This document shows, one piece after another, positions 1 to 64,000 of a stretch of 64,000 nt of DNA. Under the pieces are notes generated by a model, which was given only the letters and a program-made list of their open reading frames with translations, searched no databases and was not told where the DNA came from. Position 1 is the stretch's first letter; every line of letters begins with the position of its first letter. The stretch is from positions 5,518,001 to 5,582,000 of the forward strand of contig OZ024747.1 in assembly GCA_964016885.1 (NCBI GenBank). The letters are read 5' to 3'. Source of the stretch: Eledone cirrhosa. Taxonomy: Eukaryota. The position numbers and the translations under genes were made by a program.

Positions 1-14996: not shown

Positions 14997-15185
14997 AGGA
15001 AAATGTATGACCTCGACAGCAGAGCTCAAGCCATTTCGACTGCTATTTCTGGTCCAGAAATAGCAGTCGAAACTGCTTGAGCTCTGCCGTCGGGTCATAC
15101 ATTTTCCTACTACCCACTCTACTACCCTAAGTATTGAGTACTCTGGTGCGTTATGGTCCATCTGGTTCCTTATCACAACTCCTTC

Positions 15186-15188
<3 letters not shown>
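14997..15188 (+). mobile_element. Family A copy (fold-back)
   Basis: Same architecture, centre ttctggtccagaa, (TA)n flanks. Confidence 0.7.
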
Positions 15189-15222
<34 letters not shown>

Positions 15223-15883
15223 CCTTGGTGTATTCTTTCGAGAGTGTTCTTGTCAAATCACTCCCTTCTAACATACATGTCTAAACGTAAGATAATATGT
15301 CTTGTTCAGAAAAACAAAAAACAAAACATAAAGCAAAATATAAGTAAATATGACAAATGTAAATAAAATAAAGAGGAAAACACGTGCCGTAGATATGAAC
15401 TCGCGATAAAGGAAGTTGCTGGTCGTCTAACATTTTATTCACAATTTCATTTGATCTAAACCGAAATATTTCCTCTTTTATTTAGCTATTTGTTTATCTT
15501 TTTTGTTGGTTATTGTTGTTGTTGGCTTTTTTTTTGGGGGGGGGGGGTAGCAGCATATTTGACAATGCAAGCAAAATACAAAAATTGGGGCCTTGTATTT
15601 TAACGTAATATAAAATTGTAAAATTGAGACGTGCGTGTGCGTTTATATATATATATATATATATATATAAAATCTTTTCCTGAGTCCTGTATTTTCGTTG
15701 CTCTAGTGATGCGGCTGGACTGCCGACCGCTATATTTGATTTGCTAAGCTGTCTAAACATATTGTTATTACTCTGGGTTACTTTTCCCCATCCTAGTGCT
15801 AAAGCTACAGACCGAACTTGCATTCGTTAGCTTGGCCGCGAACTAAAGCTTTGTTAATGCTGTACTAAAATTTGTATATATAT

Positions 15884-16251
15884 ATATTAGAAAGTGAGGT
15901 TTTTTTTTTACAAAATGAAAAATAACCGAGGTGTCCTACACGAGTGAAAGTATACGGAAAAAAGATGAAATCGAAAATGCAACTGAAGTCTTATTTTTTT
16001 TTTTTTAAATATATATATTTATTTGGTTCCTTTACCGGTTTCGCAGTTCTTCTGCTTTTCAAAAGGTGAGTTGAGATGGAGGGTCTGTGGTTTTTCTCAC
16101 ATCAGATGTGAGAAAAACCACAGACCCTCCATCTCAACTCACCTTTTGAAAAGCAGAAGAACTGCGAAACCGGTAAAGGAACCAAATAAATATATATATT
16201 TAAAAAAAAAAAAATAAGACTTCAGTTGCATTTTCGATTTCATCTCTTTTT

Positions 16252-16253
<2 letters not shown>
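15884..16253. mobile_element. Family D element with a perfect 283-bp palindrome (15963-16245)
   Basis: 141-bp arms around a single base at 16104; (TA)n flanks; second copy at 41206-41390. Confidence 0.75.
16142..16179 (+). ncRNA. Minimal type I hammerhead (family D) with U3-A8 core
   Basis: CCTT-TTGAAAA-GCAG AAGAA CTGC-GAAA-CCGG-TA-AAGG: stems I and II pair, palindromic stem III ACCGGT, GUA site. Mirror copy on the minus strand at 16029-16066. Confidence 0.6.
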
Positions 16254-16287
<34 letters not shown>

Positions 16288-16662
16288 CGAGATTTATCCT
16301 TAATAAGATATCTCAAAATGTGAGCGAAACCCATGGGTCGGGATTTAGTGATTTAATCCTGGTATGTATATAAACATTTCTAACATTAATTTTTAACCTA
16401 ATTATGTATGGTTGACCGTATATTTAATTAATTTCCACATGCTGTTGAAATGTTGGGTAAATATTCTATAGCGGTTGGCCGCGAAGACGCTGCTGTGGAG
16501 TATTTATTTACTGTTTCTTCATAGGTGCCTTTTATTCTTATAGCTTGGTCTAATTGATTTTTTGTGTGGTTAATTATGCTGATTGGGAGTAGAGATTATG
16601 TATATATGTATTATCAAATAATTCTCTGGACATGCTTTACTCTATAGTATATATATATATAT

Positions 16663-16853
16663 ATTTAATATAGAAAGGCTTCTATAGGACTAGAACTGCT
16701 TCATTCGGGAGAAATAATCAGGAAGCCTGATGATTTCTCCCGAATGAAACAGTTCTAGTCCTGTAGAAGTCTTTCTATACTAAATATTTATACTGCTTTG
16801 TATTGAGTACCTTACTTACTGTGGCTACCCCCGATTGAACCCGGGATAAACTT
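16663..16853 (+). mobile_element. Family B hammerhead-bearing mini-element with inverted 5' piece, in (TA)n
   Basis: CTGATGA(16727)-TTTC TCCC GAAT-GAAA-CAG TTCTAGTC CTGT-A-GAAG. The inverted piece shows GCTTC before the core, pairing with GAAGC (stem I). Tail ...gattgaacccgggataaactt(TA)n. Confidence 0.65.
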
Positions 16854-17587
16854 TATATATATATATATATACTTTTACGTTCTGAGTTCAAATCCCGCCG
16901 AGGTTAACTTTGCCTTTCATCCTTACGGGGTCGATAAAATAAAGTACCAGTAATGTACTTACGTTCATTTACGTTATGAGTTCAAATCTCACTGAGGTAA
17001 GTTTTGCCTATCATCCTTACCGGATTGATAAAATAAAGTACCAGTAACGAACTGGATCGATTTAATCGAACCCCGCCCCCAAAGGAAAAAAATTTCTGGC
17101 CTTCTGTCTAAACCAGAAATCATTATCTTTAAGGCACCCGCGTCTTAGATTGAAGTAACGTAAGAAATGTATGTAAGGTATATAGATATAAATATATTAT
17201 AGGTCGGGTGACACAACTGGTTACCTTTATGAATAAAAAAACTTCTGTTTTGTTTTTTAGAATTGTGCTGTAAATATTCAATAATAATCACATTTAACAA
17301 TGTTTTATAAGAAAATATCTATATTACTACAAAACTTAAATTTATTAAGTAAAACTTCAATAAATACTATAACCACACACATCGTTCTTTCTCTCTCTCT
17401 CTCTCTCTCTCTCCCCCTCTCTCCCTTTCTCTCTCTCTCTCCCTCTCTCTCTCTCTCTCACTAGATGTACTAACTGCTCTCTCCCGGAATTAATTTGAAT
17501 TTTCTTTTAAATAATAATAAAAAATTGCTCAATATTATATATAGAATGTTCAAATTTTGAAAATAATTAAATGTAAACCGCATACGA

Positions 17588-17629
<42 letters not shown>

Positions 17630-17787
17630 AGATCAAAAGATGGTTAAAAGAGTTCCATGTATTTTATTATGCGCATTTCAAAAATAAATATCATCATGGG
17701 ATGATATTTGCGTTCTCATCAGATAAAATAGGGAGACATGATATGAAGCTTAAAAAACACTAGCGAGCAGTGAAGTGTTAAATCAAT

Positions 17788-17938
<151 letters not shown>

Positions 17939-18584
17939 CAGAGAGAGAGAGAGAGAATATATGATATATATAAGATATCTTTCTCTATAATATATGTAAG
18001 ATATTCATAAAGTTTGTTTTTCTGTCTAAGCACAAATATGATCTACTTTATGGGAAGGGGAGATGTTGTGACCTAAATGCTTTTATCCCCCAGGGTATTA
18101 ATAGGTGTTGATAATATATTGTAGATTCATTGTGTGGATATTAATTAAGTTGCTGCAGTTATGTGTGGTTTACAGTAATGTGAGAGATTAATAAAACAAA
18201 ATGACAAGATAGTAAGACAGCAAGACATTATAGATTCATTCATCCAACGAATTGTAACCGCTTCAAGGTCTCGGTCCAATGACAGAGCATTTTTTCTTGC
18301 TCCACGGCGCACGACCTACAAAATTACACCAACTTCTGTACAAATATTCTTTAGAAACATTACAAACGATTTATGAAAAAAGTTGGCTTTAATTAATTTT
18401 CTAGCTTACTTTAATTAATTTTCTAGCTTACTTTAATTAATTTTCTAGCTTAATTTAGATGTAAGTGAAACCATAGATATTAAACTTTATTCCAAAAGTA
18501 AAGGGAAAAAGGCCCTTTTCTGTTACGAATGACGTGGGATTTGCACCTAAAAAGTTTCGCTCCGAGGCAGGAGGTGCATTTGTG

Positions 18585-18835
18585 GAAAACCAGCAGTCAA
18601 CCATGCCAACCAGTCTCCCCTCTCCGTGCCACTGATGTTGTCCAAGAGAAAGACAATGACCGATAAAACTTGGCCGCAATGACGTCGCAACTCATTTCTA
18701 CAGCTGAGTAAATTGGAGTTACGTGGAATAAGGTGTCTTGCTCAAGGCCACAACACATCGCCCAACGTGGGAATCGAATTTTAAACCTCACGATTATAAA
18801 CCTAACGCCTTAACCACTAAGCCACGCGTCTTCAC
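18585..18835 (-). mobile_element. Same tRNA-SINE family, partial
   Basis: Matches 56930-57175. Related copies at 48215-48510 (+), 57874-58040 (+) and 58120-58260 (-). Confidence 0.7.
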
Positions 18836-19069
18836 ATTCCTAATTAATACTTAGATAATTCATGTATGTTTATTTGGTTATATTAAATGTTGGAAATGGA
18901 ATCCATTTGCAAGCACGCCATTCGTTAATACGTTTTATTGTAACCAGTAAGCTAATTATGGTCCACCTTCTATTAAACATATTTTCTTAATAAATTCAGA
19001 GTAGCTAAACTGTATTAGACAATAAGAAAGAAGCAATATAAGATTTTATAGCTAGTTTAAAGAGATGAG

Positions 19070-19255
19070 GATCCTCAACGCGGTCGCTCGACTTGCTACG
19101 ACAGCTTTCAAATCACAATACTCAACCGTCTTAGAATAATGTAACCCTAGGTCCTTTTCAGAGAGGAGAAAGGTGGTAATATTATGGCTGGTATGACATC
19201 AATCATAGTTCTGCTCGATCAGAGAACAGCTGAGTCAAACAACAGCAATAGCAAC
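19070..19255 (+). repeat. Dispersed repeat family with (CAA)-like tail, probably retroposed
   Basis: ctcgacttgcta...atggctgg...ctgctcgatcagag...aaacaaca; recurs at 37503-37690 (+) and 60335-60560 (-). Confidence 0.55.
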
Positions 19256-19733
19256 GCTGGTCCAGATGTCTCCCTTATTATGTCTCACCACTCCACAGAA
19301 CGCACTAACCACCCTGCCAATCCTTACTTCCCAAAGACATCAACTGCTGATAACAAAACAAAGTATTTCCTGCAGAGTTACCTTACATATGTTCAAATTA
19401 AACATCAGCCCTACTAATCTCAGCAGCCTCAAAGAGTCTGAGAAACGTCATGGGTTACACTATGCCATCCTCCGACTAAGCCACGGAATAGGCTCTCTAA
19501 ATTGTAATCGGTTAGAGACATATCAAGTGATAAAAACTTGGTTTGAGTTAGTGGTCAGGTTTCTGTCTTTTCATACAACTTATATCTATAACAGCTCATA
19601 TATTTTAAATTAAAATCTTGCAAATCAATTCAGCTTTTTGTTCATGAGATTTTTTTCTCGGAGCAAACATCAAAACAATGATGTATATTAGTAGGTTAAC
19701 CTATTGTGCTAACGATAAGTGACAGATTAATTG

Positions 19734-19897
19734 CTTCTTCTTCTTCTTCTTCTTCTTCTTCTTCTTCTTCTTCTTCTTCTTCTTCTTCTTCTTCTTCTTC
19801 TTCTTCTTCTTCTTCTTCTTCTTCTTCTTCTTCTTCTTCTTCTTCTTCTCCTTCTTCTCCTTCTCGTTCTTCTTCTTCTTCTTCTTCTTCTTCTTCT
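19734..19897. repeat. (CTT)n microsatellite
   Basis: Seen directly. Confidence 0.95.
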
Positions 19898-20068
19898 CCC
19901 ACTTATTCCTGTGAGGGTCGTGGGAGTAGAGTCCTTAAACACTCCTTTCCCCAGGTCCTGTCAGAAGCAACTGAGCCCAACTGATCTAGCTGGATCCCCA
20001 AGCGCGAGCTGTTTGATACAAGAGATATCAGTTGATGTTTCGGACCATTTCTCTTCGTATTAAAGTGG

Positions 20069-20123
<55 letters not shown>

Positions 20124-20695
20124 GGAGCAGTGGTGTTTTAACTTGGCAGTTCAGGGCTTGAAATTTTACATTGTTCACTCCTAAAAGCAATTAAACTTAC
20201 CGACCGCTCCTAGGAGGTTTTCTCGTATCATTAGCATACGGCAGTAAGTTCACTGTTTACAGTATAAAGATATAAGGGTCTCTATTACCAGAAGGAAAGT
20301 CTTCATTTCATTCTTCTATCGTTCTATAAGAGACATTGAAAAGTGTTACCATTATAACGTTCCATTGCTCCTCACTACGGTATCGTTTCAAACTCTGTAA
20401 AATATACCAAAGATAATAATGATAAAACAATTATATATCAGAATATTTACATACGTTACATATAAAGAACATAAAACAAAAATAATTCATTATACATATA
20501 TATGGGCATGTGTGTTTGTGTATATATGTGTGTATATAAGCCTGTCTGTGTATCCTATGACTATATTCCGTTTTAAAATATTTCTATACCAAAAGAAGTA
20601 CCCTGTATGCAATTTCATATAATATTATTTTAAGTTAAGCACACAGTCACATATGTATATCATACATACAGACATGTATACACACACACACACAC

Positions 20696-20732
<37 letters not shown>

Positions 20733-20990
20733 TATACAATTATATACAAACGGGATACATTTACACACTGAAGTTTCCTCTCCACGTTTTTTACATTGGT
20801 TTATCTATTAAGTTGTGTACATAATGCATATATACATAGCTACACATACATATATGCACATGCATTTATGTCTCTTTCTCTCTCTTTCTCTCTATCTATC
20901 GCTTTGTCTCTTTCTCTCTTTTCCTTTTCATTATTATATATCATAGATTCGTAAAGATGTGATCACAGACACACACACACATATACACGA

Positions 20991-21047
<57 letters not shown>

Positions 21048-21086
21048 AATGCAAATTTTGCGCATGTCTGTGTATGCCTGTACAGA

Positions 21087-21188
<102 letters not shown>

Positions 21189-22598
21189 TATATAAAGTTT
21201 GATGCGACGAAGTTTCACTTTCAGATGTTTATATTGAATATCGATCGCTACGTACGTTTCACAAATAATAGGCTCGAGGTCTATATAGATTTGATATACC
21301 TGACTCCATCAGACGCGTGTCTTGGGCATTTTGTATTTGGTGAAACCCATCTATGTGCAGGGTGAAATACAGCAGATTCCTTCTCGAGATAGATAAATAT
21401 ATATATATATATAAAGAGAAGGAGAGAGGGGGGATGAACTAACCTCAGAACTAGCTTAGTACTTTATTTATCGGCCACGAAAAGATGAAAGGTAAAATAT
21501 AACTTGGCAGCATATTTTAATCCAACTCTATAAAGACTCGTCCAATTCGCCGGCTAAAATATATACTTACGTGTAAAACTATACGCGTAGAGCATTTTAG
21601 ACGATTAGAGTTTTGTATAGCCCTATACTGGCGGCATGATCAGGGTAGAAAGAAACTCGTTGTATCTGCGGTTAAATAACTATAACCTCATATATTATTA
21701 AGTTTTATAAACTCCCTGAAATAAATGACACCACAAAGCAATAAATTAATTAATTCTACGGTATAAGAAACGAAGAGATTAGCGTCTCGGAAAGCTATCC
21801 TTCTTCAAAAAAAAAATAAACGCTGGGAAGAAAAGAGCAAATTCTATGCCTTTATCTATGTCAATACAAAACCTTTTTTTCAGATTACAGTGGATTAAAT
21901 ATATATTAATATATCTTTTAAATGCTCTTAAATCATTGCATACGTTTTCACGAACTTTATCTATTGAATTATCAAGCGGATGGTATGTCTGGAAAAAAAT
22001 ATGAATATTTTCAGTATTTTCCTGTATAACATGTGTTATAATCACACAACACAAACCCCTGTGGAAATGTAAAAAGAAGAAAAAAATGTGTTGGCAATGA
22101 GGTGATGGCCTTACTACTACTACTACTAGTAGTATCTTCTTGAACTGTTAATCTAGCCCACGGGTAACAAGAAAACTATTTGGCAGGGCATGTGATGTTT
22201 ATCAGCATGTAAGAGTAGAGGGTGGTGCTATACATGTATGGATGGTTTTGTATGTTGGTAAAGGTGAGTGTGTGCCTGTGTGTGGTGTGTGTGTTCGGTT
22301 CCGTGGATGCGTACGTGTGTGAGAGAGAAAGAGACAGGGAGTGTGTGTATGAGAGAGAGAGACATAGAGAGAGAGAGAGACAGGGAGAGTATGTGTGCGT
22401 GTGTGTATGTGTGTGGTGAGTGTGTGAGAGAGAGAAAGAGACAGGGAGAGCGTGTGTGTGTGTGTGAGAGAAAGAGACAGGGAGTGTGTGTGTGTGTATG
22501 TGTGTGTGTCTGAGAGAATGTATGTTTGTGCGCGTGTATGTGTATGTATGTTGGTAAAGGCGGCTGTGTCGAGATGGTGAAGACATGACTACGAGAGT

Positions 22599-22648
<50 letters not shown>

Positions 22649-22826
22649 GTGTATGAAGGAGAGGACGTGTGTATATGTGTGTGTCTGAGAAAATGTGTGT
22701 TTGTGTGTGTGTATGTGTTTGTATATATGTACATATGTATGTGAGAGTATTTATATGCTTTTCCATGTCTCTGGTATCCCTACCAGGTATTTAGAAATGC
22801 CTGGTATGGTTAGGAACAAGGCAATC

Positions 22827-22897
<71 letters not shown>

Positions 22898-23067
22898 GCA
22901 TATATACATACATATATATACATGTACATATGTATGTGTGAATGCATATATATATATATATTAGACATATACACATGTTTAAATATGTACGTCTGTGTGT
23001 TTTTTGTGTGATGAGGCTAGCATAAATCTGACAAGCATAGTAGAAACCTACGCACACATAACAGATA

Positions 23068-23145
<78 letters not shown>

Positions 23146-23308
23146 CAGACACAGATCCATGCTATGTATATATATACAAGTCTGTGTGTGCGCATTTGTC
23201 TGTATATATATTTATAATATGTTTGTGTCTGTATATATACACACATATATATATATATATATATGTGTATATATAAATGAAAAGTATAGAAATTGTTGTA
23301 GCGAGAAG

Positions 23309-23345
<37 letters not shown>

Positions 23346-23356
23346 TATACACACAC

Positions 23357-23401
<45 letters not shown>

Positions 23402-23403
23402 AT

Positions 23404-23451
<48 letters not shown>

Positions 23452-23453
23452 AT

Positions 23454-23487
<34 letters not shown>

Positions 23488-23982
23488 CTATACACACACA
23501 CATATATATATATATATACCTATACACACGCACATATATATATATATATACATATATATATACACGGATGTAAAGAATTCGATAAGTGTATTAACCTAGT
23601 TGCTTGCCGTTTTTATTTCCCCCTATCTAATTTATCATCATGACTCCCCCTCTCTCTAACTCATGTTCACTCCCTCTCTCTCCCTTGCCATTCATTTCCT
23701 CAACCTTCCTTCGGTCATCTCCTCCACCTCATTCTCTGCTCCACCCCCTTTCACTTTCTTTATCTATCTATTCCTCACTCTTTCCTCTCTATCTATCTAT
23801 ATCTCTCTCTTTCCTCTCTACCATCTCTCTCTCCTTCACATCTCATTCATCCACCTTCATTTTTATTTCATTTAGTCATTTATCTCTCCTTCACCTTCTC
23901 TTCCTCCCCTCTCTCTCTCACGCTCACTTTCTCTCTTCCTATATATTCCTTGGTTATGTCAACATTTATAAAACACACTTTG

Positions 23983-24044
23983 TATTTTATCTGATGAAAG
24001 CGTACCAAAGTTTTTGGTACGCTTGAAATATATATAATAGAATA
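23983..24044 (+). ncRNA. Type I hammerhead ribozyme (family C), intact core
   Basis: Stem I TATTTTAT/ATAGAATA; CTGATGA 23991-23997; 12-bp stem II AAGCGTACCAAA/TTTGGTACGCTT; GAAA 24025-24028; palindromic stem III ATATATAT; AUA cleavage triplet 24034-24036. Confidence 0.8.
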
Positions 24045-24184
24045 AATATGGTTTTATAAATATAGTTTCAATTTATTTAATATCATTGATCTTTATTTAA
24101 TATCAGAAAAAACTGTCGAGTGCTCTGAATCAGTTATAAACATTTAAATTTGTTGAATTACCAACAAATTGAATATCCCTTCTG

Positions 24185-24252
<68 letters not shown>

Positions 24253-24585
24253 CTCACATTCCAACCAGGTTTGATTGTCTTTATTCTCTCTCGTTCACGA
24301 TTTCACCGAATTTAAATTCATAGAAATTTGGGACTTGACTCCTTCTTCCTCACTTTTCGTTGCTTCACCATTTTTGTTTGTTTACACTCGTGTCCCCTTA
24401 TTTACGTGTCCCAACGACTTTTTTTAGCCGTTGCTCGCACCAACCGGAGGTATATGGTCTTTAAAGCGATGAAATACCAATGATTGTTGGAAGATCACTG
24501 ATGATGGACTAACTTTATTCATATATATATATATATATATATAGTTACAATTTGCTTACAAACCAAAAAGTTAAGTGTTCAATGC

Positions 24586-24616
<31 letters not shown>

Positions 24617-24654
24617 CAATTTGCTTACAAACCAAAAAGTTAAGTGTTCAATGC

Positions 24655-24693
<39 letters not shown>

Positions 24694-24999
24694 ATTACTA
24701 GTGTGATAAGCAAAGTCTGCGTAAAGTTATATGTGTACGGAGATAGATAGAAAGAAAAAAAAAGATTGGTAGAACGATAGATAAGACAGATAGATAGATA
24801 GATAGACAGACAGATAGATAGACAGATAGATAGATAAGACAGTTAGATAGATAGATAGACAGACTGTATAATATGTTCTCATGGAAGGCCCAGTTTCCGG
24901 GTAATGAATATTTATCATTTAGTGTAATTAATTCATATTTAAAAGACATATGAAATGGGATATGTTACAAACGGATATTATATATATATATGTGTGTGT

Positions 25000-25066
<67 letters not shown>

Positions 25067-25596
25067 AGAGTGGAGTGCTCATGAGCAGAGATGCTATAAA
25101 ATATCTTATAAAATAGGTTGGAGACATTTGAAGACGGAGAAACAAGATAGCAATTTTTCAAAAAAGTTTTCAATCAATTTTAAAGTTATTTTATAACATC
25201 TCCGCGCATGAGCACACTCTTTATACTAACTTTATCCCCCCCCCCCTCCCACAGCTCTCCGTAAAGGTCTGAGAGATCGACTAGGTATATGTTCGTATAT
25301 ATAATAATATGGGCTCTATATAGAAATATATTCCTATTACCATTAAATGGTAACTATACACTATACACATATATAGTCTTCTAATCGAGGTATTTTTTTC
25401 ACAGAGGGCGCTCCACAAGTGAATATAGGCTGGGAGTATGACCAATGTCTACGTGAAAGATATAAATGGGGGGGGGGGTACATCCATATATAGGCTGTAT
25501 AGACTGTTAGGGGAAACACATACATACATATACTAAATATATCGGATCTAGCTGTCGAAACGGCCGGAGCTCAGTCGTCGGGGTCCTGACTCTTTT

Positions 25597-25651
<55 letters not shown>

Positions 25652-25875
25652 TAATTTATATATGTATATATGTATGTATGTACCTATATATATTTCAAGT
25701 GTTAAACTAATATATGTTTTCATTGTACTGTGTCGTTTGCTCTGTCATTACGGTTTACTGTTTACATATATATATATATATGTAAATATATATACATATA
25801 TATATATATATGTAAATATATATACATATATATATATATATGTAAATATATATACATATATATATATATATGTAA

Positions 25876-25908
<33 letters not shown>

Positions 25909-26013
25909 AATATATATATACATATATATATAAATATATATACATATATATATACATATATATACATATATATATAAATATATAAACATATATATATATA
26001 TAAACATATATAT

Positions 26014-26048
<35 letters not shown>

Positions 26049-26107
26049 AATATATATACATATATATATAAATATATATACATATATATATATATAAATA
26101 TATATAA

Positions 26108-26157
<50 letters not shown>

Positions 26158-26673
26158 TATATATATATACTATATATATATATACTATATATATATATAT
26201 ATATATGTAGTATACATACATGTGTACTGGTATGTGTCTGCTTGTCATTCCTACATATGTAATATATTTTGATTGATATGATTCTTAAAATATCCTACAT
26301 TCTTAAGGTAGATATTATCATATTTTTTATCGACCCTGGGTAGAAGTAACTTAATATACATCGCACTGATACTTGAACTCTCAACGTAAAGACCGTAATT
26401 TAGCGTCACATGCTGTAGAGATCACTACACTAAACAATCTATCAAACCCCACATCTCACACTCTTACTTGTATAATTGTGTGTCTATCATGCGTGTGTGT
26501 GTGTGGATGTGTGTGTGTGTGCGTGTGGATGTGGATGTGTGTGTGAGTGTGTGTGTATACATTCTTTCCCTCTCTCGGGAGCCGATACTTTCTAATATAG
26601 TCACACTCTACTATCCCAAGTATCGAGTACTCTGTTGTGTAATGGTCTAACTAATGGTCTATACATGTTTAAT

Positions 26674-26808
<135 letters not shown>

Positions 26809-26984
26809 GGTACATGGCTTATTGGTTGGAGTGTTGGGCTTAAAATCGGGAAAATTTCTAGAATGAAATACATATAGAATGACAAATAAGAAATGTTTTC
26901 ACTTACAGAGAGAATCAAGCCAAAATTATCCATCGGTATTCTGCATATACATATATAGTGATTAGCAATCTTTAGACACCCTAA

Positions 26985-27973
26985 TCTATATATATAAAAC
27001 TGTGGTTGTCTGTCTGTCTATCGATTTTTGGCACACATCTCCTCTTAGAATCTCTCACAGAATTGCACCGAAATTGCTATACTTGTACATTGAGCCCTAG
27101 CGAAGACATCGGAAAAAAGATATTTCAAATTGACCCACTCTATGTGACGAAATCGAATATAATGTATCGATTTTTGAGCGTAAGTTATCAGTTATTTCCC
27201 TTTGTTCTGTTTACATTGAGCGTCTTACGTAAAAAATTACGCTGGCTTTCTCAGCGTTTAAAATGACATTAACACAATACACGAACAGACAGTTGTCGAG
27301 CCAGCAAAATATTGACCTGCAAAATTCATCAGTTCGAACACTAAGTTTCCGTTTTGATTCATTTCCATTTAAAAGCATTTTAAAACAATATTTTTACTTG
27401 AAAACAAGTCTATTTAAAGACTACGTAAAACAAGCAAATATTTCGTCGTTAGGCGTGCAGACAGACAATCGTGCAGACAGACAGTCATGCAGAGAGGTGA
27501 TATACGCGTGCAGACAGACAGTCGTGCAGAGAGGTGATATAGGCGTGCAGACAGACAGTCGTGCAGAGAGGTGATATAGGCGTGCAGACAGACAGTCGTG
27601 CAGAGAGGTGATATAGGCGTGCAGACAGATAGTCGTGCAGAGAGGTGATATAGGCGTGCAGACAGACATAACTGATAATTTGGTTACGCTAATGTTTTTC
27701 TCTGCGTTGCAGTGTTTACATTTTCGATCTTTGTTAATATATAACCAGTGCAGTTTTTATCCCCAGCATCCTCTTTTGTTATAACATTCGGGTTATCGTT
27801 ATGTTTTCTTAACTTCATAAGGCATATTGTTGGTTGAGGGAATATTAATCAAAAACACCACATGCAAGTCTGCACAGTAGACACTACAGTTTTTAAGCCA
27901 AAAAAGAAACTTAACATTGTAACTTTAACACAGCCACTGAGCGACCCCGAGCAACGCCGGGCTTTACTGCTAG
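26985..27973 (+). mobile_element. Non-autonomous Helitron, copy 1
   Basis: A|TC 5' end, subterminal hairpin CCCGAGCAACGCCGGG, CTAG|T 3' end, no TSD. Near-identical second copy at 50238-51113 defines both ends. Internal 37-bp tandem repeat. Confidence 0.85.
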
Positions 27974-28048
27974 TCAATGAAACAATTGTTAATACTGTAA
28001 ATATTACCCTTTTTGTACTGTTGACCATGTTATTCTTCACTCTTTCAC

Positions 28049-28109
<61 letters not shown>

Positions 28110-28488
28110 AATACCTATGTTAATCGAGAGGAGACCACTGTTATAAAAGATACTCATTACGTTAGTAGTGTATAGGCGTATTTATTATATTATAGCATTG
28201 GCTTCTAGAAGGCTGCAAATGTTTCATTCGTAAGAAATCTCCACGAAAGTCCTTTCCTTGTGATTTCTTACGAATGAATCAGTTCTATACCTGCGGGCTT
28301 TTTTGTGTCTTTACTTGACCCTTTTTCTGTCTCTCCATTATGATCCTGTCTCTATTTACTACTCCTGAAGAAGGGTTTAAGCCCGACACGTTCAACTTTC
28401 TTTCCTCTTTTCAATATAAAACGTGAAACTATTAAGAATTTTTGTACCTCTGTTTGTCGTCTCCTTGAACAATATATATATATATATA

Positions 28489-28552
<64 letters not shown>

Positions 28553-28615
28553 CGTATATACATATATATATATATATACGTATATACATATATATATATA
28601 TGTATATATATATAC

Positions 28616-28675
<60 letters not shown>

Positions 28676-29092
28676 GTACATATACCCCACCATTTAAATA
28701 AATATTATTCCACTCTGCTTAACAGTATTGAATACTTTTTTCGCTTCATTGCAATCCACACCAGTTGTGCCTCCATAATCATTTATCTATCAATCTTTCT
28801 TTTTCTCCCCCCCCCCCCCTCTAGGTATATATATATATATATGCGTGTGTGTGTGTGTAAATATATATGGTTGTACATATATACATATAAGGCGATATAT
28901 ATATATATATAGCTGTGCTTCTATACACATCCACACACAGACTCTCAATTATGACAGATTTTCAGCTTCACTGTTATTTTCAATAGTTGATGAGGTCTGT
29001 CATTTGTTAATTTGATATTTTGCGCCAACATATGTTTATACAACACACAACCTGTTTGTATGTATTTCTATTTCTATCTGTGTGTGTATTAG

Positions 29093-29141
<49 letters not shown>

Positions 29142-29174
29142 CTGTATATATATCTATCTGTATCTGTATATATC

Positions 29175-29220
<46 letters not shown>

Positions 29221-29290
29221 TATATATGTATGTATATATATATATATCTGTATATATATATATATCTGTATATATATATATCTGTATATA

Positions 29291-29332
<42 letters not shown>

Positions 29333-29366
29333 TATATATATGTATGTATATGTATATATATCTGTG

Positions 29367-29437
<71 letters not shown>

Positions 29438-29442
29438 ATATA

Positions 29443-29504
<62 letters not shown>

Positions 29505-29644
29505 GATATATATGTATGTATGTATATATATCAGTAGTGTTGGCTCTGTTTGTATTTGAGTTTAGTTAGTAGCAGGTTCGATTCCCAATGTACATCTCAA
29601 AGGCTCTAACTTTACTATAAAATACTTCCCCTTAACAAGCAGTC

Positions 29645-29798
<154 letters not shown>

Positions 29799-29912
29799 TC
29801 TCATTCTGTCATTAACACAACAGAGGTCCGACGAACCTTGAGGTGATCAATAGCGAAACGCGCGTTACTACTCAATAAACGTAATACAGACATAATAAAT
29901 CGTCCTTTACAC

Positions 29913-29984
<72 letters not shown>

Positions 29985-30109
29985 TAGCTCTGTTCTATAC
30001 ACAGAGAACTCTTTTTTTCTTTCCTTTGCTTTTTCTTCGGAATTACCTAAAACATACACACACACATATATATATATATATACGTATATAATGTTTTAGA
30101 ATGCACACA

Positions 30110-30160
<51 letters not shown>

Positions 30161-31025
30161 TGAGTTTTTCGAATATTAATAATAACATTCGATTCGTTTG
30201 CAATTATGCAAAATTGAGGCTTGTTTGCATTATTGTATTCAGCCATGTAGAGAGAAAATTTCCTTTTTTATTATATATATATATAAATATATATATATAT
30301 ATTATTATTATTATTATTAAATTGTTTAAATCTAGCGATGGTCAATTTTACCTTGAACTGTTTGAGATCGATGAAGTGAATTACCAATCAAATACTAGGG
30401 TCTCGGCTAACTTATGCCCCATATGTATGTGTACATGCGCACATATCATTACAATTGTGCATCTACGGTATAGCTTTAACCTTATGTATGTGCACAGATA
30501 GATATAGTTGTATGTTTATATATCTACAACCATCTCCACAATGTTTTACATATTTTCACATTTCTTTTGTTGTTTTCTAATATCTCCATCTGGTTTTCTG
30601 CCCACCTTCTCAACATTTCTTTTCAGGCAGTTAGATAATAAAATACCTTAATAATCACAGTTATCGTCTGCTAGATGTATTAGAGTATTTTTCATTAAAT
30701 AGCAATAAATCTTTTCTTTTAGTTTACTTTCGTCTTCAATTAGACAAATGCTTTCAGTGAAATCTTACTTTTTTTAGTCCCTGATTATATTGTCTGGTCG
30801 GTTGTGCTTATATTTCCATCACTTACGCCAGGAACATTCCACCAGTAGTCTTTCACATTAATGTAGGTAGGTAGATAGGTAGGTAGGTAGGTAGGTAGGT
30901 AGAGGGGAGGGTAGTGTGTAGGTAGGTGGATAGGCTAATAGACAGGTACGCATATATATGTGTACGTACGTACATACACATGTACGTACATTTGAATGCA
31001 TTCGTGTGTTTATGCATACATACAT

Positions 31026-31097
<72 letters not shown>

Positions 31098-31134
31098 GTA
31101 CACACATGTATACATATATGCATATATATACATG

Positions 31135-31179
<45 letters not shown>

Positions 31180-31360
31180 ACATGTATATATATATATGCA
31201 TATATATATACATGTATTTATATATATATATGCATATATATATACATGTATACATATATATATAAGCATATATATATCTATACACATGTATTTATATATA
31301 TGTATATATGTATATATATATATATATGTATGTATGTATATATATATATACATATATATG

Positions 31361-31427
<67 letters not shown>

Positions 31428-31526
31428 AGGGAGTGTAACTTGGAGTTTCTGTAGGTTCACCCGGGTAAGCACTCGATGTTTAGGTTCACTTCAGTGTCGA
31501 GGTGTAGAGCTAGACATAGTATACAC

Positions 31527-31574
<48 letters not shown>

Positions 31575-31586
31575 TATATATATGTA

Positions 31587-31642
<56 letters not shown>

Positions 31643-31740
31643 TACATATACATGTATTCATATATATTTACACACATATATAATATATATATATATATAT
31701 ATAATATATGTATATGCATATATATATATATATACATGTA

Positions 31741-31809
<69 letters not shown>

Positions 31810-32276
31810 TAGGTGTATTTGCAGCGACTGTTATATATCTGTGAGAAATCCAGCAGAATTACATCTAATTGAATTATAATTTAACCTGCCTGTAGATATT
31901 ACACATGAGCTACTGTTTATAAGAGTAGGGTGTGTTTATGCAGATGTGATATAGAATTATAACGACACCCATTGCCCTCTGGTCTTCACATTTTCACATT
32001 TCAACAGTTTGCCCCTCTCTCTCCCTCTCTCTCCCTCTCTCTCTCTGTGATTTTGTGTGCATTTGTGTGTGAGTGATTTTGTGTGTGTATTTTCGATTGT
32101 ATGTCTTTGTTGTGTTTTGTGTGTATGTTCGTGTGTGTGTCTTTTTGTGTGTGTTTGCATTTGTGTGTGTATATATGTGTGTTTTTGTGTGTGTTTGTGA
32201 GTGTGTTTCAATATATATTTTTGTGTATATATATATAAAGATATATCTATATTTTATTATGTATAAAAAAATGTCA

Positions 32277-32468
32277 TGGCGGTGGATTGGCAGTATCGGT
32301 AGAGGGTCGGGCACCATGCGTTGACGCATAGAGTTACGGCCCTTGCCATTCTGAGTTCAAATCCTGCCGAGATTAACTTTGCCTTTCATCCTTACGGGGT
32401 CGATAAAGTAAAGTACCAGTAATGCACTGAGTAATTGCTGGCCTTGTGCTAAAAGTAGAAACAATTAT
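32277..32468 (+). mobile_element. Second SINE family, full copy
   Basis: Same boxes and core. Other copies at 12373-12470 (-), 16875-17125, 39274-39460 (-), 51590-51655, 52552-52700, 55612-55775, 60810-61000, 62008-62063 (-) and 63065-63160. Confidence 0.75.
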
Positions 32469-32809
32469 GTATAAAAATGTGTGTACATTTTATATAAACA
32501 CACATACACACACATGCACACACAAAAGACACGCTTGTACACCGACAAACGCACACTCACACACTCACACACTCACTCACACACATATATATATATAAGA
32601 CCGTTCACCATGGCACCTCAGTCTGCCCTGTCTTTTTCTTTCATTATCAAAGTCTCTCTCGCTGTGTTTAATTCTTTTTAACTTACAAACTCTCAGTTGA
32701 TATCTCTCTCTCTCTCTCTTTCCGCTCCTTTCTCGCTCCTTCTCTCTCTCTCACCCTATATCTCTCTCTCACTCCTCCTCTCTCTCACCCTTCACATCTC
32801 TCTATCACT

Positions 32810-32855
<46 letters not shown>

Positions 32856-33373
32856 GCTCCTTCTCTCTCTCTCACCCTATATCTCTCTCTCACTCCTCCT
32901 CTCTCTCACCCTTCACATCTCTCTATCACTCCTTCTCTCTCTCTCTCTCGCATCTCCCTCCCACTCCTTCCATCTCCCTCTCACTCCTTCCAACATCTCT
33001 TTCTCTTTCTTCTCCCATCTCTCCCCCACTCCCTCTCACTCCCCCACCCCAACTCCCTCTCTATTACTCTTACCTCATTCAAATCTTCATTACCGAATTG
33101 CAACGCAAGATAAAATAATTTGACGAAGTGATATTTAAATAGCTCCCTCAAACAAATCGGTCAAACTACACACAAACACACACATCTAAACATGCCCACA
33201 TTCACAAACACACACATCTAAACAGGCCCACATACACACACACGCGCGCAGACATAGACACAGACATAGAAAAACACATGCAGCCACACGAACTCAGACC
33301 ATTATGTCTCAATAAATACTTACACATACATTACACTACATTACATATTTAGAGATAGACACTCACAGACTTC

Positions 33374-33574
33374 TATATATAGACAGTTATATATTCTGTG
33401 AGGACTATATCACAAGAAAGTGTCTATAGACAGTGAGGTCCACGTCACAAGAAAGTGTCTATAGACAGTTATACACAGTTATATATTCAGTGAGGTCCAC
33501 GTCACAAGAAAGTGTTTATAGACAGTTATACACAGTTATATATTCAGTGAGGTCCACGTCACAAGAAAGTGTCT
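33374..33574. repeat. Short degenerate tandem repeat (~56-bp unit)
   Basis: cagtgaggtccacgtcacaagaaagtgt repeated three times, plus one diverged copy. Confidence 0.8.
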
Positions 33575-33896
33575 TGCATGTCTGATAAAGGTACATATAT
33601 AGGTAGAAGAAATCCATTGTATTTTAATGAATATATTTAAGACAAACACTGCAGAAAATAAGGAAGAACATTTTTTAAATGAATATAAATGGATGACAAG
33701 AATAAACTTGTAGATTCAAGCATTTTTGTGTAAAATGTTTTAATCAAAGAATTATTAGATTAAATATATTGTTTTGTCCATCATTTTTGTCGGATATTCC
33801 ACTAGAAGTTAAAGGCCGAAACATTCTCAAGAGGAAGGTCTTCTTCGTCTCTGAAGACCTTCTGATGTCCAGCTCTTCTGACAGTTTCTTACCACC

Positions 33897-34003
<107 letters not shown>

Positions 34004-34081
34004 CGTTTCTGAATTTGTTTAGCAAGATTCTTTATCTGAAATCGTGTGTTTCTTATTGGCAACATGACCCTCCCAAAGTAT

Positions 34082-34171
<90 letters not shown>

Positions 34172-34610
34172 TGGCTGCCAACTCGTTTTCGAGTACGGCC
34201 ACTACTTTATATCCATATAGGAGAACCCCTACCGATGCGCTGAACGAGTGTGACTTTTTAGTCCAACCAGCAACTTGAAAACTCTGGTACAAACACTACA
34301 CTTGTGACAAATATTGACACATAGTGCTGGGCCCATGGTACCCTGTGACGACAAGTGCAGAGAGATCTCCAGATATAAAGCAATGCCTGTGCCGTGAAGC
34401 TTTTATAGTGAGCAAAGGCACTGCACAAAGCCAGTCCCACTCTCTTAACCAAGATGATATTTACCAAAATATATATATATACATATATATATACATATAT
34501 ATATACATATATATATACATATATATATACATATATATATACATATATATATACATATATATATACATATATATATACATATATACATATATATATACAT
34601 ATATATACAC

Positions 34611-34685
<75 letters not shown>

Positions 34686-34814
34686 TATATACATATATAT
34701 ATACATATATATATACATATATATATACATATATATATATACATATATATATATACATAAATATATACATATATATACACATATATATACATATATATAT
34801 ACACATATATATAC

Positions 34815-34863
<49 letters not shown>

Positions 34864-35141
34864 CATATATATATATACATATATATATACATATATATAT
34901 ATATACATATATATATACATATATATACACATATATATATATACCTATATATATATACATATATATATACATATATTTACACATAAATATATATACATAT
35001 ATATATATATATACATATATATATACATATATATATACATATATATACACATATATATACACATATATATACACATATATATACATATATATATATACAT
35101 ATATTTACATATAAATATATTTACATATAAATATATATACA

Positions 35142-35175
<34 letters not shown>

Positions 35176-35186
35176 AATATATATAC

Positions 35187-35274
<88 letters not shown>

Positions 35275-36570
35275 TATATATGTATATATGTATGTATGAT
35301 TTATTGTTACCTAGCTGTTTGCTCGATACATTACAACTACTAGTAATATTGTAATATAACAACGGAATATCTATATAATAATAATAATAATAAGTAATTG
35401 CATTTTTGTTCAGACATATTCTACATTATATGTATGTGTGTCTGAGTATCTATGTCGGCGTGTATGCCTGTGGGTACATGTGTGAGTGTGCATGTGTGTT
35501 TATGTATCTATATGTGTGTGTGTGTGTGAGCATGTACCTGCGTCTATGTATGTATGTATCTATGTGTATGTATGTGTATGTAAGGGATGCTAGCGATGTA
35601 AAAGATGTACAAGCTACAACAGATAACATATATTTTGATATGACAGCTATACAACTGTTTAAATTATACTCCATCATCCCAACTTATGTCTCCATGGTTT
35701 CTGACCCTTATTTTCCTTATCTCTATATCTCCCCTTAATACTCTTACAAATGTAGAAACATTTAGTCAACATTCACTTGGATTCTATCAATGAATGAGAA
35801 GATAAATTTGATGTATTTCTTGCGTGTTATATCTATGTGTATATCGGTGTATATTTATTGCTATATATATTTGTGATTGTTTATACACGTTTAAAAATGT
35901 GTATACATATACTCACATACATGATGATTATAGCTGCAACTAGATTTCGAGTAATGCCATCGCTTGATACTTAAGTATGAGCATCATGGACGTGGTTTTT
36001 TAGCCCAGCTAGGGACTTGTCTATGCCCAGCAATACTATGCATAGCACAAAATGTCACACATCAAGCGATGTCTATACTTGAAGCTTTTTTAAGCGAGGA
36101 AAGGATTTGCACGGGACCAATGCCACGCTCTAAACATCGAATGCATTTGCCCCAAAAAGAAGAACTGGTCCACATCATTGGATCCAAACGAAGCCGCAGG
36201 TTTTATATCAGAGTGACCTTCTCATAGAGGGGTGTCTTAGTGAAGACTAGGAGTCTTACTAAGACACTCCTGATTATACAGAACGGTTGCCGGCAACTCC
36301 TCTGTATAATCAGTTCCTGATTATTACTGGAATTCTATAAGAATCCAACATTCATAATTTTCAACAGACAAGGGGAGTGCTAAGCTTTGAGGAATACCAA
36401 CAGTATGAAACAGAGATCTGTCAGCTTATCTCCCTTTGTTTGTTGACATAGTCACTACTTTAAAACAATAGCGTAATGTCTTCAAAATGCTTTTAATTAA
36501 GCATACAGTGTATTACCAAATACACTTGTGATTGTTTCATATGTTTATTTATATGTTAATCAATTTCTAG

Positions 36571-36642
<72 letters not shown>

Positions 36643-38537
36643 ATTTGTGAGCGTGTGCATGCGTGTGTGTATGCGTGAGTGTGAATGTGTGAGTTACAGG
36701 GACTGTATGTGTGTGAGCCGTGTAATAGTGGGCTTAACGGCATGTCTCAGTTGACCCTATTAAATGAACCTCAAGATAGTCTGGAGAGAAGGCAATACCA
36801 AATAAGAGTATTTTCAGTACGGCTTAATGTAAATGGCTTTTTTTCGTGTCTGGGTGCGTTGGTTCTTCGATGACTGTAATTGAAAGAAATGTCTTTTTCC
36901 CAGATACGAGAGGAAAACTACAATTGTACGAAGCCGTTTTGGCAAAATTTAGCATTGATTTGATTAATTAATTAATTACTGGTTCTCAAGAGAAAGTCAA
37001 GACTCATTGATATAGCATTAACAATACCGTAGTTAAAATAGTTTGGAATGAATTGAAAAGAAAAGAAAAGAATTAAATAAAAATATTTGAAGGTCAGCTG
37101 TTTTAAAATAACAACTTGAGAGAAAGACATTCAGATTAGCTGCTATTTTGGGTTTTTTTTCTCTCTCGTGATTATATCTGAAAGGTATGGAAACATCTGT
37201 TATTGAAAGCGTAGAACGACCTAGGAAGCCTCTAGAGTGGTGGAGCGTTCACTGTGGACCTCAGCCCTTTACAAACTTTTATATGTGCGATGTTAATGAT
37301 ATACTTATAGACTAGAGGCAAAAACTAAAACATTTATAAAAAAAAAGTTGCAGCTCTCGGAATTAGATAAAAAAATTTAAAGAATATTAATTGGATAAAT
37401 GTTTTGTTTTTTTAAAATATATTTTCCTTAGTTTTCTTTATCTACATCATCTTTATTATCATCAGCAGTAACAGAGACAGCAATATCACAAGCTAATGAA
37501 GACGCCTCGACAAGGTTACTAGACCTGCTAAAAATAGCAGCAGCTAAATCTCACTTAAATCTTCTCTTAAAGAGTTGACTTGGTGCAAGACAACACGATC
37601 TCTGAACAAAAGTAGAAGCGGTCATGGCTGGAATGCTTTTGATAATATTTCTAATCGATCAGAGTTGATCTAGGAAACAACAACCGCAGCAATCATTATC
37701 ATCATCATCATAGTTGCCAAGGCAAAAACGGCGGAGGTGTATTTAGTTACATCTTAAATCCGGCAAATCTTTTATTACTGATCGAGTCAGACACTTCTGA
37801 GTTCAAATCCCACATAGGAATTGGACGAGGATCCATTGTTAATTAGCCGACCATGAGATCACAACAGATTATGAATGCTGTAAGGGTTGGGAGATGATTG
37901 AGAAAGAGGGAGAATGTTTTGATCTTTAGAGGTTACCGAGAAAATTTCGTATACATTTCGGTCTTGTTAAACCTCTTCAGCAAAATTAGTATTTTAAATT
38001 ATCGCTTTCGTAAGCATAAAAATCAAAGTGAACTTTGGTTAGATTTAAATAAACTAAACAGATATAACTAAACACGGAAAAGTACTTCGAGTTTAGCACT
38101 GTAGTGTTAGTGCAACTTCAGAACGACCATTTTTTTAAATAATGTAAACAGTGAAGCCGAAGACAAAAATGTCGTTTACACAATCTATATACATTCTGTG
38201 AAGTAATAAATGGATTTGATTTCTATTTAAGAATTGGTAGCAAGAAACCAACCTAGAAATGCCACTATTGTCAACACACAAACACGCATGCGCCCATACA
38301 CAGGCACACGAACACACACACGTGCAATAGGACACTCATACGTGCACACATATATGTATGTTTGTATACACAAGCACATACACATACACACAAACAGACA
38401 CACACATATACATACAAACACACACACAAACAAATAAAAAGAAATTAATTCGTACAAAATAAATTGTAGTTTTTCTGTTATTTTTTTCTCGAAAATGTAT
38501 TTTATTTGAATTAATTTCTGTTTCTAGTATATTGTAA

Positions 38538-38581
<44 letters not shown>

Positions 38582-39224
38582 GTTGAAGTGCATTTTCAAC
38601 ACTTTATTACTTTATATATATATATATATATATGTTCCCCTCCAATAATTATGTTTTCTCCCCAAAACTACCAAAACACACATCTATTTGCATATCGCTA
38701 CAATTTATGTACATGTTATGTTTATCACATACCGAAGTTTTCTGACTATTTAAGACTGCAAAGAACTAAACTAATCACTACAACTAAATTGTCCCCAACT
38801 TGACCCCTTCCAGGTCACAAAAGCTTCTACCGTCCCTGTTTTAGGGGCATGTATATCATGAAAATCAAGCAAATGGCAAACCTCATATAAACGTTGCTGA
38901 TTCAAGCTTTTTGAAACAATTTAATAAAATGCAGTGGGACTGGACGTTGCTTATTAGTCAGGCGTTGTTCATTAGTCAACTTGGTGTAAGCAACGAGCAT
39001 GTTTTCATTATATAAATCTCCACAGTGAAGCATATTCATTTTGTACGTTGGCATGACTAAGAATTGTCAAATATAGATCTAGAAAGGGGAAGAAAATAAT
39101 GCGCTGATTATGTATATCAATAAAGTTTAATGTGAAAATATCCGAGTGAAACGCTCTGCATAACCTGTCTCCAGTATGACTAATTAAACACTAAACCTCG
39201 CCTTTTATTGTGTTCATTGTTCAA

Positions 39225-39267
<43 letters not shown>

Positions 39268-39822
39268 ATACATAATTGTTTCTACTTTTGGCACAAGGCC
39301 AGCAAATATCCCAGTGTATTACTGGTACTATATTTTATCGACCCTGTAGGGATGAAAGGCAAAGTTAACCTCAGCGGGATTTGAACTCAGTCCGTAAAGG
39401 GACGTAACTGCGCTGCAAAGCATGGCGTCCGACCCTCTACCGATACTGCCAATCCCCCGCCCTTATATATATATACATAATAAGAGGGGGGGGGGGTAAA
39501 TTTGAAGATAGAAACACATCTCCTAAGCAAGCAAACACTTATACATACAAACAAACATACATACATGCATGCATAATTACATACATATATACATACACAC
39601 ATACATGCATACATACATGCATGCATGCATACATACATGTATACATGCATGCATGCATACATACATGTATACATGCATACATACATACATGTATACATAC
39701 ATACACACATACATACATACAAACATACATACATGCATGTATACACACACATACAAACATATACATACATACATATACATACATACATACACACACACAT
39801 ACATACATACACACATACATAC

Positions 39823-40585
39823 AAGTTTATGACATCACACCTTGAGGGATATCTCTATGCAATACAGGAACAAGAACTCCCTACCAAATATCTGCTGCAC
39901 AAAAGGGGAGGGCCATCAGCTGACAATAAATGTAGGCTATGTAAAACAAAGATCGAGGATGTAAGCCACATTGTTGCCAGCTGCGAAAGAATATCATCTC
40001 GCTACTACCTCCCCATGAGACACGATGGGATAGCTAGAACCATCTGGAACGCACTTCGGAAAACAAAATTAACAACAAACGAGGAAGAATATATTGAGAC
40101 AGATGGCACTAAGGAATACTGGTGGAACCTGAAAATAAAAACTGCCACCAAATTAAAGCACAACCGGCCTGATATTGTAGTTTGGGACCACACATTGAAA
40201 ACGTGTTCTGTTGTGGAGATCAGCTGCCCACTTGATGTAAACGTTGTCAGAAAAATACAGGAGAAGGAGGACATCTACGGACCATTGATGAGGAGTTAAC
40301 AAATCCAGTATCCAAGATACACCTTTAGCTTCATACCCATCATTATTGGAGCCACGGGTTATATACCAACCCGCTTGGACCAAAGTATGACTGAACTTGG
40401 ATTTGCAGACAAAGGGCGCAGCTCCCTAATTCATAGTCTACAAATGGCTGCGATAGCTGGCACCTTCAAAATTTGCAAAATATTCTTGCGATTCAAGGGA
40501 TGACAATTTCTTTTCTTTTACAACCTTGCCACCAGGAAGGTGGCCGGTCAAATAAATATACTCGAAATTAAGAGAAAGAGATAAC
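39823..40585 (+). mobile_element. 3' remnant of an RLE-type non-LTR retrotransposon (R4/Dong-like)
   Basis: AIQEQEL, CCHC finger CRLCKTKIEDVSHIVASC, RHD, and RLE motif HNRPDIVVWD...VVEISCP...K..EK...Y. One in-frame TAA at 40297-40299, then QIQYPRYTFSFIPIIIGATGYIP...KICKIFLRFKG* ending 40503. Short 3' UTR with AATAAA; (TACA)n on both sides. Confidence 0.85.
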
Positions 40586-41205
40586 ATGCATACATACATA
40601 CATACATACATACATACATACATACATACATACATACATAGTTTCCTTCTACGTGTTGCAAAGTTTTGTTAAATGTTGAGTACGCGGCAAAAATACGTAA
40701 GAAAGATAGGAGACTTCCAGTAAAGGTCACTGCTCAAAAAATTAGAACGGGTGTGTCCTTCTGGCGTATCTTACGCTAACTTCTATTCATTTTTGTGTTT
40801 TCAGGCGTGTTTAATACATTTATTGCATAAAATGTTGCCTTGCTGACTGGTTGGCTGGCTGGTGGGTCGGCTGGCTGGTGGGTCGGCTGGCTGGTGGGTC
40901 GGCTGGCTGCTTTCGTTATTGATAACAAAGGGGAAAAGTCTGAAAGAAAGATCTGAGGAGGCGAATAAAGACCTACTTTACTTGTTCTATCTGTCTGTTC
41001 TGTCTCATTATCTATCTATATATCTATCTATCTGCCTGTCTGGCAATATTTATATACAAACACATACGCACAAAAATACACATATATATGTAGTGTGTAA
41101 ACCTGAGGTTACGGTTTTGTTTGCTGGAGGGGGGTCTTCGACTTCATATATATGATTGGTGTATGTGTGTATATATATATGTATATATATATATATATAT
41201 ATATA

Positions 41206-41390
41206 AAGACGAAATCGAAAATGCAGAAGAACTGCGAAACCGGTAAAGGAAGCAAATAAATATATATATATATTTTTTTTTAAATTAAGACTCCAGTTGC
41301 ATTTTCGATTTCATCTTTTTTCCTTATACTTTCACTCGTGTAGGACACCTCGGTTATTTTTCATTTTGTAAAAAACCTCACTTTCTAATA
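41206..41390 (+). mobile_element. Family D copy with a short inverted 5' piece
   Basis: gcagaagaactgcgaaaccggtaaagg... matches 16153 onward and the reverse complement of 15884-15990; inverted piece joined at GCA. Confidence 0.7.
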
Positions 41391-42204
41391 TATAAATATA
41401 TATATACATATATATATTTATTTATTCATTCATATATATAAAGTGTGTGCGTGTGTGAGTATGTGTTTGCAGGTGTTTGTGTGTGTTTATGTGTGTAATA
41501 CACACAACGAAAGAGATTATTTTCCTGATAGTCTTAGACCAGAATATCCTATAGTATTGTCTCGATATTTTCGTCTGGATGACATTTATGAGGTTTTTCT
41601 TCTGGTGTGTACTTATACCATATATATTCTGATGGCATTTCATCATGATAGCCTCATTTCCAATATATGATAGCCTCATTTCCAATATATGGAAGCCCCA
41701 AATCTATTATGCCTGTAGATTATTCTCTTATAGCTAAGACTGAGCGGTCACAAACAACGTGGTAGATAGTGTCTTCCCGTCCTCCAAAGATCCTTCGGTG
41801 AAACCCCATATCGGCCGCTTGTATTCGAGATCGAATTTTTTCGGTCATTACCCAAGATTCCGACATTAAAACACAGTGATAAGGAGACTAATAACGAATG
41901 ATGTTGATGTGAATGATGATGATGGTGATGATAATGATGATGATCATCACTGGGTATTAGTTAAAACAACGTTAAAACTACTACACTCACACTTGCGCGT
42001 GGGCATAGATATGTATGTATATATATTTAAGAAAGAGTAGGTGCCCGACGACTGAGCTCTTGCCGTTTCAACAGCTAGTTTACACTCTACTATCCCAAGT
42101 ATCGAGTACTCTGTTCAATAATGGTCTAATTAGTTTAATACTTCTTTAATCCTGATATATATGAATATGACTATTATGTGGTAATGTATATATATCTATA
42201 TATA

Positions 42205-42280
<76 letters not shown>

Positions 42281-42652
42281 GAGAGAAATGGCTCCTACAG
42301 GGCTACCACTATTTCATTCGAAAGAAATCTTTAGGGTAAATCTTCCTTTACACTCTGTTAATGTATTGAGTATCTTACTGTGGTTACCTCCGATTGAACC
42401 CGGGACTCGTTTCATATATATATATATATATATGTATATGTGTGTGTGTGTGAGCGTTTGTGCATATAAATAATACACACACACACACACACACACATGT
42501 ATGTCTATATCTATCTATCTATATAGATAGATATAGGATAGGAAGAAATGGAAGGAAAGCTGGACTGGGACATGAAGCGGTAGGGTGTTGTTCTCTGACT
42601 GCCATGACATGTCAGGCAGATCGGAATGTCTTAATTGGTAAATGGGTCTACG

Positions 42653-42699
<47 letters not shown>

Positions 42700-43016
42700 G
42701 AACATAGACGTGTATGTATGTATGTACACATATACCGTACAGAGAATGACATATATACCCGTAAACCCAGATAATACACAAAGTGTATTTCACACTGGAC
42801 TGCTTAGATTCATACATATATTGAGAAAAGGAGGATATATATATATACATACATATATATATATATACATATATATCTTTATATACATATTTATATATAT
42901 ATATCGTTATATACATATTTATATATATATACGTATATATAGATCTTTATGTACATATTTATATATATACATGTGTAACTTCACACACACACATACACAC
43001 ACACGCACACACACAG

Positions 43017-43117
<101 letters not shown>

Positions 43118-43665
43118 CATACATATTCGACAGGGTACTGCTCAATTTCCGTCTGTCGAGTTCCACTCACAATCTTATGACAGTTCTCGGTGCCGCGCAG
43201 TGATACCGAATCCGGAATCCGGAACTACGGGGTGGTGGAGTGAACTTCATATCCATGCTGATATAATGACACTTACATACACACATGTTAAATACTGTAG
43301 AGAAATTCTGGCGACACATGCGTAGAAACACATGCTCATACATAATATATAATCTTGAAAAGAAAAAAAAAGCCATTGTACTGTCAGAGAATGGAGTTTT
43401 ATTACATCCAAGATGCTTCGCTTATATTTCTGGGCAGCCATTTCTCGGGAGTAGTTATCAGATGTTTTGATAAATGTCACCTATAACACACAAGCTTTCT
43501 ATCCTAGGGAGACGGAAGCGGGGTTAATCTCTCAGACCATTTGACGCCATGACAAATTAGGTCAAGGTATCTAACCTTTCTGAATCTCACTGGGAACACA
43601 TCGAATTTAATTAATATGCACACACACTCACACACACAAATATATACTCACACAAAACCACACAC

Positions 43666-43701
<36 letters not shown>

Positions 43702-43721
43702 GAGAGAGAAGTAGAGAAAAA

Positions 43722-43767
<46 letters not shown>

Positions 43768-44290
43768 GGGGGGGGGGGGTGTATGTGTGTATGCTCAGTA
43801 AAATGACACGTAATTTACAGGGTATGCTACAATTAGTCATGATGTATTATTCACATAAAATCACTCTATTACGTGTTCCAGCCGACACACTGAGGCGATG
43901 CTGGGGCACCGTCATTGCTGAAGAAATATTCACAAAATTATGACTTATTTTGTGATACGATATAACTCTATAGAATGAAAGAAAAGATGGAATAGACTAA
44001 CATTTGAAAGACGATATCTATAGAAGTATATGTTGCCTTAATTTACAGCTTGTCTTCAACTATAAGAAACCTCTGTTCCGATAGTGGTCTTTCGTCAGGC
44101 AAAGTAAAAAGACAGAAACCCTCTGTAAGCAACTGTCTGAGGGGTTAAATATAAGATTGTCCGGAAGAGAGAAACATGTCGACACCTAATCTTAAACGAA
44201 GGAAACCATCTTTTGAAGGAAAACAACCTGAATAAGTTCAACAAACTATGTATGTGAAGATATACGTACACTATATATATATATATATAT

Positions 44291-44440
44291 CGACGGCTAA
44301 TTCAGTCCAGAATTAGCCGTCGAAACGGCTTGAGCTCAGCCGTCGGGGTCCTACTCGTTCCTATTACCCACTCTACTACCCTAAGTATTGAGTACTTTGG
44401 TGCGTTATGGTCCACCTGGTTCCTTACCACATTTCCTTCG

Positions 44441-44441
<1 letters not shown>
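44291..44441 (+). mobile_element. Family A copy truncated at stem II
   Basis: gacggctaattc..gaattagccgtc-GAAA(44322)-CGGCT TGAGCTC AGCCGT-C-GGGGTC plus tail. Further diverged fragments at 9855-9963, 25548-25600, 26601-26670, 42043-42150 and 61183-61296. Confidence 0.7.
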
Positions 44442-44534
<93 letters not shown>

Positions 44535-44685
44535 CATGTATGTATGTATAATATAACGTTTTAAATTTGAGCGTCGGTTTTATATGTGATGAATAATGTT
44601 ATATCTCTCAAATTGATATCAAATTTTATTTTTGTATTGAGTACTATGTTGAATATGGTCTTAGTATTCGTTTGACTAGTAACAT

Positions 44686-44723
<38 letters not shown>

Positions 44724-44727
<4 letters not shown>

Positions 44728-57175: not shown

Positions 57176-58310
57176 CACACACACATATACATACATACAT
57201 ACATACATACATACATACATACATACATACATACATACATACATACATACATACATACATACAATGTGTATAGGTGTATGTATTTACATATATACATATA
57301 TTTCTTTTTAAACAAATATTTATCATTTCTACATCCACAGATATGTATTGTTAATTTCATTTTCACTACTTAACACAATATGAATAACTTTAGTTACTTG
57401 TGGTTATGTATATTTTAGACATTATGGGGTGGCCTTTAAGAAAACAAAAATGAATTGGGGATATATTTTGTTTTTGTTTCTCGAATGTATATAAAATATA
57501 TTCTCTTATAACCGCACCCAACATCGAAATAAATGTAAATTAATAACACAAAACCAAACCAACCAAGAGCCACCACAACCCTAAACCTAAACCTAACCTA
57601 AAATACAGCTACAAAAACACCGTGAAAGAGAAATAAAGCTATATTAACACTATACCAACTAATCCTATCAGAGATTATTCAACGGGGATCTTAGTTCACA
57701 GTGTATCAATGGTATAATACTACTTCTTTTTGTTTTCAACCACCGACAAGACATCAGACGTCATTCGTTGACTGAGTGGAGTGGAACTCGTCAGATACGA
57801 CCAATGAAACAATGTGTCCATTAATCTTTCCATTGCTGATAGTATCTACCCCCCCCCCCCCACACACACACAGCCGCATGGCTTAGTGGTTAGAACATTG
57901 GGCTTGCAATCGAAAGGTTGTGAGTTCAATACTCGGACCGGGTGATGTGTTGTTTCCTTAAACAAGGCACTTTATTTCACGTTGTTCCAGTTTACTCAGC
58001 TGTGGAAATGAGATGATAGGACTTGGGTCCCTATCATTAAAACGCACAAGAAACCTCCAATGAGGTACAACCTTGGAGGAGGTCAGCCAAACCTACATAG
58101 GTGTGAGCTGTAACACCAACCAGTCGCAACTCCAGGCAGAAAGAGCAACGTAAAATAAAATTTCTTGCTCAAGGACATAACGCATCGCCCGGTCCGGGAG
58201 TCGAACTCGCAACCTCACGATTGTGAATCTATTTTCTAAACACTAAGTCACGTACGTGCCTATAGTACACATACATCTTTTTCTCTCCTAACCCGATCCA
58301 ATATTAAAGT

Positions 58311-59255
58311 GTGACCGTGTGTGTACGTACGTCTATGTGAACGTGTGTGTATGTACGTCTATGTGAACGTGTATGTACGTACGTCTATGTGAACATGTGT
58401 GTACGTACGTCTATGAGAACGTGTATGTACGTACGTCTATGTGAACGTGTGTGTACGTACGTCTATGTGACCGTGTATGTACGTACGTCTATGTGAACGT
58501 GTGTGTACGTACGTCTATGTGAACGTGTGTGTACGTACGTCTATGTGAACGTGTGTGTACGTACGTCTATGTGAACGTGTGTGTACGTACGTCTATGAGA
58601 ACGTGTGTGTACGTACGTCTATGTGAACGTGTGTATGTACGTCTATGTGAACGTGTGTGTACGTACGTCTATGTGAACGTGTGTGTACGTACGTCTATGT
58701 GAACGTGTGTGTATGTACGTCTGTGAACGTGTGTGTACGTACGTCTATGAGAACGTGTGTGTACGTACGTCTATGTGAACGTGTGTGTATGTACGTCTAT
58801 GTGAACGTGTGTGTACGTACGTCTATGTGAACATGTGTGTACGTACGTCTATGTGAATGTGTGTGTACGTACGTCTATGTGAACGTGTGTGTACGTACGT
58901 CTATGAGAACGTGTGTGTACGTACGTCTATGTGAACGTGTGTGTACGTACGTCTATGTGAACGTGTGTATGTACGTCTATGTGAACATGTGTGTACGTAC
59001 GTCTATGTGAACATGTGTGTACGTACGTCTATGTGAACATGTGTGTACGTACGTCTATGTGAACGTGTGTGTACGTACGTCTATGTGAACATGTGTGTAC
59101 GTACGTCTATGTGAACATGTGTGTATGTACGTCTATGTGAACGTGTGTATGTATGTCTATGTGAACGTGTGTGTACGTACGTCTATGTGAACGTGTGTGT
59201 ACGTACGTCTATGTGAACGTGTGTGTGTACGTCTATGTGAACGTGTGTGTATGCG
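58311..59255. repeat. 26-bp minisatellite, ~36 copies
   Basis: Unit gtgtgtgtacgtacgtctatgtgaac. Confidence 0.95.
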
Positions 59256-59391
59256 TGTGTGTCTGTCTTTATGTCCCTTTAGATTCATTAGTATAAGTAC
59301 AATTGCTATAGACATGTTATAAGGTCCCACCCCGAAATGTTTTTCGCTCTTGGGTTTTTAGACCTTTGTCCCTAATGTCTCCGAAAGTGAT

Positions 59392-59398
59392 CACCGTT

Positions 59399-59438
<40 letters not shown>

Positions 59439-59641
59439 CCATTATCATCATCATCATCATCATTGTAATCATCATCATCAACTACAACAGTAATGAAAAC
59501 ATTCGTACGTGTAAACCCCACCAATTCTTACTCCTCCCTCACCACCATCACAACTGCAACAACCACCACCACCACAACCACCACAACCACCACTACTACT
59601 ATTACTACTACTACTATCACCACCAACACCGCCACTTCCTT

Positions 59642-59686
<45 letters not shown>

Positions 59687-60180
59687 CAACCACAACACCA
59701 CCACAACCACCACTACTAATACTACTATCACCAACAACAAAACCACCAACACCATCACCATCATCATCACCAACACCACCACCAACACCACCACAACCAG
59801 CTTCACCACCACCATCACCACCATCACCACCAACACCACCACCATCACCACCATCACCACCAACACCATCACCAACACCATCAACACCACTACAACCACC
59901 ATCACCAACACCACCACCATCACCACCACCACCACCACCACCACCACCATCAGCACCACAACACCCTCCACCACCATCACCATCACCACCACCACCAACA
60001 CCACTACAATCACCATCACCAACACCATCACCACCACCAACACCACTACAACCACCATCACCAACACCACCACCATCACCACCACCACCATCAGCACCAC
60101 AACACCCTCCACCACCATCACCATCACCACCACCACCAACACCACTACAACCACCATCACCACCACAACCACCAACACCC
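59392..60180. repeat. Compound triplet tract (CAT)n/(ACT)n/(ACC)n
   Basis: Seen directly; in Slit intron 2. Confidence 0.9.
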
Positions 60181-61292
60181 TCCTTAACATTAACTGTTGA
60201 ACGTGTTGATCTGCCGTCTGTTCCAGTTGTTGTTGGTCTATGATGTAGTCAGCGGGCTGGTTCTTGACATGGTAATTAATTTCACAGTGATGGCTGACAG
60301 TCACGTGGTTGCTGGAGGTGGTCCCGTGTTGCACTCTTGTTGTTGTTGTTGTTGTTGTCATTGTTCTTTAGATCCCAGTCGGCTCTGATCGAGCAGACTT
60401 ATGATCAAAGGCCTTCCAGCCGTGATCCTCCCGATTTTTTTTTAATTATGTGCTGAGAAACCAGGTCTACATTATGTAATGTGTATTTTTCTATGACGGA
60501 GGAGGGAAATGATTTGAACTAGATGTAGCTGTTATTTTTAGCAAGTCGAGTGAATATGTAAGGAACTCCTCTTGATAATTTATAGAAATGTTCTTATTGA
60601 CGTTGACTATAAAAGTAGTGATGTTGATGAAATAACACTGTTAATTAATCTCATTAATTGCGTCCAACATAGAAGTTAATTTCTGTTCAATATCTCTTTT
60701 AAACAAGGAGTGATTACAGTGGATCTGGACAGCAGAAGGTCTTCAGAGAAGAAACCTCGCTCAAGCGAGTGTTTCGGAGATAAAATGCTTATAATATTTA
60801 TATTTGCAATAGGGCGGTGTATTGTCAGTAGAGTCCCAGACAAAATGTTTTACATATTCACTTAGGTCCATTTGCGTTCTGAATTCATATTCTACTGAAG
60901 TCAACTTTGCCTTTCATCCTTCCGAGGTCGATAAAATAATGTACCTATTAATTGACTGTCCCCACCCCCACATATTGCAGGCCTCGTGCCAATGGTATTA
61001 CTGATTAATGAACACGAACGATCAAACATATCTCCATTTAATGGTGACCGTTTTTTGGTGTATAAAGTGAAAATCGTTTTTTGGAAGACTCGAAGGGAAT
61101 GCAACACTAAAGGACATTCTCCTACCTGAAAAACATGAATATATATATTTTATTTTTATTTTCTGATAATTTCTTTTGAATTTCTGTCGAAACGGCCGGA
61201 GCTCAGCCGTCGGGGTCCTGAGTCTTTTCATATTACCTACTCTACTATCCCAAGTATCGAGTACTCTGGTGGATTATGGTTACCACACCCTA

Positions 61293-61332
<40 letters not shown>

Positions 61333-61409
61333 CATTAATACATGTTTGACAGTATTAGCCCAAGCCATCTCTAAGATAATAGCACCACCTAAGATATAGA
61401 TATATATAT

Positions 61410-61469
<60 letters not shown>

Positions 61470-62144
61470 TTTCAGTAACACGACACATATGTACCACCAC
61501 AGAGTACATCCTAATTAGTCTTAACAAGATGTTCAACAAATGTTTATATAAATTACAATTATGAATGATTTGGAGATTCGACATAAAACTAAATACAGAG
61601 AAAAAATATGGGAAAATTATCAACTTCTGATACACTGTATAAAGGGAAAATATGTGTGTGTCTTTGTGTGTTTGTGTGTGTTTGTGTCTTTGTGTGTATG
61701 TGTGTGTATATTGTGTGTGTCTTTGTGTGTTTGTGTGTGTCTTTGTGTGTATGTGTGTATATTGTGTGTGTGTGTGTGTGTCTGTCTGTGTGTGTCCATT
61801 ACGAATATGACACTTGATAAGTAACTAAAAGCTCATCACAACAGAGTATTTTTCTAGCAAATAATAAATAAATTGAAGAATTGAATAAAACCTAATTCTT
61901 ACGTAATTTATTTTTAAAAAAGTAAGAACACAAAGAAAAAGAAAGAAAGGAAGGGAAGAAGAAAGTAAAATTCCGTTAAAAAAGCAAAAATACTAAAGAT
62001 TGAAACAATAATTGTTTCTACTTTAGGCACAAGGCCAGCAATTATCCCAGTGTATTACTGGTAAACAGTAGCAATAATTGGAATAATAACAGTTGTTATA
62101 TATATTTATGTGTATATATATATATAATGTTATATAAGTTTATA

Positions 62145-62375
62145 TATAAGTAGAAGGAGTATTTAATTTGTTGGAAGTCCAACAAATATAAATGTTTATA
62201 ACTGATTTAGAGCACTCAACAAGTTACTGGAGTAAATATTCAATGATATTAAATAAATGGAAACTATATTTATAAAACCATATTTATTACTCCAGTAACT
62301 TGTTGAGTGCTCTAAATCAGTTATAAACATTTATATTTGTCGGACTTCCAACAAATTAAATACCCCTTCTACTTG
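62145..62375. mobile_element. Family C tail fragments in inverted orientation
   Basis: ~90-bp arms (62145-62233 and 62287-62375) containing gttgagtgct...tcagttataaacattt. Confidence 0.65.
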
Positions 62376-62440
62376 TATATATATATATATATATATATAC
62401 AATATTAAATAAATGGAAACTATATTTATAAAACCATATT

Positions 62441-62506
62441 TATTTCATTATATATATTTCGGGGATATCATATTAACAATATGCTATGCCTTCCTCAGAC
62501 AAAATA
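62441..62506 (-). ncRNA. Type I hammerhead ribozyme (family C), left arm of the 375-bp palindrome
   Basis: Reverse complement of 62664-62729. Confidence 0.65.
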
Positions 62507-62663
62507 CAATATAAACAGTTTTATAGATAAATAGATTCGACATACCGTTATAACACCGACTTCCATTTGAAGAGGTTTAAGCTGCCAGCTTAAACATCTT
62601 CAAATGGAAGTCGGTGTTATAACGGTATGTCGAATCTATTTATCTATAAAACTGTTTATATTG

Positions 62664-62729
62664 TATTTTGTCTGAGGAAGGCATAGCATATTGTTAATAT
62701 GATATCCCCGAAATATATATAATGAAATA
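62664..62729 (+). ncRNA. Type I hammerhead ribozyme (family C), right arm of the 375-bp palindrome
   Basis: TATTTTGT-CTGAGGA-long imperfect stem II (GGCATAGCATATT/AATATGATATCCC)-GAAA-TATATATA-ATGAAATA. Confidence 0.65.
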
Positions 62730-62859
62730 AATATGGTTTTATAAATATAGTTTCCATTTATTTAATATTGTAAATATACTCCAAATATTTGTCGAGTGCT
62801 TTTATATCAGTTATAAATATTTACTAGTTGTAACCCAACAATTTTAAATATAACTTTCC

Positions 62860-62927
<68 letters not shown>

Positions 62928-63307
62928 GAATGTATAAATCCCTACATCATTGTTATATAGTTATGGCTGTCAATGTTGGCTGGTAAATATTTTCTTTTCC
63001 ACTTCAAAGTGTAAGAACATAAATGCTAAATCTCTGATTCCATTTTCATTCGAAAGTCTTTGTTTGACTTTGCCTTTCATCCTTACGGGGTCGATAAAAT
63101 AAAGTACCAGTAATGCACTGGGTAATTGCTGGCCTTGTGCCTAACGTAGAAACAATTATTATTATTATTAGTTGTAGTAGTAGTGATGGTAGTGTTGTTG
63201 TTATTGTTGTTATCATCATCAACTGTTCTTTACCTCTGTCTCGCCCCCACCCCCTCTAAAGGTAATTTCTTTTCATGCTGTATCAAAACACTAGTTGTAT
63301 GTACACA

Positions 63308-63376
<69 letters not shown>

Positions 63377-63399
63377 ACACACACATATACATACATACA

Positions 63400-63435
<36 letters not shown>

Positions 63436-63441
63436 TATATC

Positions 63442-64000
63442 AGAGAAGAAATTCCAAACATGGAAGCATGGCCTAGAATCGAAAGGCCTTAAAATTAACC
63501 TGTCTAAGACTAACCTGTCTAAGACTAAAGTTCTAGTTTGTAGGAAGGAAAATAGGGCACTGGTCCCATCTGGGAAATGGCCATGCTCAGTGTGAATGAA
63601 AAAAGTAGGCAGAAACTCCATTTTATGTCCCAAATGCAAAGTATGGGTGCATAAAAGATGTAGTGGGATCGCAGGTAAGCTAACTAAGAACATAGATTTT
63701 ATATGTGGCCGGTGCTCAGGTGCAATAAGTTGCAGCAAGTGCCCACAGAATACTAGCTCATTCCATTGCACAGATGGTTCTATAGAAATAGTGGACACCT
63801 TCCGTTACCTGGGTGACAAAATCAGCAGTGGTGGAGGGTGCTCTGAAAGTACAGTAGCTAGAGTCAGAACGGGATGGAAAAAGTTCAGAGAGCTTATACC
63901 ACTATTGGCCGCTAAAGGTTTCTCTCTAAAAATGAAAGGCAGGCTGTATGATGCCTGCATACGAACAGCAATGTTACATGGCAGTGAGACTTGGGCATTG
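63442..64000 (+). mobile_element. Second, decayed 5'-truncated copy of the RTE LINE (runs off window)
   Basis: Aligns to the first copy from 46283 (EKKFQTWKHGLESKGLKIN...FRYLG...MLHGSETWAL). 15-bp tandem duplication at 63496-63525; TGT>TGA stop at 63593-63595; starts directly after (TA)n. Confidence 0.93.

What the first reader, a model, noticed from the sequence alone, without database searches (positions are those of the whole stretch)
23983..24044. Family C hammerhead: constant core with a fully replaced but still paired stem II
Seen: copies at 23983 (+), 47668 (-), 62664 (+) and 14452 (-) share stem I and CTGA(T/G)GA; the first three also keep GAAA-TATATATA and the AUA site. Stem II differs: AAGCGTACCAAA/TTTGGTACGCTT, AAGCGCACCA/TGGCTGCCCTT, and GGCATAGCATATT/AATATGATATCCC. 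Structure kept under sequence turnover is the best within-window evidence for a selected ribozyme. Stem III is itself a (TA)4 run, the same sequence as the insertion target.
Basis: partly seen in the sequence, partly recalled or inferred. Interest (0 to 1): 0.75.

Follow-up and report, generated by a model that had tools for sequence, protein, structure and literature searches.

The report
Hydra-Penelope hammerhead with unpaired cytosine
This is the cut-short end of a known kind of animal jumping gene (a Hydra-clade Penelope-like element) carrying a predicted self-cutting hammerhead RNA; its stem II does change in compensating pairs between families, but the perfect 12-pair stem seen here is a rare mutant, because tens of thousands of sister copies keep one cytosine unpaired, which likely matters for the ribozyme's fold or control.

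Summary
The hammerhead at 23983-24044 is real, with the cut site after A24036. It is the end-repeat (pLTR) ribozyme of a Hydra-clade Penelope-like retrotransposon. The window copy is a 245-bp 5'-truncated stub inserted in (TA)n; full units of 3.5-3.7 kb with RT and endonuclease lie elsewhere in the genome.

Its description does not. Stem II is homologous rather than replaced, and it is not fully paired. Position 4 is C.C in 52,517 copies and C-G in only 256; the window copy is one of these mutants. The 5' C is invariant and unpaired in 14 of 14 lineages. Stem III is a dimer-type palindrome that covaries (ATATATAT to ATGCGCAT), so its likeness to the (TA)n target is incidental. Only 2 of 99 copies begin near the cut, so templates were mostly uncut or rejoined.

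Hammerheads in Hydra elements are published. I did not find the unpaired C in print. This scan noted both before, on other DNA of this genome. No cleavage was tested.

The parts
23942..24186 (+). 5'-truncated 3' end (pLTR plus tail) of a Hydra-clade Penelope-like element, family A; lacks the upstream start motif and the ORF
   Evidence: 92.8% identical over 250 nt to copy L007; longer copies carry the endonuclease about 1.15 kb upstream
23964..24061 (+). Extended stem I: outer 11-bp helix (23964-23974 with 24051-24061), internal loop, inner 8-bp helix (23983-23990 with 24037-24044)
   Evidence: MFE fold, z -3.74, 1 of 200 shuffles as good; predicted
23991..23997 (+). Hammerhead core CUGAUGA
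   Evidence: sequence; 74 of 79 parsed copies identical
23998..24024 (+). Stem II, here 12 bp; position 4 (C24001 with G24021) is C.C in the family
24025..24036 (+). GAAA, palindromic stem III (ATATATAT, 24028-24035) and predicted cut 3' of A24036
   Evidence: sequence; covaries to ATGCGCAT in family E; energies
24089..24186 (+). Tail between the two fixed 3' ends (24088 and 24186); the first conserved hairpin (ACTC...GAGTGC) has lost its 5' arm in this copy, the second (24149-24168) is intact
24187..24249 (.). (TA)n insertion target
47616..47995 (.). Family B fold-back stub: hammerhead 47733-47668 (-), partial inverted arm with tail 47800-47995 (+)
62392..62860 (.). Family C fold-back stub: hammerheads 62664-62729 (+) and 62506-62441 (-), centre near 62585
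14443..14594 (-). B-like stub, hammerhead 14557-14494 with GAAA lost (dead core)
17625..17790 (-). Family E stub, hammerhead 17730-17660 with stem III ATGCGCAT and C.T at stem II position 4

Best explanation
The motif is the type I hammerhead in the end repeat (pLTR) of a Hydra-clade Penelope-like retrotransposon, left here as a truncated and likely dead stub in a (TA)n run, and it is predicted to cut only as a dimer. Shown: family A, B and C hammerheads flank RT-plus-endonuclease ORFs in units of 3.5-3.7 kb; copies end at two fixed points about 50 and 150 nt behind the cut; helices covary between lineages; stem II keeps an unpaired C at position 4. Inferred: transcription likely starts about 120 nt upstream of the cut. 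A lone hammerhead cannot close stem III, so it would stay uncut until a second copy (the next pLTR) pairs its palindrome, and cutting would then release unit-length RNA. The element's enzyme would nick (TA)n and start copying at either tail end, mostly on RNA that is uncut or rejoined. The unpaired C is likely (about 55%) the stem II half of a contact with the internal loop of the extended stem I, which tunes cutting.
For: Family link: A-type hammerheads follow the endonuclease in long copies and flank a whole ORF in L405 (hammerheads at 4534 and 8065); B does so in L419 (558 and 4234); C-type arms enclose ORF parts in L414-L418 and L420. Clade motifs RW[R/K], DKT, CxCX5C, CxxC and CxH are present and CCHH is absent, as defined in PMC8557442 section 11. 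Covariation. Position 4: paired in 2 of 79 parsed copies and 0 of 14 lineages. Genome counts are C.C 52,517, C-G 256 and C.A 2,719, the last mostly one amplified lineage among the 100 rows listed; family E has C.T. Listed C-G copies are scattered over all lineages. Dimer: closing stem III in a monomer costs 2.9 kcal/mol; the dimer fold is -39.4 against -32.6 for two open monomers; the two innermost stem III pairs, which only a dimer can form, covary. Template: 2 of 99 copies start within 10 nt of the cut; 33 of 99 start at the ACTATCC motif. Precedent: uncut RNA is the main substrate for an anole Penelope in vitro (PMC11167929).
Against: No cleavage or expression data. No partner base for the C is conserved on the stem I side across families, by my reading of the flanks. 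A second stem II position (A7-U) is also invariant in 12 of 12, so some invariance may be simple inheritance. The lineages are related, so covariation counts overstate independent events. The 99-copy sample needed an exact match from the first base after the cut, so copies trimmed by a few bases there were missed; the window has one such piece starting 4 nt past the cut (62288). The start site is inferred only from 5' ends. Pfam gave only a sub-threshold GIY-YIG hit for 1 of 3 proteins. The family A and B ORFs seen are decayed.
Confidence: 0.8

Rival explanations
1. The unpaired C is a recognition point for the element's own protein (or a host factor), not an RNA-RNA contact; the ribozyme would be protein-assisted.
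For: The partner base is free (C, U, A) while the 5' C is fixed; no conserved partner is seen in stem I. The anole Penelope hammerhead cuts only with the element's protein (PMC11167929).
Against: The proteins of these families are only about 50% identical in RT yet the C is unchanged. The position matches where stem II usually meets stem I in hammerheads (PMC3088659 passages describe such contacts; the exact spacing is recalled).
Confidence: 0.25
2. The C.C is inherited from one ancestor and has no function; only the core and overall pairing are selected.
For: All lineages are related; A7-U is similarly invariant; published Hydra hammerheads lack it and work without it as far as sequence shows.
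Against: Pairs on both sides switched repeatedly (G-C, A-U, U-A), the partner changed to U and A but not G in any of 14 lineages, although C-G would stabilise the stem by 6.3 kcal/mol and arises sporadically (256 copies).
Confidence: 0.15
3. The short stubs are a self-propagating non-autonomous retrozyme-like element moving through circular RNA, rather than by-products of the autonomous family.
For: Very many short copies; family C fold-backs are 96-100% alike over 301 nt at 40 of 40 places scored; retrozymes derive from Penelope pLTRs (bioRxiv 10.64898/2026.07.22.740005).
Against: Copies are not tandem two-hammerhead units; 5' ends vary (41 of 99 shorter, 21 of 99 longer than the start motif); the same sequence runs on into ORFs; fold-back centres differ and 9 private changes are mirrored in both arms against 10 in one arm (29 of 30 loci scored), as expected if each palindrome forms at insertion.
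Confidence: 0.15
4. The stem III (TA)4 exists because it matches the (TA)n target and helps priming or integration.
For: Same sequence as the target in families A, C, H and J; a few copies join the target there (L354, L397).
Against: Family E has TGCGCA and B-type lineages TATGTA, both self-complementary, and both sit in (TA)n. Copy 3' ends lie 50 or 150 nt downstream, not at stem III.
Confidence: 0.04

Closest known systems
Hydra clade of C-terminal EN+ Penelope-like elements, including Hydra-1_Obim (Craig et al. 2021, PMC8557442; passages, sections 3 and 11, supplement part 2 and passages read)
   Same: RT then GIY-YIG-type endonuclease; RWK/DKT/CxCX5C motifs, no CCHH; (TA)n targets; pLTR with hammerhead, tail and inverted 5'-truncated arms. 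The Hydra-1_Obim protein shown has the same motif series by eye.
   Different: Units are 3.5-3.7 kb with a long 3' UTR (published ones are mostly under 3 kb); RWR in A, B and C. None of the 26 Hydra rows in File S2 shows, by eye, 3 pairs then an unpaired C then a long stem II; their stem III mostly has 3-4 pairs. The Hydra-1_Obim hammerhead is a different sequence.
[quoted passage not shown]
   Same: Type I fold, palindromic weak helix III, larger than usual helix II, many families per genome with compensating changes, dispersed truncated copies and opposite-strand pairs.
   Different: No bulged base between A9 and the first pair and no fixed G10.1-C11.1 (A-U, G-U, G-C, U.U and A.C all occur); stem I is long and extended; invariant unpaired C inside stem II.
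Poseidon element PAc of the green anole (Frangieh et al. 2024, PMC11167929; parts 1-2 of 4 read)
   Same: Two fixed 3' ends bounding a tail; AT-rich target; copies made from uncut RNA.
   Different: Different clade; there the ORF starts inside the hammerhead, here about 190-250 nt behind the core; the tail here is about 95 nt.
Metazoan non-LTR retrozymes (PMC7229834, passages; bioRxiv 10.64898/2026.07.22.740005, part 1 of 5)
   Same: Non-coding stretch with a type I hammerhead, related to Penelope pLTRs.
   Different: Retrozymes are head-to-tail repeats with a hammerhead in each unit; these stubs are single or fold-back and continue into ORFs in longer copies.

Membership tests
Type I hammerhead ribozyme | Core CUGANGA, GAAA, UH cut site in a three-way junction | tested here: met
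Type I hammerhead ribozyme | Three helices supported by covariation | tested here: met
   stem I 5 of 8, stem II 8 of 9, stem III 2 of 4 pairs change on both sides (12 related lineages)
Type I hammerhead ribozyme | Match to an Rfam hammerhead model | tested here: inconclusive
   none among the 150 of 737 matches shown, which were almost all microRNA models on microsatellites
Type I hammerhead ribozyme | Self-cleavage at the predicted site | not testable with these tools
   needs in vitro transcription
Dimer-type Penelope hammerhead | Palindromic, unstable helix III | tested here: met
Dimer-type Penelope hammerhead | Bulged base after A9 and G10.1-C11.1 (min-HHR consensus of PMC4209133) | tested here: not met
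   first pair is A-U 5, G-U 4, G-C 2, U.U 2, A.C 1 of 14; it works like a min-HHR but is not that consensus
Hydra-clade PLE | Single ORF, RT then C-terminal endonuclease, flanked by pLTRs with the hammerhead | tested here: met
   L405 family A, L419 family B; decayed copies; family H
Hydra-clade PLE | RWK and DKT motifs | tested here: met
   RWK in H; RWR in B and C, RCR in the one decayed A copy; DKT in H, B, C
Hydra-clade PLE | CxCX5C linker, no CCHH, CxxC and CxH at the end | tested here: met
   translations of A, C, H
Hydra-clade PLE | Insertion in (TA)n, tail, inverted arms | tested here: met
Hydra-clade PLE | Placement in the Hydra clade on an RT tree with the published set | not tested
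   published proteins compared by eye only
Non-LTR retrozyme | Tandem non-coding repeats each with a hammerhead | tested here: not met
   no tandem array at these loci; sequence continues into ORFs
Neptune-clade PLE | Shares pLTR with a Neptune-type ORF | tested here: not met
   Neptune-like ORFs found carry other end repeats

The most novel reading that the evidence does not exclude
These Hydra lineages use a previously undescribed hammerhead architecture in which an obligatory unpaired cytosine at stem II position 4 docks on the extended stem I (or on the element's protein) and, with the palindromic stem III, gates cutting so that the first end repeat stays uncut until the second is made. 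The genome's 52,517 C.C copies and 256 natural C-G mutants would then record selection against a 'more perfect' ribozyme and give a ready test of what Penelope hammerheads are for.
Probability: 0.35. Interest if true: 0.55.

Novelty: new variant of a known kind. Interest (0 to 1): 0.3.

Why it matters
The role of hammerheads in Penelope-like elements is an open question: they cut slowly, some clades lack them, and cutting was not needed for insertion in the one in vitro system (PMC8557442, PMC11167929). Lineages whose RTs are 50-80% identical keep an active-looking core, a covarying dimer palindrome and one unpaired base, which says the ribozyme is selected in replicating elements and points to one cheap mutational test. 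The finding as filed is otherwise ordinary transposon debris, and the practical lesson is that this particular copy is the wrong one to assay.

Tried and rejected
Rfam scan: swamped by microsatellite matches, uninformative. ORF in the window as partner: no Penelope ORF recognised among 227 frames, read by eye. Neptune-like and Poseidon-like ORFs from a GIY-YIG search (150 matches) as partners: their end repeats, where found, are unrelated; hammerheads of this family near them are separate insertions. A second Hydra family (J) has no hammerhead of this type behind its ORF in 30 of 30 loci, apart from 2 inserted B-type stubs. My first idea, a purely non-autonomous element, was dropped when long copies with ORFs appeared. 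A-to-G editing footprint: no strand excess of A>G over T>C in private changes for 5 of 7 sample sets, an excess in C (7 against 4) and weakly in P (2.5 against 2.0 per 1000), so not supported here. An intron around the hammerhead (GGTATG ... CCAG) was considered; untested. Free cofolding of two copies did not give the active dimer as the minimum (-41.7 for another fold, against -39.4). Lunse et al. 2017 (PMC5785218), on Penelope hammerhead variants, was not held and could already describe this variant. Paper searches that found no report of the unpaired C.

Full report
Observation. The window is G000:C7:5518001-5582000 of a 3.0-Gb, (TA)n-rich animal genome. At 23983-24044 the sequence reads as a type I hammerhead: stem I TATTTTAT/ATAGAATA, core CTGATGA, a 27-nt stem II hairpin, GAAA, TATATATA, with N17 at A24036. 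The other copies named are present: 62664-62729 (+), 47733-47668 (-) and 14557-14494 (-), the last with GAAA destroyed. There are also inverted arms (62506-62441, 47800-47849) and a fifth lineage at 17730-17660. The motif is far above chance. Stem I extends by an internal loop and 11 more pairs.

What the element is. The 29 other best-matching loci are short units ending in (TA)n, often with an inverted arm. An exact 33-nt match to the sequence just behind the cut occurs 12,205 times. I took 99 distinct copies from 90 loci covering the first 100 listed places. Of these, 61 end about 50 nt behind the cut in a TA or TG run, 34 carry the further tail and 4 were unclear. A search with the upstream flank of one longer copy gave copies that run on into an endonuclease ORF about 1.15 kb upstream (24 of 30 loci could be oriented). 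L405 holds a family A unit of 3,531 nt between two hammerheads, and L419 a family B unit of 3,676 nt. C-type fold-backs enclose ORF parts. A sister family H has the same hammerhead plan and tail, and near-complete ORFs. The proteins have RW[R/K], DKT, CxCX5C, CxxC and CxH and lack CCHH, which is the definition of the Hydra clade in PMC8557442 section 11. That paper lists (TA)n targets and hammerheads for the clade and includes an octopus member. RT identity is 69-80% among A, B and C and about 50% to H. The window copy is a 245-bp stub without start motif or ORF, and its first tail hairpin is broken.

Stem II. The stems are homologous: 9 of 10 identical on the 5' arm between 23983 and 47733 or 14557, and 7 of 10 with 62664. 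Counting from the core, I compared 14 lineage representatives. They came from 329 copies in 41 clusters; I kept clusters of 3 or more copies, dropped 2 as decayed family A and added one 2-copy cluster. Positions 1-9 without 4 are 91% paired, against 70% when 3' halves are shuffled (0 of 5000 as high) and 28-51% when slid. On a MAFFT alignment of 12 natural copies, 8 of 9 stem II pairs change on both sides; the ambiguous family I and one F lineage were not in it. Relatedness inflates these numbers, but the switches G-C, A-U and U-A at positions 3, 5 and 6 are plain.

Position 4 is the exception. It is paired in 0 of 14 lineages, with the 5' C invariant and the partner C (11), T (2) or A (1). 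In the unbiased sample it is C.C in 69 and paired in 2 of 79 parsed copies (20 of 99 did not parse). Genome-wide the pattern gives 52,517 C.C, 256 C-G and 2,719 C.A, the last dominated in the listed rows by one amplified short-stem lineage; C.T was not counted genome-wide. Listed C-G copies are spread over all lineages. The window copy is such a mutant (1 of 30 loci), with a stem 6.3 kcal/mol more stable than the family form. Inserted copies show no special protection of the core (2.1% against 1.9% per site, 53 of 99 scored under a filter that caps mismatches), so selection acts on replicating masters.

Stem III. Closing it in a monomer costs 2.9 kcal/mol. The 8-nt palindrome can pair between two copies, giving -39.4 against -32.6 kcal/mol for two open monomers, though free cofolding preferred another fold (-41.7). 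ATATATAT becomes ATGCGCAT in family E and ATATGTAT in B-type lineages, all self-complementary; the two innermost pairs can only form in a dimer. This matches the dimer model of PMC4209133 and makes the likeness to the (TA)n target incidental.

How it likely works. Shown: 33 of 99 copies begin at an ACTATCC motif about 120 nt before the cut, 21 extend further, 41 are shorter and 4 lie in between; only 2 of 99 begin within 10 nt of the cut. Fold-back arms share private changes (9 mirrored, 10 in one arm; 29 of 30 loci) and differ in their centres. Inferred: ACTATCC is the transcription start. Copying starts at either tail end, as in the anole element where the tail lies between two start sites and uncut RNA is the main template (PMC11167929). 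Run-off from the first pLTR would give the many short stubs. The hammerhead would cut only when a second copy is at hand, releasing unit-length RNA. For the unpaired C I favour a contact with the stem I loop (about 55%) over protein recognition (about 25%) or inheritance without function (about 15%); none is tested.

Comparison and novelty. Hammerheads in Penelope and Hydra pLTRs, dimer palindromes, family diversity and fold-backs are published. The invariant unpaired C was not seen in the 26 Hydra rows of File S2 nor found by my searches; Lunse et al. 2017 and the supplements of PMC4209133 were not seen and may bear on this. Earlier notes of this scan report the Hydra link, the tail hairpins and the unpaired C on other DNA of this genome.

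Noticed in passing
window 37943-37987 (-): A separate hammerhead-like motif (7-bp stem I, CTGAAGA, 5-bp stem II, short stem III) unrelated to this family.
   Followed up: no
window 44676-47195 (+): An 839-aa open frame of a non-LTR retrotransposon RT (RTE-like by recall); a fragment of it recurs near 63400-63800.
   Followed up: no
window 39850-40299 (+): C-terminal part of a retrotransposon with a zinc knuckle and restriction-like endonuclease motif (label recalled).
   Followed up: no
window 62144-62378: Small fold-back made of a family A-type tail only; the longer arm starts 4 nt past the predicted cut site.
   Followed up: partly
window 54018-54130 (+): Tail-only fragment of another family with the ACTC...GAGTGC hairpin, ending in (TA)n.
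   Followed up: no
window 24089-24186; L238:3400-3550; L419:700-810: The tail holds a bulged hairpin (ACTC...2-nt bulge...GAGTGC) kept with changed inner pairs across many families, and a similar one is visible in the published Hydra-2_Amil end. In full elements the sequence behind the tail can pair back with it just before the start codon.
   Followed up: partly
L121:652 and 5631 (-): A full Neptune-like element whose two end repeats carry a U3-A8 hammerhead variant, with two fixed 3' ends and (TA)n target.
   Followed up: partly
L405:4380-4460; L419:425-480: An ATTTGCAT octamer lies about 50 nt upstream of the ACTATCC start motif in families A and B; possible promoter element.
   Followed up: no
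L137:5780 (-): A hammerhead-like motif on the opposite strand 180 nt upstream of a family E hammerhead, also with an unpaired C after three stem II pairs.
   Followed up: no
L061-L090: Among private changes mirrored in both arms of family C fold-backs, 4 of 8 are A-to-G on the sense strand; too few to call RNA editing.
   Followed up: partly
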